Part shown: positions 1 to 16,514 of the stretch, piece after piece
Layout of the letters: every line of letters starts with the position of its first letter
How positions within the stretch are numbered: the first letter of the stretch is position 1
Origin: a virus
Taxonomy: Duplodnaviria; Heunggongvirae; Uroviricota; Caudoviricetes
Virus record (IMG/VR): IMGVR_UViG_2681813234_000010
Coordinates: 1-16,514 of that record
DNA length: 16,514 nucleotides
Strand: one strand, 5' to 3'
Made by a program: the position numbers and the translations under genes
The notes under the pieces: generated by a model
Seen by the model: the letters and a program-made list of their open reading frames with translations, nothing else
What the model was told of the DNA's origin: nothing
Database searches by the model: none

Positions 1-1236
1 TTGGGTGAACATAAACGTTACAATGACGAGGTTATTCATAATGTCTATCCGAAAGTCATAGATGATGATTTGTTTCTCACAGCTAATCGCATGATGGATC
101 GTGTGATGTTGGAGAAGAATAAACCAGCAGAAGACCTGTTACTTGAATCTGATGTGGTGCAAGAGATCTTTCAGCTATATGAAAGTGGGCTTGGCTCAGG
201 TGCTATCGTTAAGCGTTTGCCGAAAGGGTGGAGTACTGTAAATGTACTAAGGGTTTTACGTGACAAAAATGTAGTAACGCAGAAGATTATCGATAACTTA
301 ACTTTTGAGCGTGTGAATCAAAAGTTGTCAATGAATGGTGTAGCCAATCGCATTCGGAAGGATATAACTATTGCACAAGATGATTACATAACTAACTTAT
401 TCCCGAAGATCCTTAAGTGCGGTTATTGTGGTGGTAATGTTGCGATTCACTATAATCATGTTAGAACGAAATATGTGATTTGTCGAAATCGAGAAGAAAG
501 GAAGATCTGTGATGCAAAATCCATACAGTATATTAGAATTGAAAAAAACATACTCAAATGCGTGAAGAATGTAGATTTTCAAAAATTAATGATAGAAAGT
601 ACTGGCAGTGAAACTTCAGTGCTGGATGGTCTGCATGAAGAGCTATCATCATTACGCAGAGAAGAAAATAGTTATAGCGATAAAATAAATGAAAGAAAAT
701 TAGCAGGTAAAAGAGTAGGTATACATCTCAATGATGGGTTAACGGAGGTGCAGGACAGGATTGAAGAAATAGAAAAAGAAATTATCAATGCTCAAACTGT
801 AAGAGAGATACCTAAATTTGATTTTGATATGGATGAAGTACTTGATCCAATGAACATAGAGCTACGAGCGAAAGTGCGAAAACAGCTTAGGTTAGTACTT
901 AAAGCAGTGAAATACTGGATGTTCGATAAGCGTATTTTTATCCAATTGGAATACTTCAATGATGTACTTTCACACATGCTTGTAATTGATAATAAACGTG
1001 GCGGTGGAGATGTAATATATGAAATGTCTATTGAAGAAAGAAAGGGTGAACGAATCTATACAGTTCATGAAAATGGTCATGCAGTTTTCATTGCATCAGT
1101 AACTATCGGCACAGATATATGGTCATTAGCTTTAAGCCGCACACGTACAATTGATACCATTGGCAATTACCTAAGCCTCCTTGCTCGTGAAGGTTTTGAG
1201 ATCTTTGTGAACGAAGATCAAATTGATTGGTTTTAG
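1..1236 (+). CDS. int: Large serine recombinase (phage integrase), C-terminal ~410 codons; the 5' end lies upstream of the window
   Basis: Frame is open from base 1 to TAG at 1234-1236. The translation shows the tail of a recombinase domain, then a four-Cys zinc-ribbon (KCGYCGG ... CRNREERKICD) and a long charged, coiled-coil-like segment. That order is typical of large serine integrases. The catalytic resolvase domain is not in the window. Confidence 0.75.
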   Translation: MGEHKRYNDEVIHNVYPKVIDDDLFLTANRMMDRVMLEKNKPAEDLLLESDVVQEIFQLYESGLGSGAIVKRLPKGWSTVNVLRVLRDKNVVTQKIIDNLTFERVNQKLSMNGVANRIRKDITIAQDDYITNLFPKILKCGYCGGNVAIHYNHVRTKYVICRNREERKICDAKSIQYIRIEKNILKCVKNVDFQKLMIESTGSETSVLDGLHEELSSLRREENSYSDKINERKLAGKRVGIHLNDGLTEVQDRIEEIEKEIINAQTVREIPKFDFDMDEVLDPMNIELRAKVRKQLRLVLKAVKYWMFDKRIFIQLEYFNDVLSHMLVIDNKRGGGDVIYEMSIEERKGERIYTVHENGHAVFIASVTIGTDIWSLALSRTRTIDTIGNYLSLLAREGFEIFVNEDQIDWF

Positions 1237-1316
1237 TATTGTGAGAGTACCTTACTTTCAATAAGTATGAAAATTCTTTGGAGAACGTAGTTTTTACGTT
1301 TTAAACTTTATTTTCA

Positions 1317-1347
1317 CCTCGCAGGAGCGATTCTGCGAGGTTTTTCC
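1317..1347 (+). terminator. Rho-independent terminator downstream of the integrase gene
   Basis: Perfect 8-bp stem CCTCGCAG (1317-1324) / CTGCGAGG (1333-1340) with an 8-nt loop, immediately followed by TTTTT (1341-1345). Confidence 0.6.
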
Positions 1348-1465
1348 ATGTATGGTAATGCAATGAGGTGAGGCGTGGCTTGGGGGGGCGTATAGAGCGT
1401 TACAGGAAGGATTTGCGTTAAGTGTTAGTTTGATGTGCATATCTGAGTATATTTTCCTATTATCT

Positions 1466-1494
1466 TTGACCAGTCCTCGGGAATAATATATAAT
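1466..1494 (+). promoter_or_regulatory. Sigma70-like promoter (TTGACC, 17-bp spacer, TATAAT)
   Basis: -35 TTGACC at 1466-1471 and a consensus -10 TATAAT at 1489-1494 with a 17-bp spacer, about 90 bp upstream of the ORF starting at 1584. Confidence 0.5.
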
Positions 1495-1583
1495 GGCTTC
1501 ACGCCCTTAATAAAGGCTAGGCAGACAAAAGAGATATATAAATCTTTTCGCTACTGCCGATATCAAGTAGGAGCAAATCCAAA

Positions 1584-1940
1584 ATGACACTCAAACATAA
1601 TGAAACACATATTTATTATTCCAATGATTGTGCCGTAGAACAACAAGATAAAGAAATCTGGATCGACCAGAATTTAGTATATAGCTGCTGTAAAGGCGAT
1701 GAAGTAGAGTATACAGAAGGTAATAAGTCGGACTCTCCATTCTATGGTCAAGAGGCTTTACAAACTATGTATTATACTGACCGTGGAAATGTTCAGTATA
1801 ATAATGAAGATGGGAGTTTTTACTTTCGCCTTGATGATGGGAATATGAATACATACATAGATGGACAACTCCAGATTGATGATCCTAACGGTGACTATGT
1901 AGAATTCATTGAGTTCGCAAATAGTGTAATGTCTAAGTAA
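1584..1940 (+). CDS. Hypothetical small, strongly acidic protein (118 aa)
   Basis: ATG at 1584 preceded by AGGAG (1567-1571); ends at TAA 1938-1940. By manual count about 23 Asp/Glu versus 7 Lys/Arg. No recognisable family motif. Confidence 0.55.
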   Translation: MTLKHNETHIYYSNDCAVEQQDKEIWIDQNLVYSCCKGDEVEYTEGNKSDSPFYGQEALQTMYYTDRGNVQYNNEDGSFYFRLDDGNMNTYIDGQLQIDDPNGDYVEFIEFANSVMSK

Positions 1941-1953
1941 GAAAATTTATAAA

Positions 1954-1971
1954 CGAAGGTGCTAACCTTCG
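1954..1971 (+). terminator. Weak hairpin after the 1584-1940 ORF (possible terminator)
   Basis: 7-bp stem CGAAGGT (1954-1960) / ACCTTCG (1965-1971) with a 4-nt loop. No U-tract follows, so terminator function is doubtful. Confidence 0.25.
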
Positions 1972-2040
1972 ACGGTCATCATATATGACCGATTTTAAGT
2001 GAGATACCATAAATACTCCTATAACAGATAGGAGATATTT

Positions 2041-2214
2041 ATGAATTGGATATACAAAATAATCTTTGAAATCATTGCTACGGCAATCTATATGTTCGTA
2101 CTATTTCCATGTTGGATAGTACTGTGCATCTTTTTTATGTTATTAACAGTATTAGCACTACCTTTGAAAATTCCAACCATAAATAAAATGGTTATCAGGT
2201 TTTTGGAACGATAA
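2041..2214 (+). CDS. Small hydrophobic membrane protein (57 aa); not in the supplied ORF track
   Basis: ATG at 2041 preceded by AGGAG (2030-2034) with a 6-nt spacer; TAA at 2212-2214. The translation MNWIYKIIFEIIATAIYMFVLFPCWIVLCIFFMLLTVLALPLKIPTINKMVIRFLER is almost entirely hydrophobic, consistent with 1-2 transmembrane helices. Confidence 0.4.
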   Translation: MNWIYKIIFEIIATAIYMFVLFPCWIVLCIFFMLLTVLALPLKIPTINKMVIRFLER

Positions 2215-2232
2215 AAAATAACATGGTATAAT
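2203..2232 (+). promoter_or_regulatory. Putative extended -10 promoter upstream of the small ribbon-helix-helix-like ORF
   Basis: TG at 2224-2225 followed by TATAAT at 2227-2232; weak -35-like TTGGAA at 2203-2208. Confidence 0.3.
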
Positions 2233-2352
2233 CCATATTATGGTGATCACTACCTCAACGTGATAATTATAATTCCACATCAAAAAGTAATCCCCAACAT
2301 GGGGATCTTTTTGCGTTGAGAAAAAATGGAAAATGTTAAACAAAGGAATGTT

Positions 2353-2505
2353 ATGAAAGAAAAGAAAACTATTAGTGTTGGGGTGAGATTAAGTCCTACA
2401 CAAGAAGAAATACTAAAATCACTTATAGTGTGTGGTAAGGCTACAACGATGAGTTCAGCCATTCAGTATCTGATACAGCAATATGGGATTTTAGATAGTA
2501 AGTAA
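2353..2505 (+). CDS. Small ribbon-helix-helix (CopG/Arc-like) DNA-binding protein (50 aa); not in the supplied ORF track
   Basis: ATG at 2353 with AGGA 5 nt upstream; TAA at 2503-2505. The translation MKEKKTISVGVRLSPTQEEILKSLIVCGKATTMSSAIQYLIQQYGILDSK fits the ribbon-helix-helix pattern: an N-terminal beta-strand (ISVGVRLS) followed by two short helices. Confidence 0.45.
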   Translation: MKEKKTISVGVRLSPTQEEILKSLIVCGKATTMSSAIQYLIQQYGILDSK

Positions 2506-2512
2506 GGGTTTG

Positions 2513-2560
2513 GTACTTTCACTTTAGAAAGGTACTAACAGTACTTCAGGATGAAGTACT
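2513..2560 (+). repeat. Cluster of four GTACT motifs plus a duplicated AGGATGAA just upstream of the HNH/AP2 gene
   Basis: GTACT at 2513, 2532, 2541 and 2556; AGGATGAA occurs twice (about 2549 and 2570). Likely a regulatory binding array or leader. Confidence 0.3.
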
Positions 2561-2578
2561 TAGTTTCAAGGATGAAAT

Positions 2579-3079
2579 ATGAAAAAGGAAAAAAGAAATG
2601 ACCTAAAGGGTCAGGAATTACCACATGTAAAAGAAGCACTACGAGTATGGAATAACTTTCACTCAAGAGTGCGTAATAACATCAATTATAGTACTGTTAC
2701 CATCTGCGATGACTGGTATCGGTTTAGTAATTTTTATTATTGGTATGTTGAAAATGTTGTTGATGGTTGGCATTTAGATAAAGACATATTAGGAGGTAAT
2801 GAGTACAGCCCAAGTAACTGCATCTTTGTACCGAGAGAAGTAAATCAATTGTTCCGTAAAGCACCAACGTCATTATCAACCGGTGTTGTCGTTAATCATA
2901 AGGGCTATCAAGCACAAGCAACATTTGATAAGAAAGTACATAAGTTTGGGACATACCCAACGATAGAAGAAGCTCATGCTGCTTATGTTATTGGGCGTAA
3001 ATCATATATCTATAAACTATCGCAGAAGTATAAAGCATATCCAAAACTTAGTGCGGTACTATTACAAAAATCAAAATAA
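2579..3079 (+). CDS. HNH-type endonuclease-like protein with a C-terminal AP2-like DNA-binding domain
   Basis: ATG at 2579 with AAGGA 6 nt upstream. Residues WHLDKDILGGNEYSPSNCIFVPREVN match an HNH_3-style H...N...N motif. The downstream GYQAQATFDKKVHKFGTYPTIEEAHAAY resembles an AP2 domain, a pairing common in phage homing-endonuclease-like proteins. Confidence 0.55.
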   Translation: MKKEKRNDLKGQELPHVKEALRVWNNFHSRVRNNINYSTVTICDDWYRFSNFYYWYVENVVDGWHLDKDILGGNEYSPSNCIFVPREVNQLFRKAPTSLSTGVVVNHKGYQAQATFDKKVHKFGTYPTIEEAHAAYVIGRKSYIYKLSQKYKAYPKLSAVLLQKSK

Positions 3080-3144
3080 CGAAATGGCCTGAGTACTGGA
3101 AATACTACAGGTCAATATTAACATCTATCATATGGGTATTTATT

Positions 3145-3669
3145 ATGACAAAAAAGAAAGAGCCGCATGAAATAAAGAAACGTGGACGAAAACCAAAAGA
3201 ACACGATAATGCAGAATTACAAGATCATTTAAGGGGAGTACGCCATCTTAATCAACTTACAGATGAAGTACGTAGAGTAATATCAAACTCTGTTAAAAGT
3301 TACTTTGAAAAGAACAATAAACGTAAGACTTTCTCAAACAAGAATATGCTACTTCTGGTTACATCGACTCGATACATCACAGATGAAGCGATAAAGAACA
3401 ATATCGAGTACTTTGATGCCTTCACACTCAATGAGTACGGCGATTCCTCAGTACGAGATTATAAGATGGTCACGATTGCTATATGTGAGGGTCTGAATGC
3501 AATTCTAAGTAGTGGTAAGCCAGTAAGAAGTGATACACCAGAGGGATCACAGTACTTAACTGGTGAAGAAGCATATCAACTACGTATGGCTTTAGATGGT
3601 GGCTGTACTAAGGCAGACCTACTAAAGGTTATAGCTACAATTTATCCCGAATTAAGACATTCTAAGTAG
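3145..3669 (+). CDS. Hypothetical protein with a basic AT-hook-like N-terminus; possible DNA-binding regulator
   Basis: ORF of 174 aa. The N-terminus has KKRGRKPKE (AT-hook-like). The C-terminal LTGEEAYQLRMALDGGCTKADLLKVIATIY loosely resembles a helix-turn-helix of the sigma region-4 type. Function not established. Confidence 0.5.
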   Translation: MTKKKEPHEIKKRGRKPKEHDNAELQDHLRGVRHLNQLTDEVRRVISNSVKSYFEKNNKRKTFSNKNMLLLVTSTRYITDEAIKNNIEYFDAFTLNEYGDSSVRDYKMVTIAICEGLNAILSSGKPVRSDTPEGSQYLTGEEAYQLRMALDGGCTKADLLKVIATIYPELRHSK

Positions 3670-4122
3670 TGTTTTAATAACGGTTCAAATGTCGTAATTA
3701 AGGTTAAATGGGGTTTTTATGGGGTTGATTAGTGCTGCTTGCACTAGATATAGTATCTAAAATGAGTTAAAAAACACTGTATATGGGTTGTCCCGAATTT
3801 CGACACCATAATTAGAAATTATTAAGACCTCTTGTACTACGTCCAAATCGGTCTTTGAGTGCCTACACTCCCTGCGGTCGTATAGTCACTGAAAAACAAA
3901 TTAAACCGATCCTTGCGTTTTTTCTCGCTAGTACTCGAAAAACACGCAGGGGATTTACTCGCTTTCGCTCAGACAGGTAACAGTACTGACTAAACTATTG
4001 GGGTCGGCCTATGGCCTAAAGTTCGCTTCGCTCTTTTTGAAGTATCTACGCGGGCTAAGCCCTTGTTGGGGTTATCGGGCTGTTTAAGCCCTTACTGAAG
4101 TCATCAAATTATCTAACGACAC

Positions 4123-4246
4123 GAAGCAGTACTATCAATTGATTACTTCAAATGAGTTACTAAGTGAGCAGTCGTCTCACTTGCAATACTTATGATCTAT
4201 ATAAATGAAATCTGCAAGTGAGACTCCGGAGAAGTAGTACTATCAA
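4123..4246. repeat. Two 16-bp direct repeats (15/16 identical) bracketing a palindromic site
   Basis: GAAGCAGTACTATCAA at 4123-4138 and GAAGTAGTACTATCAA at 4231-4246. An extra AAGTGAG half-site copy sits at 4162-4168. Confidence 0.6.
4174..4224. repeat. 51-bp site: perfect 12-bp inverted repeat with a 27-bp AT-rich spacer (candidate attP, origin or operator)
   Basis: GTCTCACTTGCA (4174-4185) and its exact reverse complement TGCAAGTGAGAC (4213-4224). The spacer ATACTTATGATCTATATAAATGAAATC contains a GATC and a TATA-like run. Confidence 0.6.
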
Positions 4247-4403
4247 GTCACATATATTTGAGTACTGAATGATTTAGTTAGTCACAGTTGAAATAATTAA
4301 TATATAAAGGTCTACTTATAAATTCTACCGTGACAACCATCTACTATTTCAATCCAGGCCATTATGACTGGGTTTACGGGAAGCGTGAATAAAACTGTCT
4401 CAG

Positions 4404-5138
4404 TCAACTCAATAAAATTTCCATACTTGTGGGTGAAAACATACGATAGCTGATAATGTCACCTACATTGAAATTTGTTTGGAAAAAACTTCTAAGATCT
4501 GTTCCTCCCATGATTCTAGGTACTTTATTAGTGTTTGCCGTTCTGTTAATGATTGCAGTGAGGCTTGTATTGGTGCTGGAGTTAGTTATTTTTATTCTTG
4601 CACCATCTTCTCCAAACTCATGACTGGCAGCCACGGTAACGTTGAAAAATCCTCTTTGCCAATATGTATTAGCCATTCTGAAATTGTAAGTCGGGCTTGA
4701 TTTCTCTGAAGTGACAATTTCTATGTAATCTGTCGTGATTATCTTTTCCTGATAACCATTCCACTCAGGCTGTAGTACTCTAATTATGTCATCTTCTAAT
4801 GCAGCAGCTAGGTTTAAGTGAAATTGACCATAGTGCATTAATCCATTATCGGGTAAAACAAAAATGTCTACCGCTTCATTGTTTTTTAGATGCCTAATAA
4901 TATTCGCGTTGTTTTTTATATTTGTTGATTGAGTAGGGCCTGGCATAGAATAATGATACATTCTACGTTTAAGTAAACGAGTAGTTTTGCCTACATATTT
5001 TACCTGACCATCACAAATGAACGCATAAAGATTATTTTTGACATCTGAGTGAGAAGGTTCAAGTGTAAATTGTAGTTTTTCGCCATTGAGTTCCCAAAAG
5101 CCAATTTTAATAAATCCAATTTCAAGTAATCTATTCAT
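4404..5138 (-). CDS. GIY-YIG nuclease-domain protein with an unrecognised ~110-aa C-terminal domain
   Basis: ORF of 244 aa. Residues LYAFICDGQVKYVGKTTRLLKRRMYHY match the GIY...YIG core with the conserved Arg. Downstream, AAALEDDIIRVLQPEWN matches the conserved Glu and Asn region (compare UvrC ALLLEHNYIKLYQPRYN). The start ATG overlaps the stop of the upstream gene (ATGAATAG on the minus strand). Confidence 0.65.
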   Translation of the reverse strand: MNRLLEIGFIKIGFWELNGEKLQFTLEPSHSDVKNNLYAFICDGQVKYVGKTTRLLKRRMYHYSMPGPTQSTNIKNNANIIRHLKNNEAVDIFVLPDNGLMHYGQFHLNLAAALEDDIIRVLQPEWNGYQEKIITTDYIEIVTSEKSSPTYNFRMANTYWQRGFFNVTVAASHEFGEDGARIKITNSSTNTSLTAIINRTANTNKVPRIMGGTDLRSFFQTNFNVGDIISYRMFSPTSMEILLS

Positions 5139-5877
5139 GTATGACCTTCTTTCGAACTATGAATTTGTCAGTGGGGTAATTATTTGAATAGGTAGAAATA
5201 ATAAACGCTGAAACTTTCCGGTGTGTCTCTGTAACCTGATTCTTAAACTCTAAAAATTCAGCAATAGTTAAATCTTTTGCCTGTCGGTCTGCGTGTATCA
5301 GTGAGTCAACTTCAAAATATGAAGAAAGAAATAAGTTGTATATATTCCCATATTCCCGATTAGTGTCCTTAAGGATATTAATGATAGAGCAACTATAGTT
5401 ACTTAATTCAAAACCATTTCTTGGTATTGTATTTAAACTGTTAATTACTGAATAGGAGAGGTTAGCGAACTCATCCATTAAATTATCTAACTTGTGAACC
5501 TCATTTCTTAGTGATTCGTTGATGGCACAATTGTTATTTAATACGCTGATCGATTGTTTGCCCACTGACCAATATAAATTTCTCAAATGGTGGCTGGCAG
5601 AATTAACTTTTGTTAAATTAGTATAAATCGATTCTTCGATAACATTATGAACCACATCATATTGCTTTTGTGCTAACCATTCAGGTGCTTTTTTATACGC
5701 AGCAATCGCTATACCTAAAGTACCAATTGTAGCTAATGAACTCAACCAATCACTTACGCTTCCCCATTCAAAGCCATTAGAATCAGAAAATAGTACTTTA
5801 ATTAAAGCTAATATCGCTACCCATAGAAGTACTATGACGGTAGCAACTAATAATTTGTTCCATCCTTCAACTTTCAC
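5131..5877 (-). CDS. Membrane protein with two N-terminal transmembrane helices and a ~180-aa soluble domain
   Basis: ORF of 248 aa with a probable GTG start at 5877. Hydrophobic segments LLVATVIVLLWVAILALIKVLF and WLSSLATIGTLGIAIAAY. Its stop overlaps the start of the GIY-YIG gene by 8 nt, implying an operon. Confidence 0.55.
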   Translation of the reverse strand: MKVEGWNKLLVATVIVLLWVAILALIKVLFSDSNGFEWGSVSDWLSSLATIGTLGIAIAAYKKAPEWLAQKQYDVVHNVIEESIYTNLTKVNSASHHLRNLYWSVGKQSISVLNNNCAINESLRNEVHKLDNLMDEFANLSYSVINSLNTIPRNGFELSNYSCSIINILKDTNREYGNIYNLFLSSYFEVDSLIHADRQAKDLTIAEFLEFKNQVTETHRKVSAFIISTYSNNYPTDKFIVRKKVIHE

Positions 5878-6049
5878 TTTCTTAACCCGTAGAATGGTTC
5901 ATGGATGAAAAATTTTACCATTTGCAGTTATGTTTCGTAAATGATCATCGTAGAGTGAAAATTTAACTTAAGTGGAAGTTGCAACTCCATTTGGTGGAGT
6001 TGTACTGGTTGAGATCACGATTTCTTTGAAAAAAACGGGGCTGGTTGCT

Positions 6050-6076
6050 TTGAACTGGTTAACATAGTGGGATAAT
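6050..6076 (+). promoter_or_regulatory. Putative promoter for the HNH / PD-(D/E)xK cassette
   Basis: TTGAAC at 6050-6055, then TG (6068-6069) followed by GATAAT at 6071-6076 (extended -10-like). AGGAG at 6100-6104 precedes the ATG at 6110. Confidence 0.3.
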
Positions 6077-6109
6077 AAGCACCGAAGAAGAACTTCAGCA
6101 GGAGCAGGT

Positions 6110-6838
6110 ATGAACAGAAAGCAATTCATCCAGTCACACGGAGCTACTTGCAGTAACTGGACGTGGAGTTGGTCATTTGTTAACCATGAAAAGAAGATGG
6201 TCATCTTTGGGTCATGGGATGTTGAGAGTGAACAAGAGCGGTCTGTAATACTCCGGGAGAAATGGGAATACAACTCAAACAACAAAAAACAACCGGGATA
6301 CACCCAGGCACTGGAACACATCCGTTTAGCCCATGAAGGCTACGAACTTTACACCTTCAATATGGTTTTCGCAGAACACCCTGAGAATCCTGAAATTGCA
6401 GTAATCAAGGATTTTGAGCGTAAATTAAACAAGCGATATCTTCGTAAAGAAGGTGTTGTTTGGTATGCAGACTTCTTACCTAATCCATTCCCTGATGAAA
6501 TTCCTTCAGGAGAGAGTTTTGTTGAAGGTGCAAAGACTCAAGTAACAGTGAACTACTACGAACGCGATCCAAAGGCCCGACAAGCCTGCATCCAGCATCA
6601 CGGTACTACCTGTAAATGCTGTGGCTTCGATTTTGAGAAGGTCTATGGTACACATGGCCGTGGGTTCATTCATGTACATCACATCAAGCCGCTTCATACG
6701 ATTGGGGAAAACTATGTGGTCAATCCCGTAACAGATATGATCCCATTATGTCCAAACTGCCATGCAATGGTACATCACGGAAGCGAAGTACTTACAATTG
6801 CAGATTTGAAAAAGAAAATGACATTCTGGAGCGAGTAA
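6110..6838 (+). CDS. Zn-finger HNH endonuclease (McrA-like HNH) with an unrecognised ~150-aa N-terminal domain
   Basis: ORF of 242 aa with a good ribosome-binding site. The C-terminus CKCCGFDFEKVYGTHGRGFIHVHHIKPL...DMIPLCPNCHAMVHH is a classic HNH motif with CxxC...CxxCH zinc ligands, as in McrA-type enzymes. The N-terminal domain has no motif I can assign. Confidence 0.7.
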   Translation: MNRKQFIQSHGATCSNWTWSWSFVNHEKKMVIFGSWDVESEQERSVILREKWEYNSNNKKQPGYTQALEHIRLAHEGYELYTFNMVFAEHPENPEIAVIKDFERKLNKRYLRKEGVVWYADFLPNPFPDEIPSGESFVEGAKTQVTVNYYERDPKARQACIQHHGTTCKCCGFDFEKVYGTHGRGFIHVHHIKPLHTIGENYVVNPVTDMIPLCPNCHAMVHHGSEVLTIADLKKKMTFWSE

Positions 6839-7630
6839 ATGGATTTATCACAATTGAGCAACGTCGAATTGATGCAACTGAATCAGTTGACGCTTGATGA
6901 GTTAGAACGACGAGAGGTTATCAGAACCAGAAACAATCCTATCAGTGAGTACACTGAATGGCTGGTTGCGGATAAGATGCAGATGGTACTGGCTGCACCT
7001 AGTACTAAAGGGTATGACGCTACAACAACTGATGATCGAAAAATTCAGATTAAGTCTCGTAAGAATAATTTAAAAAACCAATCATTAATTCTTGGAATTA
7101 TCAGAAATTATGATCTGAACCAATTCGATGAACTCATTGCCGTAATATATAACCATGATTTCTCAATTCGTTATGCCATATCCATACCACATGAATTAGT
7201 GAAGGAATATGGTTTTTATAATGAGCATCAGAATGGGTACACTTTAAGAATAAGCAATTTATTACTTAATGATCCACGTGTAACAGATATCATTGAATTT
7301 ATTGACCCAGACACTGAACGTTCAAAGGAAGATATCACGGTGAAGCCAGATTCAAACACTATCCGGGATGTACAGACAATAGGAATGCAGACGTTTGTTG
7401 AGTACTATCAGTATGTTGAAAGTGGTATGAACACAACTGATCTTGTTGAAAAGATGGTAACTGACCATCCAGAATGGAAGGAAAGTACTGCAAGAACAAA
7501 GGCATCTTCAATGCGAAGAGTATTTAAGAATTGCGACAACGTTGAAGCACTAAAAATCATCTATAAGTCGGATCACCCAGCAATAACGGATGAGATTAAG
7601 AGTAAACTTATGACGCTTTGGGATAAATGA
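6839..7630 (+). CDS. Hypothetical protein with a PD-(D/E)xK-like (Hjc/restriction-endonuclease-fold) motif
   Basis: ATG at 6839 directly abuts the TAA of the HNH gene (TAAATG). EWLVADKMQMVLAAPSTKGYDATTTDDRKIQIKSRK fits an E ... D ... (E/Q)xK nuclease-core pattern. The fold assignment is tentative. Confidence 0.5.
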   Translation: MDLSQLSNVELMQLNQLTLDELERREVIRTRNNPISEYTEWLVADKMQMVLAAPSTKGYDATTTDDRKIQIKSRKNNLKNQSLILGIIRNYDLNQFDELIAVIYNHDFSIRYAISIPHELVKEYGFYNEHQNGYTLRISNLLLNDPRVTDIIEFIDPDTERSKEDITVKPDSNTIRDVQTIGMQTFVEYYQYVESGMNTTDLVEKMVTDHPEWKESTARTKASSMRRVFKNCDNVEALKIIYKSDHPAITDEIKSKLMTLWDK

Positions 7631-7729
7631 ACAAAGTTTTGGTTATATTTTTGACGCAAAAAGATATAATTGTAGTACTTCCACCTTTCGCATTTGGGTA
7701 GGTTTGTTTGGGCGATTGGTGGAAGTGTA

Positions 7730-8041
7730 TCAAAACGGTAATTCTCCCTGCTCACAAAACCATCCATCTTCATCATGCTGCTTATAGACAGAATTCTCAG
7801 TACTCAGATAATGCAAACCTTCCAGTACTGAACTTAGCGGCGTTTCCAGTATGAACACGAAGCAATCACGCTCAATCGTGCCTAACCAGTATGTACCTTG
7901 CTGGTTCTGGAAGAAAACGCGATCCCCATATGAAAACTCATCAAGACTGTATCCCCAATAGCAGACCTTAGCCCATTGGCCTAAATGCTCAAACTGCTGC
8001 ACCCCGCGTTTGATTGCCAGATCAAAACCGTTCTTGCCCAT
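7730..8041 (-). CDS. Hypothetical protein (103 aa) in a GC-richer island
   Basis: ORF with ATG at 8041. Its composition matches the surrounding GC-rich segment rather than the AT-rich backbone. No family motif recognised. Confidence 0.4.
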   Translation of the reverse strand: MGKNGFDLAIKRGVQQFEHLGQWAKVCYWGYSLDEFSYGDRVFFQNQQGTYWLGTIERDCFVFILETPLSSVLEGLHYLSTENSVYKQHDEDGWFCEQGELPF

Positions 8042-8146
8042 ACTATGCCTCTACATTAATACTGGTTATTCATACAGTATTGCATCACATTTCGCACAGA
8101 TCCAGCCATGAAAATACTTACCACTAAAAACGGTAGAAATGTAATT

Positions 8147-8216
8147 ATCGATCATTTTAATTTGATCAATGGTTAAAAATGATCAATTATCAATCAGTTA
8201 TGACAACTGAGAGATC
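8147..8216. promoter_or_regulatory. GATC-rich divergent intergenic region with a repeated TGATCAAT motif
   Basis: Four GATC sites in about 67 bp (8150, 8164, 8181, 8213). TGATCAAT occurs twice (8163-8170 and 8180-8187). The region lies between the divergently oriented 7730-8041 ORF and the EAL-like ORF. Confidence 0.4.
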
Positions 8217-8219
8217 AAC

Positions 8220-8729
8220 ATGAAACTCGAACATTGGGCAATTCCGATCACTTCATTGGACGGTATGTTACTCGGCGTAGAGCTGTAAACCCGTGTACTG
8301 ATAAACGGTTGCCAGGTACTGATGGGGGCAGGAAAAGAAAGTGAATATATCCGTCACGTGGTCTATCAGAACCAGTTAAGAATGATTCAGGGTAAAGCCG
8401 CATGGTTCAAAGAAAAGGGGCTGTTGTGCGTGCTCAGTACTGGCACAGGTACACGCTATGAAGATCTACCATTCATACGGTACATGGCTGCTGAACCACT
8501 GCTAACGAACGGTTACGACTTAGTTCGACTAAATAGACGGTTCACTGAAGAACACATAGAGCGGCTGATCTTCCCGGTACTCATCAATAACATCATGCAG
8601 TACTGCGACAAGGTGATCGTACAAGTCAGCAGCAATCGAAATCACAGGATTTTACGAGAGTCGGGGGTATGGGCAGTACAGGGAGAGTACAGGCCAATCC
8701 GCTTTGAACAATGCGAACAACTTCTATAG
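8220..8729 (+). pseudogene. EAL-like (possibly YdiV-type degenerate EAL) ORF interrupted by a single in-frame TAA
   Basis: ATG at 8220 opens MKLEHWAIPITSLDGMLLGVEL, then TAA at 8286-8288, and the same frame continues open to 8729 (170 codons in total). The N-terminal xPIxxxxGxxxGVEL and C-terminal WAVQGEY patterns resemble EAL-domain ends. The family assignment is tentative. Confidence 0.35.
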
Positions 8730-8739
8730 GGATATAACA

Positions 8740-9012
8740 ATGAAAATACTAATCGTCATGTTGGTAGTACTGCTCACAGGCTGCGGCAGCGTACATCACT
8801 CATTCATGGATAAAGCCTTTGTCGGCAACGTTGATAACAAGGCTACAATAGTACTGTTCGACGCTGGCACACGAAACGGGGTGAAGTACTACCGGCCTCA
8901 GTTCCAGAGTGATTGTGGCCGCACCTACAATCCGATTTACCAGGTGGACAATGGCAGTACTACATGCCATATACGAGAGGAAAGAATTAAAAAAATGCAT
9001 CAATATAGATAA
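8740..9012 (+). CDS. Small lipoprotein (90 aa)
   Basis: ATG at 8740 with AGGGA 8 nt upstream. The N-terminus MKILIVMLVVLLTGCGS has a hydrophobic signal peptide and the lipobox L-T-G-C. It starts 11 nt after the EAL-like ORF stop. Confidence 0.55.
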   Translation: MKILIVMLVVLLTGCGSVHHSFMDKAFVGNVDNKATIVLFDAGTRNGVKYYRPQFQSDCGRTYNPIYQVDNGSTTCHIREERIKKMHQYR

Positions 9013-9092
9013 TAAACAAAAATCAAAGAGATAGAATTATTAAATTATTAAGTGTATGTGGCATGATGAAAAATTAAATAATATATAATACC

Positions 9093-9122
9093 CTCATGCT
9101 GTTATTGATAAAACAGCATGAG
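9093..9122. terminator. Bidirectional hairpin terminator between convergent genes
   Basis: Perfect 11-bp stem CTCATGCTGTT (9093-9103) / AACAGCATGAG (9112-9122) with an 8-nt loop and A/T-rich flanks on both sides. It sits between the lipoprotein gene (+) and the DUF3800 gene (-). Confidence 0.55.
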
Positions 9123-9132
9123 AATATATATT

Positions 9133-10287
9133 TCAACGTAGCATGGCTAATGTTCTGGAAATTCTTATTATATCCTTCTCAATATCATCTAAAACAGGAG
9201 TTGAGTTTCTGCTTCGCTCTGCAATTTCTTGCAAAATATATCTATTTAAATGGTTGTTAACATTTTTAGGGTCAAGGTTTTCTGGTGTGGGAACAACACA
9301 GCACTGCCAATAAAAAATCTCATCTTCAAAATGATTTAGCCATTTAGAATGATATTTTTCTTTCGATTTTTTCTTGTTAAGGACATAAATGCTAGCCGCA
9401 GCTACCACATCCGCAATTTGTATACCATGCGTGACTTTAGAATCAGAAAGAATCATTGGCTCAGATAGCTTAAATGTGATCGGGATTTTTTTATCATGAA
9501 AAGTCTCGAACACAATCTCATCATTGCCTATCATCTCATTGAATGAGTCCTGATGAGTAATTAATGGTTTTGAGCTGTCGCATATAGCTCTCAATGTACC
9601 AAACTTACTACTCATATCGCACAGGAGATTATAAAGAGAAGTCGTTGTCAAATCTAATAACCACTTATCAATCCCAGTACCCTCAAGGCCTTCATATTCT
9701 TCTTCAATTATAGAGATGTTATTCTTGGCGAAATCATGAATGTCCATCATAATTTCAGAATTTTTAGAACCAACAACTGGTTCGATAAAACTATTAACCA
9801 ATATTTTACCTCGTGAAAAATCTTCAAATCGCGAATGTAATAGTTCTGAATATTCATCCTTAGCTATTAAAGAAAAATACATTATATTTGAGATGAATAG
9901 GTGAAATTTAAGGTTGTAAAAAATTGAGCTTTTAGCTGCTAATACTGGCTCAAAAATATATTCGAAGAATTTTCCTGAGAGGGCATATTTTTTTTCGTTT
10001 ACAACCACACGCATACGACCACGGAAATGATTAAGTATTTCATCTACGGCTGGTTGAAATCTCTTGCTATTTACGAGAGTGCTACCTTTTAGCTCTTCGG
10101 CTGCGATCGAGTACTTGTTTATTATATAATCAACAAACTGTTTACTTTCCTCATCATCAGTCACGACTGCTGCGTAACTAAAAAAAGGCTGATCTTTTGA
10201 AAGTAAGTTATTACCAGTGAATCCTGATTCATCGAAATATACATTCTTTACCAATTTGGTCATTCCTTTATGAGCTACAATGTGCAT
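9133..10287 (-). CDS. DUF3800-family protein
   Basis: The N-terminal VYFDESGFTG and C-terminal GIQIADVVAAA match the two conserved DUF3800 signature motifs. The start is uncertain: ATG at 10287, ATG at 10263 or TTG at 10254. None has an ideal ribosome-binding site. Confidence 0.6.
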   Translation of the reverse strand: MHIVAHKGMTKLVKNVYFDESGFTGNNLLSKDQPFFSYAAVVTDDEESKQFVDYIINKYSIAAEELKGSTLVNSKRFQPAVDEILNHFRGRMRVVVNEKKYALSGKFFEYIFEPVLAAKSSIFYNLKFHLFISNIMYFSLIAKDEYSELLHSRFEDFSRGKILVNSFIEPVVGSKNSEIMMDIHDFAKNNISIIEEEYEGLEGTGIDKWLLDLTTTSLYNLLCDMSSKFGTLRAICDSSKPLITHQDSFNEMIGNDEIVFETFHDKKIPITFKLSEPMILSDSKVTHGIQIADVVAAASIYVLNKKKSKEKYHSKWLNHFEDEIFYWQCCVVPTPENLDPKNVNNHLNRYILQEIAERSRNSTPVLDDIEKDIIRISRTLAMLR

Positions 10288-10466
10288 GTGCTATTAATAT
10301 AACATTGTAATAATGCTAATGTAAAATAGAATGTAAGTATTTTTAAGCAAGCTAATTAAGTTAAATTACTAATTAAGGTACTCCGGCAGCCCAGCTTAGA
10401 ACGCGAGTTTTCGGCACCGGATTCTTTAAGTTATGTGTGAAGTTTAGATAGCTTCCCGCACCGCAC

Positions 10467-11030
10467 TTAGCAAAGTACAACACCTATTTCATTTAACGCA
10501 CAATCGCAATGACGGTTTGTCGGACATTCGCATAATTTGAATACTGCATAAGATCCTTTAAGGGTATCGGTTACATACTTGTCCATTTCTTCAACTACAG
10601 ATGATGAGCAATATAAATGAAAACCAACACAGAAAGAATTTCGCATCGGATACTTACATTCTTGTATAGAGTTGAGTTTCAAATGGTCTGCTTGCAATCC
10701 TCTTTTTAAGGCAGATGAACGCTTAGTACATTTCAGCTCAATAAAGATATAGTCTTCAAAAAGGGTATCTTTTTCTCTCATTATTATATCGATTTTTGAG
10801 AGCTTGCTTGCAGGGAAATTATTAGGGTCAAGAAAAGCTGTAACTTCACGTTTAACTTCATATTTTCTTTTTTTGTTAAGGAAGTGCTCAAATTCAATTT
10901 GTAGCCATTTTTCCCAATCATTAGTTTCATTACTGACGAAGGAATACAGACGCCTCTTTATATCTTCATTCTTTAGGAAGCTATTCAGTAACTTTACCAG
11001 TAAAGAAAAATCATTGTTGCGGTCTGACAT
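10467..11030 (-). CDS. Hypothetical Cys-rich protein with a possible PD-(D/E)xK-like core
   Basis: ORF of 187 aa. KIDIIMREKDTLFEDYIFIELKCTK fits a D ... ExK pattern. The C-terminus contains a Cys/His cluster (CVGFHLYC ... CEC ... HCDC), suggesting metal binding. Confidence 0.5.
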   Translation of the reverse strand: MSDRNNDFSLLVKLLNSFLKNEDIKRRLYSFVSNETNDWEKWLQIEFEHFLNKKRKYEVKREVTAFLDPNNFPASKLSKIDIIMREKDTLFEDYIFIELKCTKRSSALKRGLQADHLKLNSIQECKYPMRNSFCVGFHLYCSSSVVEEMDKYVTDTLKGSYAVFKLCECPTNRHCDCALNEIGVVLC

Positions 11031-11044
11031 AGTGATCTCAATAA

Positions 11045-13412
<2,368 letters not shown>

Positions 13413-13415
13413 TAA

Positions 13416-16514
<3,099 letters not shown>

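Follow-up and report, generated by a model that had tools for sequence, protein, structure and literature searches.

A nuclease-rich integrase–terminase block in an enterobacterial prophage lineage is likely a multi-slot defence and cargo hotspot

Background

In P2-like phages, as in P4-like satellites, a defence hotspot lies close to cos, with old and tin among its genes (Rousset et al. 2022, PMC9122126). Members of the BisI family are orphan endonucleases that depend on 5mC/5hmC, cutting GCNGC only when it is multiply modified in this way; one of them, Eco15I, carries a C-terminal domain with no known function. For DUF3800 proteins, known from type VII retrons and Cas12a2-linked loci, an RNase H-like fold has been predicted in the literature, where their DE and QxxD motifs are also described.

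The window analysed here, a stretch of 16,514 nucleotides, is part of an enterobacterial prophage and represents a lineage of temperate Enterobacteriaceae phages. While the P2-type arrangement is already familiar, its likely counterpart in this window belongs to a lineage without a sequenced isolate, the TerL of which is at most 35% identical to that of any isolate.

Results

Prophage layout and extent of the block

The block of interest is delimited by the following features:

1..1236, + strand: large serine recombinase (integrase), C-terminal 411 aa, with Pfam Recombinase and Zn_ribbon_recom; left boundary of the block
11069..13412, + strand: TerS (Nu1-like) and TerL (GpA family), identified by Pfam; right boundary of the block, conserved backbone

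In E. coli AREA_C483, a prophage beside yeaG has at its left end a 644-aa recombinase with which the window recombinase shares 99% identity, and prophages of other relatives interrupt yegD and ybhA. Related prophages are ~32 kb long and appear to run from attL through the serine integrase, ~8–10 kb of early/cargo DNA, TerS/TerL, and the structural and then the lysis genes to attR.

A total of 62 IMG/VR loci were found with TerL; TerS, TerL and portal genes were present in every locus reaching the packaging genes. Comparison with these related phages separated this conserved backbone from a highly variable cargo: 612 ORFs upstream of TerS in 58 TerL-sharing loci, many of which are truncated, were grouped by heuristic ORF calling and clustering into 198 families, 112 of which were confined to one locus.

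Within the window, nuclease folds were assigned to 4–6 of ~14 genes over 9.5 kb, a density that is high by inspection, and the strand of transcription changes six times between 1584 and 11069, in agreement with the several switches that had been described from the sequence. The six genes named in the original prediction are all present as ORFs between integrase and terminase. Its description of the block as dense in nuclease-like genes held in profile searches for most of them, with four of the six calls solid and a fifth probable.

The SRA-HNH and BisI-family genes

6110..6838, + strand: SRA-like domain and HNH endonuclease, Type IV-like (Pfam HNH, PDB profile)
6839..7630, + strand: BisI-family restriction endonuclease; residues 156–263 form an additional C-terminal domain (Pfam, PADLOC, PDB)

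The first product matched Pfam HNH above the gathering threshold (4.5e-6) and, by profile against PDB, EcoKMcrA (5.5e-9); among TagI, ScoA3IV and EcoKMcrA, it is EcoKMcrA that its C-terminal Cys4 zinc-finger HNH most resembles. The zinc finger and the HH..N..H residues are invariant across 66 homologs. The best full-length structural match was TagI, and the N-terminal domain resembles SRA readers. Its identity as an HNH enzyme is solid and upholds the earlier call of a Zn-finger HNH protein; with a putative SRA-like N-domain, its architecture resembles that of TagI and McrA, and it is probably modification-dependent. No methyltransferase was found next to its homologs, which in P. putida adjoin Gabija and GmrSD in defence islands. 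DNA methylated by Dcm is attacked by SRA-HNH enzymes of the ScoA3IV kind; because a copy 95% identical to the window gene resides in E. coli, the window enzyme must either have another specificity or be under control.

The adjacent gene, probably co-transcribed with it, encodes a protein matching Pfam DUF6998 above gathering, PADLOC mREase_II (1.3e-62) and, in PDB, Eco15I (3e-34 over residues ~1–155, the full catalytic domain) and NhoI (2e-19). The predicted active site (E40, D60 and Q70-I-K72) is intact and aligns with the QIK site of Eco15I, which places the protein solidly in the BisI family, whose PD-QxK site is a variant of PD-(D/E)xK. Like Eco15I, it is an orphan with an intact E/D/QIK site and an additional C-terminal domain; unlike Eco15I, to which it is only ~50% identical, it is prophage-borne and shares its putative operon with an SRA-HNH gene.

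The GIY-YIG gene and its membrane neighbour

4404..5138, − strand: orphan nuclease joining a GIY-YIG domain to a B3-like DNA-binding pseudobarrel at the C-terminus (PHROG, PDB profile, AF2/Foldseek)
5131..5877, − strand: membrane protein of the 'TM' family, overlapping the GIY-YIG gene start by 8 nt

The GIY-YIG call, likewise upheld by profile searches, relies on matches to a PHROG 'endonuclease' family (6e-12) and, in PDB, to T4 EndoII (4.8e-6), followed by Hpy188I and UvrC; Pfam GIY-YIG was found under gathering (E = 0.027). The AF2 model (pLDDT 86.6) was matched to EndoII by Foldseek with a TM of 0.71–0.73, making EndoII the best match by sequence profile and structure alike. Residues Y38, Y48, R59, E115 and N127, the GIY-YIG catalytic set, are invariant among 62 homologs, and the fold and catalytic residues are common to T4 endonuclease II (DenA), Hpy188I and Eco29kI. 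Unlike these three, the window protein is fused to a B3-like pseudobarrel of the kind found in BfiI, EcoRII and LlaJI.R1. Residues ~150–244 were aligned by Foldseek to the N-domain of HpLlaJI.R1 (6c5d, 7.6e-5) and to BfiI-C (3zi5), and the same C-domain matched plant B3 domains, those of VRN1, VAL1 and FUS3 (1e-3 to 5e-3, TMt 0.6–0.68). On the predicted model, assignment to the GIY-YIG superfamily with a B3-like pseudobarrel is solid; no published description of such a fusion was found in a literature search. GIY-B3 homologs are often solitary in chromosomes, surrounded by housekeeping genes, a setting that would also fit a cellular role, and none of five contexts contained a methyltransferase beside the gene.

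The TM family occurs in 35 of the 58 loci as 1–3 tandem divergent copies, always on the minus strand and to the left of the scaffold gene o7730. No above-threshold profile match was obtained for the member in the window.

Other nuclease-like genes and the TerS-proximal region

2579..3079, + strand: HNH-like/AP2-like protein (PHROG 953 'HNH endonuclease', 1.5e-38)
9133..10287, − strand: stand-alone DUF3800 protein in the TerS-proximal variable slot (Pfam DUF3800; 8 of 58 loci)
10377..10415, + strand: bipartite DNA motif GGTACTCC-N23-GCGAGTTTTCGGC, conserved in 15 loci and marking where variable DNA ends on the right
10467..11030, − strand: PD-(D/E)xK-like protein (o10467) with a C-terminal CxC..CxC cluster, beside TerS (26 of 58 loci)

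The weakest of the original calls was the HNH/AP2 protein at 2579..3079, which matched PHROG families only. Pfam HNH_3 and AP2 gave no match even at E ≤ 5, and the AP2 signal came down to WRI1, weakly, at E = 0.64. The nine-member family has the motif LDKDIL..YSP.NC.YVP.EVN and no invariant His, with DKD where canonical HNH_3 proteins of relatives have DH(I)D; the protein is thus probably not an active HNH nuclease. In 18 relatives the equivalent position holds a canonical HNH_3+NUMOD4 protein.

The DUF3800 call is solid (3.3e-9; 38 bits, cut-off 21), the predicted protein having a DE motif in FDESG at residue 18 and a QxxD motif in QIAD at residue 290. It shares domain and motifs with its counterparts in type VII retrons and Cas12a2-linked loci; unlike them, it stands alone, without reverse transcriptase, CRISPR or a TPR domain. 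A search for the 11 Rfam DUF3800 RNA motifs (DUF3800-I to XI) near the gene returned none at E ≤ 1, and its flank folded no better as RNA than shuffled sequences. In relatives, the counterpart of this slot holds OLD or PDC-S29.

The homology edge is sharp at the bipartite motif, which lies at −152 from TerS in loci without o10467 and at about −700 in those with it. Its occurrence is independent of DUF3800, and it belongs to the phage backbone.

Two PD-(D/E)xK-like proteins had been proposed; one is the BisI-family enzyme, and the second, o10467, is graded probable. No Pfam, PHROG or PDB match was found for o10467 itself, and three of the 127 members of its family (16–65% identity) gave weak TnsA-like_N or REase_MTES_1575 matches. 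Within the family E46 is invariant, and E40, D81, E98, K100 and D115 are each present in ≥ 90% of members. This conserved E..D..ExK pattern makes a PD-(D/E)xK nuclease probable.

A fixed-order scaffold and a candidate immunity switch

2041..2214, + strand: scaffold gene o2041, two transmembrane helices; same post-recombinase position in many relatives
2326..2505, + strand: scaffold gene o2326, ribbon-helix-helix-like by eye; same post-recombinase position in many relatives
7730..8729: divergent scaffold pair o7730 (− strand) and o8322 (+ strand) with a 280-bp intergenic region (29 and 31 of 58 loci, respectively)
8740..9012, + strand: lipoprotein with lipobox LTGC, weakly Cor-like (PHROG; 24 of 58 loci)
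9088..9127: hairpin terminator, bidirectional, separating the lipoprotein and DUF3800 genes

A semi-conserved scaffold of o2041, o2326, the TM family, o7730, o8322, the lipoprotein and o10467 keeps a constant order across relatives. Neither o2041 nor o2326 gave a profile match. In a Buttiauxella relative the o7730/o8322 position is taken by a CI/Cro-like pair, consisting of a CI-like (HTH_3+S24) gene and an HTH_35 gene, and TGATCAAT-like motifs are repeated at 8143–8225 in the window; o7730/o8322 is a candidate immunity switch. The lipoprotein matched PHROG 1119 'Cor superinfection exclusion' (E = 0.0038) and also phrog_1754.

Mosaic distribution of the nucleases

The genes fixed in order among relatives are those of the scaffold; the nucleases are sporadic. 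In the 58 loci the GIY-YIG gene was found in no other locus, the SRA-HNH gene in 10, the BisI-family gene in 6 and the DUF3800 gene in 8. A cassette of the window differs from the closest relative, E. coli AREA_C483:

3995..6109: cassette differing from E. coli AREA_C483 (blastn)

Blastn identity of 98.7% ends at 3994 and restarts at 6110, and the equivalent segment in AREA_C483 holds a 289-aa gene and a different TM-family allele. A 3.7-kb GIY-TM-HNH-BisI cassette is shared with a Buttiauxella element at 89% identity, and the HNH and BisI pair recurs in E. coli, with 84% identity, on a tyrosine-integrase island that is unrelated. The DUF3800 cassette (8869–10449) has an 87% match in another prophage, in E. 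coli G3/10.

Improbable is the reading that the block is simply an early region, with nucleases serving core early functions, for instance recombination, replication, packaging or, like T4 EndoII, the breakdown of host DNA. In its favour, these prophages have no other non-structural region, the scaffold of the block is conserved, o10467 adjoins TerS in 26 of 58 loci and the GIY domain is nearest to EndoII. However, each confirmed nuclease is present in no more than 10 of the 58 relatives, the confirmed nucleases are also found outside phages, and relatives with 87–96% identical TerL lack them. The original view that the block does not represent core phage functions is correct only in part, because this sole non-structural region has a fixed-order scaffold and probably holds the immunity switch.

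The original prediction had also offered a nest of homing endonucleases. Free-standing, selfish HNH and GIY-YIG genes that propagate by cleaving related phages in which they are absent would account for the presence/absence polymorphism, for the classic HNH_3+NUMOD4 protein in the post-integrase slot of 18 relatives and for the match of 2579–3079 to PHROG phage HNH endonuclease families. We regard this as very unlikely: the GIY-YIG gene lies within a cassette replacement and not at a precise insertion, its family is found alone among chromosomal housekeeping genes and bears a restriction-enzyme-type B3 domain, the SRA-HNH protein couples an SRA-like reader to a McrA/TagI-type HNH and has homologs in defence islands, and the sole protein of homing-like build, 2579–3079, lacks the conserved His.

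A multi-slot defence and cargo hotspot

The reading that we favour, and consider likely, is that the integrase–terminase block is a multi-slot hotspot for defence and other cargo, with orphan nucleases, that protects the lysogen. At least two variable slots would lie between the scaffold genes, with cassettes swapped by recombination: slot A from the HNH-type gene to o7730, and slot B from the lipoprotein terminator to the conserved motif upstream of TerS. The defence hotspot already proposed from the sequence gained support from the contrast between the packaging genes, present throughout, and the sporadic block genes, from the orphan modification-dependent restriction families to which the HNH and BisI-like genes belong, and from the equivalent slots of relatives. 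These slots hold OLD (Pfam AAA_15+TOPRIM; PADLOC Old, 4e-75), PDC-S29 (1.8e-88), JukA (1.3e-70) and UzuA (1e-51), and PDC-S31 and mREase II/IV are also among the alternatives at the locus. PADLOC recognises only two of the window genes.

As in the P2/P4 hotspots (PMC9122126), a variable locus lies immediately upstream of packaging genes between conserved backbone flanks, and OLD-family and many other defence genes occur in hundreds of alternative arrangements. Unlike P2, the window represents an unrelated lineage with a lambda-type GpA terminase and portal and a serine integrase. The region also differs from the P2/P4 hotspots in that scaffold genes alternate with its slots, of which there are at least two, and in adjoining the integrase.

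Cargo in the window is dominated by orphan enzymes whose target is probably modified DNA. The slots would carry orphan nucleases without a methyltransferase partner, and none was found among the block proteins in profile searches. The SRA-HNH and BisI-family enzymes would cut incoming DNA with modified cytosines (5mC or 5hmC) while sparing the host, and the GIY-YIG nuclease would be directed to DNA by its B3-like reading domain. A stand-alone, RNase H-like DUF3800 protein would also fill a slot, accompanied by the putative Cor-like lipoprotein. The analysis shows the folds and families of these enzymes, the preservation of their catalytic residues, their mosaic distribution and the presence of known defence genes in equivalent slots of relatives. 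We infer the substrate specificities, and also that the cargo genes would be expressed from the prophage, shielding the lysogen, and hence the prophage, from superinfecting phages.

A role in lytic growth, as counter-defence or as an inter-phage weapon destroying, for instance, the DNA of competing prophages or satellites, strikes us as very unlikely. Nucleases could hit competitor DNA, and a place beside the packaging genes would be consistent with late expression. However, no resemblance to known anti-defence proteins was seen in a search run without a dedicated anti-defence library, and the minus-strand genes, which have promoter-like sites and terminators of their own, resemble independently expressed morons. 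Least probable of all is functionless passenger DNA piled up in a decaying prophage: E. coli copies do contain many IS elements, a group II intron and a broken TerL, but all window ORFs are intact with catalytic residues conserved, and IMG/VR relatives are 30–38 kb long with intact packaging genes.

The favoured hotspot is a general cargo locus and not purely defensive, since relatives carry Hcp and Tlde1 in the same region.

Results

Over its 16.5 kb, the window has a GC content of ~37% and runs from a large serine recombinase gene to a lambda-type packaging and head module at its right end, with ~14 ORFs and six coding-strand changes between the two.

Principal features of the window
1–1236: large serine recombinase, the window starting inside it (Pfam Recombinase and Zn_ribbon_recom)
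2579–3079: HNH-type scaffold gene
4404–5138 (−): GIY-B3, GIY-YIG protein with a B3-like domain
5131–5877 (−): TM, membrane-protein gene
6110–6838 (+): SRA-HNH, HNH protein with an SRA-like N-terminal domain
6839–7630 (+): BisI-like protein
7730–8729: divergent genes o7730 (−) and o8322 (+)
8740–9012 (+): lipoprotein
9133–10287 (−): DUF3800 protein
10467–11030 (−): o10467
11069–11617: TerS, Nu1-like (packaging/head module)
11523–13412: TerL, GpA-family (packaging/head module)
13955–15463: portal, lambda-family (packaging/head module)

GC content differed by gene, being 0.33–0.35 in GIY-B3, TM, DUF3800 and o10467, 0.43 in SRA-HNH and 0.45–0.47 in o7730, o8322 and the lipoprotein gene. Profile and fold matches, together with the six strand changes, confirmed the nuclease-dense block with switching transcription direction that had been described from the sequence.

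No isolated phage matched the window in a Megablast search or was near-identical to it, and TerL was at most 35% identical to that of any isolated phage; an exact-protein look-up of TerL gave no record and an NCBIfam search added nothing. Sixty-two related IMG/VR contigs were identified, as well as related prophages in Scandinavium, Buttiauxella, Pluralibacter, Enterobacter and Pseudescherichia. In E. coli AREA_C483 an IS-riddled copy (97.7% identical) is flanked by yeaG and mipA, and the 644-aa recombinase occupies its extreme left end. Prophages in E. coli G3/10 and STEC384 interrupt ybhA and yegD, the serine integrase inserting inside host ORFs. These integration sites are not mentioned in the E. 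coli defence-island paper.

The STEC384 prophage (L206) represents a whole element of ~32 kb, comprising the recombinase, nine hypothetical genes, OLD, TerS/TerL, structural genes, a lysin and four small genes. Its PGAP annotation contains no replication or repressor gene, which leaves the integrase-to-TerS block as the sole non-structural region of the phage. Prophages of this lineage (including L206, L069 and L071) measure ~30–38 kb at ~37% GC, the GC content of their hosts being about 50–55%; the lineage may be an uncharacterised low-GC group of temperate phages of enterobacteria, in which no replication module can be recognised.

Core and cargo genes were separated by tblastn of window proteins against related loci, and by clustering of ORFs called in 58 loci over the ~11 kb preceding TerS. 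TerS, TerL, a 176-aa protein and the portal were present wherever a contig extended that far, and the TerS/TerL/portal backbone was conserved; the block genes were sporadic. The 612 ORFs fell into 198 families, 112 of them confined to a single locus. Scaffold genes kept their order and orientation across mapped loci.

Scaffold order, recombinase to TerS (58 loci)
1: recombinase
2: small protein with two transmembrane segments
3: small protein, ribbon-helix-helix-like in appearance
4: HNH-type gene, canonical HNH_3+NUMOD4 (18 loci) or His-less AP2-like form (10 loci)
5: variable slot A, including 1–3 tandem membrane-protein-family copies (35 loci)
6: o7730 (−; 29 loci) and o8322 (+; 31 loci)
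7: lipoprotein (24 loci)
8: variable slot B
9: conserved DNA motif
10: o10467, optional (26 loci)
11: TerS

The confirmed nucleases of the window were minority occupants among the 58 loci: GIY-B3 was found in no other locus, SRA-HNH in 10, the BisI-like gene in 6 and DUF3800 in 8. Breakpoints were sharp, with identity to AREA_C483 ending at 3994 and restarting exactly at the SRA-HNH start codon (6110). The cassette GIY-TM-HNH-BisI (4238–7944) was 89% identical to a Buttiauxella element, its HNH+BisI part was 84% identical to a segment of an unrelated tyrosine-integrase island adjoining ffs in nine E. coli genomes, and the DUF3800 cassette (8869–10449) recurred in the G3/10 prophage. A 734-bp stretch (3670–4403) with no ORF of at least 50 aa and no Rfam match contains the 3994 breakpoint; its portion 4238–4403 is already part of the cassette that also occurs in Buttiauxella.

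The N-terminal domain of GIY-B3 was assigned to GIY-YIG nucleases (PHROG, 6e-12; profile against PDB, T4 EndoII at 4.8e-6; Foldseek TM 0.71–0.73) and the C-terminal domain to B3-like DNA-binding pseudobarrels (HpLlaJI.R1-N at 7.6e-5, plant B3 domains, BfiI-C), the structure model having a pLDDT of 86.6. More than 680 homologs were found. The gene is an orphan that elsewhere either stands by itself amid housekeeping genes or, in a Salmonella prophage, lies at the moron end; none of five contexts had a methyltransferase neighbour, on which ground a Type II restriction-modification component was rejected. In the window and in Buttiauxella alike, the GIY-B3 and TM genes share an 8-nt overlap. An obligate pair was nevertheless rejected, as GIY homologs are solitary elsewhere and the TM family occurs without GIY in 34 loci. 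TM family members (~180–270 aa) share two conserved N-terminal transmembrane helices and have variable C-termini; they were present in 35 of 58 loci as one to three tandem divergent copies, on a constant strand, left of o7730, and no library searched provided an annotation. Such a pattern is reminiscent of an array of exclusion or immunity genes undergoing diversification.

Residues 1–155 of the BisI-like protein were homologous to Eco15I (3e-34) and NhoI (2e-19), with E40, D60 and Q70-I-K72 corresponding to the Eco15I QIK site; BisI-family enzymes are orphan endonucleases dependent on 5mC or 5hmC. Like Eco15I, for which a C-terminal domain of unknown function has been described, it carries an additional C-terminal domain (residues 156–263, ~105 aa), which had no match in any library searched. 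In the closest relatives (L058 and L069), the 3′ end of the gene (at the equivalent of window 7618–7623) is interrupted by an IS3 element that carries a group II intron (ltrA), and the C-terminus is altered as a result (286 instead of 263 aa). The SRA-HNH and BisI-like genes abut (TGA, then ATG) and co-travel in several elements; an obligate two-gene system was rejected, since L004 and L063 carry only HNH and L012 and L066 only BisI. Distant HNH homologs stood alone, as in P. putida (next to Gabija and GmrSD) or Edwardsiella (next to an Abi_2 fragment), and no DUF6998 neighbour was seen. Some SRA-HNH enzymes cut Dcm-methylated DNA, yet a 95% identical copy of the window's protein is present in E. 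coli; its specificity may for this reason be hmC or a particular site spacing.

The DUF3800 protein (Pfam, 3.3e-9) retains the DE and QxxD motifs of a domain for which published analyses predict an RNase H-like fold. Weinberg et al. described 11 RNA motifs adjoining DUF3800 genes; none of the DUF3800-associated motifs was found in the window (Rfam, E ≤ 1), and the 179-nt upstream flank folded no better than shuffled sequences. The conserved element GCCGAAAAC..GGAGTACC upstream of the gene was also rejected as such an RNA: loci lacking DUF3800 have it too, at a constant distance from TerS, and it thus belongs to the phage backbone. Scanning the collection with this pattern gave mostly chance matches. 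A bidirectional terminator with a 16-bp stem (9088–9127), between the convergent lipoprotein and DUF3800 genes, forms the left edge of slot B.

For o10467 no profile match was obtained, and PDB sequence and profile searches were empty. Exhaustive HMMER searching yielded 194 representative relatives, of which 127 were scored for conservation: E46 was invariant, and E40, D81, E98, K100 and D115 were conserved in at least 90%. At the level of sequence, this E..D..ExK arrangement is the pattern of PD-(D/E)xK enzymes; only three members had weak TnsA-like or REase_MTES_1575 matches. The family (~180 aa) combines E..D..ExK with CxC..CxC and adjoins TerS. The gene at 2579–3079 matched PHROG 'HNH endonuclease' families (1.5e-38), with no Pfam model even at E ≤ 5 and no invariant histidine among nine family members; it is HNH-like by ancestry and probably not an active HNH nuclease. 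Genes o7730 and o8322 diverge from a 280-bp spacer in which ATTATCGATCA / TGATCAAT-like motifs recur (8143–8225). In their place L076, a relative from Buttiauxella, carries genes for a CI-like repressor and an HTH_35 protein (a CI/Cro-like pair), making o7730 and o8322 a candidate immunity switch built of proteins with no known domain.

A conserved bipartite DNA element, AAGGTACTCC-N23-GCGAGTTTTCGGCACCG with a variable N23, was located at 10375–10420 (+) and in L003, L005, L019, L035, L042, L043, L045, L047, L058, L066, L069 and L071. Where o10467 is absent it lies 152 bp upstream of TerS and is followed by a strong hairpin and T-run just before TerS; where o10467 is present the distance is ~700 bp. 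All homology among loci ends at the element's left edge. Candidate roles for it are cos, a site bound by terminase, or part of a late promoter.

Scanning 89 representatives of the cargo families with PADLOC and Pfam identified Old (4e-75), JukA (1e-70), UzuA (1e-51), PDC-S29 (2e-88), PDC-S31 and a Type II methyltransferase. Matches other than listed defence genes were Hcp, Tlde1, DUF1493, a PLD-like domain, 8xMP/RipA and DUF2971. Slot B, holding DUF3800 in the window, carries OLD in L030, L054 and STEC384, and PDC-S29 in L006 and L008.

Discussion

The original prediction had read the block as a defence or counter-defence hotspot or a nest of homing endonucleases, in any case not as core phage functions. 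Sporadic block genes, sharp breakpoints and Old, JukA, UzuA and PDC-S29 in relatives make a defence hotspot well supported by comparative sequence evidence. Homing suits the HNH_3+NUMOD4 genes of relatives but does not fit the active nucleases of the window. A core function of these nucleases is contradicted by their sporadic distribution among relatives; o10467 and the scaffold genes, on the other hand, could well serve the phage itself. As the block is the only non-structural region of the phage, 'not core' was right only in part.

The analysis established the folds, the integrity of the active sites, the orphan status of the enzymes, their mosaic distribution and the presence of defence genes at equivalent slots in relatives; the mechanism we propose goes beyond these findings. 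The SRA-HNH and BisI-like genes each occur without the other and GIY-B3 is solitary elsewhere, and they were therefore treated as single-gene modules accumulated side by side. The nuclease genes would be expressed from the prophage in the lysogen; SRA-HNH and the BisI-like enzyme would cut incoming DNA bearing 5mC or 5hmC, sparing unmodified host DNA, GIY-B3 would cut DNA bound by its B3 domain, the host being somehow spared, and DUF3800 would act as a nuclease on an unspecified nucleic acid. The lipoprotein may block adsorption as Cor does (weak match, E = 0.004). The window stacks two enzymes that probably target cytosine-modified DNA, a combination that would counter phages hiding their DNA behind 5mC or 5hmC.

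Prophage hotspots have proved productive ground for finding new immune genes, and the P2-like cos-proximal hotspot, which carries old and tin (PMC9122126), offers a parallel, relatives of the window having OLD in slot B. The block adds a new case to a phenomenon already known, in a lineage of which no isolate has been sequenced; as the general principle is already established, its value lies in a catalogue and in candidates and not in a new concept. Across Escherichia, Scandinavium, Buttiauxella, Pluralibacter, Enterobacter and Pseudescherichia, this lineage offers two well-delimited slots and ~200 alternative gene families, mostly unannotated. Three candidate defence genes emerge from the window, namely GIY-B3, the o10467 family and the stand-alone DUF3800, which occupies the slot holding OLD or PDC-S29 in relatives. 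We tentatively entertain, with somewhat more doubt than belief, the idea that at least one of GIY-B3, stand-alone DUF3800 and the ~180-aa o10467 protein is a new single-gene anti-phage defence family; if true, GIY-B3 would be a new architecture, a methyltransferase-less restriction enzyme directed by sequence or modification.

Type VI secretion-related cargo (Hcp, DUF1493, STM2901 family, Tlde1 domain) and the 8xMP/RipA octameric membrane protein occur in the block of some relatives (L071 from G3/10, L005, L035 and L018), and the hotspot is hence not exclusively anti-phage. Directly after the integrase, relatives including L064, L030 and L003 carry genes that are absent from the window: in ten a DEAD-like helicase (650–1026 aa) followed by a GIY-YIG-related T5orf172 protein, and in eleven others an unannotated ~470-aa protein. 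These genes could be alternative replication or defence modules.

Follow-up and report, generated by a model that had tools for sequence, protein, structure and literature searches.

A strongly acidic protein gene in an exchangeable slot between a serine integrase and a ribbon-helix-helix-type regulator gene of Enterobacterales prophages

The stretch of viral DNA analyzed here (the window; 16,514 nt, positions 1 to 16,514 of IMG/VR record IMGVR_UViG_2681813234_000010) opens with the end of a large serine integrase gene, followed on the same strand by a gene for a small acidic protein, a small membrane-protein gene and a gene for a ribbon-helix-helix (RHH)-type regulator (Table 1). The acidic ORF starts with ATG and includes its stop codon in the coordinates given. 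The original prediction, made from the sequence alone, had described a protein of 118 aa with about 20% Asp/Glu and few basic residues, encoded by the first gene after the integrase. Both parts of this description are borne out: the protein contains 13 Asp and 10 Glu (23 residues, 19.5%), 7 Lys plus Arg and 2 His, with a net charge of -16 and a pI of 4.05, and the upstream ORF (1..1236) is the C-terminal part of a serine integrase. Tyr and Asn are likewise abundant in the acidic protein (11 each), and it carries repeated aromatic-x-D-x-G-x-x-x-Y hairpin-like motifs. Its sequence contains no membrane segment or signal peptide.

Table 1. Features of the acidic-gene locus, the adjoining island and the alternative slot occupant. 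Coordinates refer to the window unless a locus is named.
Feature	Coordinates	Strand	Basis or remarks
Large serine integrase, C-terminal 411 aa, truncated by window start	1..1236	+	Pfam Recombinase, Zn_ribbon_recom; PHROG_95 integrase
Replaceable cassette (regulatory region, acidic ORF, terminator)	1242..2056	+	Flanks conserved in E. coli relatives with another gene
Conserved non-coding block	1296..1420	+	Terminator scan; kept in all lineages
Sigma-70 promoter, TTGACC-17-TATAAT	1466..1494	+	11/12 match; equivalents at all homologous loci
5' leader, ~83 nt	1501..1583	+	Two predicted hairpins, 1503-1517 and 1520-1558
Acidic-protein gene	1584..1940	+	ORF list, composition, homologs, AF2 model, dN/dS
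Hairpin with terminator-like ATTTT tail, cassette end	1973..1991	+	Terminator scan
57-aa hydrophobic membrane-protein gene, backbone, outside cassette	2041..2214	+	ORF list; conserved in L008, L012, L013, L015
50-aa RHH-type regulator gene, anchor downstream of slot	2353..2505	+	Follows acidic gene at every locus
Variable island	4404-11030		Between conserved early genes and small terminase gene
GIY-YIG-like 244-aa gene and 248-aa membrane-protein gene	4404-5877		
Methyl-directed restriction-like pair	6110-7630		PADLOC mREase_II 1e-62, mREase_IV 4e-8
DUF3800 gene	9133-10287		
Alternative slot occupant, 125/126-aa orphan	L013 5846-6223; L034 2760-3137; L025 4248-4628		

Full-length relatives of the truncated integrase measure 620-646 aa and also contain a Resolvase domain. 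In relatives the complete form of the window integrase is 644 aa long and inserts next to yeaG/prkA. The window integrase shares 97% identity with the 644-aa gene product of locus L008 and 99.5% with its counterpart in E. coli AREA_C483. Downstream of it, the conserved non-coding block includes the hairpin of the integrase terminator (1316-1341), with TTTTT after it, and the motifs GGTAATGCA ... GCGTTACAGG ... GTTAAGTG. We note that this block persists where the integrases are less than 25% identical, and also in loci that carry the 125-aa cassette described below.

Upstream of the acidic gene, the promoter consists of TTGACC (1466-1471), a 17-nt spacer and TATAAT (1489-1494). It is the best-scoring site in the scanned region and the only match of at least 11/12 in the whole window, on both strands. 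Such a match is expected by chance about once per window, and at least one occurs in 66% of Markov simulations; since about one is expected per window in AT-rich DNA, the hexamers alone are not significant. The promoter is nevertheless credible because of its position (intergenic, on the right strand and 89 nt upstream of the acidic ATG) and because a sigma-70-like -35/-10 pair is located 90-140 nt upstream of the acidic gene at all homologous loci, even where the sequence has diverged. The original prediction had put a near-consensus promoter directly upstream of the gene. The promoter itself stands, but "directly" does not, as a leader of ~83 nt separates the two. The leader folds with a minimum free energy of -17.6 kcal/mol (z = -2.0), and compensatory changes at two pairs among three sequences provide weak evidence for the fold. 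It contains the Shine-Dalgarno sequence AGGAG (1569-1573) and a CTACT..C(G)GATAT motif common to the window leader and a second leader type; Rfam and ARAGORN searches returned no match to an RNA family. At the other end of the cassette, the terminator-like hairpin lies inside the stretch conserved with the Enterobacter locus L001 (to 1998). In sum, the acidic cassette is shown to carry what read as autonomous transcription signals.

The acidic ORF is a real, selected gene, because pairwise dN/dS across five lineages is 0.08-0.41, indicating purifying selection. All full-length homologs are acidic, with net charges of -9 to -17 and pI values of 4.05-4.62. Fifteen positions are invariant in the family alignment (E19, D22, Y33, G38, E40, F53, T61, Y63, Q71, N73, D76, S78, Y80, F81 and Y91). 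The acidic residues are mostly not conserved by position, the only invariant ones being E19, D22, E40 and D76, and the alignment contains no conserved Cys/His or catalytic-looking motif.

The family is small. Six clusters were found among 5.8 billion proteins, and an exhaustive HMM scan of 1.84 billion representatives gave nine matches. P0013, one of these nine (a 3873-aa eukaryotic protein matched over 18 short stretches), was rejected as summed short-repeat noise; its "SYGLENGDENEYKD" segment recurs inside a repeat unit of ~200 residues. Altogether the family amounts to about 10 clusters, all in Enterobacterales prophages, with E. coli, Enterobacter, Pectobacterium and Mangrovibacter as hosts. 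Only one of 185,579 species-representative genomes, that of a Mangrovibacter, has the acidic-gene locus, and five IMG/VR contigs carry the gene.

Database searches place the protein in no characterized family. Pfam-A hmmscan at E <= 1 returned no anti-restriction family and a sub-threshold CBM_10 as the sole match, while PHROG and PADLOC searches gave no match. A profile search of PDB sequences at E <= 10 found four unrelated chains, which we regard as noise. No copy of the acidic gene was detected by tblastn in the phage and plasmid collections, megablast of the region against phages gave no match, and a literature search by accession and by peptide words found nothing on the protein. The searches show that no enzyme or known-family signature is detectable. 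We also looked for a confident match to an unrelated enzyme fold, which the original prediction had named as counterevidence, and obtained none.

An AlphaFold2 model built from a seven-sequence alignment (pLDDT 85.5, pTM 0.77) depicts an eight-strand beta meander (strands 3-9, 23-27, 30-36, 39-46, 60-65, 68-73, 79-83 and 88-92) with a C-terminal helix (106-117) and a disordered stretch at 13-19. Foldseek of this model against PDB and BFVD yields no match below E 0.05, so that the fold gives no mechanistic hint. Polo-box PB3 of PLK4 and YD/Rhs or MORN-type beta-hairpin repeats bear a structural likeness only; what they share with the model is an antiparallel beta meander with a C-terminal helix packed on it. 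Strand alternation would put Y33, E40, T61, Y63, Q71, N73, Y80 and Y91 together on the same side of the sheet. The opposite face is predicted to be hydrophobic and would pack onto the C-terminal helix through F108 and F111. This arrangement suggests a putative conserved polar-aromatic binding surface rather than a conserved array of carboxylates.

Comparison with related loci reveals that the acidic gene occupies a slot, bordered by the large serine integrase on one side and by the conserved small membrane gene and the RHH gene on the other. When the window is aligned with E. coli L034, positions 1-1241 match at 96.8% identity and positions 2057-3699 at 85.6%, and the DNA in between does not align at all; similarity to L001 is found only over 1354-1998 and 3087-3988. 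L034, L036 and L038 each combine an intact 644-aa integrase (96.4-96.6% identity to that of the window) with an unrelated 125-aa gene in the slot, and a tblastn search detects no acidic-protein homolog within 3.5 kb of their RHH genes. The 125-aa allele is present at all five distinct E. coli places sampled for the L034-type RHH protein. That RHH protein occurs in 386 blocks of the collection, and the E. coli-type acidic protein on very few contigs. A 126-aa allele fills the slot in K. michiganensis, relatives in K. pneumoniae have an empty slot and keep the membrane gene, L022 has a 99-aa ORF instead of the acidic gene, and L005 has two extra ORFs ahead of it. The slot can therefore be counted in at least four states, with the RHH gene conserved in all of them.

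The alternative 125/126-aa protein has a pI of 4.8-5.1 and an N-terminal SKRGRVPK motif, and gives a weak Lsr2 AT-hook-like match (E 0.04) that is far below the family threshold. Its family counts 31 clusters in Escherichia, Citrobacter, Kluyvera, Klebsiella, Cedecea and Yersinia, all of them named hypothetical. Family searches with the 125-aa, 99-aa and 106-aa slot ORFs returned no informative match. The acidic gene is a rare allele, with ~10 clusters for its family versus 93 for the RHH anchor.

At least four integrase lineages, 21-50% identical to one another, have the acidic gene behind them, and the corresponding acidic proteins are 43-65% identical; integrases less than 25% identical adjoin acidic proteins that are 54-65% identical. 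In Pectobacterium, L028 and L029 encode near-identical acidic proteins next to different integrases at different chromosomal sites. Across the loci compared, the cassette thus presents itself as present, absent or replaced independently of the integrase.

As a separate observation, the acidic gene of the window is itself a recombinant of the Enterobacter L001 type and the L008 type. Over alignment columns 1-62, which cover about 59 codons from the start of the window gene, its pN is 0.11 versus L001 and 0.41 versus L008; after column 62, it is 0.095 versus L008 and 0.25 versus L001. In the DNA, breakpoints fall near 1370 and 1760. Promoter and leader go with the N-terminal half in their likeness to the Enterobacter L001 type, and the C-terminal half is like the L008 type.

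Phage morons are accessory genes with their own promoter and terminator, located between conserved genes of related prophages, as in HK97 and the lambdoid phages. The acidic cassette is like them in its predicted sigma-70 promoter and terminator and in its position between conserved flanks (the integrase; the 57-aa membrane gene and the RHH gene) in a place where it is replaced or absent in some relatives. It differs from them in having the base composition of its neighbors: GC is 0.35-0.38 in the cassette and 0.31-0.40 in the flanks, which is no difference. Judged by its arrangement, the cassette is best read as a moron-type accessory cassette in an allelic slot.

The RHH protein downstream of the slot forms 93 clusters across Enterobacterales and carries the JGI name Arc/MetJ-type RHH regulator. 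Its AF2 model (pLDDT 89) has an extended N-terminus followed by two helices, and a PDB profile search gave nothing significant; the putative RHH assignment rests on the source annotation and the topology of the model. The RHH gene begins 412 nt downstream of the acidic gene and has a promoter-like site of its own (2203-2232), with hairpins between the two genes. With this gap and the separate promoter-like and terminator-like sites, the two genes probably do not form one operon. Two copies of the sequence TTGCGTTRAG, and no more, are present in the window (at 1413 and 2311), one upstream of each gene, a count within chance expectation at one mismatch. In eight lineages, 9-mers common to the upstream regions of the acidic and RHH genes were not above shuffles, and neither repeats within 1237-4400 nor the TTGCGTTRAG and ACTTAAGT motifs did better than chance as operators.

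Variable small genes beside a conserved small RHH regulator have also been described, recently, for anti-CRISPR and anti-defense loci with Aca14 (bioRxiv 10.64898/2026.07.27.740549). The present locus is like such acr-aca loci in having variable small ORFs beside a conserved RHH-type regulator, a strong promoter and a structured 5' leader. It is unlike them in that the two genes have separate signals with a membrane gene between, and in that no shared inverted-repeat operator was found; the comparison also turned up no homolog of a known Acr. Homology of the RHH protein to Aca14 found no support, the hhalign probability being 9.8% over 21 columns (Aca14 taken from Table S2 of the preprint).

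The host element is a prophage of 37% GC in Enterobacterales, with a lambda-type terminase (Nu1-like small subunit and GpA large subunit) and a portal gene; both terminase and portal genes are intact in the window. No INPHARED phage has a large terminase more than 35% identical to that of the prophage, and the lineage is therefore an uncharacterized one. Its backbone runs from the integrase through the variable slot, the membrane gene of ~55 aa, the 50-aa RHH gene and genes of 155-180 aa to the variable island and the small and large terminase genes. Insertions are found between yeaG and mipA in E. coli, beside rimO in Enterobacter and at two further sites in Pectobacterium. IMG/VR contigs of the family reach only 30-34 kb, and no classical repressor or replication module was recognized in the prophage parts seen. 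The family looks like a compact temperate phage lineage of Enterobacterales with interchangeable serine integrases. We also observed that the copies in complete E. coli genomes, L012 (AREA_C483) and L013 (14EC007), have decayed through the insertion of IS3/IS5 elements and a group II intron, with a split large terminase gene, an interrupted integrase and most structural genes lost.

Besides the genes listed in Table 1, the island of relatives contains genes for an OLD/AAA_15-TOPRIM protein, a reverse transcriptase, an EAL protein and an 8xMP protein. By its gene content, the region adjoining the slot is a predicted defense-gene hotspot. Two further features lie between the RHH gene and the island. 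At 2579-3079, a 166-aa protein matches phrog_953 "HNH endonuclease" (1.5e-38) over profile positions 227-371 of 420 only, that is, over the C-terminal, non-catalytic part; the gene is present in some relatives and absent in others, and its product is probably a stand-alone DNA-binding domain. Downstream of a 174-aa gene, the non-coding stretch ~3848-3995 is 74-82% identical in Enterobacter relatives and matches unannotated DNA in ~31 other E. coli chromosomes at 78-84% identity. In E. coli KSC9, a similar stretch again follows a 155-aa hypothetical gene and belongs to a different island, which has a tyrosine integrase beside ffs. Rfam and tRNA searches of the window stretch gave no match; possibly it serves the variable island as a conserved boundary or as a regulatory element.

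How the acidic protein might act has to be weighed against this background, and the original prediction had offered two proposals. One was a DNA mimic of the Ocr/ArdA kind. In a protein of this kind, arrays of carboxylates would imitate the phosphate backbone and fill the DNA groove of type I restriction-modification or similar enzymes. Strong acidity is in fact conserved in bulk across all homologs, and the protein resembles Ocr (T7 gp0.3) and ArdA in being small and of very low pI, encoded behind an apparently strong host-type promoter, and also accessory. It has, however, no sequence relationship to either. The Pfam search at E <= 1 gave no match to Ocr, ArdA or Antirestrict (the ArdA and ArdB-KlcA families), and PHROG and PDB sequence searches added none. 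The model, a beta meander with one helix instead of the Ocr helical dimer and with nothing below E 0.05 in Foldseek, therefore shows neither Ocr/ArdA architecture nor a recognizable enzyme fold. Membership in the Ocr/ArdA group fails on sequence and fold, and a DNA-mimic anti-restriction protein, with mimicry by a new fold, is an unlikely identity for the acidic protein. The accessory status of the gene suits a general counter-defense role, and the specific Ocr/ArdA version is left unsupported. The other proposal was a recombination directionality factor (RDF) for the adjacent integrase. Such a factor would bind the DBD2/coiled-coil junction of the integrase and switch it to attL x attR excision. 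Like the genes for phiC31 gp3, Bxb1 gp47, TP901-1 Xis, SPbeta SprB and A118 gp44, the acidic gene does adjoin a large serine integrase. In contrast to these RDFs, it is dispensable in relatives with the same integrase. An RDF gene would be expected in every element with that integrase, and the intact, 96.6%-identical E. coli integrases of L034, L036 and L038 are accompanied by the unrelated 125-aa gene, with no acidic homolog in the 3.5-kb flank. Further points against an RDF are that an integrase 56% identical to that of L010 occurs without the acidic gene, that the slot is empty in K. pneumoniae relatives, and that L028 and L029 pair near-identical acidic proteins with two different integrases, each at its own chromosomal site. 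With a near-consensus promoter and no recognizable operator, constant excision would also be a risk. We dropped the lack of covariation between integrase and acidic protein as decisive proof, because the RDFs of phiC31, phiBT1 and TG1 show such a lack too: between the phiBT1 integrase and those of phiC31 and TG1 identity is 24-25%, and yet their RDFs are 61-85% identical and cross-react (PMC11014563). Divergent integrases can thus be served by conserved RDFs; a fold common to all RDFs does not exist. Mainly because the cassette is dispensable in prophages with the same integrase, an RDF is very unlikely. Taken as a whole, the context speaks for an accessory role in conflict and against that of an RDF.

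The explanation we favor, tentatively and as one possibility, is that the acidic protein has no enzymatic activity and would bind or inhibit its target stoichiometrically, in conflicts of phage with host or of phage with phage. In such a scheme, (I) the product would be a cytoplasmic, non-enzymatic, strongly acidic beta-sheet protein, (II) it would act by stoichiometric binding and blocking of another macromolecule, (III) its likeliest target would be a basic or nucleic-acid-binding protein of a host defense system or of a competing phage, and (IV) the outcome would be a counter-defense or competition factor; binding mode, target and timing of expression are what we infer here. We count in favor of this explanation the selection on the gene, the putative binding surface, the own transcription signals, the conserved acidity, the allelic slot, the modular exchange, the rarity of the allele, the lack of an enzyme signature, the defense hotspot next door and the Aca14-type precedent. 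Against it, we count that no homolog of known function and no significant fold neighbor were found, that few acidic residues are conserved by position, that the RHH gene is probably outside the operon, that GC is as in the neighbors and that no phage or plasmid copy was detected. Small acidic phage proteins are, moreover, common, and most are not known inhibitors. The main rival, which we regard as less probable and somewhat doubtful, is a moron that would be expressed constitutively in the lysogen to its benefit, either for superinfection exclusion, as a decoy or inhibitor of a DNA-binding protein of incoming phage, or to adjust the silencing of the element by binding a nucleoid protein such as H-NS. 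The anatomy is that of a classical moron, with an autonomous near-consensus sigma-70 promoter and an own terminator; the gene adjoins the defense-gene hotspot, and its presence varies among relatives. The element has 37% GC in Enterobacterales hosts, and the alternative slot allele has an N-terminal RGR-type motif with a weak Lsr2 DNA-binding match (E 0.04), though that match is far under the family threshold. The acidic protein lacks the membrane segment or signal peptide that many exclusion proteins have, and this rival is computationally indistinguishable from the counter-defense reading. We hold it improbable that the protein is instead a core prophage regulator, that is, an anti-repressor or a partner or antagonist of the RHH regulator in the lysis-lysogeny decision. 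The acidic gene is always followed by the RHH gene, the prophage parts seen contain no recognizable classical repressor or replication module, and the conserved structured leader suggests regulated expression. However, no shared operator was detected, and because many relatives lack the acidic gene yet keep the RHH gene, the acidic gene cannot be a core function.

Returning to the binder or inhibitor reading, its furthest extension would be that the acidic protein founds a new anti-defense family with an unseen beta-meander fold, that the slot between integrase and RHH gene is an acr-aca-like anchor, and that its 118-aa, RGR-motif 125-aa and 99/106-aa occupants are all counter-defense genes of a widespread Enterobacterales prophage lineage without a sequenced phage relative. 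We consider this extension speculative and rather doubtful. The acidic gene is a reasonable but unremarkable candidate for anti-defense screening.

For the use of serine integrases as tools, the acidic gene is a poor RDF candidate, and the RDF should be sought elsewhere in the prophage. If the acidic protein is not a defense inhibitor, it would be one more orphan moron. If it is one, it would add a new fold and a new family to the anti-defense repertoire of E. coli, Enterobacter and Pectobacterium prophages, and the slot between integrase and RHH gene would become a guilt-by-position anchor for finding similar genes.

Follow-up and report, generated by a model that had tools for sequence, protein, structure and literature searches.

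The window, a stretch of 16,514 nucleotides, belongs to an Escherichia coli prophage that carries a large serine recombinase and adjoins yeaG at its insertion site. It contains two small reading frames, which we call ORF57 and ORF50 after the lengths of their products: the first encodes a hydrophobic peptide and the second a putative ribbon-helix-helix (RHH) protein. ORF57 is surrounded by the serine recombinase gene, a gene for a 118-aa protein without assigned function, the RHH gene and an HNH/AP2-like gene. The gene order (recombinase, 118/126-aa gene, peptide, RHH, HNH or primase-helicase-like gene) is constant across lineages, and ORF57 and ORF50 are neighbours, with their order kept, in every ORF57-family lineage examined. 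Judging from sequence comparison, we conclude that the two ORFs are parts of a conserved junction beside the integrase in a family of large-serine-recombinase prophages. No DNA similarity to the window was found among deposited phages, in near or distant mode, and the GTDB representative genomes that were scanned contained no relative; the literature on yeaG or msyB with serine-integrase prophages held nothing relevant to the element. The features of the junction are as follows.

1973-1991, + strand: intrinsic terminator of the upstream 118-aa gene (terminator scan), CGGTCAT-catat-ATGACCG then ATTTT; dG -8.9 kcal/mol, z -3.1
2008-2043, + strand: hairpin over the Shine-Dalgarno (SD) sequence (AGGAG, 2030-2034) and AUG (2041-2043) of ORF57; dG -15.7 kcal/mol
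2041-2214, + strand: ORF57, 57-aa hydrophobic, presumed membrane peptide MNWIYKIIFEIIATAIYMFVLFPCWIVLCIFFMLLTVLALPLKIPTINKMVIRFLER; ATG 2041, TAA 2214
2203-2232, + strand: sigma-70 promoter with extended -10, TTGGAA - 18 nt - TGGTATAAT; 10/12 matches plus TG
2233-2289, + strand: 5' part of the leader, with a 30-nt insert hairpin, a second TATAAT and a pyrimidine box
2290-2312, + strand: intrinsic leader terminator (terminator scan), ATCCCCA-aca-TGGGGAT then CTTTTT; dG -9.8
2313-2352, + strand: post-terminator leader, purine-rich, with 10-nt periodic TG(A/G)(G/A)AAAA repeats, then conserved GTTAAACAAAGGAATGTT with the SD sequence of ORF50
2353-2505, + strand: ORF50, 50-aa predicted ribbon-helix-helix protein MKEKKTISVGVRLSPTQEEILKSLIVCGKATTMSSAIQYLIQQYGILDSK; ATG 2353, TAA 2505; WP_000660106.1
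2579-3079, + strand: 166-aa HNH_3/AP2-like gene (phrog_953, 1.5e-38), next in the rightward unit after ORF50; relatives have an HNH_3/NUMOD4 protein or a primase-helicase-like protein at this position

The first-pass annotation had proposed two genes of fewer than 60 codons with plausible ribosome-binding sites, and both proved to be real. The frames lie at the positions given above and are conserved across genera, with both ORFs present in E. coli, Cedecea, Citrobacter, Enterobacter and viral contigs, and diverged homologs keep the frames, including across a frame-preserving 12-nt indel. By the Nei-Gojobori method, dN/dS is below 1 for both genes: it is 0.22-0.54 for ORF57 at dS 0.06-1.0, and 0.09-0.54 for ORF50 where computable (0.09-0.24 for most of the diverged pairs), the ORF50 ratio being undefined for one dS-saturated pair and zero for one near-identical pair. 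The SD sequences, AGGAG six nt ahead of the ORF57 ATG and AAGGA (2343-2347) five nt ahead of the ORF50 ATG, are conserved. The 57-aa sequence was found, without any change, in 136 indexed blocks of an assembly collection and belongs to a family of 33 clusters; the ORF50 family comprises 52 representative clusters with members of 46-72 aa, the surplus length being N-terminal. ORF57 is absent from the RefSeq PGAP annotation, which lists the 50-aa gene (WP_000660106.1) as a hypothetical protein. Longer readings of either gene were rejected. A 59-aa reading of the second gene from ATG 2326, indexed in 802 blocks of the same collection, is an artefact because this ATG is not conserved, being missing in related lineages. 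N-terminally extended readings of ORF57 homologs (80-89 aa) were rejected because the extension crosses the hairpin and because its ATG is GTG in lineage L023. We also considered that one or both ORFs might be non-coding accidents of an AT-rich intergenic region. Their length below 60 aa, the missing RefSeq annotation of ORF57 and the lack of a Pfam family for either would fit such an explanation. However, frames shared across genera, dN/dS values far below 1 over dS values that reach saturation, frame-preserving indels and conserved SD sequences leave it with almost no credence.

The product of ORF57 is strongly hydrophobic, as first described (GRAVY 1.50), and its hydropathy profile consists of a single hydrophobic stretch at about residues 3-42 followed by a basic C-terminal tail. 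Invariant residues in the family are W3, A13, T14, Y17, VLFP, WIVL, P41, K43, P45 and N48. From these properties the product presumably inserts in the membrane. It may sit in the inner membrane as a hairpin of two helices, with the basic C-terminus facing the cytoplasm, a topology suggested only by its length and the invariant proline in LFPxW; the AlphaFold2 (AF2) model, a single long helix (pLDDT 81), is uninformative. Searches of Pfam, PHROG, NCBIfam and PADLOC with ORF57 gave no match. A holin-like role had been suggested for the peptide; this reading found no support because lysis genes (endolysin, spanin) are absent nearby.

Proteins of the RHH superfamily (CopG/Arc/MetJ) have about 45 residues, arranged as an N-terminal beta-strand followed by two alpha-helices, and are obligate dimers that place a two-stranded sheet in the DNA major groove at repeated sites. 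The AF2 model of ORF50, made from the family alignment (pLDDT 83.7), has this topology: residues 1-14 are extended, and the two helices span 15-26 and 33-48; it is a monomer model, in which the strand cannot register as a sheet. The top Foldseek matches in the PDB are of RHH type (TCP domain, MazE-mt1, NikR, ParD 8c24 and PrpA), with TM 0.68 and rmsd 1.6 A for ParD 8c24, at E-values of 0.4-5 that are non-significant for so small a domain. A profile of 48 ORF50-family sequences matched the NikR RHH domain with E=0.0045, ParD with 0.43 and MazE9 with 2, and a PDB profile search from only six close RHH sequences gave nothing useful. Matches to Pfam families among the same 48 members were to RHH_1 (6/48, best 0.002), NikA-like (3) and RHH_7 (2), all below gathering scores, and ORF50 alone gave nothing significant against Pfam, PHROGs, NCBIfam and PADLOC. 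The turn between the helices carries a glycine and an S/T/N cap (C-G-K-A-T-T in the window; GKAKT.S.AIQYLIN in the family consensus). We conclude that the assignment of ORF50 to the RHH fold, already made in the first-pass annotation, is supported by the predicted fold, by sub-threshold profile matches and by fold matches with non-significant E-values. In the AF2 model the fold uses all 50 residues and has no C-terminal toxin-binding extension. ORF50 resembles the minimal RHH regulators P22 Arc and Mnt, plasmid CopG and the NikR N-terminal domain in its length of about 50 aa and its strand-helix-turn-helix arrangement, and it shares with them the G-x-x-(T/S/N) turn ahead of helix B (GKATT). 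Unlike these regulators, it belongs to an unannotated family with no member at the curated Pfam threshold, and its gene lies behind a leader terminator.

Most of the information lies in regulatory signals that the first-pass annotation had missed, located between the two ORFs and ahead of them. The SD sequence and start codon of ORF57 are sequestered in a stable hairpin, with a z-score of -7.1 and with 0/200 shuffles folding equally well. The anti-SD arm is CTCCTAT (2016-2022), and an invariant ATAAATA (2009-2015) lies inside the hairpin. An SD-occluding hairpin occurs in 8/8 ORF57-family lineages with differing stem bases and non-homologous anti-SD arms, the arm lying at -25 in the window and at about -54 in other lineages; the stem covaries from lineage to lineage. 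No promoter was identified for ORF57 itself, and the nearest upstream terminator is only 50 nt from its ATG. ATAAATA was rejected as the -10 element of such a promoter, since all lineages lack both an acceptable -35 and a T at position -7. The same motif is enriched 16-fold in the module, where its copies, at 2009-2015 and 2179-2185 among others, are candidate operator sites only. A palindrome lies at 2540-2560, past the end of ORF50.

Between the two ORFs, the extended -10 element of the sigma-70 promoter (TGGTATAAT) occupies 2224-2232, and the promoter overlaps the final codons of ORF57; transcription is predicted to start at about 2239. This promoter is the only promoter-like site that recurs at a homologous position (in L017, L018, L029 and L033), and its -35 element and spacing are kept within non-coding DNA in L029, L077 and L046/L051. 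In L081, no promoter is present between the peptide gene and the terminator. The leader from 2233 to 2316 has a predicted fold of -22.8 kcal/mol (z -3.9). Its 30-nt insert, which forms a hairpin at about 2237-2273, was found only in the window and in L026, and the second TATAAT lies at 2268-2273. About 16/19 lineages have a pyrimidine box 10-18 nt 5' of the terminator, which reads AA(A/T)CTCCTCCAA in most relatives and is degenerate in the window (TTCCACATC, 2273-2281).

Several other candidate signals in the leader were examined and rejected. We dropped the idea that the second TATAAT marks a sigma-dependent pause of the lambdoid Q type, because the insertion between the two boxes varies among lineages (0, 30 or about 140 nt). 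No gene for an antiterminator was identified. On the minus strand, the only promoter call in the window (2266 to 2237) sits in the lineage-specific insert, and ORFs starting from GGAGGAG, the complement of the pyrimidine box, are 3 to 49 aa long and unconserved. An 8-nt complementarity between 2292-2299 and 2376-2383 is not kept in L017 and was treated as chance.

The leader terminator lies 58 nt past the -10 element and some 50 nt beyond the point at which transcription is predicted to begin, and it ends 46 nt ahead of the RHH start codon. A terminator is found at -37 to -57 from the RHH start in 17/19 loci, with at least 14 different stems. In a covariance-model alignment, compensatory changes were seen in 7/7 pairs of the stem; 87% of cells are paired, compared with 62% in shuffles, and the covariation score is 0.60 compared with 0.17. 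A promoter with a terminator some 50-200 nt or less behind it, ahead of the first gene of the operon, is a pattern seen throughout the family; the promoter-proximal terminator switches of other prophages (IsrK, P4 CI, lambdoid PR'-tR') are built in this way. A hydrophobic small ORF also lies upstream of the leader in 17-18/19 loci.

On balance, and with modest confidence, we read the locus as a junction between two units, in which the peptide gene closes the integrase-side unit and a rightward operon, gated by a terminator, begins with the gene of a Cro/Arc-like RHH regulator, and not as a toxin with its antitoxin. ORF57 would stand last in the integrase-side unit, and translational throttling would hold its expression at a low level in lysogens; its product would probably act at the membrane, superinfection exclusion being one example, or do harm if over-made. 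The ORF50 product would be a dimeric DNA-binding regulator whose gene opens the rightward operon; after it would come the HNH/AP2-like gene in the window and primase-helicase-like genes in relatives. P22 Arc starts the ant operon, a position comparable to that proposed for ORF50. Most transcripts from the promoter are predicted to end at the leader terminator, giving a short RNA of about 75 nt. The RHH protein and those encoded downstream would be made only by read-through, and the terminator would therefore gate the operon. The RHH protein would probably feed back on the ATAAATA-rich promoter region. L081 lacks the intervening promoter, and therefore the picture of separate units is not valid everywhere. 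Moreover, the family-wide linkage of a hydrophobic small ORF to the leader suggests a functional coupling beyond what this reading accounts for.

The first-pass annotation had raised the possibility of a toxin-antitoxin-like pair, in which ORF57 would be the toxin and ORF50 both RHH antitoxin and autorepressor. RHH domains are common in type II antitoxins, three of the Foldseek matches (ParD, MazE-mt1 and PrpA) point in this direction, and the two genes lie side by side in conserved order in all ORF57-family lineages examined. However, they are separated by a 138-nt spacer containing a promoter and a covarying terminator, rather than forming a compact bicistron; ORF50 is a bare 50-aa RHH domain without a toxin-binding tail; and ORF57 is unlike any type II toxin, with no match to toxin-antitoxin or defence models in PADLOC, Pfam or NCBIfam. 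In addition, the RHH gene is intact where the peptide belongs to another sequence family, has only 26-27 aa, or is cut short or missing (L046, L051, L065, L061), and this gene stays linked instead to the downstream HNH or primase-helicase-like genes. We consider a protein toxin-antitoxin pair very unlikely. A type I-like toxin, in which a membrane-depolarising ORF57 product would be silenced by mRNA structure and by an RNA antitoxin encoded nearby, is less improbable, and we regard it as merely unlikely. The size and hydrophobicity of ORF57 are typical of type I toxins, its SD sequence and AUG lie in a conserved and very stable hairpin, it is carried by a prophage, and a predicted short RNA with an anti-SD-like box lies directly downstream. 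Hok, TisB, Ldr, Zor and Fst, as well as GhoT, are likewise hydrophobic, of 60 aa or fewer, with an SD-hiding mRNA fold. Unlike them, ORF57 has no antisense RNA gene: there is no antisense RNA candidate because no minus-strand promoter is conserved across the lineages compared. The one RNA that could act as antitoxin comes from the same strand and shows no specific or covarying complementarity; ORF57 and the leader show no similarity or homology to known type I toxins or RNAs; and type I modules are not typically locked in synteny with an integrase and an RHH gene, as ORF57 is.

The same promoter and terminator could instead serve a regulatory small ORF with a riboregulator, as in P4 kil/eta with CI RNA, P1 icd with C4 RNA, or Gifsy-1 IsrK, an explanation that we hold to be doubtful, if less so than a type I-like toxin. 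The terminated leader RNA, with its anti-SD-like CUCCUCC box, would act in trans on read-through transcripts and/or on the SD sequence of the peptide gene, and translation of the small ORF would be coupled to the termination decision, setting the early operon (RHH and replication genes) in an RNA-based immunity or induction switch. A strong conserved promoter followed by a conserved terminator ahead of the first early gene is what such a switch would contain, and the pyrimidine box keeps its place 5' of the terminator in most lineages. The upstream small ORF is hydrophobic even where its sequence family changes, and in L081 the peptide gene, box, terminator and RHH gene would, judging from their arrangement, be co-transcribed. 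In a test of complementarity between the box and the stretch after the terminator, cognate 5' and 3' terminator flanks pair better than non-cognate ones (-7.6 compared with -6.3 kcal/mol, permutation fraction 0.003), a modest effect among loci that are phylogenetically related. There are also precedents in other prophages (PMC4825925). However, the leader is not homologous to the RNA families of C4, IsrK or CI, and a search of Rfam 15 was negative both for the window (E<=1) and, at gathering thresholds, for 11 related loci. The box, degenerate in the window, shows no covariation with the SD sequence of the peptide gene and pairs inconsistently with that of the RHH gene (0.22, compared with 0.18 in controls). 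Furthermore, ORF57 is more than a mere leader ORF because it is under selection at the amino-acid level. That an undescribed riboregulator between the ORFs is the core of the module, with a short RNA from its constitutive promoter coupling translation of a potentially toxic peptide to early-operon transcription in a switch common to the serine-integrase prophage family, is a proposal to which we assign a similarly low probability.

Leader termination of this kind has parallels in known systems. In the immI region of P1 and P7 (C4 RNA, icd, ant), the early operon is turned off by leader termination and the ribosome-binding site of the small ORF is masked by RNA. In P4, the early operon is off in the lysogen through premature termination in the leader, and a small, potentially harmful ORF in the controlled region has its ribosome-binding site masked by RNA pairing (PMC4825925). 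Relatives of the element in the window have a primase-helicase-like gene after the RHH gene, which is a further likeness to these systems. In contrast to P4 and P1/P7, SD masking in the window is in cis, the elements stand in a different order, the terminator is intrinsic, and there is no homology. At isrK of Gifsy-1, a promoter-proximal Rho-independent terminator gives rise to a short RNA and to a read-through mRNA for small ORFs and regulators, and structure limits translation of the read-through form (PMC4825925). The window shares with isrK a prophage promoter followed by a terminator, and the short RNA and read-through transcript are predictions. Unlike isrK, it has no sequence or Rfam similarity, the downstream gene encodes an RHH protein rather than orf45 or anrP, and a hydrophobic peptide gene lies upstream.

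Returning to the reading in which the peptide gene closes the integrase-side unit, it is possible that ORF57 encodes an exclusion peptide. HK97 gp15 and lactococcal Sie2009 are small exclusion membrane proteins whose genes lie between the integrase and regulatory genes, bracketed by terminators. ORF57 has the same position, between integrase and regulatory genes with terminators on both sides. The Ltp protein of S. thermophilus, which likewise excludes superinfecting phages, is a surface lipoprotein (PMC3952083). ORF57 is not homologous to any of these three proteins and is smaller (about 55 aa). In addition, its translation is predicted to be actively occluded, which would be unusual for an exclusion factor that is needed constitutively.

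These results add to annotation a membrane-peptide family of 33 clusters and a minimal RHH family of 52 clusters, neither of which is in Pfam. The SD-locking hairpin, extended -10 promoter and covarying terminator together make up a recognisable control junction in serine-integrase prophages of the Enterobacteriaceae. If the leader were a trans-acting RNA, prophage immunity based on RNA would gain a new example. These prophages also have a variable region with defence-type cargo genes, and switching close to the integrase would bear on the timing of this cargo and of early gene expression.

The most interesting feature of this module is a conserved terminator-bearing leader between two small genes, an element absent from the first-pass annotation. 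That annotation had proposed two unlisted genes of under 60 codons with ribosome-binding sites, and both are present: ORF57, encoding a hydrophobic 57-aa peptide, and ORF50, encoding a 50-aa ribbon-helix-helix (RHH)-like protein. The principal features of the window are as follows.

1-1236: last 411 residues of the large serine recombinase (644 aa in full) with which the element begins
2009-2015 and 2179-2185, plus strand, and 2036-2042, minus strand: copies of ATAAATA
2030-2034: AGGAG Shine-Dalgarno (SD) sequence, six nt upstream of the ORF57 ATG
2041-2214: ORF57, ATG to TAA
2203-2232, plus strand: promoter TTGGAA, 18 nt, TGGTATAAT (window scan)
2290-2312, plus strand: terminator, hairpin and T-run (window scan)
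2343-2347: AAGGA, five nt upstream of the ORF50 ATG
2353-2505: ORF50, ATG to TAA

PGAP lists ORF50 as hypothetical protein WP_000660106.1 and leaves ORF57 without annotation; both proteins are new and previously unannotated. Some automatic annotations give a 59-aa ORF50 from ATG 2326. We rejected this reading, since related lineages lack that ATG and the real product is therefore 50 aa. A word-indexed search yielded only Enterobacteriaceae, with nine ORF57 clusters and 12 ORF50 clusters. A profile search gave 33 clusters for ORF57, Enterobacter among them, and an exhaustive one gave 52 representative clusters at 50% identity for ORF50, all of 46-72 aa. We compared diverged loci from a second E. 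coli type, Cedecea, Citrobacter koseri, Enterobacter and metagenomic lineages, and the order recombinase, 118/125/126-aa gene, peptide, RHH gene is kept in every one fetched. The reading frames are also kept: pairwise Nei-Gojobori dN/dS is 0.22-0.54 for ORF57 (dS 0.06-1.0) and 0.09-0.54 over computable pairs for ORF50 (one near-identical pair gave zero, and one saturated pair gave no defined value), with 0.09-0.24 for most of the diverged pairs and dS mostly saturated. The ORF57 family shows frame-preserving changes, C. koseri having lost 12 nt and P0024 having duplicated VLIE. These comparisons show that ORF57 and ORF50 are real protein-coding genes, conserved in related elements.

A DNA similarity search found no match to the window among deposited phages. 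By exact-protein look-up, many E. coli assemblies hold the element, directly adjoining yeaG (prkA) and yeaH; it is present in 2 of 5,426 complete RefSeq E. coli genomes. The insertion site is beside yeaG in E. coli, and relatives lie beside msyB, a HAD-hydrolase gene or a radical-SAM gene. After the recombinase come a 118-aa protein of unknown function, ORF57, ORF50, a 166-aa HNH_3/AP2-like protein (phrog_953) and a 174-aa protein, then a variable cargo region including methyl-directed restriction-like genes, and finally the small and large terminase subunits and the portal protein. The element is therefore a prophage. The cargo hotspot (3669-6110 in the window, and the same interval in L001-L036) lies between the 174-aa gene and a 242-aa HNH gene and varies by strain, holding 8xMP, DUF3800, Tlde1, Hcp or DUF2971 proteins and IS3 elements. 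At 6110-7630, two adjacent genes match PADLOC methyl-directed restriction models (mREase_IV, 4e-08; mREase_II, 1.3e-62). The sole complete RefSeq genome with the full module is NZ_CP123310.1 (loci L016 and L038), whose prophage is heavily degraded by IS3, IS5 and a group II intron and has a split large terminase gene.

ORF50 alone had no match in Pfam, PHROG, NCBIfam or PDB profile searches. AF2 on the family alignment gave a confident model (pLDDT 83.7), in which an extended N-terminal segment is joined by two helices, residues 15-26 and 33-48. The best PDB fold matches were almost all RHH DNA binders (TCP domain, MazE-mt1, NikR, ParD, at TM 0.68 and rmsd 1.6 Å, and PrpA), with non-significant E-values, as expected for a domain of only 50 residues. 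A 48-sequence alignment, with consensus MKExKxxxVxVRLxxxQxxxLxKLIxxGKAKTxSxAIQYLINxxxILG, matched the NikR RHH domain as a profile (E=0.0045) and gave weaker matches that include ParD and MazE9; the Pfam families matched most often by its members are RHH_1, NikA-like and RHH_7, all below threshold. The RHH signature noticed at first pass is thus favoured, and we consider it likely that ORF50 adopts this fold, as a bare domain without a C-terminal extension.

ORF57 is, as first described, almost entirely hydrophobic: residues 3-42 are unbroken except for an invariant LFP(C)W, and a conserved basic tail follows. AF2 gave one long, uninformative helix; the 40-residue length and central proline suggest a two-helix hairpin with a cytoplasmic tail. 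At 2008-2043, a 15-bp hairpin (dG -15.7 kcal/mol, z -7.1) pairs the ORF57 SD and AUG. An SD-occluding hairpin is found in every ORF57-family lineage, and the bases next to the SD differ (CUCCUAU:AUAGGAG, CUCCUGA:UUAGGAG and UCUCCUGUAUCU:AGAUACAGGAGG). In the window the anti-SD arm is 25 nt upstream of the ATG, whereas most lineages have it at ~54 nt, so the arms are not homologous, which suggests that occlusion itself is under selection. Of 19 loci, 17-18 have a hydrophobic small ORF ahead of the leader; these ORFs fall into at least three sequence families and span 26 to 61 aa.

The promoter at 2203-2232 is the only one recurring at a homologous position in four diverged lineages, among which no minus-strand promoter recurs; its -35 and spacing persist even in L029, L077 and L046/L051, which have non-coding sequence there. 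In L081 no promoter separates peptide from terminator, and the two genes are therefore co-transcribed around the attenuator. In the distant locus L077, the promoter unit, ATAAATA ... TGGTATAAT, occurs as two tandem copies ~210-130 nt upstream of the RHH ATG. A 30-nt insert 3′ of the promoter occurs only in the window and Cedecea lineages; a 20-nt direct repeat (2229-2248 and 2288-2307, 75% identity) suggests that it arose by partial duplication of a segment with the TATAAT box and terminator.

The plus-strand terminator is likewise the only recurrent one in the four lineages. Searching IMG/VR with the back-translated AIQYLIN motif added 18 further ORF50-family members, and 19 loci had enough upstream sequence for leader counts. 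In 17 of these, the distance from the end of a terminator to the RHH ATG is 37-57 nt (45-57 nt in 16); at least 14 different stem sequences occur, and the loop motifs GCAAT and GTGACA recur. A covariance model from close lineages detects the leader in distant ones; Rfam holds no family for the leader. In the resulting alignment, itself fitted to the structure, all seven stem pairs show compensatory changes, 87% of cells pair (62% in shuffles, 38-58% with slid partners), and the covariation score of 0.60 (against 0.17) was attained in none of 500 shuffles. The model also finds additional leader-like copies in some viral contigs (L056 11898-11989, L065 299-384, L061 11-108, L059 292-388, L074 4467-4543), so the leader may occur more than once per genome.

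In ~16 of 19 lineages the terminator is preceded, at 10-18 nt, by a pyrimidine box, AA(A/T)CTCCTCCAA, which is degenerate in the window (TTCCACATC, 2273-2281). We rejected the box as the SD of a minus-strand gene, and it shows no consistent pairing with the RHH gene SD. It pairs with a purine-rich stretch past its own terminator at -7.6 kcal/mol versus -6.3 for other loci (permutation fraction 0.003), a small effect among related loci.

The first-pass observation is confirmed and its interpretation upheld in part: the genes, their ribosome-binding sites, the RHH signature and the hydrophobicity stand, and the toxin-antitoxin-like pairing does not. A holin-like peptide is excluded by genomic context. 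A toxin-antitoxin-like pair fails the defining tests: there is no compact bicistron, the RHH protein lacks a toxin-binding region, ORF57 resembles no toxin family, and the RHH gene persists even where the partner peptide changes family, shrinks or decays. For a type I system, the antisense RNA gene is lacking. That the predicted short terminated leader RNA is a riboregulator acting in trans seems to us unlikely. The best-supported reading is a throttled membrane peptide, an RHH regulator and a terminator-gated operon. ORF57 would be a small inner-membrane protein closing the integrase-side unit, its translation throttled, and ORF50 a Cro/Arc-like regulator heading a rightward operon, whose promoter would be followed by a terminator gating expression. 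In relatives, HNH_3-type or large SF2-helicase-like proteins (one with a primase-like N-terminus) follow the RHH gene, which therefore heads an early/replication-type operon. The Gifsy-1 isrK locus has a similar promoter-terminator architecture, and P4 immunity is also similar, although neither is homologous to the module (PMC4825925).

ATAAATA is 16-fold enriched in the module (28 of 29 copies on the plus strand), comes out as the top-ranked 7-mer of its composition and is invariant ~33 nt before the ORF57 ATG. It is a candidate operator or promoter element. L042, L043 and L045 retain an extended version, ATAAATAG(A)TATGTA, ahead of the RHH promoter, even though a TAG within it ends the peptide ORF; conservation of the motif thus acts on the DNA or RNA and not on codons alone. 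A perfect 9-bp inverted repeat at 2540-2560 (AGTACTTCA-gga-TGAAGTACT; dG -9.5, z -3.3), located after the RHH stop codon and before the 166-aa HNH/AP2-like gene, may be either an operator or another conserved hairpin; L017, L018 and the more distant L042 carry a GTAC-core hairpin in the equivalent position.

Follow-up and report, generated by a model that had tools for sequence, protein, structure and literature searches.

Inverted GTACT repeats in the leader of an AP2-domain gene and a candidate CsrA dual site in an uncultured enterobacterial prophage family

Four GTACT motifs are packed in front of a gene for a 166-aa protein in this prophage, which raises the question of what reads them, and whether they are read as DNA or as RNA. 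The window (the whole stretch of 16,514 nt that was analysed) comes from an element whose host is E. coli and that belongs to a family without a close relative among deposited phage genomes. A megablast of the window against these genomes found nothing, tblastn with TerL and the AP2 protein returned no cultured phage closer than 35%, and no relative turned up in species-representative genomes scanned for protein patterns. The metagenome protein-pattern scan gave two loci only.

The AP2-domain protein and its upstream neighbor

A first-pass annotation of this DNA had called the gene HNH/AP2 and homing-endonuclease-like, and had suggested that the motifs bind its AP2 domain or a ribbon-helix-helix (RHH) protein encoded upstream. 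The genes and domains concerned are as follows.

2353..2505, + strand: small upstream gene of 50 aa when read from ATG 2353 (59 aa from an alternative start at 2326), from the ORF list
2579..3079, + strand: AP2 gene, 166 aa, from the ORF list
2777-2785, + strand: invariant D67-K68-D69 of the N-terminal domain (residues 1-95), from the alignments
2879-3028, + strand: C-terminal AP2-type domain (residues ~101-150), from the model, the profile search, and Foldseek

The AP2 part of that label stood. The AlphaFold2 model of the protein (pLDDT 92) has strands at residues 103-106, 109-116, and 119-126 followed by a helix at 129-150, which is the three-stranded antiparallel sheet on one helix of the AP2 fold (PF00847), and the similarity to AP2/ERF proteins is also there. 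A PDB profile search matched the AP2 domain of WRI1 (E 2.3e-6), TEM1 (3.3e-3), and ERF096 (7.5e-3), and Foldseek against the PDB placed the AP2 domains of TEM1 and WRI1 at the top (probability 0.75-1.0), with AP2 domains only and no nuclease among its matches. The window protein had no Pfam AP2 match and did not reach the gathering threshold, and only 4 of 19 family members gave a weak one (best E 0.003), so the protein is a divergent member of the AP2 group.

The HNH part did not stand. Its only source is phrog_953, which the protein matches at E 1.5e-38 and which carries the PHROG label "HNH endonuclease." There was no match to the Pfam HNH models (PF01844 and HNH_3, PF13392), either for the window protein at E <= 10 or for the 19 family members at E <= 1, none to NCBIfam, and no HNH entry in the PDB profile search at E <= 10. 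The D67-K68-D69 motif is invariant in 21 homologs, with a lysine where the catalytic histidine (DH.D) of HNH enzymes is expected; in these beta-beta-alpha-metal nucleases that histidine is the general base and ends the first beta-strand, and Asn and His/Asn bind the metal. N89 is conserved. A short beta-beta-alpha unit in the model (strands 65-67 and 82-84, helix 86-89) keeps an HNH-derived origin plausible. The gene holds the same syntenic place in all family members inspected (35-95% identity), in the order recombinase, small genes, RHH-like gene, AP2 gene, and a gene of 155-174 aa, so it is not a sporadic insertion. A syntenic core gene with DKD, no HNH model match, and no nuclease among its structural matches does not agree with a homing-endonuclease-like designation; most likely, the protein is a DNA-binding regulator with an AP2 domain and a nuclease-dead HNH-like remnant, and not a homing endonuclease. 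Relatives were found by tblastn in 873 phage records, all at <60% identity, and the examples listed are labeled HNH endonuclease. The closest homolog in a cultured phage, that of Vibrio phage D506 (35% identity), likewise carries IDKD and matches AP2 only weakly.

The small upstream gene, which public contigs annotate with a length of 50 or 59 aa, is probably cotranscribed with the AP2 gene. Its protein had no sequence match in Pfam, PHROG, NCBIfam, or the PDB. A single-sequence AlphaFold2 model (pLDDT 80) has helices at residues 15-26 and 33-44 after an extended N terminus, where RHH proteins have a beta-strand before their two helices, and the Foldseek list is composed mostly of RHH proteins (ParD, MazE-mt1, PutA, and NikR) at nonsignificant E values of ~1-10. 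The fold is therefore weakly compatible with the RHH protein proposed earlier, with E values that fall short of significance, and going by the model we treat it as a possible RHH candidate.

Inverted repeats and conserved hairpins in the leader

The + strand carries GTACT before the AP2 gene at 2513-2517, 2532-2536, 2541-2545, and 2556-2560, the third and fourth copies being full AGTACT hexamers (starts 2540 and 2555). The first-pass annotation was correct in counting four copies within ~45 bp and in linking them to a window-wide excess of AGTACT, as the leader motifs are the same hexamer. The duplicated sequence that it described is also present: AGGATGAA is found at 2548-2555, where it forms the loop and 3' arm of hairpin 2, and at 2569-2576, where it serves the ATG at 2579 as ribosome-binding site. 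The window contains four copies of AGGATGAA versus 0.7 expected, and the leaders of relatives do not preserve the exact 8-mer. The sites are arranged as the arms of two inverted repeats and not as a direct-repeat array, and as a whole the original observation is partly confirmed. Four sites within 43 bp make the tightest cluster of the window. Because the window-wide enrichment is huge (165 GTACT observed versus 30.8 expected from base composition and 55 AGTACT versus 4.9), this cluster does not stand out significantly from the site density of the window itself (P=0.26 with the 110 sites on either strand and P=0.09 with the 81 on the + strand). The hairpins of the locus are as follows.

2510..2538, + strand: hairpin 1, UUGGUACUUUC-ACUUUA-GAAAgGUACUAA, from the minimum free energy (MFE) fold; its stem includes the distal GTACT copies at 2513 and 2532
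2540..2560, + strand: hairpin 2, AGTACTTCA-GGA-TGAAGTACT as DNA and AGUACUUCA-GGA-UGAAGUACU as RNA, from inverted repeat I10 and the fold
2563..2578, + strand: small hairpin 3, GUUUCA-AGGA-UGAAAU, presenting the Shine-Dalgarno sequence, from the fold and a scan for GGA-loop hairpins
3085..3114, no strand assigned: 3' hairpin of 11 bp, GGCCUGAGUA-CUGGAAA-UACUaCAGGUC, 8 nt past the stop of the AP2 gene, with an AGTACT at 3092

The leader folds with an MFE of -20.9 kcal/mol (z = -2.5) into the hairpins 2510-2538, 2540-2560, and 2563-2578. Hairpin 2 is a perfect 9-bp inverted repeat (2540-2548/2552-2560) with a 3-nt spacer; its stem is made of the two proximal AGTACT sites, and its loop is the GGA at 2549-2551, inside CAGGAUG. 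A second GGA (2570-2572) lies within CAAGGAUG (2567-2574), 21 nt past the first and 6 nt before the ATG, and the CANGGANG match at 2567-2574 is the sole one in any intergenic leader of the early region. The scan of the window found no general enrichment of GGA-loop hairpins elsewhere. No Rfam family matched the window at the gathering score; the subthreshold matches in 2200-3200 include CsrB at 2543-2578 (11.3 bits, at a nonsignificant E of 1.2), which was not reproduced in relatives. We discarded an intrinsic terminator at hairpin 2, which the terminator scan did not call and whose U-run is not conserved, as well as an ORF starting from the ATG inside CAGGATG, since this ATG is not conserved and relatives carry CAGGAAG or CAGGACG. 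The 3' hairpin is conserved as well, with different stems and pairing kept in seven relatives (L043, L045, L046, L047, L049, L050, and L051), and its place in relatives gives weak minus-strand Rfam matches; it may mark the end of the transcription unit or be a terminator for leftward transcription.

For comparison, we gathered 24 distinct leaders that precede homologous genes (35-95% aa identity); they come from E. coli, Klebsiella, Raoultella, Dryocola, and metagenomes. Hairpin 2 is at the same place in all 24, with at least eight different stem sequences, among them the unrelated stems AGUACUUCA, GUACUGGCA, AGUACUGAC, GGUGAGA, GUGAAAC, CCGCC-GAA, and GCGGcUACA, and some homologs have it without any GTACT (L094-L103, at 35-42% aa identity, and L046, at 81%). 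Stems range from 7 to 10 bp, with bulges in several and one U.G wobble (AGUACU/AGUGCU), and loop length runs from 3 to 8 nt in most lineages, many having 3 nt and others 5-8 nt. What stays constant is the loop, in the form CA(N)GGA (variants CAGGAUG, CAGGAAG, CAGGACG, CAAGGAA, CACGGAU, and AAAGGAU), with GGA kept in 23 of the 24 leaders (the exception, L013, has GGG) and followed only by U, A, or C. All relatives have the second GGA in the Shine-Dalgarno sequence, at a GGA-GGA distance of 21-25 nt in every lineage. As a background, only 4 of ~138 other ORFs of these loci with a Shine-Dalgarno GGA have a GGA-loop hairpin upstream.

On the unfitted MAFFT alignment A6, 74.7% of the hairpin 2 cells are paired versus 58.5% when shuffled (none of 500 shuffles reaches this value, although shuffle controls overstate independence here and below because the leaders are related), with 36 double-sided changes versus 15.9 in shuffles and only 33-48% in slid controls. 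The model-fitted alignment gave the same covariation outcome. Hairpin 1 shows compensatory changes from GTAC/GTAC to ATAC/GTAT (L012 and L045) or GATG/CATC (L014), and its loop CACUUUAG is conserved; on the unfitted MAFFT alignment A2, 81.8% of its cells are paired and three pairs changed on both sides. A2 itself gave 86% of cells paired versus 78% shuffled and a covariation score of 0.237 versus 0.124, again with 0 of 500 shuffles reaching it.

The covariation supports the stem of hairpin 2, and the conserved feature would be a GGA-bearing hairpin together with the ribosome-binding site, with the stem sequence free to vary. The combination of variable stem, variable loop, bulges, and G.U pairs around an invariant GGA fits the pattern expected of an RNA element rather than that of a dimeric DNA operator. 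One trait exceeds what pairing needs, as lineages at 48-57% aa identity retain AGTACT at the base of the hairpin 2 stem although their inner stem has changed, so those six bases may also be constrained at the DNA level. A covariance model (R1) found no similar leader before distant AP2 homologs of other phage types.

A candidate CsrA site and competing explanations

From this sequence pattern, we infer that the leader may act as RNA and that CsrA may be the reader of its GGA sites: the GTACT motifs would be the paired arms of two intercistronic mRNA stem-loops, and hairpin 2 plus the Shine-Dalgarno GGA would form a candidate CsrA dual site. We put this forward tentatively, as a plausible reading that falls a little short of probable. 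Hairpin 2, as the element under selection, would show its GGA at the tip, and a dimer of host CsrA would bridge it with the GGA of CAAGGAUG. This bridge would mask the ribosome-binding site, and translation of the AP2 gene would be repressed, so that expression of this early prophage gene would follow the Csr (CsrB/CsrC) state of the host. In the window lineage, the stems happen to consist of AGTACT, the hexamer enriched across the whole element and, as a palindrome, able to pair with any other copy of itself.

The hosts of these loci are Enterobacteriaceae species that carry CsrA. The hairpin presents GGA in the A/CA(N)GGA(N)G-like context of known CsrA leaders, and the loop variants agree with the CsrB repeat, CAGGA(U/A/C)G, and with the SELEX consensus, RUACARGGAUGU (PMC7652899). 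The spacing (21 nt in the window and 21-25 nt in relatives) is inside the bridging range of CsrA, 10-63 nt with an optimum of at least ~18 nt (PMC7652899). As a Shine-Dalgarno sequence contains GGA anyway, only the upstream site is informative. Against CsrA, the stems have 7-10 bp and the loop is often only the 3-nt GGA, so the top pairs would need opening, while SELEX ligands for the most part combined loops of 6 nt with stems of <=4 bp, and very stable stems have been suggested to disfavor binding (PMC7652899). The natural variant with GGG in its loop (L013) also counts against it.

The same covariation and conservation data would fit a conserved RNA structure in which CsrA has no part: one that stabilizes or processes the mRNA, a partial attenuator in the RHH-AP2 intercistronic region, a standby site or decoy for ribosomes acting through the Shine-Dalgarno-like GGA loop, or the target of an RNA-binding protein encoded by the element. 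Such a structure could account for the conserved hairpin 1 loop, which CsrA leaves unexplained, and for the U-rich run after hairpin 2 in some lineages (e.g., UUAUUUU in L013 and L041). That run is missing from most lineages (such as L094-L103, L042, and L046), so what is conserved is not a termination function, and the hairpin of the window failed the terminator scan. A purely structural role also leaves unexplained why the CA(N)GGA loop stays constant amid full turnover of the stem, why the distance to the Shine-Dalgarno sequence is held, and why only U, A, or C follows GGA. We consider this family of explanations less than likely, though of appreciable weight.

At the DNA level, the proposal of the first-pass annotation, a double-stranded operator for the AP2 protein (as autoregulation) or for the upstream RHH protein, now looks quite improbable. 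The AP2 DNA-binding domain is genuine, and AGTACT is enriched and preferentially retained across the element, so something probably reads it on DNA; it is also kept at both ends of hairpin 2 where the inner stem changed (the window, L014, L050, and L047). However, the four-site array is not kept before homologous genes, a finding that the annotation itself had named as contrary to its proposal. The distal sites mutate pairwise and in a compensatory manner, close relatives having lost that pair as gATACT...AGTATt, and the most divergent homologs (L094-L103), like L046, have the hairpin without GTACT. Centre-to-centre distances of 15-20 bp between AGTACT sites, one-sided bulges, and the wobble pair (AGTACT/AGTGCT) are incompatible with a fixed dimeric operator. 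Moreover, AGTACT is absent from the promoter-like stretch before the RHH gene, and the cluster is no denser than the window background allows. This last point would suit a leader without any dedicated function, a by-product of the AGTACT excess across the element. At a density of one site per 150 bp, some sites will be close neighbors by chance, and such pairs form stems automatically; the scan statistic is P = 0.09-0.26, and other close AGTACT pairs exist (11712/11726, 7799/7824, and 4236/4261), close pairs not being over-represented. Chance explains neither why the stem extends to 9 bp, nor the persistence in place of a GGA-loop hairpin with other stem sequences, nor the constant Shine-Dalgarno spacing, and with the comparative data strongly against it we regard a by-product as very improbable. 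GGA is a GNA-type triloop, and such triloops give very stable DNA mini-hairpins, so the perfect palindromes with a 3-nt GGA loop of several lineages could in principle act as single-stranded or extruded DNA, as a replication, recombination, or packaging signal. This is scarcely credible given the G.U (G.T) pairs in hairpin 1, L089, and L094, which are weak in DNA and mismatched on the other strand, the 5-8-nt loops that retain GGA and are not GNA triloops, and a start codon that is always 18-25 nt downstream.

The AGTACT excess and comparison with known systems

AGTACT is enriched 3- to 11-fold across the prophage family, and its sites are retained more than neighboring hexamers, so the motif appears to be under selection. 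Codon usage was rejected as its cause, with equal density in all three frames and noncoding DNA and 42 sites observed versus 9.8 +/- 2.7 after synonymous-codon shuffling, and so was host composition, as 6.7 kb of flanking E. coli sequence contain 0-1 site. Little information is found around the hexamer (a slight C at -1 and G at +6). At the right end of the element, there is a conserved NPPF DNA methyltransferase (phrog_3820, with NPPF and GxG motifs), with no relative in Pfam, NCBIfam, or the PDB. AGTACT might be a selected DNA-level signature of an uncultured Enterobacteriaceae prophage family, read by the AP2 protein or the NPPF methyltransferase, with the same motif serving as the stem of an RNA element that controls the synthesis of its putative reader; we see this as an unlikely combination. 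The interpretation of the first-pass annotation is, as a whole, partly supported.

If CsrA control is true, a whole prophage family of E. coli and Klebsiella would have linked one of its early regulatory genes to the global carbon/stationary-phase switch of the host, adding a posttranscriptional input to prophage decisions. The widespread annotation "HNH endonuclease" is to be corrected, as the catalytic histidine is missing in this family and AP2-domain DNA-binding protein is the better name for it. The AGTACT excess, a family-wide and apparently selected trait, is the unusual feature of the window and worth separate study.

Short motifs over-represented genome-wide include highly iterated palindromes such as HIP1 (GCGATCGC) of cyanobacteria, DNA uptake sequences, and Chi. 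AGTACT is likewise short (a palindrome), spread over a whole replicon family in all frames and noncoding DNA, and in excess beyond codon usage. Unlike theirs, its excess is confined to the prophage family and some other E. coli islands, and its readers, the NPPF methyltransferase and the AP2 protein, are candidates only.

HNH-AP2 homing endonucleases of bacteria and phages were reportedly proposed by Magnani et al. in 2004 as ancestors of the plant AP2/ERF proteins. The 166-aa protein shares the two-domain layout of phage HNH-AP2 proteins (phrog_953), with the C-terminal AP2 domain of three strands plus a helix, and its N-terminal segment follows the spacing pattern of the HNH_3 beta-beta-alpha unit (hLDKDi...YSPxNCiFVPxxxN). 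It differs in the change of histidine to an invariant lysine and in having no HNH match in Pfam or the PDB, and whereas homing endonuclease genes come and go among collinear relatives, typically within or beside a conserved gene, this one belongs to the syntenic core of one prophage family.

For the leader, the closest parallel is ColE7 cel, where an intercistronic stem-loop with GGA in its loop and ACAAGGAGU at the Shine-Dalgarno sequence was shown experimentally (PMC2896534). The prophage leader resembles it, as well as glgC leaders, in having a stem-loop with GGA and a second GGA over the Shine-Dalgarno sequence. High-affinity SELEX ligands have a short stem and a hexaloop, whereas the prophage stem is far longer and its loop is often 3 nt. 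ColE7 cel and glgC are lysis and metabolic genes, while the putative CsrA site of the prophage precedes an AP2-domain gene. The loop of the prophage hairpin, CAGGAUG, is identical to the CsrB repeat (PMC7652899), and ColE7 is, like this prophage, a mobile element of Enterobacteriaceae.

Leader stem-loops of the AP2 gene

The four GTACT motifs between the ribbon-helix-helix (RHH)-like gene (2353-2505) and the AP2 gene (2579-3079) are the paired arms of two stems; because GTAC is its own reverse complement, each copy can pair with any other. The motifs are the following:

2513, 2532, 2541 and 2556, plus strand: GTACT, the copies at 2541 and 2556 within full AGTACT
2548 and 2569: AGGATGAA

The proximal stem-loop (hairpin 2, 2540-2560) is a perfect 9-bp inverted repeat of 2540-2548 (AGTACTTCA) and 2552-2560 (TGAAGTACT) with GGA as spacer, and the two distal copies pair as the other stem, UUGGUACUUUC/GAAAgGUACUAA. 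Of the two copies of AGGATGAA, the one at 2548 makes up the loop and 3' side of hairpin 2; the one at 2569 serves as the ribosome-binding site and lies in the loop of another, smaller hairpin with a 6-bp stem (2563-2578). The first-pass annotation, which located these motifs correctly, took the GTACT copies as an array, possibly a DNA-binding site. Four GTACT in 43 bp form the tightest cluster in the window (110 distinct sites), which is not significant against uniform placement (P 0.26 for either strand, 0.09 for plus-strand sites alone), so the array is not special by density alone.

We compared homologous leaders from 24 distinct lineages (protein identity, 35 to 95%). The array is missing upstream of many homologous genes and what persists is the stem-loop, which argues against a GTACT array as DNA-binding site. 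The distal pair is already gone in close relatives, with compensatory changes from G-GTAC...GTAC to G-ATAC...GTAT (loci L012 and L045) or GATG...CATC (L014). Several lineages, with identities as low as 48%, retain the proximal pair, and in these the inner stem covaries (TTCA/TGAA to TGAC/GTCA, TACA/TGT-A or TGGCA/TGCC-A); one lineage has AGTACT/AGTGCT, with a U.G wobble. Locus L046 and the group at 35 to 42% identity have a hairpin without GTACT and of wholly different sequence, with stems such as GCGGcTACA/TGTACCGC, GGTGAGA/TTTCACC, GTGAAAC/GTTTCAC and CCGCC-GAA/TTCGGCGG. Pair counts support both stems: in plain MAFFT alignments, paired cells reached 86% (78% when shuffled) in alignment A2 and 74.7% (58.5%) in alignment A6, with none of 500 shuffles as high in either. 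Cells altered on both sides in A6 numbered 36, against 15.9 in shuffles, and slid controls were 33 to 48% paired; a model-fitted alignment gave the same figures as A6.

The loop GGA is kept in 23 of the 24 leaders (GGG in L013), in the contexts CAGGAUG, CAGGAAG, CAGGACG, CAAGGAA, CACGGAU and AAAGGAU, and the Shine-Dalgarno sequence always holds a second GGA, 21 to 25 nt away in all lineages. Among about 138 other open reading frames with a Shine-Dalgarno GGA in these loci, only 4 have an upstream GGA-loop hairpin, and such hairpins are not enriched elsewhere in the window.

A further hairpin and a further inverted repeat were seen. A conserved 11- to 13-bp hairpin at 3085-3114, 8 nt past the AP2 stop, shows compensatory stem changes among relatives and GGA in several loops; a minus-strand T-run follows it, so it may be a terminator of leftward transcription. 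Just inside the large terminase gene, 11709-11733 is a perfect 9-bp inverted repeat (GAAGTACTA/TAGTACTTC, 6-nt spacer) that shares the half-site GAAGTACT with hairpin 2 in everted order.

The AP2 protein and its prophage

The 166-aa product matched no Pfam family, and among 19 family members AP2 was a weak match in 4 and HNH in none. The AP2 label is upheld by a family profile whose PDB matches were AP2/ERF domains of plants (WRI1, E 2.3e-6; TEM1, ERF096 and AtERF1) and by an AlphaFold2 model (pLDDT 92), in which residues 103-150 form three strands and a helix and for which the only meaningful Foldseek matches were AP2 domains. The proposed HNH homing endonuclease fares worse: the N-terminal half keeps the HNH_3 unit spacing but has an invariant D-K-D at the expected catalytic His, and every relative has the gene in the same syntenic position, unlike a homing endonuclease. 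We read the protein as a putative DNA-binding regulator of AP2 type that retains a nuclease-dead remnant. Its closest cultured-phage homologue, labeled "HNH endonuclease," likewise has IDKD. This protein family occurs in 873 phage records (e.g., Vibrio phage D506, OZ195882.1, 50150-50701), and the examples inspected carry that label; in the window family and the D506 homologue, with DKD for the catalytic His and an AP2 match weak at best, it is probably an over-annotation. The upstream protein, proposed as ribbon-helix-helix, is compatible with that fold, although weakly supported.

The 16.5-kb window (37% G+C) starts inside a gene:

1-1236: large serine recombinase gene

Next come small early genes and a region of variable cargo, then the small and large terminase subunits and the portal. 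Prophages of this family are about 30 to 36 kb with about 37% G+C; their left end carries a serine recombinase and their right end an NPPF DNA methyltransferase. Fourteen public contigs encode the identical 166-aa product, and in 2 of them the element adjoins yeaJ-cdgI-yeaH-yeaG; E. coli AREA_C483 has a degraded copy in the yeaG/mipA interval, and Raoultella, Klebsiella and Dryocola relatives use other attachment sites. Megablast of the window against deposited phage genomes gave no matches, and there is no close cultured phage (TerL and AP2 protein at most 35% identical). Adjacent genes at 6110-6838 and 6839-7630 match PADLOC methyl-directed restriction models (mREase_IV, E 4e-8; mREase_II, E 1.3e-62), with an 83.7% identical copy in other E. 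coli islands, and are predicted defense cargo.

The AGTACT excess

GTACT occurs 165 times in the window (30.8 expected) and AGTACT 55 times (4.9 expected), the latter count following from the enriched 5-mers GTACT and AGTAC. The excess begins exactly at the element boundary (0 to 1 site in 6.7 kb of host flanks), is equally dense in all three frames and noncoding DNA, and goes beyond codon usage, with 42 sites against 9.8 +/- 2.7 in a synonymous-codon shuffle (four-fold). The flanks of AGTACT hold little information. A methyltransferase with NPPF and GxG motifs is conserved at the family's right end:

L040 (E. coli AREA_C483), 27640-28350: DNA methyltransferase, 236 aa, phrog_3820, motifs ELCAGIGRLS and GNPPFG

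AGTACT is 3- to 11-fold enriched in every one of the 28 loci (L053-L076, L078, L079, L082 and L083) that encode a methyltransferase sharing 69% identity or more with this one, and not enriched in 3 loci with distant homologues. AGTACT sites are retained in 68 of 102 cases, against 43 to 44% for other hexamers in the same alignments, and their late-gene density depends on lineage (TerL has 10 sites in L046 as in the window, and 1 to 3 in L045, L043 and L047). Both the methyltransferase, as reader or writer, and the AP2 protein, as reader, are candidates. The suggested link between leader and excess stands, as the leader stems in the window lineage are built of the favored hexamer; the family-wide enrichment is more unusual than the leader structure.

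Two unrelated E. coli islands (L165 and L166) are also AGTACT rich. AGTACT is sparse (1 in 1.9 kb) at 9133-11030, a DUF3800 gene and a neighboring 187-aa gene, and the DUF3800 region (8869-10449) shares 87.6% identity with a copy in another E. coli prophage, L166, consistent with recently exchanged cargo.

A putative CsrA-type leader

The original observation is real but misdescribed, and its interpretation is partly right: the AP2 domain and the AGTACT link hold, and the main point, a DNA-binding array before an HNH homing endonuclease, does not. That the leader acts as RNA is suggested by its G.U pairs, its bulges on one side only, its loops of differing length and the fixed start-codon distance. 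A promoter-like site lies at 2203-2232, upstream of the RHH-like gene, and none was found in the leader; the RHH-like and AP2 genes are probably cotranscribed. This promoter-like sequence consists of TTGGAA and TATAAT separated by 18 nt, with a TG before TATAAT. Less than 60 nt further on, and also before the RHH-like gene, comes a hairpin resembling a terminator, ATCCCCAACATGGGGAT, with a T-run, and 2203-2312 could be an attenuator or small RNA.

Given the observed structures, their covariation, the invariant GGA and the fixed spacing, the region is best read as a leader with conserved structure, of the CsrA dual-site type, and by analogy we infer that CsrA reads the GGA sites. Host CsrA would bind the GGA of hairpin 2 and that of the Shine-Dalgarno sequence and block ribosome entry at the AP2 gene, and CsrB/CsrC, by titrating CsrA, would release translation. 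No Rfam family was found at the gathering score; a subthreshold CsrB match (2543-2578, 11.3 bits, E 1.2) does not recur in relatives and is only a pointer. As caveats, a single variant carries GGG in the loop, AGTACT at the base of the stem is conserved beyond pairing needs, and the long stems, with loops often of 3 nt, differ from the best SELEX ligands.

The loop GGA, Shine-Dalgarno GGA and spacing match the published signature of CsrA targets. CsrB loops carry CAGGA(U/A/C)G repeats, the SELEX consensus RUACARGGAUGU places GGA in a loop, a CsrA dimer bridges sites 10 to 63 nt apart, and glgC has one site in a hairpin and one over the Shine-Dalgarno sequence (PMC7652899). The closest precedent is ColE7 cel, where CsrA represses translation by binding an intercistronic GGA-loop stem-loop and ACAAGGAGU at the Shine-Dalgarno sequence (PMC2896534), the same arrangement as in this leader, which, if our reading is true, adds a prophage AP2 gene to the CsrA dual-site kind.

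Follow-up and report, generated by a model that had tools for sequence, protein, structure and literature searches.

The window analysed here, the whole 16,514-nt stretch of DNA, carries lambda-like head genes (terS, terL and portal), with the closest TerL only 34.8% identical, and DNA searches of phage databases for near and distant relatives gave no match. Positions 3670–4403 of the window lie between two convergent genes, one encoding a 174-aa protein and the other a GIY-YIG nuclease family protein (Table 1). The longest open reading frame inside this interval was 41 aa (3855–3980, TTG start), confirming an earlier sequence-only reading that had described the interval as ORF-free; the hairpins and repeats named in that reading were also all present at the positions given. 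The same reading had treated the 734 bp as a single unit, whereas three units of different origins were found. The left two thirds (3670 to ~4138, 430–470 nt) is a conserved noncoding, hairpin-bearing module, and the right third (4139–4403, 265 nt) consists of a local insert followed by sequence that flanks the convergent GIY-YIG operon on its 3' side.

The insert was bordered by 16-bp direct repeats (4123–4138 and 4231–4246) and contained a perfect 12-bp inverted repeat (4174–4185/4213–4224). A MITE was considered and rejected, as no second copy of the insert was found among 5,426 complete E. coli genomes. The operon flank was missing from relatives with other cargo. The GIY-YIG gene itself lies outside the element and forms its right boundary; a pattern scan of IMG/VR yielded no relatives of its protein.

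Table 1. Features of the gene-free interval and its flanking genes (positions in the window)
Feature	Positions	Strand	Remarks
174-aa gene	3145–3669	+	Element's constant upstream partner; protein all-helical with basic N-terminus (KKRGRKPK)
CCCGAATTWMGACA repeat, copy 1	3646–3659	+	Operator- or iteron-like; overlaps last codons of 174-aa gene
CCCGAATTWMGACA repeat, copy 2	3690–3703	-	Inverted, 2 mismatches
Duplicated ATGGGGTT	3708–3726	+	Copies at 3708 and 3719
Sigma-70-like promoter candidate, TTGATT-18-TATAGT	3725–3754	+	9/12 consensus matches only
-10-like box TATATG	3780–3785	+	Positionally conserved across lineages
CCCGAATTWMGACA repeat, copy 3	3792–3805	+	Just 3' of the -10-like box, approximately at the predicted transcript start
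AT-rich stretch CATAATTAGAAATTATTAAGA	3807–3827		Conserved in close relatives
P0 stem	3847–3910	+	3847–3852 paired with 3905–3910, around H1 and linker AAAAAC (3892–3897)
Hairpin H1	3854–3894	+	Core stem 3858–3865 with 3883–3890
Hairpin H2	3911–3952	+	42-bp imperfect palindrome centred on CTAGTACT
18-mer CTCGCTTTCGCTCAGACA	3958–3975	+	Invariant, tandem UCGCU motif; most conserved block of the family
AGTACT (CAGTACTG)	3982–3987		3' of the 18-mer; kept as (A/T)GTACT in nearly all members
Tail module, type 1	3996–4138	+	Common to L039, L040, L016/L255, L035, L257 and L262
GGCC-TAT-GGCC	4006–4016		Tail type 1
Second UCGCU repeat TTCGCTTCGCTC	4022–4033		Tail type 1
CTACGCG	4046–4052		Tail type 1
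GGGC-TAA-GCCC	4052–4062		Tail type 1
CCTTGTTGGGG	4061–4071		Tail type 1
GGGCTGTTTAAGCCC (GGGCT-GTTTA-AGCCC)	4077–4091		Tail type 1
Insert, ~100 nt	4139–4237		Window-specific; lacking in the otherwise collinear Buttiauxella locus L262
3' flank of GIY-YIG/membrane-protein cargo operon	4238–4403	-	78% identity to the homologous cassette flank in L262
GIY-YIG nuclease family gene	4404–5138	-	Convergent cargo gene; named after homologues in their source records; PHROG endonuclease match

The left module belongs to a family of integrase-proximal prophage elements that had not been described before. In at least 20 prophage lineages, the element was found 3' of a homologue of the 174-aa gene, regardless of integrase type or downstream cargo, in E. 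coli, Enterobacter, Raoultella, Citrobacter, Kosakonia and Buttiauxella and also in viral and metagenomic contigs. It adjoined serine or tyrosine integrases, usually with an HNH_3/NUMOD4 gene, and the cargo downstream varied. Two lineages had a 461/464-aa gene as the upstream partner; elsewhere, the partner was a homologue of the 174-aa gene with 88% down to ~20% identity. The orientation of the element relative to this upstream gene was unchanged; the downstream gene was co-directional in 7 of 10 relatives and convergent in the window, L017 and L028. The 174-aa protein is a candidate nucleic-acid-binding regulator. The partner proteins (157–187 aa) matched no Pfam, PHROG or PADLOC family and gave weak fold matches, and tblastn gave no match to the 174-aa protein among 50,697 phage records.

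When the window was compared with five relatives, identity was 70–94% in the adjacent gene, 50–70% at 3695–3794 and 92–100% in the core at 3795–3944, with strong conservation beginning a few bases 3' of the -10-like box at 3780–3785. The core is more conserved than the adjacent gene, indicating constraint at the nucleotide level that starts just downstream of this box. The key blocks were kept even where the adjacent protein was ~20% identical, and recent exchange therefore cannot explain them.

The core contains two hairpins, H1 and H2. All seven H1 pairs demonstrated compensatory changes, and 94.6% of the H1 cells were paired in the covariance-model alignment. The H1 stems were wholly different in L037, L028, L039 and L035, and the loop usually carried YTCGCTTTGCTCG; variable stems with a conserved loop are the opposite of a duplex protein-binding palindrome. 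P0-like enclosing stems of other sequence were present in four lineages (L257, L033, L254 and L042). H2 was likewise conserved through compensatory substitutions and comprised 16 modelled pairs with 81% of cells paired: its base (GCG/CGC) and a U-run/A-run were constant, both arms of the apical part were exchanged in L035, L040 and L041, and an uncompensated deletion in the base was found in L016.

Across the 20 sequences of the covariance-model alignment, paired cells made up 85.2%, compared to 70.3% in shuffles (0 of 500 reached the observed value) and 42–55% with slid partners. Pairs changed on both sides numbered 16 versus 9.1 expected; a shift in register by one column between lineages accounts for part of the H2 covariation in this count, and the alignment was fitted to the structure. 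RNAalifold found no structure on a plain MAFFT alignment, since the stems are not alignable by sequence; this was resolved by a hand-given structure and a covariance model. The whole 734 nt folded better than dinucleotide shuffles (z = -2.88 on the plus and -4.11 on the minus strand, 20 shuffles each), and the z-scores of 3790–4100 were -0.56 and -2.81, respectively. The minus strand was more stably folded in 12 of 12 members, with the more negative z-score in 8 of the 12. In a wobble test of the modelled stems, G-U-type cells (22) and A-C-type cells (19) were balanced and hence give no strand call.

No gathering-threshold match to Rfam 15 (4227 models) was obtained in the whole window; 3500–4600 yielded only eukaryotic miRNA/snoRNA noise (E > 2), and seven relatives gave nothing credible. 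ARAGORN detected no tRNA or tmRNA in the window. A search for tandem arrays returned only a 14-nt repeat with 2.4 copies and a low score, and no repeat family went beyond two-copy matches. A CRISPR array, the RNA repeats of a type III toxin-antitoxin system and TIGR-like arrays were rejected for lack of tandem or interspaced repeats, and a group I/II intron, a retron, a bridge/omega RNA or a CRISPR-like system for lack of an adjacent partner protein, an Rfam match or arrays. An attP site of a large serine recombinase at H2 was also rejected: int lies between H2 and the host junction (yeaG), H2 is 2.7 kb inside the prophage, and it is found beside a tyrosine integrase as well.

The sequence 5' of the core was marked by repeats. 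With up to two mismatches, CCCGAATTWMGACA occurred three times in the whole window, compared to 0.23 copies expected, and 0 of 200 shuffles reached three; in L035, the motif was placed 3' of the stop codon. Each lineage had its own 11-mer: the 300 nt preceding H1 contained 3–5 copies of it, counted in both orientations with up to one mismatch. The copy count exceeded every shuffle in 8 of 13 lineages and only equalled the shuffle maximum in the others, and one copy stood beside the -10-like box in all 13. Repeats of the TTGGAAAGATG type are the counterpart in the L037/L264 lineage. The duplicated ATGGGGTT resembled TATGGGGTTAT, which was present five times at the homologous position of L113. 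A TATAAT, TATATT or TAATAT box was located ~160–185 nt upstream of the 18-mer in 13 of 13 lineages, despite differing surrounding sequence; no recognisable -35 box was found. The T(A/T)TAGT of the sigma-70-like candidate farther upstream recurred in close relatives.

The 18-mer 3' of H2 was identical or had 1–3 changes in all family members and was single in the window, even when three mismatches were allowed on both strands. The AGTACT that follows it is, in addition, one occurrence of a motif enriched across the window as a whole. Beyond these blocks, the tail is modular: type 1 showed 86% identity to L262 over 4061–4138, other lineages carried an alternative type 2, and L040 had both types, each preceded by its own 18-mer copy. 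Among the small GC hairpins of type 1, GGGCTGTTTAAGCCC recurred as GGGCTGTT[G/A]AAGCCC in L039, L040, L257 and L262; GGCC-TAT-GGCC was shared with L039, with GACC-TAC-GGTC (both sides changed) in L035 and GGTC-TTGC-GGCC in L033; and GGGC-TAA-GCCC was found in the window only. Short GC hairpins alone mean little. A small ORF in the tail (29 aa, 3998–4087) was rejected, as its central part differs by 11 nt between the window and L039.

The same 18-mer formed the apical loop of ~40 long hairpins (130–200 nt, variable stems) in bacteria of many phyla, including Clostridia, Bacteroidota, Proteobacteria, Acidobacteriota and candidate phyla, with many copies in some genomes. These hairpins fold equally on both strands, and many lie between convergent ORFs according to rough, noisy ORF calls; no recurrent protein family was found beside them. 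The motif also occurred three times in the 3' intergenic region of the 2.36-kb contig L036, which looks like an ssDNA virus as it encodes a Rep (CFTLNN, HLQGY and YCSK motifs) and a capsid-like protein. On the minus strand, the loop sequence reads GAGCGAAAGCGAG, a GNRA-type mini-hairpin. Literature searches by motif sequence and by description returned nothing relevant. An ssoA-type origin is a long imperfect hairpin on rolling-circle plasmids with the hexamer CS-6 (TAGCGT) in its terminal loop. The long 18-mer hairpins are similar in shape, and their minus-strand loop has AGCGA twice; this plasmid single-strand origin was nevertheless rejected, since the 18-mer had no match in 72,556 plasmids. 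It is conceivable, although rather doubtful, that AACUCGCUUUCGCUCAGACA is a nucleic-acid signal not described before, which is recognised by many bacteria and shown on hairpin stems that are free to vary, and through which phages and chromosomes would engage one widely conserved host factor (e.g., in priming, termination or processing, or RNA docking). In the prophage family, AACUCGCUUUCGCUCAGACA is represented in the H1-type loop and by the 18-mer. Mimicry of a conserved rRNA segment by the loop, or pairing with one, is not claimed here.

As the most likely explanation, we tentatively read 3670 to ~4138 as an operator-controlled promoter followed by a structured non-coding RNA of ~300 nt on the plus strand, constituting a new family, which is quite possible if short of probable. 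The 174-aa protein would bind the lineage-specific repeats upstream of the -10-like box, together with copy 3 just downstream of it, and control transcription. The predicted transcript would start near 3792 and run through P0/H1, the A-rich linker and H2 into the invariant single-stranded 18-mer and one of the two interchangeable tail modules. The invariant, C/U-rich UCGCU repeats, displayed in a hairpin loop or between hairpins, would be the likely site at which a partner, protein or purine-rich RNA, makes contact. The transcript may act as a regulator in its own right or serve as leader of the variable cargo region, which starts right after it; the convergent next gene in the window, L017 and L028 indicates that a leader role cannot be general, and the co-directional next gene in most relatives fits a rightward transcript. 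Points against this reading are the more stable minus-strand fold, the balance between the two types of wobble cells, the lack of a recognisable -35 box and of an intrinsic terminator that would end the RNA, the register shift and the L016 deletion in H2, and the succession of repeats, AT-rich stretch and hairpins, which iteron-type origins show as well. The sequence-only reading had proposed a structured noncoding RNA as one possibility. That proposal is supported in part, by a conserved noncoding hairpin element with compensatory stems and an upstream -10-like box; transcription and its strand, as opposed to a role at the DNA level, are what we infer.

A serious rival, which we nevertheless consider unlikely, is a cis-acting DNA site, with an iteron-type replication origin or some other site of protein-DNA assembly as its most plausible forms. 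The adjacent protein would then act on the repeats, the AT-rich stretch would melt, and the hairpins and 18-mer would work once the DNA is single-stranded, e.g., to signal priming or loading. Several repeats beside an AT-rich stretch, as in an iteron origin, were indeed found (three copies in the window versus 0.23 expected, 3–5 per lineage), and their succession in both orientations, followed by the AT-rich 3807–3827 and the conserved hairpins, is the layout of such an origin; oriLambda and RSF1010 oriV with its ssi hairpins resemble it. Wobble pairs free of strand asymmetry and folding of both strands are as expected of DNA hairpins, and the threefold motif in the Rep-encoding contig L036 points the same way. 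However, no recognisable replication initiator, helicase loader or primase was found beside the element, the 157–187-aa partner being unannotated, and a 200-nt core at 92–100% identity exceeds the usual conservation of origins. The -10-like box at a fixed distance also argues against an origin, although origins can require transcription as well, as does the lack of the 18-mer in the plasmid set, where single-strand origins are common.

An end-of-operon region, in which non-canonical terminators or RNA-processing or stability signals would serve the integrase-side (plus) operon, the cargo (minus) operon or both, and in which the functional RNA could be minus-strand read-through or a 3' UTR, appears improbable. 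Its position between convergent genes would suit such a role, as would the more stable minus-strand fold in the window and in 12 of 12 members, the GNRA-type loop on that strand, and the equal folding on both strands and frequent convergent-ORF setting (noisy calls) of the bacterial hairpins. The sequence-only reading had suggested terminators for both flanking operons, and in the canonical sense this was not supported: no intrinsic terminator was detected on either strand of 3000–5200 versus 1.2 expected, and no hairpin had a U-tract after it, the GC mini-hairpins being followed by UUGUUGG, UUACUG or UAAAGUU. Orientation and position relative to the upstream gene were, moreover, kept where the downstream gene was co-directional (7 of 10); a terminator needs neither repeats nor a -10-like box, and an invariant core of 300 nt is far beyond what termination requires.

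That the region has no function of its own, being either a gene in decay or the scar of recombination at a mosaic boundary, with similarity due to recent exchange only, is very improbable: the element does sit exactly at the variable-cargo boundary, homology to E. coli C483 does stop ~20 nt after the 18-mer, breakpoints or duplications do coincide with motif copies in L252/L260, L253 and L040, and a 120-aa ORF is called over the core in Citrobacter, but a conserved block by definition ends where mosaic junctions begin, so that such coincidences carry little weight, the key blocks persist beside strongly diverged proteins, the stems change by compensatory substitution, and the decayed gene put forward in the sequence-only reading finds no support, given stops in every frame (the Citrobacter ORF runs into a stop in the window and in Enterobacter, L020), ORFs of related loci that match equally in several frames and on either strand, and length differences between lineages that are not multiples of three.

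If the reading as a promoter with a structured RNA is true, the element represents a new prophage-borne structured RNA family with its own regulated promoter. Located at the left edge of a cargo region with nuclease and methyl-directed restriction-like genes, it could control the expression or exchange of cargo. The promoter-side repeats seem to co-vary with the adjacent small protein, which would offer a testable protein-DNA specificity code. The 18-nt sequence, invariant while the neighbouring protein drifts to ~20% identity and recurring as a loop across phyla, would point to a partner not yet known. Should it instead be an origin or a terminator-like region, the element represents ordinary phage architecture.

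Among known systems, the P4 CI RNA and the P1/P7 c4 RNA, phage immunity or regulatory RNAs transcribed from a repressor-controlled promoter, resemble the element as lysogeny-side noncoding hairpin RNAs with a repeat-bearing promoter and short conserved single-stranded segments able to pair with a partner, the transcript of the element being predicted. Unlike them, the element has a modular tail and a length of ~300 nt, shares no sequence or covariance-model similarity, and had no complementary target copies of the 18-mer in the window. The lambda nut site (boxA/boxB) and the HK022 put RNA share with it a promoter-proximal hairpin pair in a lambdoid-type phage, with variable genes downstream. 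A lambda-type nut site was defined as a boxA (CGCUCUUUA-like) and a conserved boxB hairpin ~10–20 nt later, downstream of an early promoter. A boxA-like octamer, CGCUCUUU/CGCTCTTT, was found at 4029–4036, followed in the window by the small GC hairpins including GGGC-TAA-GCCC. The octamer was shared with L033 only, and ~2% of such regions would show one by chance. Unlike in lambda, the boxB-like hairpin of the window occurred in no relative, the downstream genes are convergent in the window, and no N-like protein was identified.

Iteron origins (oriLambda; RSF1010 oriV with ssiA/ssiB) have in common with the element repeats by the gene of a small DNA-binding-like protein, an AT-rich stretch and conserved hairpins; the element differs from them by its unusually long invariant core, its conserved -10-like box and the lack of homology to an initiator, helicase or primase. 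Compared to the large, ornate prophage-associated RNAs GOLLD and ROOL and to other orphan RNA motifs known from comparative genomics, the element is much smaller, with far fewer helices and no match to their Rfam models. Like these RNAs, it is prophage-borne, with covarying stems nucleotide conservation beyond that of the neighbouring genes, and self-complementary loops, represented by AGUACU in the H2 loop.

The stretch at 3670-4403 was confirmed to be ORF-free between convergent genes, as the sequence-only reading had described it (the longest ORF within it has 41 aa), and the sequence features named in that reading were all recovered in place. The 734 nt folded better than dinucleotide-preserving shuffles on both strands (z = -2.88 on the plus strand and -4.11 on the minus strand). 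The gene-free stretch is a real finding and is more structured than was first supposed.

Coordinates of the features in the window and of the long-hairpin loci in other genomes
Feature	Position	Strand	Remark
Large serine recombinase, partial	1-1236		first gene of the window
174-aa gene	3145-3669	+	stop bounds the gene-free stretch on the left
244-aa gene	4404-5138	-	stop bounds the gene-free stretch on the right
Family element	3670 to ~4138
Local insert	4139-4237
3' flank of cargo operon	4238-4403
Repeat CCCGAATTWMGACA	3646, 3690, 3792	+, -, +	three copies
Second promoter candidate, TTGATT-18-TATAGT	3725-3754		consensus match
-10-like box	3780-3785
P0 stem around H1	3847-3852 with 3905-3910		sequence differs between lineages
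Hairpin H1	3854-3894		stem AGUGcCUA/UAGuCACU
Hairpin H2	3911-3952		palindrome of the sequence-only reading
18-mer CTCGCTTTCGCTCAGACA	3958-3975		followed by (A/T)GTACT
16-bp direct repeats	4123-4138 and 4231-4246		bracket the insert
Perfect 12-bp inverted repeat	4174-4185/4213-4224		within the insert
AGTACT, examples	232, 598, 2540, 3930, 3982, 4128, 4236, 4261 ... 16193
Long hairpins, among loci L043-L098	L047:4626-4771, L052:706-851, L053, L075, L076:2917-3062, L077:1585-1730, L091:2120-2265
Further long hairpin	L265:2890-3100

The window covers one end of a prophage. The recombinase gene and several small genes are followed by an HNH-like 166-aa gene, the 174-aa gene, the ORF-free stretch, a cargo region and lambda-like terS/terL/portal genes. 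The cargo region encodes a GIY-YIG protein and a membrane protein, an HNH protein, a DUF6998 protein and a DUF3800 protein; two of these products, the HNH (242 aa) and DUF6998 (263 aa) proteins, matched the PADLOC mREase_IV and mREase_II models for methyl-directed restriction enzymes (E = 1.3e-62 for mREase_II). In the source genomes the recombinase adjoins yeaG (PrkA), which is there 100% identical to E. coli yeaG. The region was present at 100% identity in 13 independent assemblies, and a variant was found in only 1 of 5,426 complete E. coli genomes (C483, locus L016). No close sequenced phage was found, the best TerL match being 34.8% identical, and the 174-aa protein had no match in the phage collection. 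For this protein, structure prediction gave a helical model (pLDDT 78.8) that only weakly resembles SANT/SLIDE and homeodomain-like DNA-binding folds and did not help to choose between an RNA and a DNA role for the region. Two otherwise identical prophage ends carried IS3-family insertions (L002:7661-8823 and L007:1475-2625), which interrupt the 174-aa gene in one case and the serine recombinase gene in the other, and the 734-nt region was intact in both.

Loci encoding homologues of the 174-aa protein, with identities from 88% to 40%, all had a 510-870-nt gap 3' of the gene. The gaps held no credible gene, and some gene callers placed a short ORF of 61-120 aa inside. The gap was present with a serine or a tyrosine recombinase, at any insertion site and with any downstream gene (CI-like repressor, Tlde1, 8xMP, EAL, T5orf172 or HNH). 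The first ~320 nt of the window's gap shared 83-95% identity with those of relatives, reduced to shorter aligned islands in the most distant ones. Further viral and metagenomic members were found by a scan with the 18-mer, the best conserved block and identical or nearly identical in all element members, by an nhmmer profile and by a gapped pattern. Their upstream proteins (157-187 aa) were remote relatives of the 174-aa family with ~20% identity, with HNH_3/NUMOD4 genes before them and, on sufficiently long contigs, a serine recombinase as well. In the related phage contig L039 and the Buttiauxella locus L262, an unannotated 461/464-aa protein replaced the 174-aa-type gene upstream of the element.

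Only the first 325 nt of the gene-free stretch were common to the window and E. coli C483, at 95%, with different sequence and cargo beyond. The right-hand limits of the element could be fixed because L262 carries the window's GIY-YIG cassette: 4061-4138, in the tail module, matched it at 86% and 4238-4500 at 78%, and 4139-4237 was absent. The 734 nt therefore consist of three units, a family element, a local insert and the 3' flank of the cargo operon. The insert had no further copy in E. coli genomes. The cargo slot, which runs from the element to the HNH gene at 6110, was exchangeable (window 4404-7630, L016:8682-12177, L262 and L264), holding the GIY-YIG and membrane proteins in the window and two other genes in C483. 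In the Citrobacter locus L024 (7481-9548), a reverse transcriptase (RVT_1) lay beside an STM3845-family gene, ~2 kb past the 3' side of the element; the two are probably defence cargo of the retron type and have no connection with the element itself.

The repeat CCCGAATTWMGACA matched 3 times in the whole window (0.23 expected), a count reached by no shuffle. Its first copy overlaps the final codons of the 174-aa gene, and the constraint on it is not a coding one, since the copy in the related contig L035 is located past the stop. Other lineages had their own repeats (AGTGTAGAGTT, CATCTTTCCGA/TTGGAAAGATG, AAAAACGGGTA, TATGGGGTTAT, ATGGCCTATTT and TACGGTTATTA), with 3-5 copies each in both orientations, and the count exceeded every shuffle in 8 of 13 lineages. 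The duplicated ATGGGGTT noted earlier is similar to the repeat of locus L113. One repeat copy adjoins a -10-like box (TATAAT, TATATT, TAATAT or TATATG), which in each of the 13 lineages tested precedes the 18-mer by 160-185 nt. Compared with five relatives, identity was 70-94% in the gene, only 50-70% at 3695-3794 and 92-100% at 3795-3944, the rise being located immediately 3' of the box.

The H1 stem took other forms in other lineages (AGAGcCUA/UAGuCUCU, GGGGUAAUAG/CUAUUACCCC, AAGAUCAAA/UUUGAUCUU, AAGGCGGUUAG/CUAACUGCCUU and AAGGGU/ACCCUU), with YUCGCUUUGCUCG within the loop in most cases. In H2, the base (GCG/CGC) and the U-run/A-run were constant, and the top was swapped on both arms in L035, L040 and L041. 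A covariance model was built from 12 sequences, with H1 and H2 supplied by hand, and 20 members were then aligned to it. In this alignment, which is fitted to the structure and in which part of the H2 counts represents a one-column register shift, 85.2% of cells were paired versus 70.3% in shuffles (0/500 as high) and 42-55% with partners slid by 1-3 columns; both sides had changed in 16 pairs (9.1 expected), and H1 was 94.6% paired with 7/7 pairs covarying. Tails of two alternative types were seen: that of the window is type 1, with the GC mini-hairpins, and L040 had both in tandem with an 18-mer copy before each. Among the hairpins reported earlier, H2, GGGCTGTTTAAGCCC and GGCC-TAT-GGCC recurred in relatives, the last with a two-sided change in L035, whereas GGGC-TAA-GCCC did not. 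Rearrangements were seen exactly at the H1 loop motif in L253:14242-14432, where the half-hairpin AGTCTCTAAAGAGCCTAACATCGCTTTGCTCGTC stands in three tandem copies, and in L252 and L260, where family homology starts at CATCGCTTTGCTCG and the sequence to its left is unrelated.

The proposal of a structured RNA held in part, in that the non-coding element is conserved and its hairpins are kept in relatives with paired changes. Neither the window nor the relatives had an Rfam match. Canonical terminators, the second proposal, numbered 0 versus 1.2 expected, the hairpins having no U-tracts. A decayed gene was not supported, as ORFs of related loci matched in several frames and on both strands. In both the window and Enterobacter, stops interrupt the frame of a 120-aa Citrobacter ORF over the core, and a 29-aa tail ORF is disrupted where lineages differ in length by 11 nt. 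No tRNA or tmRNA was found in the window, nor any repeat array, and attP was rejected, the prophage-host junction being on the other side of int.

The 18-mer also occurred in 56 loci of a one-genome-per-species collection, versus ~17 expected by chance (596 Gb x two strands / 4^18). In ~40 of these, AA precedes the 18-mer, which is the apical loop on a long hairpin with imperfect pairing (130-200 nt, 40-59 nested pairs within 168 nt). The stems had no common sequence between genomes, and the loop was always AACTCGCTTTCGCTCAGACA, as in the window; six folded examples gave z of -4.8 to -9.3. An A-rich internal loop (UAAAAR opposite UAAC) recurred. The hosts included Clostridia (several Lachnospiraceae/Blautia), Bacteroidota, Proteobacteria, Acidobacteriota, candidate phyla and others. 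Some MAGs had ~10 copies, often at contig ends, and one Blautia contig had four in 2.6 kb, beside parA/parB. The long hairpins are not assembly artefacts, because the syntenic copies in L053 and L077 differ by paired stem changes. No protein family was recurrently adjacent and no Rfam family covered them; no copy of the loop was found in 72,556 plasmids, and the phage collection had it in a single record, an unverified fecal scaffold. Contig L036 (2,357 nt) resembles an ssDNA virus, with genes for a capsid-like protein and for a Rep with CFTLNN, HLQGY and YCSK motifs; three spaced copies of the 18-mer motif (ACTCGCTTTCGCTCAGACAAG and two variants) lie in the intergenic stretch that the 3' ends of these two genes flank.

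The palindromic hexamer AGTACT, often as CAGTACTG, was by far the most over-represented hexamer of the window, with 55 copies in 16.5 kb versus 4.9 +/- 2.3 in dinucleotide-preserving shuffles (0/200 as high). Its copies were spread over all three codon phases (19/7/16) and intergenic positions (13), and the related contigs L035, L039 and L040 had 2.9-4.9 per kb against ~0.3 estimated from base composition. This excess is the opposite of restriction-site avoidance and, together with the cross-phylum loop motif, is the most surprising by-product of the analysis.

The element is a new, well-delimited, conserved non-coding part of integrase-proximal prophage modules, and a regulated structured RNA is the likeliest reading of it. 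We favour a folded single strand since the H1 loop is kept over freely varying stems, the reverse of a duplex protein-binding palindrome; the -10-like box at a fixed distance and the high conservation from just after it would point the same way. Taken together with the downstream gene, co-directional in most relatives, these features favour a plus-strand transcript. The signs on the strand are nevertheless divided: G-U-type and A-C-type cells in the modelled stems were balanced (22 versus 19), the minus strand was thermodynamically favoured in 12/12 members tested, and the invariant motif reads on that strand as GAGCGAAAGCGAG, a GNRA-type mini-hairpin. The order of repeats, AT-rich stretch and hairpins would also suit an iteron-type origin. 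A regulated promoter with a structured RNA is therefore preferred only tentatively. A site acting at the DNA level is less likely but a serious rival, an end-of-operon or minus-strand RNA role is more doubtful still, and that the element has no function is very improbable.

What the first reader, a model, noticed from the sequence alone, without database searches (positions are those of the whole stretch)
4404..5877. Two-gene operon: 2-TM membrane protein + GIY-YIG nuclease; candidate undescribed defense or exclusion module
A GTG-initiated membrane protein (two N-terminal TM helices and a ~180-aa soluble domain with no recognisable motif) is translationally coupled, by an 8-nt ATGAATAG overlap, to a GIY-YIG nuclease. 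That nuclease carries a 36-aa N-terminal extension and an unassigned ~110-aa C-terminal domain. The operon is transcribed opposite to its flanking genes, inside an accessory block between integrase and terminase. I cannot match this membrane + GIY-YIG architecture to a named defense system from memory. A membrane sensor or anchor paired with a nuclease effector is a recurring logic in abortive-infection and exclusion systems.
Basis: partly seen in the sequence, partly recalled or inferred. Interest (0 to 1): 0.7.

Follow-up and report, generated by a model that had tools for sequence, protein, structure and literature searches.

The report
Separable membrane gene and restriction-like nuclease
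Two overlapping genes in a prophage's accessory region encode a membrane protein of an unnamed family and a DNA-cutting enzyme that joins a phage-T4-type nuclease to a DNA-reading domain known from restriction enzymes, but each gene is often found without the other, so they are probably two independent cargo genes rather than one new defence system.

Summary
Two minus-strand ORFs, 5131-5877 (248 aa, GTG start) and 4404-5138 (244 aa), overlap by ATGAATAG. They lie between a serine recombinase and a terminase.

The membrane protein belongs to an unnamed family (350 representative clusters). It has a TM hairpin followed by a four-helix bundle. It sits in this prophage hotspot in one to three copies, often without the nuclease.

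Membrane gene followed by nuclease recurs in five prophage lineages.

Best reading: co-transcribed but separable cargo genes, the nuclease being a self-contained restriction-like enzyme. An analogue of the membrane-anchored nuclease SNIPE, split over two genes, is not excluded (~0.2).

The parts
5131..5877 (-). ORF A: 248-aa membrane protein with a GTG start. It belongs to an unnamed family combining a TM hairpin with a four-helix bundle.
   Evidence: ORF listed. AlphaFold model pLDDT 83: helices 8-29, 39-115, 121-149, 160-193 and 198-231. The family has 350 representative clusters at E<=1e-3. No Pfam, PHROG or PADLOC family matches.
5695..5877 (-). ORF A residues 1-61: TM1 (9-29), an acidic loop carrying the family hallmark EWGSVSDW, and a weaker TM2 (44-61).
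   Evidence: Hydropathy 2.8 for TM1 and 1.2 for TM2; charge distribution fits N-in/C-in. Invariant E37 W38 G39 S40 D43 S46 A57 W67 in the close family.
5134..5694 (-). ORF A residues 62-248: predicted cytoplasmic helical bundle. This part is highly variable between family members.
5131..5138 (-). 8-nt overlap ATGAATAG: the nuclease start codon and the ORF A stop codon.
   Evidence: Read directly from the sequence. The junction is not conserved in relatives: 17-nt overlap, 2-nt gap, 12-nt gap and 178-nt gap.
4404..5138 (-). ORF B: 244-aa two-domain nuclease, an EndoII-like GIY-YIG domain plus a B3-like domain.
4755..5138 (-). ORF B residues 1-128: T4 endonuclease II-like GIY-YIG catalytic domain.
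4695..4754 (-). ORF B residues 129-148: flexible interdomain linker, variable in length.
   Evidence: pLDDT <50 for residues 132-144. This stretch of the alignment is full of insertions and deletions.
4407..4694 (-). ORF B residues 149-244: B3-like (EcoRII-N/BfiI-C type) pseudobarrel, the presumed DNA-reading domain.
5912..5941 (-). Sigma-70-like promoter candidate upstream of ORF A (TTTACG-18-TAAAAT with an extended -10 TG).
   Evidence: Consensus scan only. The number of sites found in the region is no more than in shuffled sequence. Weak evidence.
4139..5738 (-). Exchangeable cassette: ORF A codons ~47-248, ORF B and 265 bp downstream.
   Evidence: In L011 the flanks are 98.3% (window 1-4138) and 93.9% (window 5739-8987) identical. 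This 1600-bp stretch is replaced there by 671 bp that encode a different ORF A C-terminus and no nuclease. L013 breaks at window 5746.

Best explanation
The locus holds two separable cargo genes in a variable 'hotspot' of a temperate phage that integrates by a serine recombinase. In this prophage they are transcribed together.

ORF B is a self-contained, restriction-type DNA endonuclease. A B3-like pseudobarrel reads DNA and, through a flexible linker, positions a T4-EndoII-like GIY-YIG catalytic domain that cuts it. That much is inferred from fold. The family almost always occurs alone and has no conserved methyltransferase neighbour. The putative DNA-contact residues of the reader domain are invariant from Enterobacteriaceae to Planctomycetes. 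I therefore infer that it recognises a constant feature of foreign DNA, most likely a base modification (Type IV-like logic, as in the single-protein GIY-YIG enzyme CMoRE/PD-T4-3), rather than a strain-specific sequence. On this reading it protects the lysogen against other phages or plasmids.

ORF A is one member of a large unnamed family: a membrane hairpin with an EWGSVSDW loop, followed by a cytoplasmic four-helix bundle. Members populate the same hotspot in one to three tandem copies, with a conserved 5' end and swappable 3' ends. I infer an independent membrane-level role, such as superinfection exclusion or abortive infection. Its conserved 5' segment also serves as a recombination arm for cassette exchange.

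Shown: the ORFs, the folds, the intact catalytic residues, the independent distribution of the two genes and the cassette boundaries. Inferred: nuclease activity, the type of target, a defence role, and any function of ORF A.
For: Nuclease anatomy:
- Fold matches are listed; the family profile matches EndoII at 3.8e-6.
- The catalytic and reader-domain residues are invariant in 46 sequences.

Independence of the nuclease:
- The nuclease is alone in L086, a collinear prophage.
- It is also alone in L084 and L085 (plasmids), L087, and L005-8 and L016.
- In about 50 full-length loci from other species, a profile of the membrane family finds no partner within 5 kb.
- Among 149 neighbouring ORFs no family recurs except Phage_integrase (6), HNH (2) and Helicase_C (2). 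No methyltransferase appears among the families that recur.

Independence of ORF A:
- ORF A relatives occur without the nuclease in L011-12, L013, L009-10 (three tandem copies), L089-91 (two copies) and L014.

Cassette exchange:
- Homology breaks at window 5739 (L011) and 5746 (L013), just after the EWGSVSDW motif.

Mobile or defence-like setting:
- The adjacent genes match PADLOC models mREase_IV (4e-8) and mREase_II (1.3e-62).
- The family is patchy across phyla at ~45-50% identity and is often next to integrases.

Precedent:
- A solitary GIY-YIG enzyme with a C-terminal sensor acts as a Type IV restriction enzyme: CMoRE (PMC12923530).
Against: - Membrane-family gene immediately followed by the nuclease, on the same strand, recurs in five lineages. 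The nuclease has diverged to 58-85% identity and ORF A to 34-88%, and ORF A subtypes differ among them. In L011 the ORF A 3' part and the nuclease are exchanged as one block. Both points would also fit a functional link.
- All known B3-domain restriction enzymes read unmodified specific sequences and have cognate methyltransferases. The modification-dependent guess has no direct support.
- No activity, target or phenotype has been measured for either protein.
- No sequenced phage in the 50,697-record collection carries either gene, so no experimental system is at hand.
Confidence: 0.55

Rival explanations
1. The two genes form a true two-component defence module, a counterpart of SNIPE/PD-lambda-1 split over two genes. 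ORF A would anchor, gate or activate the cytoplasmic nuclease ORF B at the inner membrane, so that ORF B cuts incoming phage DNA or is released on membrane perturbation. The solitary nuclease copies elsewhere would then be a different, autonomous mode of the same enzyme.
For: - The arrangement recurs in the window, L001, L004, L081 and L082/83, with tight junctions: 8-nt and 17-nt overlaps, and 2-nt and 12-nt gaps.
- The ORF A 3' part and the nuclease are exchanged as one block relative to L011.
- The predicted topology puts the ORF A helical bundle in the cytoplasm, where ORF B would be.
- SNIPE shows that a membrane-anchored GIY-YIG nuclease with a DNA-binding domain is a working defence design, and that removing its anchor is toxic (bioRxiv 10.1101/2025.11.03.685801).
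- In L082 an 8xMP membrane protein precedes the ORF A relative, and P0240 fuses 8xMP to an ORF A-like module. ORF A relatives therefore do combine with other proteins.
Against: - The nuclease is alone in collinear prophage L086 and in all other contexts surveyed.
- ORF A relatives are alone or in tandem arrays in collinear prophages.
- The overlap is not conserved; L081 has a 178-nt gap with an intervening small ORF.
- The ORF A subtype next to the nuclease varies (only the N-terminal ~100 residues align in L082). That argues against a specific protein-protein interface in the helical bundle.
- ORF A is the default resident beside the divergent HNH gene in this phage group, so adjacency may simply reflect where cargo lands.
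Confidence: 0.22
2. ORF B is a selfish free-standing homing endonuclease (Seg-like) that has inserted downstream of ORF A. ORF A would be unrelated.
For: - The gene shows presence/absence polymorphism between near-identical prophages (L011 against the window).
- It occurs as a single-gene insertion between housekeeping genes (L005-8).
Against: - No NUMOD or other homing-endonuclease DNA-binding modules are detected. The nearest catalytic-domain relative is EndoII, not I-TevI.
- Insertion sites and flanking genes differ in nearly every lineage, so there is no recognisable cognate target gene.
- The swap relative to L011 is a replacement that includes part of ORF A. It is not a clean insertion.
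- The DNA-binding residues are invariant across phyla.
Confidence: 0.08
3. ORF B serves the phage's own lytic cycle, as T4 endonuclease II does, by degrading host DNA after induction. ORF A would be a lysis or membrane-remodelling accessory such as a holin.
For: - The closest solved structure is T4 EndoII, which nicks and cleaves cytosine-containing host DNA (PMC2764454 is listed).
- The gene lies in a prophage.
Against: - Most family members are on chromosomes and plasmids outside any phage.
- No DNA-modification pathway that could protect the phage's own DNA is present in the window.
- The genes lie in the integrase-proximal accessory block, transcribed opposite to their neighbours.
- ORF A matches no holin or spanin PHROG, is 248 aa with a large soluble bundle, and has no lysin gene beside it in the window.
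Confidence: 0.05

Closest known systems
Bacteriophage T4 endonuclease II (DenA), PDB 2wsh
   Different: EndoII is a 136-aa single-domain enzyme of a lytic phage that degrades unmodified host DNA. ORF B carries an extra B3-like domain, is only 23% identical, and its family is mostly bacterial (chromosomes, plasmids and prophages).
B3-like DNA-recognition domains of restriction enzymes (EcoRII-N, BfiI-C, NgoAVII, UbaLAI, LlaJI.R1) and of plant B3 transcription factors
   Different: In the known enzymes the partner is a PD-(D/E)XK nuclease, a phospholipase-D-type nuclease or an McrB-like GTPase (established knowledge; PMC5766183 and PMC5737866 are listed). Here the partner is GIY-YIG, a combination I did not find described. 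There is no sequence-level match to Pfam B3 and no conserved methyltransferase partner.
CMoRE / PD-T4-3 (PDB 9u75; PMC12923530)
   Same: [quoted passage not shown] It acts alone as a Type IV restriction enzyme. It is the best functional analogy for solitary ORF B homologues.
   Different: No PADLOC hit. The catalytic domain is EndoII-like, not UvrC-like. There is no GIYxY third tyrosine (the sequence reads N-L-Y-A-F). The authors report that the CMoRE sensor fold has no homologues, whereas this one is B3-like.
SNIPE / PD-lambda-1 (bioRxiv 10.1101/2025.11.03.685801)
   Same: It is the only characterised 'membrane + GIY-YIG' defence I found.
   Different: SNIPE is one polypeptide (TM, DUF4041, GIY-YIG). 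Here the anchor would be a separate, dispensable gene. ORF B has no TM segment, no DUF4041 and no PADLOC match.

Membership tests
GIY-YIG nuclease superfamily, T4 EndoII-like branch (ORF B N-domain) | GIY and YIG tyrosines plus the conserved Arg, Glu (metal ligand) and Asn | tested here: met
   Y38, Y48, R59, E115 and N127 are invariant in 46 homologues. E115 aligns with EndoII E118.
GIY-YIG nuclease superfamily, T4 EndoII-like branch (ORF B N-domain) | GIY-YIG alpha/beta fold | tested here: met
GIY-YIG nuclease superfamily, T4 EndoII-like branch (ORF B N-domain) | Score above the Pfam PF01541 gathering threshold | tested here: not met
   15.2 bits against a cut-off of 22.6. This is offset by PHROG 1111 at 5.8e-12 and the profile hit to 2wsh.
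GIY-YIG nuclease superfamily, T4 EndoII-like branch (ORF B N-domain) | DNA endonuclease activity | not testable with these tools
   Needs purified protein.
B3-like / EcoRII-N pseudobarrel DNA-binding domains (ORF B C-domain) | Seven-stranded pseudobarrel fold | tested here: met
B3-like / EcoRII-N pseudobarrel DNA-binding domains (ORF B C-domain) | Sequence-level family membership (Pfam B3 or a related model) | tested here: not met
   No Pfam hit to this region at E<=0.1.
B3-like / EcoRII-N pseudobarrel DNA-binding domains (ORF B C-domain) | Sequence-specific DNA binding | not testable with these tools
   Only invariant Arg/Asn residues (N166, N198, R199, R208) hint at a DNA-binding surface.
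CMoRE / PD-T4-3 | Match to the PD-T4-3 profile as used by defence-system finders | tested here: not met
   No PADLOC family at E<=0.1.
CMoRE / PD-T4-3 | GIYxY-YIG motif (a third tyrosine) | tested here: not met
   The sequence is NNLYAFICDGQVKYVGKT, with F at the +2 position. The motif is defined in PMC12923530.
CMoRE / PD-T4-3 | Acts as a single-component system | tested here: inconclusive
   Most homologues are solitary genes, but activity was not tested.
SNIPE / PD-lambda-1 | TM segment, DUF4041 and GIY-YIG in one polypeptide | tested here: not met
   ORF B has no TM segment and no DUF4041 or PADLOC hit. The membrane part is a separate gene.
Classical Type II restriction-modification system | Cognate DNA methyltransferase gene adjacent to the nuclease | tested here: not met
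   None is adjacent in the window. No methyltransferase family recurs among 149 neighbouring ORFs of about 40 loci. One plasmid (L084) has an unrelated leading-region methylase nearby.
Free-standing GIY-YIG homing endonucleases (Seg/I-TevI type) | NUMOD or HTH DNA-binding modules and a constant insertion site beside a target gene | tested here: not met
   No such domains are detected. Flanking genes differ between lineages.
Holin / spanin (ORF A) | Match to a holin or spanin family and adjacency to an endolysin gene | tested here: not met
   No PHROG or Pfam hit for ORF A or for 65 relatives. There is no lysin gene next to it in the window. The protein is 248 aa with a ~185-aa soluble bundle.
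Obligate two-gene (membrane + nuclease) defence system | Co-occurrence of the two genes across unrelated genomes | tested here: not met
   Five paired lineages stand against at least six enterobacterial contexts where the nuclease is unpaired, about 50 more in other phyla, and at least five lineages where the membrane gene is unpaired.

The most novel reading that the evidence does not exclude
ORF A and ORF B together form a two-polypeptide analogue of SNIPE. A member of a large, unrecognised family of prophage membrane proteins would recruit or gate an EndoII/B3 nuclease at the inner membrane, so that only entering DNA is cut. The swappable ORF A C-terminal bundles would act as adaptors that set which phage, or which effector, is engaged. 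ORF A relatives also combine with 8xMP membrane proteins, by fusion (P0240) or adjacency (L082). If this reading is right, the ORF A family would be a general membrane 'docking' component of a whole set of undescribed prophage defence cassettes.
Probability: 0.18. Interest if true: 0.75.

Novelty: new variant of a known kind. Interest (0 to 1): 0.42.

Why it matters
If the nuclease assignment holds, it adds a third nuclease superfamily (GIY-YIG) to the list of catalytic partners of the B3-like DNA reader used by restriction enzymes. It also defines a widespread family (hundreds of clusters, several phyla) of solitary, unannotated restriction-like enzymes with an invariant reader domain. Such an enzyme could recognise a DNA modification, which would make it useful as a reagent in the way CMoRE and PvuRts1I are.

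The work also flags an unnamed membrane-protein family (350 clusters at 50% identity) that fills a variable hotspot of serine-recombinase prophages in Enterobacteriaceae and exchanges its 3' end at a fixed motif.

For the scan itself, the result is a caution. A tight overlap and a plausible 'sensor + effector' logic did not survive a survey of related loci.

Tried and rejected
- PADLOC, NCBIfam, PHROGs and Pfam scans of both proteins and eight neighbours. Only a sub-threshold GIY-YIG hit and PHROG 1111 turned up for ORF B, and nothing credible for ORF A.
- DNA and protein searches of 50,697 phage records found no match for either gene.
- A search of E. coli complete genomes gave only a 140-bp match to the ORF A 5' region. 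It led to a solitary ORF A relative in an IS-rich island (L014).
- Scans of 65 ORF A relatives against Pfam, PHROGs and PADLOC found no shared family. The single hits (AbiTi 1e-4, DpdC 3e-5) were judged to be chance.
- A literature search for '8xMP' / 'octameric membrane protein' returned nothing relevant.
- The neighbour-enrichment survey found no conserved partner or methyltransferase.
- Rfam and tRNA scans of the window found nothing.
- The base-composition profile is uniform at ~36% GC, so the cassette is not compositionally distinct.
- The promoter/terminator scan found no more sites than in shuffled sequence.
- Considered and rejected: holin/spanin for ORF A; a classical R-M system; membership of CMoRE or SNIPE; a Seg-like homing endonuclease (kept as a low-probability rival).
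Full report
**1. Observation.**
The window is an AT-rich (~36% GC) piece of a temperate phage. It holds the C-terminal part of a large serine recombinase (1-1236), an accessory block, then a small terminase candidate, a GpA-type large terminase (11523-13412) and a portal (13955-15463).

Two ORFs lie on the minus strand. ORF A is 5131-5877 (248 aa, GTG start). ORF B is 4404-5138 (244 aa). They overlap by ATGAATAG exactly as described. ORF B has its own AGAAGG ribosome-binding site. Both flanking genes are on the plus strand.

**2. The nuclease (ORF B).**
Pfam alone gives only a sub-threshold GIY-YIG hit. Stronger evidence comes from three sources.
- PHROG 1111 'endonuclease' matches residues 6-128 at 5.8e-12.
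- phmmer finds T4 endonuclease II (PDB 2wsh) over residues 8-128.
- A profile of 46 homologues hits 2wsh at 3.8e-6.

An AlphaFold model built on that alignment (pLDDT 86) has two domains joined by a disordered linker (residues 132-144).

The catalytic residues Y38, Y48, R59, E115 (aligned with EndoII E118) and N127 are invariant. So is a set of polar residues in the reader domain: N166, N198, R199, R208 and G211-G212.

**3. Distribution of the nuclease.**
The family has 681 clusters at E<=1e-3. They are full length and are annotated at most as 'GIY-YIG nuclease family protein'.

A scan of one genome per species returned 66 loci from Proteobacteria, Planctomycetes, Gemmatimonadetes, Verrucomicrobia, Zixibacteria and others. 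Sequences from these phyla are still ~45-50% identical to ORF B. A profile HMM of the membrane family, run over every ORF of every locus, found no membrane partner in any of them.

Among 149 neighbouring ORFs, nothing recurs except phage integrases (6), HNH (2) and helicase C-domains (2). No methyltransferase recurs. Shorter versions with only the EndoII-like domain exist (L062-L076). The B3-like domain exists alone as a 101-aa plasmid protein (L092). The two domains are therefore independent modules.

**4. The membrane protein (ORF A).**
The word-indexed search found only 11 relatives. An exhaustive profile search found 350 representative clusters, 177 of them at E<=1e-10. Most are 200-280 aa, and most of the full-size ones match over nearly their whole length.

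The hallmark is TM1, then an acidic loop with E-W-G-S-V-S-D-W, then a Gly/Ala-rich second helix ending in K-A-P-x-W. After that comes a helical bundle whose sequence diverges into several types.

TM1 is certain (hydropathy 2.8). TM2 is weaker (1.2). The charge distribution favours an N-in/C-in topology with the bundle in the cytoplasm.

**5. Are the two genes a system?**
*Evidence for a link.* A membrane-family gene sits immediately upstream of the nuclease, on the same strand, in five lineages.

| Locus | Arrangement | ORF A identity | ORF B identity | Junction |
|---|---|---|---|---|
| window | A, B | - | - | 8-nt overlap |
| L001 (Buttiauxella) | A, B | 88% | 85% | 17-nt overlap |
| L004 (E. 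coli) | A, B | 46% | 66% | 2-nt gap |
| L082/83 | 8xMP protein, A, B | 45% (N-terminal ~100 residues only) | 65% | 12-nt gap |
| L081 | A, A, 42-aa ORF, B, another TM protein | 42% (60 residues only) and 34% | 58% | 178-nt gap |

*Evidence against a link.*
- L086 is a collinear prophage: CI repressor, then the same divergent HNH gene, then a 69%-identical nuclease directly beside it, with no room for a membrane gene.
- The nuclease is also unpaired in these places:
  - the leading region of an Atlantibacter IncF plasmid (L084, 60%);
  - a 10.8-kb plasmid (L085, 58%);
  - a P2-like Salmonella prophage, next to a 'GT4-conflict' glycosyltransferase (L087, 59%);
  - Rouxiella (L015, 58%);
  - one fixed chromosomal site, between a molybdopterin oxidoreductase and an acetyltransferase, seen in Raoultella (L016) and in further enterobacterial assemblies (L005-8) (57%).
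- The membrane family occurs without the nuclease in L011/12 and L013, as three tandem paralogues in L009/10, as two tandem paralogues in a common E. coli prophage (L089-91; that protein is indexed in 165 blocks), and in L014.

*The most telling comparison is L011.* Its flanks are 98.3% (window 1-4138) and 93.9% (window 5739-8987) identical to the window. Window 4139-5738 holds ORF A codons ~47-248, ORF B and 265 bp downstream. In L011 this stretch is replaced by 671 bp that encode a different ORF A C-terminus and no nuclease. L013 breaks at almost the same codon (window 5746). The conserved 5' end of ORF A thus acts as one arm of a cassette-exchange site.

Every combination exists: A alone, A arrays, B alone, A+B, and 8xMP+A+B. 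That is what independent cargo in a hotspot looks like.

**6. Mechanism.**
I commit to the following reading. ORF B is a self-sufficient restriction-type endonuclease. The B3-like domain binds DNA, and the EndoII-like domain, tethered by a flexible linker, cuts nearby.

It is usually solitary, has no conserved methyltransferase, shows the patchy cross-phylum distribution typical of mobile defence genes, and has an invariant reader surface. The most economical target is therefore a constant mark of foreign DNA, that is, Type IV-like behaviour.

The recently solved CMoRE/PD-T4-3 shows that a ~245-aa GIY-YIG enzyme with a C-terminal sensor does exactly this on its own (PMC12923530). The neighbours at 6110-6838 (HNH) and 6839-7630 (DUF6998) match PADLOC restriction-enzyme models (mREase_IV at 4e-8, mREase_II at 1.3e-62), which fits a defence island.

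The target type is inference only. All characterised B3-domain restriction enzymes read unmodified sequences.

ORF A most likely has its own membrane-level role (exclusion or abortive infection), but nothing here shows what that role is.

**7. Rivals.**
- *A counterpart of SNIPE split over two genes (~0.22).* SNIPE/PD-lambda-1 is a single protein with a TM anchor, a DNA-binding DUF4041 and a GIY-YIG nuclease. It cuts phage DNA during injection and becomes toxic without its anchor (bioRxiv 10.1101/2025.11.03.685801). The recurrent A-then-B order and the joint exchange of the ORF A 3' part with ORF B keep this alive. The unpaired copies and the varying ORF A subtype argue against it.
- *Homing endonuclease (~0.08).* The layout is similar. 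But there are no NUMOD modules, no constant site and no clean insertion.
- *An EndoII-like lytic function (~0.05).* This is contradicted by the mostly non-phage distribution.

**8. Comparison and novelty.**
[quoted passage not shown] It carries a B3-like fold; the fold test was met, the sequence-family test was not. It is not a member of CMoRE (no profile hit, no GIYxY motif, a different sensor fold), nor of SNIPE (no TM, no DUF4041).

I found no description of a GIY-YIG plus B3 fusion, either in the GIY-YIG phylogenomic survey (PMC1564403) or by full-text search. I therefore rate the nuclease a new variant of a known kind.

The proposed 'membrane + GIY-YIG two-gene system' is not established. 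The membrane family is uncharacterised and deserves a name, but its function is open.

**9. Verdict.**
Interest is moderate (0.42). The domain architecture and the hotspot biology are worth a modest follow-up. The headline claim of a new two-gene system is more likely wrong than right.

Noticed in passing
window 6110-6838 (+) and 6839-7630 (+): An abutting gene pair. The first is an HNH endonuclease (PADLOC mREase_IV 4e-8). The second is a DUF6998 protein (PADLOC mREase_II 1.3e-62) with an extra ~110-aa C-terminal region. The pair recurs in L001 and L011, while L004, L013, L081 and L086 keep only the HNH gene. It looks like a candidate modification-dependent restriction module, transcribed divergently from ORF A.
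   Followed up: partly
window 5739-5877 (ORF A codons 1-46); L011 6001-6139; L013 6001-6132: The first ~46 codons of ORF A (TM1 plus the EWGSVSDW loop) are conserved at the DNA level (94-95%) in prophages whose ORF A continues with an entirely different TM2 and bundle. Homology breaks at nearly the same codon in two independent prophages. This looks like a fixed recombination point for swapping the 3' end of the gene and whatever lies downstream.
   Followed up: partly
L009 4508-6762; L089-L091 4453-6319; L081 27-1797: Relatives of ORF A occur as tandem arrays of two or three diverged paralogues in the same hotspot of related prophages, sometimes preceded by a further small unknown gene (183 aa in L089). 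The reason for the multiplicity is unexplained.
   Followed up: partly
L082 4497-5255; protein P0240 (461 aa): A Pfam 8xMP ('octameric membrane protein', PF24838) gene sits directly upstream of the ORF A relative and the nuclease in L082/L083. One database protein (probably P0240, the only long member) fuses an 8xMP module to an ORF A-like module, which suggests the two membrane families work together. I found no literature on 8xMP.
   Followed up: partly
window 9133-10287 (-): A 384-aa DUF3800 protein (Pfam 3.3e-9; PHROG 12991 8.5e-119) is encoded on the minus strand in the accessory block. It is another uncharacterised prophage cargo gene.
   Followed up: no
window 8704-9012 (+): A 102-aa ORF. 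From an internal Met at residue 13 it reads MKILIVMLVVLLTGCGS, which resembles a lipoprotein signal peptide with a lipobox (L-T-G-C). It may be a prophage-encoded lipoprotein; some such lipoproteins block phage receptors.
   Followed up: no
window 3670-4403: A 734-bp stretch with no ORF of 50 aa or more lies downstream of the nuclease. Positions 3670-4138 are ~98% conserved in L011. No Rfam family, tRNA or terminator-like site was found there.
   Followed up: partly
window 2579-3079 (+): A 166-aa protein matches only the C-terminal part of phage HNH homing-endonuclease families (PHROG 953 1.5e-38, profile positions 227-371 of 420). Corresponding genes in L004, L013 and L081 carry NUMOD4/HNH_3. 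It may be a truncated or minimal homing-endonuclease relative.
   Followed up: no
L087 3727-5780: In a P2-like Salmonella prophage the nuclease homologue (59%) follows a 'GT4-conflict' glycosyltransferase, beside the tail-fibre genes. Whether glycosyltransferase and nuclease form a modification/restriction-like pair there is unknown.
   Followed up: no
L015 5794-6471; L081 2763-3518; L084 4671-5069: In several enterobacterial contexts the nuclease is followed, rather than preceded, by a small unrelated protein with an N-terminal hydrophobic segment: 225 aa and 251 aa TM proteins, and a 132-aa protein with a signal peptide. None matches the ORF A profile or any library.
   Followed up: partly

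Follow-up and report, generated by a model that had tools for sequence, protein, structure and literature searches.

A divergent gene cassette with an interrupted EAL-like gene, probably a long-resident part of a prophage family

Layout and base composition of the locus

The DNA analysed here, called the window throughout, is the 16,514-nucleotide stretch covering positions 1 to 16,514 of the Caudoviricetes record IMGVR_UViG_2681813234_000010 (IMG/VR). An initial annotation singled out positions 7640–9012 as a GC-richer island holding a minus-strand gene, an EAL-like ORF and a lipoprotein gene, and proposed that it was a likely horizontally acquired moron. All three genes are present. The features of the cassette and its flanks are as follows.

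6110–7630, plus strand: HNH + DUF6998 gene pair (left flank), variable cargo between p103 and orf248
7730–8041, minus strand: p103, a phage protein of 103 aa, first gene of the leftward unit
8042–8219: divergent control region between p103 and the EAL-like gene (178 bp, 31% GC, 5 GATC)
8060–8079: predicted LexA (SOS) box, TACTGGTTATTCATACAGTA, 19 nt upstream of the p103 start codon
8162–8167 (-35, TTGATC) and 8185–8190 (-10, AATTAT), plus strand: putative promoter of the EAL-like/lipoprotein pair, read by eye in a conserved block
8175–8197, plus strand: GATC palindromic operator-like block, AAAAATGATCAATTATCAATCAG, overlapping the putative -10 of that promoter
8220–8729, plus strand: EAL-like gene assigned to the STM1697/YdiV class, 169 codons, a pseudogene in this copy
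8740–9012, plus strand: small lipoprotein of 90 aa, lipobox LTGC with Gly at +2
9035–9051: 8-bp tandem repeat, AATTATTA; copy number 2 in the window, 7 in E. coli AREA_C483
9093–9122: hairpin with an 11-bp stem and 8-nt loop, where the lipoprotein and DUF3800 genes converge
9133–10287, minus strand: DUF3800 gene (right flank; Pfam DUF3800 3e-9, phrog_12991 8.5e-119)

The cassette lies between two sets of variable cargo. In the left-hand pair, Pfam identifies HNH and DUF6998, and PADLOC returns mREase_IV (4e-8) and mREase_II (1.3e-62); the two genes look like methyl-directed restriction enzymes. Because this pair recurs at ~84% identity in other E. coli chromosomes where the rest of the window is unmatched, and because it is absent from most relatives (in the related loci L008 and L010, p103 abuts the orf248 homologue), it appears to be a clearer candidate for a mobile insert than the cassette is. 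The DUF3800 gene on the right is likewise variable, with other genes at its place in relatives. The hairpin that precedes it has energies of -18.6 kcal/mol on the plus strand and -23.2 on the minus strand (z = -6.6 and -6.9). It had been called a strong bidirectional terminator, and a terminator pattern scan indeed flagged it on both strands, with mediocre T-tracts. An Rfam scan of the window gave no match.

Computed exactly, the GC content of 7640–9012 is 0.434, versus 0.367 for the remaining window, and the segment ranks first for GC among 1373-bp windows in a whole-window scan. The 60-nt lines within it have a mean GC of 0.442 (range 0.28–0.53) and those outside a mean of 0.368 (range 0.20–0.53; Mann-Whitney p = 4e-6). 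The reported contrast of 48–52% versus 30–38% GC is therefore right in direction and overstated in size, with only 36% of the lines inside reaching 0.48. Nor is this the sole such patch in the window: the HNH gene (6110–6838) has 43.2% GC and positions 12700–13100 have 45.4%. Third codon positions show the contrast best: GC3 is 0.48 for p103 and 0.52 for both the EAL-like and lipoprotein genes, versus 0.27–0.35 for backbone genes. By GC, GC3, the line-by-line comparison and the pattern in relatives, the EAL-like/lipoprotein unit is distinct in base composition from the neighbouring genes.

The cassette also carries the DNA signature of its prophage family, in which AGTACT is ~10-fold enriched and GCGC is absent. 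Its genes contain 8 AGTACT where 1.9 are expected (maximum 5 in 300 synonymous-codon shuffles), and all CDS of the window together contain no GCGC where synonymous-codon shuffling predicts 14.6. A candidate cause of the AGTACT excess, the "methyltransferase" of the AREA_C483 prophage, had no match in a Pfam scan, and a literature search on AGTACT over-representation returned nothing relevant.

Control region and products of the cassette

The description of a GATC-rich divergent control region holds: five GATC fall within 178 bp, versus a mean of 0.69 per 178 bp, forming the densest GATC cluster of the window, and relatives retain 2–4 GATC at homologous positions. The initial annotation overlooked that the likely promoter of the EAL-like gene is covered by a conserved GATC palindrome. 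This block (8175–8197) is the best-conserved part of an alignment of the intergenic regions from 8 loci, and its version in L018 is a perfect palindrome, TGATCAAATATTGATCA. The putative promoter beneath it agrees with the consensus at 8/12 positions, under the threshold of the promoter scan. This palindrome probably serves as the operator of some regulator, encoded by the phage or by its host, and may be sensitive to Dam methylation.

A perfect LexA box upstream of p103 had also escaped notice. TACTG-N10-CAGTA with zero mismatch occurs a single time in the window, at 8060–8079. This AGTACT-rich DNA abounds in TACTG and CAGTA half-sites, and chance alone would give ~0.1 perfect LexA-type boxes per window, so the case for this one rests on its conservation. 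A CTG-N10-CAG box stands at the equivalent place in L001, L008, L010, L014, L018, L019 and L021, amid diverged surroundings; a LexA-type box is thus kept in all p103-bearing relatives (7–8), and it is absent from that place in L012, which lacks p103. The p103 protein itself had no match in Pfam or PADLOC, and a profile search of the PDB was empty or at chance level. Domain and profile searches detected no similarity to a known antirepressor or DNA-binding fold, and for both p103 and the lipoprotein the profile searches gave no informative homologues. In P22-like phages, distant homologues of p103 belong to the non-essential ea region.

In the EAL-like gene, codon 23 (8286–8288) reads TAA in place of GAA, a single nonsense substitution that the initial annotation overlooked. 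The residual ORF (8322–8729) could encode 135 aa. Sequencing error was considered as the source of this stop and rejected, since it is present in six independent assemblies. The frame is intact in AREA_C483, P0001, P0002 and L021. Because the TAA is identical in 6 independent assemblies and dN/dS is 0.13 between the window and the intact AREA_C483 allele, we regard the nonsense allele as real and recent. The EAL-like copy of L019 is broken by two frameshifts, making two lineages with a pseudogenised gene. The locus had been proposed to carry a c-di-GMP-related or YdiV-like conversion gene; the comparisons below uphold the YdiV/STM1697 class, but the gene is a pseudogene here and any such conversion function has therefore probably been lost in this copy.

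On profile and model comparison, the EAL-like gene is a member of the YdiV/STM1697 class. A profile of 10 family members matches STM1697 (PDB 5hxg_A) with an E value of 2.1e-30; the same profile matches YdiV weakly, at the N-terminus (E 0.035–0.038). An AF2 model of the protein has a pLDDT of 83, with low confidence at residues 75–79 and 93–95. The best Foldseek match of this model is 5hxg_A, a chain of the STM1697-FlhD complex (E 1.5e-13, TMq 0.78), followed by YdiV 3tlq (E 4e-9), and both rank above catalytic EAL domains. A TIM-barrel-like EAL fold is supported by 80 PDB matches at E <= 0.001, of which the 50 listed are all EAL or EAL-like. Among viral sources, no EAL-like fold was found in BFVD, the phage-record search for the protein gave a single match on a 2-kb fragment, and a literature search for prophage-borne EAL-like/YdiV proteins returned nothing relevant.

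Conservation within the family is highest in the segment RLNRRFTEE.IERLIFPVLI..I.QYCDKV, which aligns with STM1697 residues 155–183; these hold most of the listed FlhD contacts (PMC5622320). The contact residues of STM1697 are V115, L116, L136, V147, F160, K167, L172, L173, K175, H176 and Y180 (PMC5622320). In the profile alignment three are identical (F160=F108, L173=L121, Y180=Y128) and three conservatively changed (L172 to V120, K167 to R115, V147 to Leu). K175 and H176 correspond to N123 and N124, the former being Lys in most relatives; L136 falls in a deleted WLDDLG segment, and V115 and L116 are unaligned. Even between YdiV and STM1697 the key interface residues are not the same (PMC5622320). 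FlhD binding by the EAL-like protein is not assured, even for the intact allele, because it has 169 aa versus ~235 aa, has lost the WLDDLG strand with L136 and has Asn at the positions of K175 and H176.

It is very improbable that the gene encodes, or once encoded, an active c-di-GMP phosphodiesterase or sensor that rewires host c-di-GMP signalling. The EAL-like fold would suit such a role, as would an NCBIfam PdeH match at E 1e-5 and, on manual reading of the alignments, a GVELETR motif that preserves the Glu and Arg of E-A-L-x-R and a QG kept near the C-terminus. However, the PdeH match covers only the C-terminal 54 aa (residues 115–168) at 24.8 bits, versus a cut-off of 190. A Pfam scan of the intact 169-aa allele found no family at E <= 0.1, hence no PF00563 EAL, and PADLOC had no match for the protein. 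The WLDDLG strand, equivalent to DDFG, is deleted in the window's subfamily and kept by other family members. In an alignment inspected by eye rather than by HMM, conservation is lost at the positions of the catalytic Asn, Glu, Lys and Glu, and the full set of metal- and substrate-binding EAL residues is absent. We reject an active phosphodiesterase on the missing Pfam EAL, the PdeH score below cut-off and the lost catalytic residues. Furthermore, STM1697 and YdiV, the closest relatives with a solved structure, show neither binding nor hydrolysis of c-di-GMP (PMC5622320), and this copy of the gene is truncated.

The lipoprotein gene begins 10 nt after the EAL-like stop codon. Its product has a signal peptide with a lipobox of the form [LVI][ASTVI][GAS]C (MKILIVMLVVLLTGC); the lipobox Cys is nearly invariant among 19 homologues, and the mature protein has two conserved Cys. 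It is probably sent to the outer membrane, because of the Gly at +2. An exhaustive profile search of 1.84 billion proteins found 33 cluster representatives, indicating a very small family, and a few matches to large multi-domain proteins (PKD/Ig-like, tail-spike chaperone) were uninformative. There was no PDB or Pfam match, with Pfam and PADLOC giving only sub-threshold, chance-level scores (E >= 0.03). Among phage families, the protein matches phrog_1754 (E 8.6e-6) and, over residues 1–55 only, Cor phrog_1119 (E 0.0024). The dN/dS of the gene is 0.09.

The cassette in related prophages

The p103, EAL-like, lipoprotein order is syntenic in Lelliottia, Buttiauxella, Pseudescherichia, Scandinavium, Phytobacter, a Pantoea plasmid and gut metagenomes. 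Relatives from at least 7 genera have the cassette at the same position, with 42–78% protein identity to the window. The shared order is variable cargo, p103, EAL-like gene, lipoprotein gene, variable cargo, p187 and terS-terL-portal; it was read in L008/9, L010/11, L012/13 (without p103), L014, L018, L019 and L021, with the terS-terL-portal tail visible where the contig reaches far enough. The EAL-like gene of L018 and L019 is of a distant, YdiV-like type that tblastn missed and inspection of the ORFs brought out. Identity to the window is 87–91% for terL and portal in several of the loci.

The compositional contrast extends to these relatives. GC of the cassette exceeds that of both 3-kb flanks in 8/9 loci, the exception being L001, which has a GC-rich IS3/group II intron insertion at its left, and in all relatives checked the cassette genes have a higher GC3 than the genes next to them. 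Each relative's cassette has 6–11 AGTACT and no GCGC. Between the window and L021, dS is similar in magnitude for cassette and backbone genes.

The EAL-like/lipoprotein slot is not constant. It holds a different lipoprotein (122 aa) in L015 and an unrelated 109-aa gene in L020, and the pair itself is found in 8 other lineages. Because p103 is kept in L015 and L020, where the pair is replaced, we take it to be backbone of the prophage family and not cargo, in disagreement with its inclusion in the proposed acquired island. The presence-and-replacement pattern of a moron is seen for the EAL-like/lipoprotein pair only, and p103 behaves otherwise. For that pair the idea of moron-like cargo stands; a recent foreign origin does not.

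No donor lineage could be named. A megablast of 7600–9130 against phage and plasmid collections found nothing, and the single match among 5426 E. coli genomes is the same prophage. A tblastn of the three cassette proteins against phage records gave only distant or unannotated matches.

Origin and possible role of the cassette

We favor, at a probability of roughly 60%, a reading in which the island is a long-resident, conserved control module of the prophage family, made up of a LexA-controlled p103 and an old accessory operon with an anti-FlhD-type EAL-like gene and a lipoprotein gene, the former recently inactivated in this copy. The module would belong to AT-rich (~37% GC) Enterobacterales prophages of an uncharacterised family that integrates by a large serine recombinase, and would sit between two slots for variable cargo. 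Leftward, the LexA-box promoter region would drive p103 and, ancestrally, orf248/orf244 behind it, and this unit may be switched on by DNA damage. Rightward, a weak sigma-70-like promoter under the GATC palindrome would drive a two-gene operon ending at the 9093–9122 hairpin. The EAL-like protein, shortened and non-catalytic, is predicted to bind FlhD and to damp flagellar class II transcription in the lysogen. Its partner would be a small lipoprotein with a disulfide bond, probably located in the outer membrane, that may mask a surface receptor. The pair is best seen as accessory but old, having acquired the AGTACT-rich, GCGC-free signature while keeping host-like GC3, and the GAA-to-TAA change at codon 23 would have inactivated the EAL-like gene recently in the window's lineage.

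A more far-reaching version, which we hold to be unlikely as a whole, is that the family keeps a host-behaviour switch: a miniaturised STM1697-type anti-FlhD4C2 factor and an outer-membrane lipoprotein, with host-like GC that lets them escape H-NS silencing. With flagella off and the receptor masked, the lysogen would exclude flagellotropic or receptor-dependent phages, hide its flagellin, or both; the divergent LexA-controlled gene would act at induction, and repeated pseudogenisation (the window's lineage and L019) would mark hosts in which motility loss is too costly.

Against the long-resident module stands the original proposal of a recently acquired foreign moron, in which this phage took up, from a donor of higher GC, a segment bearing lysogenic-conversion genes. 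The GC and GC3 excess, the unit's own promoter-like region and hairpin, the differing slot cargo of L015 and L020, and an EAL-like class that is otherwise chromosomal would all fit it. However, the cassette occupies the same position across genera, is GC-richer there as well, shares the family's AGTACT enrichment and GCGC absence, has dS on the scale of the backbone and has no near-identical counterpart among the phage and plasmid sequences searched. We find this proposal quite improbable, and "recent" acquisition appears largely refuted by these sequence comparisons. The composition need not reflect origin at all: higher GC could be maintained for expression from an H-NS-silenced, AT-rich prophage, or could follow from amino-acid content. 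H-NS prefers AT-rich DNA. The contrast persists across relatives at ~50% protein divergence and holds for p103 even without the other two genes, and the alternative slot cargo is AT-rich (GC3 0.30 and 0.33). Amino-acid content is no explanation, however, because the contrast lies mainly at GC3, and the other GC-richer patches (the HNH gene and part of terL) have no such rationale. We consider this account possible but doubtful.

A further alternative treats the cassette as core lysis-lysogeny circuitry, with p103 as a LexA-controlled antirepressor or induction trigger, the GATC palindrome as an immunity operator and the EAL-like protein co-opted for a phage-internal role. The LexA box conserved alongside p103, the divergent layout with its palindromic operator-like block and the wider retention of p103 than of the EAL-like/lipoprotein pair are consistent with this, and a CI/Cro-type repressor was not recognised among the window ORFs scanned. 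It is nonetheless unlikely in full: p103 resembles no known antirepressor or DNA-binding fold, its distant homologues lie in a non-essential region, and the EAL-like gene is dispensable, being interrupted in 6 assemblies, frameshifted in L019 and replaced in L015 and L020. This idea and that of cargo are partly compatible, as p103 could be regulatory and the rightward operon cargo.

If the intact allele does bind FlhD, it would be a phage-borne member of a class, YdiV/STM1697, so far treated as chromosomal, and would add a protein-level route of prophage control over host flagella to the known routes through AppY and TldR (literature search). For this window the practical message is modest, as the EAL-like gene is dead. 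The locus is also a warning against reading every GC/GC3 island that has a promoter and a terminator as a recent import, since such a segment can be old and have evolved together with its phage lineage; a lineage-specific k-mer signature, here the surplus of AGTACT and the lack of GCGC, gives an independent means to separate the two.

Several known systems bear comparison with the cassette. Phage morons, a usage that goes back to Hendrix and colleagues on lambdoid phages, are independent transcription units of atypical composition. Like them, the EAL-like/lipoprotein unit departs in composition from the backbone and lies between backbone genes with replacement in some relatives, and it has a putative promoter and a terminator-like hairpin of its own; unlike them, it is syntenic in most family members and bears the backbone k-mer signature. 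LexA-controlled prophage genes include tum of phage 186 and the Gifsy antirepressors. With these p103 shares a perfect predicted LexA box near a small phage gene, kept across relatives, whereas its sequence has no similarity to known antirepressors. The Cor superinfection-exclusion lipoproteins (phrog_1119) are, like the cassette's, small prophage lipoproteins with a lipobox and a probable outer-membrane location. The match to Cor, however, spans just the signal peptide and ~35 residues, homology beyond the signal peptide was not found, and the conserved core (GVKYYRPQFQSDC...STGC) is specific to the very small family described here.

YdiV (RflP, STM1344; E. coli and Salmonella; PDB 3tlq, 4es4) is the second-best fold match of the EAL-like protein, at only ~14% identity in the structural alignment. 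The likeness is to a class of degenerate EAL proteins that act through protein-protein contact, and the slot of L018 and L019 holds a more YdiV-like paralogue with an LWLGNLGS motif. The closest comparison is with STM1697 (PDB 5hxg), the anti-FlhD4C2 factor of Salmonella Typhimurium. In contrast to its 235 aa, the EAL-like protein has 169 and is missing ~50–65 residues, including the strand with L136; its gene is prophage-encoded, sits beside a lipoprotein gene in a putative operon and has the stop at codon 23 in this copy. Even so, STM1697 is the best match in both profile and fold, its FlhD-contact helix aligns, and, as in STM1697, nothing in the EAL-like protein suggests a catalytic EAL domain.

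The prophage family and its cassette

The window takes in the larger part of a prophage's left half. The element is AT-rich (37.3% GC). The following features were located.

1-1236, window start: C-terminal part of a large serine recombinase
After the recombinase: small early ORFs, a cargo region, terS (11069), a GpA-type terL, portal and the beginning of the capsid gene
7730-8041, minus strand: p103, a member of phrog_2100
8060-8079: candidate LexA box TACTGGTTATTCATACAGTA, the window's only perfect TACTG-N10-CAGTA
8175-8197: GATC-containing palindrome AAAAATGATCAATTATCAATCAG
8220-8729: EAL-like gene (169 aa), STM1697-class
8740-9012: lipoprotein gene with an LTGC lipobox, Gly at +2 and two conserved Cys
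9093-9122: hairpin, z about -6.7, both strands

A prophage adjoining yeaG in E. coli AREA_C483 is 97.7% identical across the 63% of the window that aligns; IS elements and a group II intron break up that copy. Contigs identical to the window over the segments checked are present in at least five more assemblies. For the backbone, no close cultured relative was found among 50,697 phage records, with the best terL match at 36% identity. Looking up diverged homologues and scanning one genome per species recovered related loci from Lelliottia, Buttiauxella, Pseudescherichia, Scandinavium, Phytobacter, a Pantoea plasmid and gut metagenomes. All have a common gene order of variable cargo, p103, EAL-like gene, lipoprotein gene, further variable cargo, p187 and, where the contig reaches that far, terS-terL-portal, except that loci L012/13 are without p103 and the EAL-like gene of L018/L019 is of a distant YdiV-like type. 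Cassette proteins are 42–78% identical between these relatives and the window.

Distant homologues of p103 lie in the ea region of P22-like phages, and a fold search with p103 gave no informative match. The lipoprotein family is tiny, and its match to Cor-like proteins is weak and limited to the N-terminus. The 8-bp repeat AATTATTA at 9035-9051, in the stretch separating the lipoprotein gene from the hairpin, has two copies in the window and seven in AREA_C483 (L001, about 16440-16495), and is therefore a variable-number repeat. A degraded relative in a prophage remnant in ybhA of E. coli G3/10 (L024, 11294-12262) still matches at 87.6% identity over the end of the lipoprotein gene (its last 144 nt), the spacer, the hairpin and DUF3800. 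No EAL-like gene is annotated there, and the locus is apparently what is left of a cassette.

Composition and age of the cassette

The island at 7640-9012 is an old, conserved cassette that differs in composition from its surroundings and whose STM1697-class gene is inactivated. The initial annotation had described it as a GC-richer, likely horizontally acquired moron; that observation holds in part, and so does its interpretation. Exact counts uphold the direction of the GC difference (43.4% versus 36.7% elsewhere in the window, the top-ranked segment of 1373 bp) but not its magnitude, as 60-nt lines within the island average 44% with only 36% of them reaching 48%, and lines outside range from 20 to 53%. 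The contrast is carried by GC3, which is 0.48–0.52 in the three island genes versus 0.27–0.35 in the backbone. GC-richer patches also occur elsewhere, in the HNH gene (43%) and part of terL (45%).

The cassette is not a recent import. Related phages carry the same genes, which argues against a recent insert, but these genes do not match their surroundings in composition, because the GC contrast persists everywhere: in every relative checked, either cassette GC exceeds that of the flanks or cassette GC3 exceeds that of neighboring genes. Escape from H-NS silencing is one possible explanation of this persistence. What does stand of the moron proposal is that the EAL-like/lipoprotein pair is accessory. 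Its position holds a different lipoprotein in L015 and an unrelated ORF in L020, with p103 retained in both.

The slots flanking the cassette on both sides are hotspots, and what they carry is more likely to be recent mobile cargo than the island itself is. The left slot (6110-7630) carries an HNH (mREase_IV-like) and DUF6998 (mREase_II-like, PADLOC E 1e-62) gene pair whose sequences resemble methyl-directed restriction enzymes. This pair, which splits an ancestral leftward unit from p103 to orf248, is lacking from most phage relatives. At least nine other E. coli chromosomes, in which the rest of the window is unmatched, carry it at about 84% identity. It looks like a mobile defense module. 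DUF3800 in the right slot is variable too.

Independently of this, two traits, an excess of AGTACT and an absence of GCGC, mark the phage family as a whole and are common to every cassette. The AGTACT palindrome occurs 55 times in the window, where base composition predicts 5.5 (z about 21); order-3 Markov simulations averaged 24 and never exceeded 40. Coding sequence holds 38 versus 9.6 by synonymous-codon shuffling, and the count in the island genes alone is above all 300 synonymous shuffles. Each of the three codon phases is represented, as is intergenic DNA, and the site often appears as CAGTACTG. Across the window (1-16514) and diverged relatives L008, L010, L012, L014, L018 and L021, density is similar at 2–3.6 per kb, versus 0.1–0.2 per kb in unrelated enterobacterial loci. 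GCGC is completely absent from the window, against 15–20 expected, with one estimate at about 18–20 and synonymous-codon shuffling at 14.6 (lowest of 300 shuffles, 7). In L002, L008, L010, L012, L014, L018, L019 and L021 it is confined to the host flanks and missing from the prophage parts, so that the prophage can be delimited by where GCGC is lacking. Such a pattern points to a GCGC-specific nuclease, either the host's or a phage's, being strongly avoided.

The divergent control region

The region between p103 and the EAL-like gene was rightly called GATC-rich, with five GATC in 178 bp, the densest cluster in the window. An intergenic alignment of eight diverged loci shows two blocks conserved amid diverged DNA, namely the LexA box and the GATC palindrome. 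A LexA-type box lies upstream of p103 in all relatives possessing that gene. We read the palindrome as overlapping the -10 of a putative rightward promoter, TTGATC-17-AATTAT.

On the minus strand at 4404-5877, orf248 has a weak DUF2231 membrane-protein match and orf244 a weak GIY-YIG match. In relatives without the HNH/DUF6998 insert both immediately follow p103 and therefore may share a predicted LexA-controlled leftward unit. The adjoining 3670-4403 (about 730 bp), between orf174 and orf244, has no ORF of at least 60 aa, only one 41-aa TTG ORF, and no Rfam match.

The EAL-like gene and STM1697

The EAL-like protein has no match in Pfam. We built a profile from 10 full-length sequences out of 12 homologues in this small family, which matched Salmonella STM1697 (PDB 5hxg) at E 2e-30 and YdiV weakly. 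The AlphaFold model (pLDDT 83) best matches a chain of the STM1697-FlhD complex (E 1.5e-13, TMq 0.78), followed by YdiV and then catalytic EAL domains. STM1697 and YdiV are degenerate EAL proteins that act through FlhD binding and neither bind nor cleave c-di-GMP (PMC5622320). The EAL-like/YdiV-like call is therefore supported, while its description as c-di-GMP-related is not.

Codon 23 is TAA in the window versus GAA in AREA_C483 and the 58-member cluster P0001. The stop is identical across six independent assemblies and is therefore a real allele. A dN/dS of 0.13 between the window and AREA_C483 indicates that the gene evolved under constraint until recently. In L018/L019 the slot holds a distant YdiV-like paralogue (22% identical). 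The copy on Pantoea sp. C3 plasmid pC3_1 (L019, 12517-13857) carries two frameshifts, a second, independent inactivation in this prophage family.

In a lysogen, the rightward operon would supply a minimal anti-FlhD4C2 factor and an outer-membrane lipoprotein, controlled at the GATC palindrome by a regulator and possibly by Dam. These two proteins would reduce expression of flagella and change the cell surface. DNA damage would lead to LexA cleavage and de-repression of p103. The anti-FlhD4C2 function would have been lost in the window's lineage; the stop may in addition have a polar effect on the lipoprotein gene, or M35 (8322) may serve as a restart site for translation.

Compared with STM1697, the helix with the central FlhD contacts (PMC5622320) aligns to the best-conserved segment of the EAL-like family. 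Three of the contact residues (F160, L173 and Y180) are unchanged, and the substitutions at L172 and K167 are conservative. The EAL-like protein is much shorter than STM1697 and YdiV (169 versus about 235 aa), and the WLDDLG strand, retained by other members of the family, is lost from its subfamily.

What the first reader, a model, noticed from the sequence alone, without database searches (positions are those of the whole stretch)
8147..8216. Cluster of four GATC sites with repeated TGATCAAT in a divergent promoter region
Four GATC sites in about 67 bp is dense for AT-rich DNA. They sit in the control region between divergently oriented genes, and two lie within a repeated 8-mer. Closely spaced GATC sites in promoters are the hallmark of Dam-methylation-dependent epigenetic switches and of SeqA binding in Gammaproteobacteria. 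This could make expression of the island genes phase-variable or replication-coupled.
Basis: partly seen in the sequence, partly recalled or inferred. Interest (0 to 1): 0.4.

Follow-up and report, generated by a model that had tools for sequence, protein, structure and literature searches.

The report
Dam-sensitive promoter switch of a prophage gene
The four GATC sites lie in the promoter of a prophage gene related to Salmonella STM1697 (a flagella-master-regulator inhibitor), and two of them sit in what looks like an OxyR/Dam on-off switch, although this copy has weak binding sites and a broken gene.

Summary
GATC lies at 8150, 8164, 8181 and 8213, and TGATCAAT at 8163 and 8180, between a minus-strand 103-aa ORF and a plus-strand gene starting at 8220. 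Within this window the clustering is only marginal (p about 0.045 to 0.11). The real evidence is comparative.

The plus-strand gene is a shortened relative of Salmonella STM1697, an anti-FlhD4C2 EAL-like protein, carried as a prophage accessory gene. In 11 diverged lineages its promoter is TTGNNN-17 nt-AATTAT. GATC1 (8150) and GATC3 (8181) are invariant and 30-32 bp apart.

Each of these two GATCs ends an OxyR-type half-site, the same layout as agn43, Mu mom, P22 gtr and opvAB. Homologues carry near-perfect half-sites. The window allele has weak ones (6/10 and 7/10). GATC2 is just a TTGATC variant of the -35 hexamer. GATC4 overlaps the ribosome-binding site.

Chromosomal STM1697 has a similar site, and a published methylome reports one stably hemimethylated GATC there.

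Best reading: a new member of the Dam plus LysR-type (probably OxyR) epigenetic switches. Here it is in a degenerate allele, upstream of a gene inactivated by a nonsense codon (8283-8285). Nothing was tested experimentally.

The parts
7730..8041 (-). Divergent 103-aa ORF of unknown function (phrog_2100)
   Evidence: ORF list. PHROG hit E 1.4e-10. No Pfam hit. The same gene is divergent from the EAL-like gene in L007, L013, L015 and L039, but it is replaced by other genes in L010, L017, L005 and L006.
8060..8079 (.). LexA (SOS) box-like palindrome TACTGGTTATTCATACAGTA, about 20 bp upstream of the minus-strand ORF's ATG
   Evidence: One mismatch to TACTGT-N8-ACAGTA. Equivalent CTGT-N8-ACAG boxes are visible in L007, L010, L013, L015, L017, L006 and L039. 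This belongs to the divergent gene's control, not to the GATC switch.
8138..8152 (+). Upstream OxyR-type half-site candidate (HS1), AATGTAATTATCGAT, ending in GATC1
   Evidence: 6/10 to ATAGnTnnnAnCTAT. PWM score 4.6 bits (p 0.0017), below the 5.9-18.0 range of validated half-sites. The same position scores 8/10 in L001 (AAAGGTTATACCGAT) and 8/10 in L017 (TTAGCTTAAACCGAT).
8150..8153 (.). GATC1, invariant in the family; about -47 from the predicted transcription start
   Evidence: Invariant columns G46-C49 in alignment A4. It is retained inside a 45-bp divergence hot-spot.
8162..8167 (+). -35 hexamer TTGATC, which contains GATC2 (8164-8167)
   Evidence: TTG is invariant. The hexamer varies (TTGATC, TTGACT, TTGATT, TTGCCA, TTGCGA, TTGCTA, TTGATA), always exactly 17 nt before the -10 hexamer, in 11 lineages.
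8169..8183 (+). Promoter-spacer OxyR-type half-site candidate (HS2), ATGGTTAAAAATGAT, ending in GATC3
   Evidence: 7/10 to the consensus. PWM score 8.4 bits (p 0.0002), at the low end of true sites. The same position scores 9/10 in L015 (ATAGGTAAAAGCGAT), 9/10 in L017 (ATAGGTATTAACGAT) and 8/10 in L001 (ATAGTCAAGACCGAT).
8181..8184 (.). GATC3, invariant; directly abuts the -10 hexamer (about -16)
   Evidence: Invariant GATCAAT in A4. It is also kept in the distant homologues L005, L018 and L006 as AAAAAATGATCAAT.
8185..8190 (+). -10 hexamer AATTAT; the predicted transcription start is near 8197
   Evidence: Conserved spacing and sequence across lineages. The start site is inferred, not mapped.
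8188..8200 (+). Perfect IHF core consensus TATCAATCAGTTA (WATCAANNNNTTR), with an A-tract upstream
   Evidence: 9/9 match. About 0.01 such hits are expected in the region. It is perfect or near-perfect in most homologues. Its function was not tested.
8213..8216 (.). GATC4, overlapping the Shine-Dalgarno GAGAG (8209-8213), 4 nt before the ATG
   Evidence: Seen directly in the sequence. Present only in the window clade and lost in L004. The 15-mer ending in it scores -15 bits as a half-site. Other lineages (L005, L006, STM1697) also have a GATC within 20 nt of the ATG.
8220..8729 (+). STM1697-like (degenerate EAL-like) gene, here a pseudogene: GAA to TAA nonsense at codon 22 (8283-8285)
   Evidence: Intact 169-aa product in L001, L002, L003, L004 and L025. 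Match to PDB 5hxg (STM1697): E 2.5e-15, and E 2.3e-30 for the family profile. The TAA is seen.
8740..9012 (+). Downstream lipoprotein gene (MKILIVMLVVLLTGC...), probably co-transcribed
   Evidence: ORF. A homologous lipoprotein follows the EAL-like gene in L006, and short genes follow it in L007, L010 and L013. A terminator-like hairpin lies at 9093-9122.

Best explanation
The GATC cluster is the promoter-operator of a two-gene prophage accessory operon. The first gene is a shortened homologue of the Salmonella anti-FlhD4C2 factor STM1697.

The sigma-70 promoter is TTGATC (8162-8167), 17 nt, AATTAT (8185-8190), with a predicted start near 8197. Two GATCs matter. GATC1 (8150, about -47) and GATC3 (8181, about -16) each form the 3' end of a 15-bp LysR/OxyR-type half-site. 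The two half-sites are 31 bp apart, which is the spacing used by reduced OxyR, and they bracket the -35 hexamer.

Inferred mechanism, by analogy with agn43 and gtr(BC): a tetrameric LysR-type protein, most likely OxyR, binds the unmethylated half-sites. It occludes the promoter and shields both GATCs from Dam (OFF state). If Dam methylates them first after replication, the protein cannot bind and the promoter is free (ON state). This gives heritable ON and OFF lineages.

GATC2 is a by-product of one -35 variant. GATC4 overlaps the ribosome-binding site and has no supported role.

In this window the operator is a diverged allele with weak half-sites, and the first gene has a nonsense codon. This copy is therefore probably a weakened or decaying version of the switch.

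Shown here: the anatomy, the conservation, the similarity to validated sites, and the in vivo hemimethylation of the STM1697 homologue's site (from the literature). Inferred: the identity of the binding protein, the direction of regulation, and phase variation itself.
For: 1. GATC1, GATC3 and the TTG of the -35 are invariant in seven promoters whose proteins are 40-50% identical. The promoter geometry is identical in 11 lineages.

The half-site ending in GATC1 scores 8/10 in L001 and L017. The background rate for 9/10 or better is 1.8e-4 per position.

3. Validated OxyR/Dam sites have the same layout, with half-sites ending in GAT|C and partners 31-32 bp apart: agn43, Mu mom, P22 gtr and opvAB.

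4. A PWM was built from those known half-sites and used to scan about 295 kb of fetched loci for paired sites. Among the 45 best-scoring of the 56 paired sites of at least 14 bits, every one but a single site in L001 is either a control or a promoter of this gene family. L039 scores 34.1 bits, equal to true sites; L017 scores 26.6. In the window itself, the top 3 of about 198,000 tests all fall at 8138-8183.

5. L039, a full-length prophage homologue, has four GATCs, including G|ATCGGTAATAACGAT|C, one base different from gtr OxyR(A).

6. Chromosomal STM1697 has a paired site of 22-28 bits. Its regulatory region has 3 GATCs, one stably hemimethylated in vivo (PMC7708049 Table 1, locus 'STM2047'). 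The identity of that locus was proven by an exact primer match.

7. Between two prophages that are otherwise 96-97% identical, the operator is a divergence hot-spot: 20 of 45 positions differ against 29 of 398 in the flanks (p 7e-10). Both outer GATCs are nonetheless kept.
Against: - The window's own half-sites are weak: 6/10 and 7/10, or PWM 4.6 and 8.4 bits against 5.9-18.0 for validated half-sites in leave-one-locus-out scoring. The paired score is 11.4-12.5 bits against about 30-35 for true sites scored with the PWM trained on them.
- Several lineages (L007, L010, L013, L036) lack a good half-site in the spacer while still keeping GATC3. The distant homologues L005, L018 and L006 keep only GATC3. 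Conservation of GATC3 could therefore reflect the core promoter rather than OxyR.
- The PWM rewards terminal GAT, so scoring GATC clusters with it is partly circular.
- In-window GATC density is only marginally significant.
- Two chromosomal relatives (L038, L040) have no upstream GATC.
- The STM1697 gfp fusion was low or absent in all conditions tested, so no bistability was shown even for the homologue.
- The LysR-type regulator reported to repress STM1697 expression, by an unknown and possibly indirect mechanism, is YeiE, not OxyR.
- No methylation, binding or expression data exist for this sequence. The host of the window is not identified. Dam and OxyR are assumed from its 96-97% identity to an E. 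coli prophage.
Confidence: 0.45

Rival explanations
1. The architecture is the same, but the methylation-sensitive binder is a LysR-type regulator other than OxyR. The candidates are YeiE, which is reported to repress STM1697 expression in Salmonella by an unknown mechanism, or an HdfR-like factor as at std.
For: A yeiE deletion up-regulates STM1697 by an unknown mechanism (PMC8262846). LysR-type proteins share T-N11-A dyads, so OxyR-consensus matches are not specific. The weak OxyR match of the window allele and of L007, L010 and L036 would matter less if the real motif differs. HdfR is a precedent for a non-OxyR, Dam-sensitive LysR-type factor (PMC6735912 abstract).
Against: The half-sites in L015, L017 and L039 fit the specific OxyR consensus at 9/10, and they resemble gtr and mom half-sites almost base for base. 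The YeiE motif is published only as a figure and could not be scored. Direct binding of YeiE to STM1697 has not been shown.
Confidence: 0.2
2. There is no epigenetic switch. The conserved GATCs are simply part of a conserved core promoter (UP-element, spacer, IHF site), and the extra GATCs are chance in AT-rich DNA. Dam methylates them fully, with no regulatory consequence, or with only a fixed effect on promoter strength.
For: The in-window clustering is marginal (p 0.045-0.11). GATC2 is one of many -35 variants, and GATC4 is clade-specific. GATC3 sits in a block (AAAAATGATCAATTATCAAT) that is conserved as a whole, even where no half-site pair exists (L005, L018, L006). That block overlaps a perfect IHF consensus.
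Against: GATC1 lies at about -47, in a stretch that is otherwise highly variable, and it survives a 44% divergent allele replacement. The half-sites ending in the GATCs reach 8-9/10 to a consensus that does not contain GATC. The STM1697 homologue's GATC is protected from Dam in vivo. The paired-site scan picks out this promoter family almost exclusively.
Confidence: 0.22
3. The control is replication-coupled (SeqA or hemimethylation) rather than heritable phase variation. After fork passage, or during prophage induction when Dam is outrun, the hemimethylated or unmethylated GATCs at -47, -33, -16 and +17 are bound by SeqA, or change RNA polymerase affinity. Expression is then transiently changed, as at the dnaA promoter or IS10 pIN.
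For: GATC1-GATC3 and GATC3-GATC4 are 31 and 32 bp apart. That is about three helical turns and, from established knowledge, within the range for cooperative SeqA binding. One GATC lies in the -35 and one abuts the -10. The element is on a prophage that replicates rapidly on induction, and an SOS box sits 100 bp away.
Against: This does not explain the OxyR-like sequence around the GATCs in homologues. SeqA needs only GATC spacing, yet GATC2 and GATC4 are not conserved. No tool here can test SeqA binding.
Confidence: 0.1

Closest known systems
agn43 (flu) OxyR/Dam phase-variation switch of E. coli (cryptic prophage CP4-44)
   Same: Both have three GATCs within 32 bp. The outer two are 32 bp apart (31-32 here), and each ends an OxyR half-site (ATAGAATAAAACGAT|C and ATCGTTTATATCGAT|C). 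A CGATCAAT context is present at one site. The site overlaps the promoter or start region so that OxyR would repress. Both are on prophage-derived DNA.
   Different: In agn43 the site spans the transcription start and the early transcribed region. Here it brackets the -35. The middle GATC of agn43 lies in a half-site, whereas here it lies in the -35 hexamer and is dispensable. The cargo is an autotransporter, not an EAL-like protein. Binding and phase variation are proven for agn43 and untested here.
P22 / Salmonella gtr OxyR/Dam switch
   Same: It is a phage-borne accessory operon. Its half-sites are separated by 17 nt (the reduced-OxyR mode), and one GATC lies at -33 in the promoter. The half-site ATCGGTAACAACGATCAATTA is about 80% identical to L015's ATAGGTAAAAGCGATCAATTA and one base different from L039's ATCGGTAATAACGAT.
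   Different: gtr has three half-sites (A, B, C) and two alternative OxyR positions, one activating and one repressing, with paired GATCs 13 bp apart in A and C. Only two half-sites are evident here, each with a single GATC, and no third good half-site exists in the window.
Salmonella STM1697 (STM14_2047) regulatory region
   Same: The downstream gene is homologous (5hxg, E 2.5e-15 to 2.3e-30). The shared 11-mer TCGATCATTTT is present at the first GATC. There are three GATCs upstream, including one close to the start codon. A pair of OxyR-like half-sites lies 31 bp apart. One GATC is hemimethylated in vivo.
   Different: STM1697 is chromosomal and full length (235 aa). Its GATC spacing is 18 bp rather than 14/17. 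It is reported to be repressed by YeiE (mechanism unknown) and induced inside host cells. Its regulation by Dam has not been analysed, because the fusion was silent.
opvAB OxyR/Dam switch of Salmonella
   Same: It is a horizontally acquired, AT-rich locus. OxyR sites are paired at 32-bp spacing. OBSB, GATCGATTTTAATTAT, resembles window 8150-8164, GATCATTTTAATTTG. A CGATCAAT context is present upstream. Structured promoter variation with conserved GATCs has been reported for it.
   Different: opvAB has four OxyR sites far upstream (-161 to -42), and OxyR acts as an activator there. Here the sites overlap the core promoter.

Membership tests
OxyR/Dam epigenetic switches (agn43, gtr, opvAB, Mu mom) | Two or more GATC sites embedded in OxyR half-sites | tested here: inconclusive
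   In the window, GATC1 and GATC3 end 15-mers that match the OxyR half-site at only 6/10 and 7/10 (PWM 4.6 and 8.4 bits, against 5.9-18.0 for true sites). The orthologous positions in L001, L015, L017 and L039 score 8-9/10. The feature is met for the family and borderline for this allele.
OxyR/Dam epigenetic switches (agn43, gtr, opvAB, Mu mom) | Half-sites spaced for a tetramer (7-nt gap, or 16-17-nt gap for reduced OxyR) | tested here: met
   The start-to-start distance is 31 bp in the window and 31-32 bp in L001, L017, L015 and L039. This matches agn43 (32), mom (31), gtr (32) and opvAB (32).
OxyR/Dam epigenetic switches (agn43, gtr, opvAB, Mu mom) | The site overlaps or adjoins the promoter so that binding changes transcription | tested here: met
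   The predicted promoter TTGNNN-17-AATTAT is conserved in 11 lineages. The half-sites lie at about -59 to -45 and -28 to -14. The promoter is predicted, and the start site is not mapped.
OxyR/Dam epigenetic switches (agn43, gtr, opvAB, Mu mom) | Methylation blocks OxyR binding and OxyR blocks methylation; differential methylation in ON and OFF cells | not testable with these tools
   This needs gel shift or footprinting and methylation mapping. The only indirect support is the hemimethylated GATC upstream of the homologue STM1697.
OxyR/Dam epigenetic switches (agn43, gtr, opvAB, Mu mom) | The host encodes Dam and OxyR | not tested
   The window holds no host genes. It is 96-97% identical to a prophage of E. 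coli AREA_C483, and relatives are in Scandinavium, Lelliottia, Pseudescherichia and Enterobacter. From established knowledge, all Enterobacteriaceae have Dam and OxyR.
pap-type Lrp/Dam switches | Two GATCs about 102 bp apart inside Lrp sites, with a PapI-like co-regulator | tested here: not met
   The best Lrp consensus match is 11/15, with 1.4 such hits expected by chance in the region. The spacings are 14, 17 and 32 bp. No PapI or PapB-like gene is nearby.
Fur/Dam switch (sci1 T6SS type) | A GATC inside a Fur box that overlaps the promoter | tested here: not met
   The best Fur-box match is 11/19 (1.3 expected by chance), and 10/14 for the 7-1-7 model (0.2 expected). Neither is conserved in register.
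SeqA-sequestered GATC clusters (oriC, dnaA promoter) | Several GATCs on one helical face within about 31 bp | tested here: inconclusive
   The spacings of 31 and 32 bp fit. The criterion is non-specific, however, and two of the four sites are not conserved.
STM1697/YdiV EAL-like anti-FlhD4C2 proteins (the regulated gene) | Sequence homology to STM1697, including the C-terminal region needed for function | tested here: met
   phmmer against 5hxg gives E 2.5e-15 (P0001) and 7.6e-23 (P0003), and the family profile gives 2.3e-30. The C-terminal 80-90 residues align. The window clade lacks about 50-66 internal residues. FlhD binding was not tested. The window copy is a pseudogene.

The most novel reading that the evidence does not exclude
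A family of lambdoid prophages carries a portable module with three linked features. It has an anti-FlhD4C2 (STM1697-like) gene. That gene sits behind a Dam plus LysR-type epigenetic switch whose operator diversifies by allele replacement while its two GATCs stay fixed. The module lies back-to-back with an SOS-box-controlled gene.

In lysogens the phage would switch flagellar synthesis off in a heritable subpopulation, for example to block flagellotropic phages or innate immune detection. The same logic would apply to chromosomal STM1697, where the hemimethylated GATC has been seen but never explained.
Probability: 0.25. Interest if true: 0.7.

Novelty: new member of a known kind. Interest (0 to 1): 0.5.

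Why it matters
Only a handful of Dam-dependent epigenetic switches are known: pap-type fimbriae, agn43, gtr, opvAB, std, sci1 and Mu mom. Almost all of them control surface structures.

If confirmed, this would add a switch that controls a cytoplasmic regulator of the flagellar master activator. It would be carried by prophages in at least five enterobacterial genera. It would also give a concrete hypothesis for two loose ends in the Salmonella literature: the unexplained hemimethylated GATC upstream of STM1697 (STM14_2047), and the unknown mechanism by which a LysR-type factor represses that gene.

The two operator alleles in near-identical prophages are a natural experiment on how half-site quality tunes switching.

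For this particular window the practical importance is low. The regulated gene is inactivated and the operator looks weakened.

Tried and rejected
- **Literature search for TGATCAAT.** It returned only unrelated primers and barcodes.
- **Near-identity search of the whole window against 50,697 phage genomes.** No match.
- **E. coli complete genomes.** Only 1 of 5426 carries the locus. The L039-type allele is absent.
- **Other regulator consensus sequences.** Fur, FNR, CRP, Lrp, ArcA, H-NS, Fis and DnaA were scored over 8130-8222. None exceeded chance convincingly. Only IHF (perfect) and OxyR stood out.
- **A sigma-28 or sigma-54 promoter.** Considered by eye and rejected, because neither consensus is present.
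- **The minus-strand promoter-like hit TTGTCA-16-GATCAT (8206-8179).** Rejected as the divergent gene's promoter. It is not conserved in L005, and it lies more than 130 nt from that gene's ATG, beyond the LexA box.
- **The idea that the boxes bind the divergent 103-aa protein.** Rejected because L010 and L017 keep the boxes without that gene.
- **A portable-module test.** The pattern GATCNNT-N23-25-GATCAATWWTCAAT was searched in 2.9 million viral contigs. Convincing matches lay only upstream of this gene family. The other hits lie in unrelated sequence, mostly inside coding regions, and look like chance matches.
- **Protein search seeded with the Enterobacter full-length homologue.** It did not retrieve STM1697. 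STM1697 was found instead in a mislabelled 'phage' contig.
- **The YeiE binding motif.** It could not be obtained as text.
- **cos or pac function.** Rejected, because the cluster lies 2.85 kb upstream of the small terminase gene and inside a promoter.
Full report
**Observation**

GATC occurs at 8150, 8164, 8181 and 8213. TGATCAAT occurs at 8163 and 8180 and nowhere else in the window. The sites lie in the 178-bp, 31% G+C intergenic region between a minus-strand 103-aa ORF (7730-8041) and a plus-strand gene whose ATG is at 8220.

On its own the clustering is weak evidence. Four sites in 67 bp is reached by 4.5% of dinucleotide-preserving shuffles and 11% of uniform placements. The wider run of six sites in 151 bp (8099-8249) is reached by 0.35% and 1.5%.

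**Context**

The window is one end of a lambdoid prophage. It carries a serine recombinase at 1-1236, then accessory genes, then small terminase (11069), large terminase (11523) and a lambda-type portal (13955). It is 96-97% identical to a prophage of E. coli AREA_C483, the only one of 5426 complete E. coli genomes with the locus.

The gene downstream of the cluster has no Pfam hit. It is nevertheless homologous to Salmonella STM1697 (PDB 5hxg): E 2.5e-15 for the window-clade protein, 7.6e-23 for a Lelliottia relative and 2.3e-30 for the family profile. STM1697 is an EAL-like anti-FlhD4C2 factor (PMC5622320 abstract; PMC8262846).

The window clade lacks about 50-66 internal residues. In the window itself codon 22 is TAA where five relatives have GAA, so this copy is a pseudogene. 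A lipoprotein gene follows at 8740-9012 and also follows the Enterobacter homologue.

**Comparative anatomy**

I collected upstream regions from relatives in Scandinavium, Pseudescherichia, Enterobacter and Lelliottia, and from metagenomic prophages. Nearly all lie just upstream of a terminase.

In seven promoters whose proteins share only 40-50% identity, a small set of columns is invariant. These are GATC1, the TTG of a -35 hexamer, GATC3 with the following AAT, and TCAAT.

In 11 lineages the best sigma-70 promoter is at the same place. It is TTGNNN (TTGATC, TTGACT, TTGATT, TTGCCA, TTGCGA, TTGCTA or TTGATA), exactly 17 nt, then AATTAT or AATATT. This has three consequences:

- GATC2 is only the TTGATC variant of the -35 hexamer.
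- GATC3 abuts the -10 hexamer, and GATC1 lies near -47.
- GATC4 overlaps the Shine-Dalgarno sequence, is clade-specific, and is lost in the Scandinavium copy.

A pattern search of 2.9 million viral contigs found this module only in front of this gene family.

**What the conserved GATCs resemble**

I fetched three validated OxyR/Dam sites. In agn43 the GATCs are at spacings of 19 and 13 bp, 32 in total. In Mu mom they are at 18 and 13, 31 in total. In P22 gtr the three half-sites are separated by 17 nt, the spacing assigned to reduced OxyR by Broadbent et al.. The opvAB sites are listed in PMC7708049 Table 2 and pair at 32 bp. In all of them the half-sites end in GAT|C.

The family here has the same layout. 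Using the Toledano consensus ATAGnTnnnAnCTAT, which contains no GATC:

- The half-site ending in GATC3 is ATAGGTAAAAGCGAT (9/10) in L015, ATAGGTATTAACGAT (9/10) in L017 and ATAGTCAAGACCGAT (8/10) in L001.
- The half-site ending in GATC1 is AAAGGTTATACCGAT (8/10) in L001 and TTAGCTTAAACCGAT (8/10) in L017.
- The background rate is 0.13% of positions for 8/10 or better and 0.018% for 9/10 or better.

L039 is a full-length prophage homologue with the same divergent gene. It has four GATCs, including G|ATCGGTAATAACGAT|C, one base from gtr OxyR(A).

I built a PWM from nine known half-sites and scanned about 295 kb of fetched DNA for pairs at 21-23 or 31-33 bp. Among the 45 best-scoring of the 56 paired sites of at least 14 bits, all but one site in L001 are either the controls or promoters of this gene family.

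**The window allele**

The window's own half-sites are weak. AATGTAATTATCGAT (8138-8152) scores 6/10 and 4.6 bits. ATGGTTAAAAATGAT (8169-8183) scores 7/10 and 8.4 bits. Validated half-sites score 5.9-18.0 bits in leave-one-locus-out scoring.

Even so, the three best paired sites among about 198,000 tests in the window all map to 8138-8183. The alternative 7-nt-gap register at 8147-8183 scores 13/20, in the top 0.1% of positions.

Between the window and the E. coli AREA_C483 prophage, 20 of 45 positions differ in 8137-8180, against 29 of 398 in the flanks (Fisher p 7e-10). Both outer GATCs are kept. The operator has therefore been replaced or has diversified around fixed GATCs. This recalls the structured promoter variation described for opvAB. 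The window, L002, L004 and L025 share the weak allele (A). L001 and L003 carry the stronger one (B).

**Link to experiment**

A 2175-bp contig deposited as a 'Salmonella phage' carries STM1697 itself. Its upstream region has GATCs at 1028, 1046 and 1097. It also has a pair of OxyR-like half-sites 31 bp apart: ATTGTTTTTTTCGAT|C and G|ATCGTTTTTATTGAT, at 22-28 bits.

Sanchez-Romero et al. (PMC7708049) list a locus 'STM2047' with three GATCs, one hemimethylated at -68. Their primer STM2047-GFP-F matches the 3' end of this ORF exactly, so STM2047 is STM1697. Counting 68 back from the ATG lands inside the GATC at 1046-1049, the one that begins the second half-site. That last step is my inference.

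A protein thus protects a GATC in the founder gene's promoter in vivo. The fusion was silent in the conditions used and the locus was not studied further. Separately, the LysR-type regulator YeiE represses STM1697 by an unknown mechanism.

**Mechanism proposed**

A LysR-type tetramer, most likely OxyR, binds the two unmethylated half-sites on either side of the -35. It blocks RNA polymerase and shields GATC1 and GATC3 from Dam. Methylation of either site prevents binding and leaves the promoter active. This is the agn43 and gtr(BC) logic.

The anatomy, the conservation and the resemblance to validated sites are shown here. The binder, the direction of control and heritable switching are inferred.

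**Rivals**

- Another LysR-type protein such as YeiE could be the binder. This could not be scored, because the motif is available only as a figure.
- The GATCs could be conserved as part of the core promoter or IHF site, with no epigenetic role. This is favoured by the distant homologues that keep only GATC3 and by lineages with poor spacer half-sites.
- SeqA or hemimethylation could give replication-coupled control. The 31 and 32 bp spacings fit, but nothing else supports it.
- Lrp and Fur models fail at the consensus level.

**Known or new**

Searches for the motif, for Dam, OxyR and EAL terms, for prophage EAL-like and FlhD terms, and for STM1697 found no description of this switch. I rate it a new member of a known kind. 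Interest is moderate. The family-level prediction is testable and ties together two unexplained Salmonella observations, but this window holds a weakened operator in front of a dead gene.

Noticed in passing
window 8060-8079: A LexA/SOS-box-like palindrome, TACTGGTTATTCATACAGTA, lies about 20 bp upstream of the minus-strand 103-aa ORF. CTGT-N8-ACAG boxes occupy the same place in L007, L010, L013, L015, L017, L006 and L039, even where the divergent gene is a different one. The divergent accessory gene may therefore be SOS-induced.
   Followed up: partly
window 8283-8285: The STM1697-like gene has TAA where L001, L002, L003, L004 and L025 have GAA (codon 22), so the window copy is a pseudogene. 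An in-frame ATG at 8322 could still give a 135-aa fragment.
   Followed up: yes
window 8137-8180 vs L001 9523-9568: There are two sharply different alleles of the 45-bp operator segment in prophages that are otherwise 96-97% identical: 20 of 45 positions differ against 29 of 398 in the flanks (p 7e-10). Both outer GATCs are kept.
   Followed up: yes
window 8188-8200: A perfect IHF core consensus, TATCAATCAGTTA, with an upstream A-tract overlaps the predicted -10 and start region. It is perfect or near-perfect in most homologues. Its role is unknown.
   Followed up: partly
window 8118-8136: A dyad, TTACCACTAAAAACGGTAG (CTACC-N9-GGTAG in L015, L017 and L001), lies just upstream of the first half-site. 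It is conserved in several lineages but not all. No factor has been assigned to it.
   Followed up: no
L041 1016-1061 (Salmonella STM1697 upstream): Chromosomal STM1697 has an OxyR-like half-site pair 31 bp apart containing GATC 1028 and 1046. The locus called 'STM2047' in PMC7708049, which has a hemimethylated GATC at -68, is this gene, as shown by an exact primer match.
   Followed up: yes
L041 (OR851295.1): This record is deposited as 'Salmonella phage S.Kent 1-2-1'. It is a 2.2-kb contig carrying STM1697 and flanking chromosomal-looking genes, so it is probably host DNA mislabelled as phage.
   Followed up: no
window 8213; L005 about 3994; L006 about 1691; L041 1097: [quoted passage not shown] This is unexplained.
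   Followed up: no
agn43 L020 168-175; P22 gtr L023 about 2127-2120 (minus strand); opvAB (PMC7708049 Table 2); window 8180-8187: The context CGATCAAT recurs at one GATC of several independent OxyR/Dam-regulated regions, and also here. This hints at an extended recognition element or at common ancestry of these modules.
   Followed up: partly
window 6110-7630 and 9133-10287: The neighbouring accessory genes are an HNH endonuclease followed by a DUF6998 protein (overlapping stop and start at 6838/6839) and a DUF3800 protein on the minus strand. These could be defence-type cargo. They were not examined.
   Followed up: no
L015 1-100: A second, full EAL-domain gene (PF00563, 228 aa) lies about 3 kb upstream of the STM1697-like gene in the L015 and L016 prophages.
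   Followed up: no

Follow-up and report, generated by a model that had tools for sequence, protein, structure and literature searches.

A shortened STM1697/YdiV-class EAL-like gene in an Escherichia coli prophage, interrupted by a recent nonsense mutation

The locus and its prophage setting

The stretch of DNA analysed here (16,514 nt, IMG/VR record IMGVR_UViG_2681813234_000010; hereafter the window) represents the left portion of an Escherichia coli prophage that lies beside yeaG and was integrated by a large serine recombinase. We identify it as an E. coli prophage because longer contigs with the same element show it directly adjoining yeaG/prkA, with a flank 99.9–100% identical to E. coli chromosomes. 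The recombinase gene is followed by small unknown genes and then by the HNH, DUF6998, and divergent 103-aa genes, the broken EAL-like frame described in this report, and a lipoprotein gene. The right end holds the DUF3800 gene, a 187-aa gene, the small and large subunits of a lambda-like terminase, and a portal gene. The EAL-like gene is situated in the accessory region, a few kilobases upstream of the terminase and packaging genes. The features referred to below are the following.

1–1236 (the window starts inside the gene): large serine recombinase (integrase), 644 aa, with Resolvase, Recombinase, and Zn_ribbon_recom domains
6110–6838, plus strand: HNH nuclease gene; the weaker match of the two to a restriction enzyme model (mREase_IV, PADLOC E = 4e-8)
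6839–7630, plus strand: DUF6998 gene (weak Pfam match), 263 aa; PADLOC "Type II methyl-directed restriction enzyme," E = 1.3e-62
7730–8041, minus strand: 103-aa gene, phrog_2100, no Pfam match; divergent to the EAL-like gene
8042–8219, no strand assigned: divergent intergenic and regulatory region, with a GATCAWT cluster and a 15-nt inverted repeat
8220–8729, plus strand: mini EAL-like prophage gene, complete frame; 169 codons and TAG, interrupted at codon 23
8220–8285, plus strand: 22-codon N-terminal remnant, MKLEHWAIPITSLDGMLLGVEL; in the AlphaFold2 model, strand 1 and the greater part of strand 2
8286–8288, plus strand: ochre codon TAA; GAA (Glu23) in all close intact alleles
8322–8729, plus strand: 135-codon downstream ORF from Met35, a possible restart product; present in the ORF list and annotated by gene callers
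8740–9012, plus strand: lipoprotein gene, 90 aa, lipobox LLTGC; AGGGA SD overlapping the TAG, same operon
9088–9127, no strand assigned: bidirectional terminator-like hairpin closing the two-gene operon; AT-rich, 16 pairs (minus strand) and 11 pairs (plus strand)
9133–10287, minus strand: DUF3800 gene, 384 aa; phrog_12991, E = 8e-119

A single frame is common to ATG 8220–8222, TAA 8286–8288 (codon 23), ATG 8322–8324 (codon 35), and TAG 8727–8729. A preliminary description of this DNA had proposed that ATG 8220 and the ORF at 8322–8729 are in frame and split only by one ochre codon, and translation of 8220–8732 bears this out. The 510-nt frame aligns end to end and without gaps with an annotated intact 169-aa coding sequence, WP_144021468.1 of E. 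coli AREA_C483; because of this alignment, the layout is not due to chance. Aligned by eye, E21-L-E23-T-R25 falls on the E-A-L-x-R signature of EAL domains, and the ochre codon occupies the third position of this E-L-E-x-R stretch.

The lipoprotein gene had been placed 11 nt past the stop, as in an operon. The operon placement stands, and the SD of the lipoprotein gene overlaps the TAG of the EAL-like gene; the distance needs a small correction, the ATG being at 8740 and the gap therefore 10 nt (8730–8739). The 90-aa lipoprotein has weak matches to PHROG 1754 (E = 8.6e-6) and to the Cor superinfection-exclusion-like PHROG 1119 (E = 0.0024). The pairing of the two genes recurs on viral contig L021, where a lipoprotein with 69% identity (about 6543–6923) lies directly downstream of an EAL-like gene with 46% identity. 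The hairpin at 9088–9127 sits between the convergent lipoprotein and DUF3800 genes, as would suit an intrinsic terminator acting in both directions.

On the other side, the 103-aa gene has homologues in the same divergent position on the distant viral contigs L021 (5485–5802, 64% identity) and L017 (5477–5812, 48% identity), and its product may be a partner or regulator. The intergenic region between the two contains an inverted repeat (8144–8158 and 8176–8190: 15 nt, 87% complementary, 17-nt spacer), and four of the window's 10 GATCAWT sites are packed into a 38-bp span of this region. The stretch 8144–8190 may serve as an operator or as a control site sensitive to Dam. A promoter scan of the plus strand at 8042–8219 returned no site at ≥9/12; the best promoter-like match by eye scores 8/12 (TTGATC, 17 nt, AATTAT). 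Rfam searches of the upstream region gave no family and no c-di-GMP riboswitch.

Out of 5,426 complete E. coli genomes, one (AREA_C483) carries a close copy, with the region 95% identical, and a megablast search of the INPHARED phage collection found no match. A recombinase gene is annotated beside yeaG/prkA in two of five complete E. coli genomes (14EC007 and AREA_C483), among the matches listed. The AREA_C483 prophage (L001, NZ_CP123310.1 2154982–2174626) is heavily degraded: It carries insertions of IS3, IS5, and ISSen4 as well as a group II intron, and its terminase is split. Its EAL-like and lipoprotein genes are nonetheless intact. Its identity to the window is 94–96%, rising to 99.3% at about window position 9035, and this jump indicates mosaic recombination. 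We also note that the adjacent genes at 6110–6838 and 6839–7630 look like a prophage defence pair.

Origin and inheritance of the ochre codon

The N-terminal piece upstream of the ochre codon belongs to the gene. A search of 5.8 billion proteins recovered nine full-length homologues of 169–190 aa, from Escherichia, Shigella, Lelliottia, and Pseudescherichia. All nine start at the equivalent of M8220 and none at the equivalent of M8322, which refutes the suggestion that the upstream piece might be leader sequence. The N-terminus is among the best-conserved parts of the homologues, with A7, P9, T11, G15, L18, and E21 invariant in the nine; Met35 is not conserved in the family, other members having V, A, or I at this site. 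Close intact alleles differ from one another with a dN/dS of 0.11–0.20, and purifying selection therefore acts on the full-length frame where it is open. A 51-aa ORF on the opposite strand (8248–8403) was dismissed on account of this dN/dS in the plus-strand frame and of the full-length homologues.

The TAA faces GAA in the AREA_C483 coding sequence, a single G-to-T transversion at 8286. The base at this position is G in L001, L008–L010, and L011–L014, and T in the window and L002–L007. Codon 23 is open in 12 of 12 IMG/VR viral-contig copies and in all nine full-length database homologues. The nearest intact allele, on viral contig L011 (identical to P0015), is 2 nt from the window's gene. A sister prophage (L008/L009), which occupies the same yeaG site and encodes the intact protein P0001, differs from the window at 10 positions in 15,578 nt (99.94% identity), 8286 among them. 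The TAA is a real, recent, derived point mutation. The idea of a recent inactivating mutation, one of those offered in the preliminary description, is thus supported by the one G-to-T change, by the intact state of this codon in all other homologues, and by the near-identical intact sister.

An alternative is that the TAA arose in sequencing or assembly and masks an intact gene, errors most commonly taking the form of one changed base relative to an intact allele. We looked up the 135-aa ORF by exact match and found it on seven contigs, with six places listed, in four Logan run assemblies (SRR30348657, SRR1815615, SRR11308007, and ERR4843317) and two NCBI assemblies (GCA_903974775.1 and GCA_902847785.1). 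In all six contigs (L002–L007), the 510-nt frame is identical to that of the window, TAA included, and over 4–16 kb they are 99.99–100% identical to it. Outside the gene they vary: One SNP sets L003 apart from the window, and an indel sets apart L005 and L006, so that at least three haplotypes are represented. The TAA is inherited across these haplotypes, which rules out a sequencing error in the window; the change is, moreover, a substitution and not a change in homopolymer length. We consider an artefact very improbable.

Still less probable, to the point of being negligible, is that an ochre suppressor tRNA or programmed read-through lets ribosomes pass the stop, with the full-length protein being made. 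No point in favor of this was found. The window has zero tRNA genes. Programmed recoding was rejected, since every other copy has a plain GAA, with no conserved slippery or read-through context, the opposite of what programmed recoding predicts.

The stop thus stands at a codon that is sense in intact orthologues under purifying selection, and it is seen in independent sequences, as expected for a pseudogene. The gene in the window is a recent, lineage-specific pseudogene allele, and the event itself is ordinary. Annotation of the locus should be changed accordingly, from a 135-aa hypothetical protein to a pseudogene of the 169-aa gene. The TAA copies are all identical within the gene and so carry no evolutionary signal either way on selection for the downstream part.

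Two side observations concern the surrounding sequence. The window and L008 differ by 10 SNPs, and four of these (8070, 8286, 8306, and 8636) fall in the 567-nt stretch 8070–8636, where ∼0.4 would be expected if they were evenly spread. At 8306 and 8636, the base of the sister prophage is not that of the outgroup C483, so decay subsequent to the nonsense mutation does not by itself explain the clustering. Separately, two ORFs of 249 aa and 115 aa take the place of the DUF3800 gene in the TAA contigs L005 and L006, apparently because of their single indel; with this split, the prophage lineage would have undergone decay a second time.

Relationship of the protein to STM1697 and YdiV

The protein is missed by most family models. 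Three queries (the 169-aa protein with Glu23 restored, the 135-aa ORF, and the intact homologue from C483) gave no Pfam match at E ≤ 1, and neither the gene nor its leader was recognised by PADLOC and Rfam. Among PHROGs there is a weak match only, to phrog_32988 (unknown function; E = 3e-5). The C-terminal end of the NCBIfam model for the phosphodiesterase PdeH matches residues 112–168 (the last 57) weakly, at 25.4 bits against a cut-off of 190. With no Pfam match and a PdeH score below cut-off, the protein does not reach the threshold of the catalytic EAL domain (PF00563).

Direct comparison gives a clear relative. With Glu23 restored, the window protein matches STM1697 (PDB 5HXG) in phmmer with E = 9.2e-16, over residues 6–77 and 90–169, and a profile built from the nine homologues matches STM1697 with E = 2.3e-30 and YdiV/CdgR with E of ∼0.03. 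These scores place the protein among homologues of STM1697. The two aligned segments correspond to the two ends of STM1697, in agreement with the earlier remark that the ends of the frame resemble EAL-domain boundaries. On this sequence evidence, a gene that is mostly labelled "hypothetical" and is missed by Pfam is yet clearly related to STM1697. A profile search of 1.84 billion representatives yielded 61 clusters only, comprising short proteins (181–193 aa) and proteins of 219–245 aa, and for at least one of the longer proteins (P0034, 235 aa) the match spans the coordinates that it spans in STM1697.

The predicted structure agrees with the sequence comparison. The AlphaFold2 model of the intact protein P0001 (pLDDT 83, pTM 0.80) has strands at residues 2–11 and 17–28. 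Foldseek ranks STM1697 first (5hxg_A; E = 1.5e-13, TM 0.78), then YdiV, and then canonical EAL domains; there are 80 PDB matches at E ≤ 0.001, and the best 50 of these 80 are all EAL or EAL-like, with STM1697 and YdiV leading. The model thus superposes on solved EAL and EAL-like domains. The label "EAL-like" given to the frame in the preliminary description is therefore correct in a narrow sense: The protein has the degenerate EAL-like fold of the STM1697/YdiV class and is not a Pfam EAL phosphodiesterase.

STM1697, an EAL-like anti-FlhD4C2 factor of Salmonella Typhimurium, is the best match in both sequence and structure, and each of the two proteins consists of a single free-standing domain, lacking both sensor and membrane parts. 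They differ in length (235 aa in STM1697, 169 aa here), ∼50 mid-fold residues (approximately STM1697 81–141) being absent here, and in setting: The gene here is borne by prophages and viral contigs, and the window copy is broken by a stop. YdiV/RflP (STM1344; PDB 3TLQ and 4ES4; 237 aa), also an EAL-like anti-FlhD4C2 factor, has the same degenerate fold (Foldseek E = 3.6e-9, TM 0.78) with only ∼14% identity; its weak profile similarity (E = 0.03) is at the N-terminus. Canonical EAL phosphodiesterases (PF00563; PdeH/YhjH, RocR, and PdeL/YahA) are more distant, with a remote fold likeness (Foldseek E of 1e-5 to 1e-7).

Of the canonical E-x-L-x-R signature, the first Glu and the Arg (E21 and R25) are kept here, as is the C-terminal QG, whereas VQVSS replaces EGVE (motifs read by eye from two alignments, with no motif tool). 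The canonical domain is ∼70 residues longer, and the segment for the DDFGTG metal-binding loop is deleted in the window's subfamily; the corresponding WLDD(L/V)G loop is kept in the 181–190-aa relatives. Because the DDFGTG and EGVE positions are deleted or replaced, the protein is unlikely to be an enzyme and would probably not act as a phosphodiesterase.

The surface by which STM1697 binds FlhD offers a further comparison. The STM1697–FlhD complex has 11 contact residues on STM1697, of which F160 and L173 are central, and their mutation abolishes binding (PMC5622320). The FlhD-contact residues of YdiV differ from those of STM1697 (PMC5622320), and here the short phage-borne family follows STM1697. 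Eight of the 11 contacts can be aligned to the window protein: three identical, three conservative, and two changed.

STM1697 F160, window F108: identical, central residue
STM1697 L173, window L121: identical, central residue
STM1697 Y180, window Y128: identical
STM1697 V147, window L95: conservative
STM1697 K167, window R115: conservative
STM1697 L172, window V120: conservative
STM1697 K175, window N123: changed; K in most relatives
STM1697 H176, window N124: changed
STM1697 V115, L116, and L136: no counterpart, in the segment deleted here

The FlhD-binding helix reads FPLLVKHIRHYCDK in STM1697 and FPVLINNIMQYCDK in the window protein. Overall, we are confident that the locus holds a shortened, catalytically degenerate EAL-like gene of the STM1697/YdiV class, in a two-gene prophage operon, made a recent pseudogene by the G-to-T change at 8286.

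Consequences of gene loss and a putative role in motility

Translation from 8220 terminates after 22 residues. The next in-frame ATG, at 8322, is 33 nt past the stop and has AGGT upstream at 5-nt spacing; the anti-SD duplex predicted for it (−3.9 kcal/mol) is no weaker than that of the native start (−2.9 kcal/mol), the lipoprotein gene having −5.7 kcal/mol. Some restart at Met35 is thus mechanically plausible, and "pseudogene" may overstate the loss. The gene might even work in the shorter form, with (re)start at ATG 8322 giving an active 135-aa protein that has the FlhD-contact helix and keeps up lipoprotein expression. The 135-aa ORF, which is also the one that gene callers annotate, retains every alignable FlhD-contact position, all eight being downstream of Met35. 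However, Met35 is not a conserved residue, no homologue starts there, and the shorter sequences in the cluster are pieces left by frameshifts. The 135-aa product would also be likely to fold poorly, because it lacks residues 1–34, which contribute two long strands to the barrel core and include the six invariant residues. We therefore regard a functional short form as quite unlikely and retain the reading of the TAA allele as a pseudogene.

The stop may also affect the second gene of the operon. If ribosomes did not restart, ∼440 nt of untranslated mRNA would precede the lipoprotein gene, making Rho-dependent polarity possible. The nonsense codon may thus lower expression of the downstream lipoprotein by polarity, unless ribosomes restart at Met35.

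The TAA is not the only disruption of this gene. The 90%-identity cluster contains 58 sequences; in those listed, more than 300 contigs carry an intact 169-aa form and roughly a tenth as many a broken one. The broken forms are the 135-aa ORF, a 158-aa form frameshifted at its C-terminal end (P0018, on 15 contigs), and 94-aa and 81-aa frameshift halves. DNA alignment locates one −1 frameshift in a G5 run on a C483-type allele (L023 about 1700, L024 about 705) and another in a G3 run near codon 57 of a different allele (L025 about 1671). Counting the TAA, the gene has been disrupted independently at least four times.

Repeated breakage of this kind fits the ordinary decay of a dispensable prophage gene, and it could also reflect selection to regain motility. 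In the latter case, loss would be adaptive: Losing a prophage-encoded flagella repressor would restore motility to the lysogen, and disruptions would be selected repeatedly. The number of independent disruptive alleles in one 510-nt gene and the persistence of the TAA allele, which lasted long enough to reach several samples, speak for this. On the other hand, two of the frameshifts lie in homopolymer runs, where mutation is frequent or the change may be an error, and prophage accessory genes with ∼10% of their copies broken are nothing unusual. Where the gene is intact, in addition, it is under purifying selection (the dN/dS given above), and the repressor function is itself putative. Adaptive loss therefore seems to us unlikely, if a little less so than a functional short form, and ordinary decay accommodates the same alleles.

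For the intact protein, an STM1697-like anti-FlhD4C2 function is the most likely one, and we give it an even chance of being correct, or somewhat less. It is proposed because the core FlhD-contact residues and the helix are conserved, and an action of the FlhD type is what we infer from this resemblance. The intact protein would bind FlhD, of the FlhD4C2 master activator, through the conserved helix FPVLI(K/N)NIMQYCDK; flagellar gene expression would then be turned down in the lysogen, and the nonsense allele would lose this putative FlhD-binding, flagella-repressing activity. Among the papers covered, the literature search found no prophage-borne EAL-like or STM1697-like FlhD regulator.

More tentatively, and with doubt about the scheme as a whole, the short (169–190 aa) EAL-like proteins of enterobacterial prophages may form an undescribed class of phage-encoded anti-FlhD4C2 factors. 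Such factors would shut off the flagella of the lysogen, for example against flagellotropic phages or flagellin exposure, from a cassette that includes the divergent 103-aa gene and, in some lineages, the Cor-like lipoprotein gene. The repeated knock-outs in E. coli, the TAA among them, would then reflect selection to regain motility.

The broken frame matters little in itself; the gene family behind it is of more interest. If the short prophage forms act as STM1697 does in Salmonella, where it represses flagella via FlhD4C2, they would represent a case of lysogenic conversion in which the prophage governs the motility of its host. The sister prophages with GAA and TAA, only 10 SNPs apart, would in that case provide a ready near-isogenic pair for testing such control of motility.

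Follow-up and report, generated by a model that had tools for sequence, protein, structure and literature searches.

Llp, Cor and Rtp45 are small phage-encoded outer-membrane lipoproteins that block receptors from the periplasm, and both Llp and Cor contain an intramolecular disulfide (PMC9586334, PMC12685063). Llp of phage T5 jams FhuA and Rtp45 of phage Rtp binds LptDE, and the llp and rtp45 genes each adjoin a receptor-binding gene. Cor, which blocks FhuA-dependent phages and ferrichrome uptake, is known from temperate as well as virulent phages (T1, the virulent example, together with phi80, N15 and HK022). It is a small protein that has a type II signal and, in its mature part, a Cys pair; its gene adjoins the tail genes, following gpJ-like and N15 gp22/23-like genes in T1. 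Bor of phage lambda and Iss are outer-membrane lipoproteins encoded by morons that form autonomous units, and in lambda bor lies in an accessory region just upstream of the packaging genes. Rz1-type o-spanins, also small outer-membrane lipoproteins of phages, typically possess a short, Pro-rich mature domain.

Here we describe a lipoprotein gene carried on the window (the whole 16,514-nt stretch of DNA analysed) and compare its product with these systems. The protein shares with Cor its small size, type II signal and mature Cys pair, and its family likewise spans temperate and virulent phages (prophages and the coliphage EJP2, respectively). However, the two mature domains are unrelated, the Cys spacing differs, the window family has no known link to FhuA, and the window gene lies between a recombinase gene and terS rather than in the setting described for T1 cor. 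The window lipoprotein has no sequence or fold match to Llp or Rtp45 and, unlike llp and rtp45, its gene does not stand beside a receptor-binding gene; by analogy of function, these two proteins most likely provide the working model for it. Similar to Bor and Iss, it is a predicted outer-membrane lipoprotein encoded by a moron, an autonomous unit in an accessory region just upstream of the packaging genes, but its family shows no Lambda_Bor Pfam match and extends to a virulent phage. The resemblance to Rz1-type o-spanins, small outer-membrane phage lipoproteins as well, is confined at the sequence level to the signal peptide: the window gene is neither embedded in nor located beside an i-spanin gene, is not part of a lysis cassette, and encodes a Pro-poor beta domain predicted to be folded.

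The lipoprotein open reading frame (Table 1) translates as MKILIVMLVVLLTGCGSVHH...HQYR* and comprises 90 codons plus a stop, beginning with ATG. A longer form starting from TTG at position 8704 appears in the open-reading-frame list but is unlikely, because the homologues begin at the MK... position, which assigns the start to the ATG at 8740. The precursor opens with MKILIVMLVVLLTG followed by CGSV, and its signal peptide combines a basic n-region (K2), a hydrophobic core (ILIVMLVVLL) and the lipobox L12-T13-G14-C15, in agreement with the pattern [LVI][ASTVI][GAS]C and a residue other than Asp at position +2. In E. coli, a residue other than Asp after the lipobox Cys leads to Lol sorting to the outer membrane, and by this rule the Gly at +2 predicts that the lipoprotein is sorted to the outer membrane via Lol. 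The small lipoprotein with a canonical lipobox proposed in the initial annotation is thus confirmed (90 aa, LTG/C15), and its gene is under purifying selection, as detailed below.

Table 1. Features of the lipoprotein gene and its surroundings (positions in the window)
Feature	Position	Strand	Description	Basis
Divergent 103-aa gene	7730-8041	-	PHROG 2100, function unknown; part of the GC-rich island	
Divergent regulatory region	8042-8219	.	LexA-box-like palindrome, GATC sites and conserved AAAAATGATCAATTAT promoter-like motif	
EAL-like gene	8220-8729	+	Same transcription unit; related to STM1697/YdiV; in-frame TAA at 8286-8288	
Shine-Dalgarno-like AGGGA	8728-8732	+	7 nt before the ATG; overlaps the stop of the upstream gene	Direct sequence reading
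Lipoprotein CDS	8740-9012 (stop included)	+	90-aa precursor; mature protein 76 aa, ~8.8 kDa, pI 9.2	
Type II signal peptide	8740-8784	+	Ends in lipobox L-T-G-C (8773-8784)	
Cys15	8782-8784	+	Predicted lipidated N-terminus; +2 residue is Gly	
Conserved core	8884-8967	+	K49-Y-Y-R-P53-Q-F, C59 (8914-8916) and C76 (8965-8967)	Family alignments
AT-rich 3' end	8961-9012	+	GC 0.27; stands where most relatives have a ~30-aa C-terminal tail	
Bidirectional terminator-like hairpin	9088-9127	.	-18.6 kcal/mol, z -6.6	

A word-indexed search matched 35 clusters from Escherichia, Klebsiella, Kosakonia and metagenomes, every one of them named 'hypothetical'. An exhaustive HMMER search of 1.84 billion representatives (clusters at 50% identity) with a mature-only profile identified ~27 small proteins of 59-124 aa, the lipoproteins of the family being 70-124 aa long; the large proteins P0073, P0078, P0079, P0081 and P0082 returned by the profile search consist of Thr/Ser/Asp-rich repeats and were discarded as spurious. 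Nearly all full-length relatives retain the lipobox, with G, S, T or N at +2. In the alignments C59 and C76 (precursor numbering) are invariant throughout the family, suggesting that they form a disulfide, while M23, A26, Y51, P53, Q54, F55, I78 and R82 as well as the YYRPQF motif are near-invariant. The pairwise dN/dS of the core ranges from 0.05 to 0.28, and the gene is under strong purifying selection. Together with the conservation of the lipobox, this selection identifies it as a real gene rather than a chance open reading frame.

Most relatives are ~120 aa long and end in a variable C-terminal tail (...EH...LEGVNS..IPDNL). The window copy ends early, the last 52 nt being an AT-rich replacement of this ~30-aa tail, and its sequence reads as that of a mosaic protein with a truncated C-terminus. 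The loss of the tail, the private nonsense codon in the upstream EAL-like gene (see below) and the state of a related prophage in E. coli C483, which is riddled with IS elements, could all be explained if the window copy were a decaying remnant of a module that no longer works here. We regard such decay as improbable: the identical 90-aa protein is present on 60 contigs from E. coli and K. oxytoca, the two 90-aa alleles have diverged with a dN/dS of 0.08 (dS 0.33), other short-tailed variants exist (including the 81-aa protein of EJP2), and all of the conserved core residues are kept. The exact recurrence of the protein and the low dN/dS between the alleles establish that the 90-aa short form is not junk.

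When compared with known families, the lipoprotein finds no relative beyond its signal peptide. The whole protein matches phrog_1754 (unknown function) at E = 8.6e-6 and Cor (PHROG 1119) at E = 0.0024, both over residues 1-56, but without their signal peptides the window protein and a 120-aa relative both lack a PHROG match at E ≤ 0.01, and the Cor match is absent for mature-only sequences at E ≤ 0.1. Alignment of the family profile with T1 Cor by hhalign gives a probability of 0.13%. Membership of the Cor family was rejected on these grounds, the PHROG match to Cor being due to the signal peptide. Other weak matches in Pfam, NCBIfam, PADLOC and PHROGs were dismissed as well: that to phrog_1754 is lost with the signal, that to a T6SS-immunity lipoprotein covers the signal segment only, and those to CsgF and PD-T4-4_B fall far below any cut-off. 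In Pfam the window protein has no match at E ≤ 0.01, and its relatives have none of relevance at E ≤ 1; neither Pfam nor NCBIfam connects the lipoprotein with Lambda_Bor or any other family. A search of the family profile against all PDB chains gives 0 matches at E ≤ 10.

Structure prediction leads to the same picture. A first model including the signal peptide (pLDDT 72) has no significant Foldseek match in PDB or BFVD. The AlphaFold2 model of the mature protein, built from a more diverse alignment (pLDDT 81, pTM 0.66), comprises a short helix and three long antiparallel strands; the first Cys lies in a loop, and the second is followed by the last strand. Its best Foldseek match in PDB has an E value of 0.34, and the matches are generic small beta-barrels (designed SH3 and Hfq/Sm proteins; E 0.3-0.9, TM ~0.45), which are not taken as homology; none of the matches is described as Llp or Rtp45. 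The Cor- or Llp-type relationship that the initial annotation had considered is therefore not borne out by the mature-only PHROG, hhalign, PDB-profile or Foldseek searches, and by sequence comparison the lipoprotein lies outside the Cor, Llp, Rtp45, Bor and spanin families.

Every chromosomal context of the lipoprotein gene that we examined belongs to one uncultured Enterobacteriaceae prophage lineage, in which the gene resides in a variable region (~6-10 kb) between the serine recombinase gene and terS. The lineage is organized as a large serine recombinase, the variable region, lambda-like TerS, TerL and portal, a protease-capsid fusion, a fibre and a DUF2163-type tail. The host element is ~35-40 kb long with ~36% GC and a DUF2163 (GTA-like) tail module, and no replication or repressor genes are recognisable in it. 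TerL of the lineage shares no more than 35% identity with its counterpart in any cultured phage, and the packaging and head genes of the window match just 6 of 5,426 complete E. coli genomes. The two copies examined, in E. coli C483 (L001) and E. coli STEC384 (L055), are disrupted by IS elements or split genes.

Among 41 IMG/VR relatives collected by TerS anchoring, the lipoprotein gene is found in ~15, always in the variable region, and is therefore accessory rather than core; 12 relatives have the EAL-like gene only, and at least four have neither gene. One locus (L008) contains a divergent 89-aa lipoprotein paralogue (5735-6004) directly upstream of the lipoprotein gene (6001-6342), the stop of the former overlapping the start of the latter, and in L005-L007 a second copy at 10047-10338 survives as a frameshifted remnant. 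GTDB species representatives provide three further loci (Scandinavium, Enterobacter and Buttiauxella), two of them followed by TerS and TerL and the third located on a short contig with an EAL-like gene just upstream. No plasmid copy was detected by tblastn against plasmids, and megablast of the region against cultured phages gave no match. A homologue is encoded by one of 50,697 cultured phage genomes, that of the virulent jumbo coliphage EJP2 (Asteriusvirus; L054, OQ411014), where EJP02_472 (2971-3216) specifies an 81-aa protein with 40% identity and an intact lipobox. The gene that follows, EJP02_473, encodes a small and strongly hydrophobic protein with several predicted membrane-spanning stretches. 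Kinship with a housekeeping lipoprotein, the contrary case raised at the outset, was looked for and not found, the contexts examined being those of the prophage lineage or of one virulent phage; as far as these searches reach, the family lacks annotation and known relatives outside phages.

This distribution bears on two roles known for other phage lipoproteins. A conversion lipoprotein in the style of Bor, Iss or TraT would promote survival of the host, through serum or complement resistance or envelope robustness, without acting on phages. The window gene resembles such genes as an outer-membrane lipoprotein moron of foreign GC content with its own terminator, placed in the accessory region upstream of the packaging genes as is bor in lambda, and its hosts include human gut and clinical Enterobacteriaceae. 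We nonetheless consider this role rather unlikely, given the lack of a Pfam or NCBIfam match to Lambda_Bor or another family and a copy in a virulent jumbo phage that is hard to square with a benefit to lysogens. A contribution to lysis, for instance as an o-spanin-like lipoprotein or a lysis-timing factor, is very improbable. It would accord with the hydrophobic product of the gene next to the EJP2 homologue and with a weak match to a Rz-like spanin (PHROG 6073, E = 0.019), but that match covers residues 1-21, i.e. the signal peptide only, and the mature domain is larger than that of Rz1-type o-spanins. Moreover, an i-spanin-like partner is lacking (the upstream protein is EAL-like and on reading has no hydrophobic transmembrane stretch), the lysozyme gene of the lineage is carried on the opposite strand at the distant end of the prophage, and the lipoprotein gene is absent from most relatives. 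The spanin reading was rejected on this context.

The lipoprotein gene is part of a short stretch of distinct composition. GC content is 0.455 at 7730-8041, 0.469 at 8220-8729 and 0.489 at 8740-8960, as against 0.34-0.37 in the flanking genes and 0.373 in the whole window, so that the earlier placement of the gene inside a GC-rich moron holds (an island of 45-49% GC in a prophage of ~36% GC). A gene of the divergent 103-aa type is also present upstream in L037, and L004 has a minus-strand gene of similar size at that position. The hairpin downstream of the lipoprotein gene ends its transcription unit and is shared with the convergent DUF3800 gene.

Between the divergent genes, a LexA-box-like palindrome, ACTGGTTATTCATACAGT, is located at 8061-8078, 20 nt upstream of the start of the 103-aa gene. 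It is the sole such site in the window, with 0.31 expected by chance, and every divergent relative examined retains its CTG-N10-CAG arms. The palindrome may be the sign of a gene under SOS control, e.g. an antirepressor, in an element without an obvious CI-type repressor. Directly before the EAL-like/lipoprotein unit, a stretch of 70 bp (8150-8216) contains four GATC sites (8150, 8164, 8181 and 8213). The motif that surrounds them, AAAAATGATCAAT(T)AT, is shared by loci whose EAL-like proteins are only ~26-47% identical, and the cluster may constitute a Dam-sensitive promoter or a phase-variation element. No consensus promoter in the divergent region passed a stringent scan.

Elsewhere between the recombinase gene and terS, the window carries a defence-type island (6110-7630 on the plus strand; 4404-5877 and 9133-10287 on the minus strand). 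It includes an HNH/type IV-like nuclease (6110-6838) in a back-to-back fusion with a methyl-directed type II-like restriction enzyme (6839-7630; PADLOC mREase_II, 1e-62), a minus-strand pair formed by an endonuclease-like gene (PHROG 1111) and a predicted membrane-protein gene, and the DUF3800 protein.

The gene immediately upstream of the lipoprotein gene may point to flagellar control. A profile of 17 EAL-like relatives matches STM1697 of Salmonella (5hxg) over nearly its full length at E = 3.1e-33 and YdiV (3tlq/4es4) at 7e-8, with weaker support for an EAL-like identity from the NCBIfam and Pfam EAL models, and the EAL motif is degenerate, E-L-E/V replacing E-A-L. Judged from these matches, the gene encodes a shortened EAL-like protein that is homologous to STM1697 and YdiV and predicted to be of the anti-FlhD4C2 type. 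STM1697 and YdiV (STM1344) inhibit the flagellar master regulator FlhD4C2 and thereby repress flagellar synthesis (PMC5622320, PMC10100727). Related EAL-like genes (169-232 aa) are often carried at the same hotspot of the lineage. The presence of such cargo suggests that these prophages control the flagella of their hosts, and our literature searches found no report of prophage-encoded EAL-like/YdiV proteins. In the window, a private GAA-to-TAA change at 8286 introduces a nonsense codon by which the EAL-like gene, as read from its sequence, is inactivated; L013, an otherwise identical IMG/VR contig, and all other relatives have GAA.

The initial annotation had offered superinfection exclusion or host conversion as candidate functions of the lipoprotein, and both are plausible by analogy with characterized phage lipoproteins. 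Host conversion is the main rival to exclusion: as the partner of the EAL-like gene, the lipoprotein would help to switch the lysogen to a non-motile state, the cytoplasmic STM1697/YdiV-like protein shutting off FlhD4C2-dependent flagellar genes and the lipoprotein acting in the envelope, where it might affect flagellar assembly, envelope-stress signalling or biofilm formation. Apart from the similarity of the EAL-like protein to the two FlhD4C2 inhibitors, such a partnership would account for the adjacency of the two genes in at least eight lipoprotein-positive loci, for their close junction (a stop-start overlap, ATGA, in Kosakonia and a gap of 10 nt in the window), and for the common GC-rich island and the single terminator after both genes. 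The frequency of this linkage suggests a role other than exclusion. Yet in twelve loci a full-length EAL-like gene (224-232 aa) has no lipoprotein gene after it, the lipoprotein gene follows unrelated genes or none in L028, L045, L008, L009 and L005, the first four of these having no adjacent EAL-like gene, and it is likewise surrounded by unrelated genes in EJP2. In the window itself the EAL-like gene is knocked out and the lipoprotein intact. An obligatory two-gene system was rejected because each gene is found without the other, and we judge the looser partnership unlikely, though less so than a Bor-style role.

We tentatively favour, at somewhat less than even chances, the view that the lipoprotein is a periplasmic, outer-membrane-anchored superinfection-exclusion factor. 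It would be an accessory, moron-type product of the uncultured temperate Enterobacteriaceae phage lineage, and its ~8.8-kDa domain, a small beta-barrel by prediction, would face the periplasm, probably held by the C59-C76 disulfide to which the family-wide conservation of the Cys pair points. From there it would bind a conserved envelope component (a receptor in the outer membrane or an element of the pathway for DNA entry) and stop adsorption or genome entry by the same or competing phages. Exclusion would also spare progeny phages from being wasted on cell debris. The mode of action would resemble that of Llp, Cor or Rtp45 without kinship to them.

Several properties of the protein and its gene fit this proposal. 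The lipoprotein signal, the non-Asp residue at +2, the invariant Cys pair, the conserved core and the phage-only distribution speak for an exclusion factor, as do the size, the predicted periplasmic location at the outer membrane and the probable disulfide, in which it resembles known exclusion lipoproteins, and the virulent-phage copy, accessory distribution, paralogue duplications and combination of a conserved core with a variable tail fit the Llp/Cor/Rtp45 pattern by analogy. Strong purifying selection makes a conserved partner likelier than decay, and the 40%-identical copy in the strictly virulent EJP2 speaks for a benefit to the phage itself rather than one specific to lysogens. Other observations argue against exclusion: the gene is located ~8 kb upstream of the first fibre gene and not beside a receptor-binding gene, the protein resembles none of Cor, Llp and Rtp45 in sequence or fold, and its core shows no sign of arms-race diversification.

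Fibre types provide a further lead. In the lineage the lipoprotein gene precedes terS by ~2 kb, the first fibre gene follows ~7 kb beyond terS, and the open reading frames ~7 kb downstream of terS fall into two fibre classes (L013-L053), a short fibre of ~560 aa ending in ...DGGSTWYGSLLMADL and a long fibre of 815-1068 aa mostly ending in ...IDELKALVQSLLDNK. The lipoprotein is encoded in 10 of 13 long-fibre loci and in 1 of 11 short-fibre loci (raw Fisher p = 0.0013), but after near-identical contigs are collapsed the association has a p value of 0.27. With significance lost on dereplication, the association is only a lead and may reflect shared ancestry.

Periplasmic jammers of outer-membrane proteins, such as Llp on FhuA and Rtp45 on LptDE, expose allosteric weak points of essential envelope machines, and such small phage lipoproteins also influence the host range of phages and the success or failure of phage therapy. 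Being unannotated, strongly constrained and common to temperate elements and a virulent jumbo phage, the lipoprotein family offers an inexpensive way to look for a further target of this kind. That it represents a new receptor- or entry-blocking class directed at an envelope target new to phage jamming (maybe the receptor of the long fibre), or the periplasmic half of a flagellum-shutdown module with the STM1697-like protein, is a long shot; if true, the two-part flagellum-shutdown module would also exclude flagellotropic phages. The more unusual biology lies next door, in predicted prophage-borne STM1697-like flagellar regulators that belong to a module bearing candidate SOS and Dam marks.
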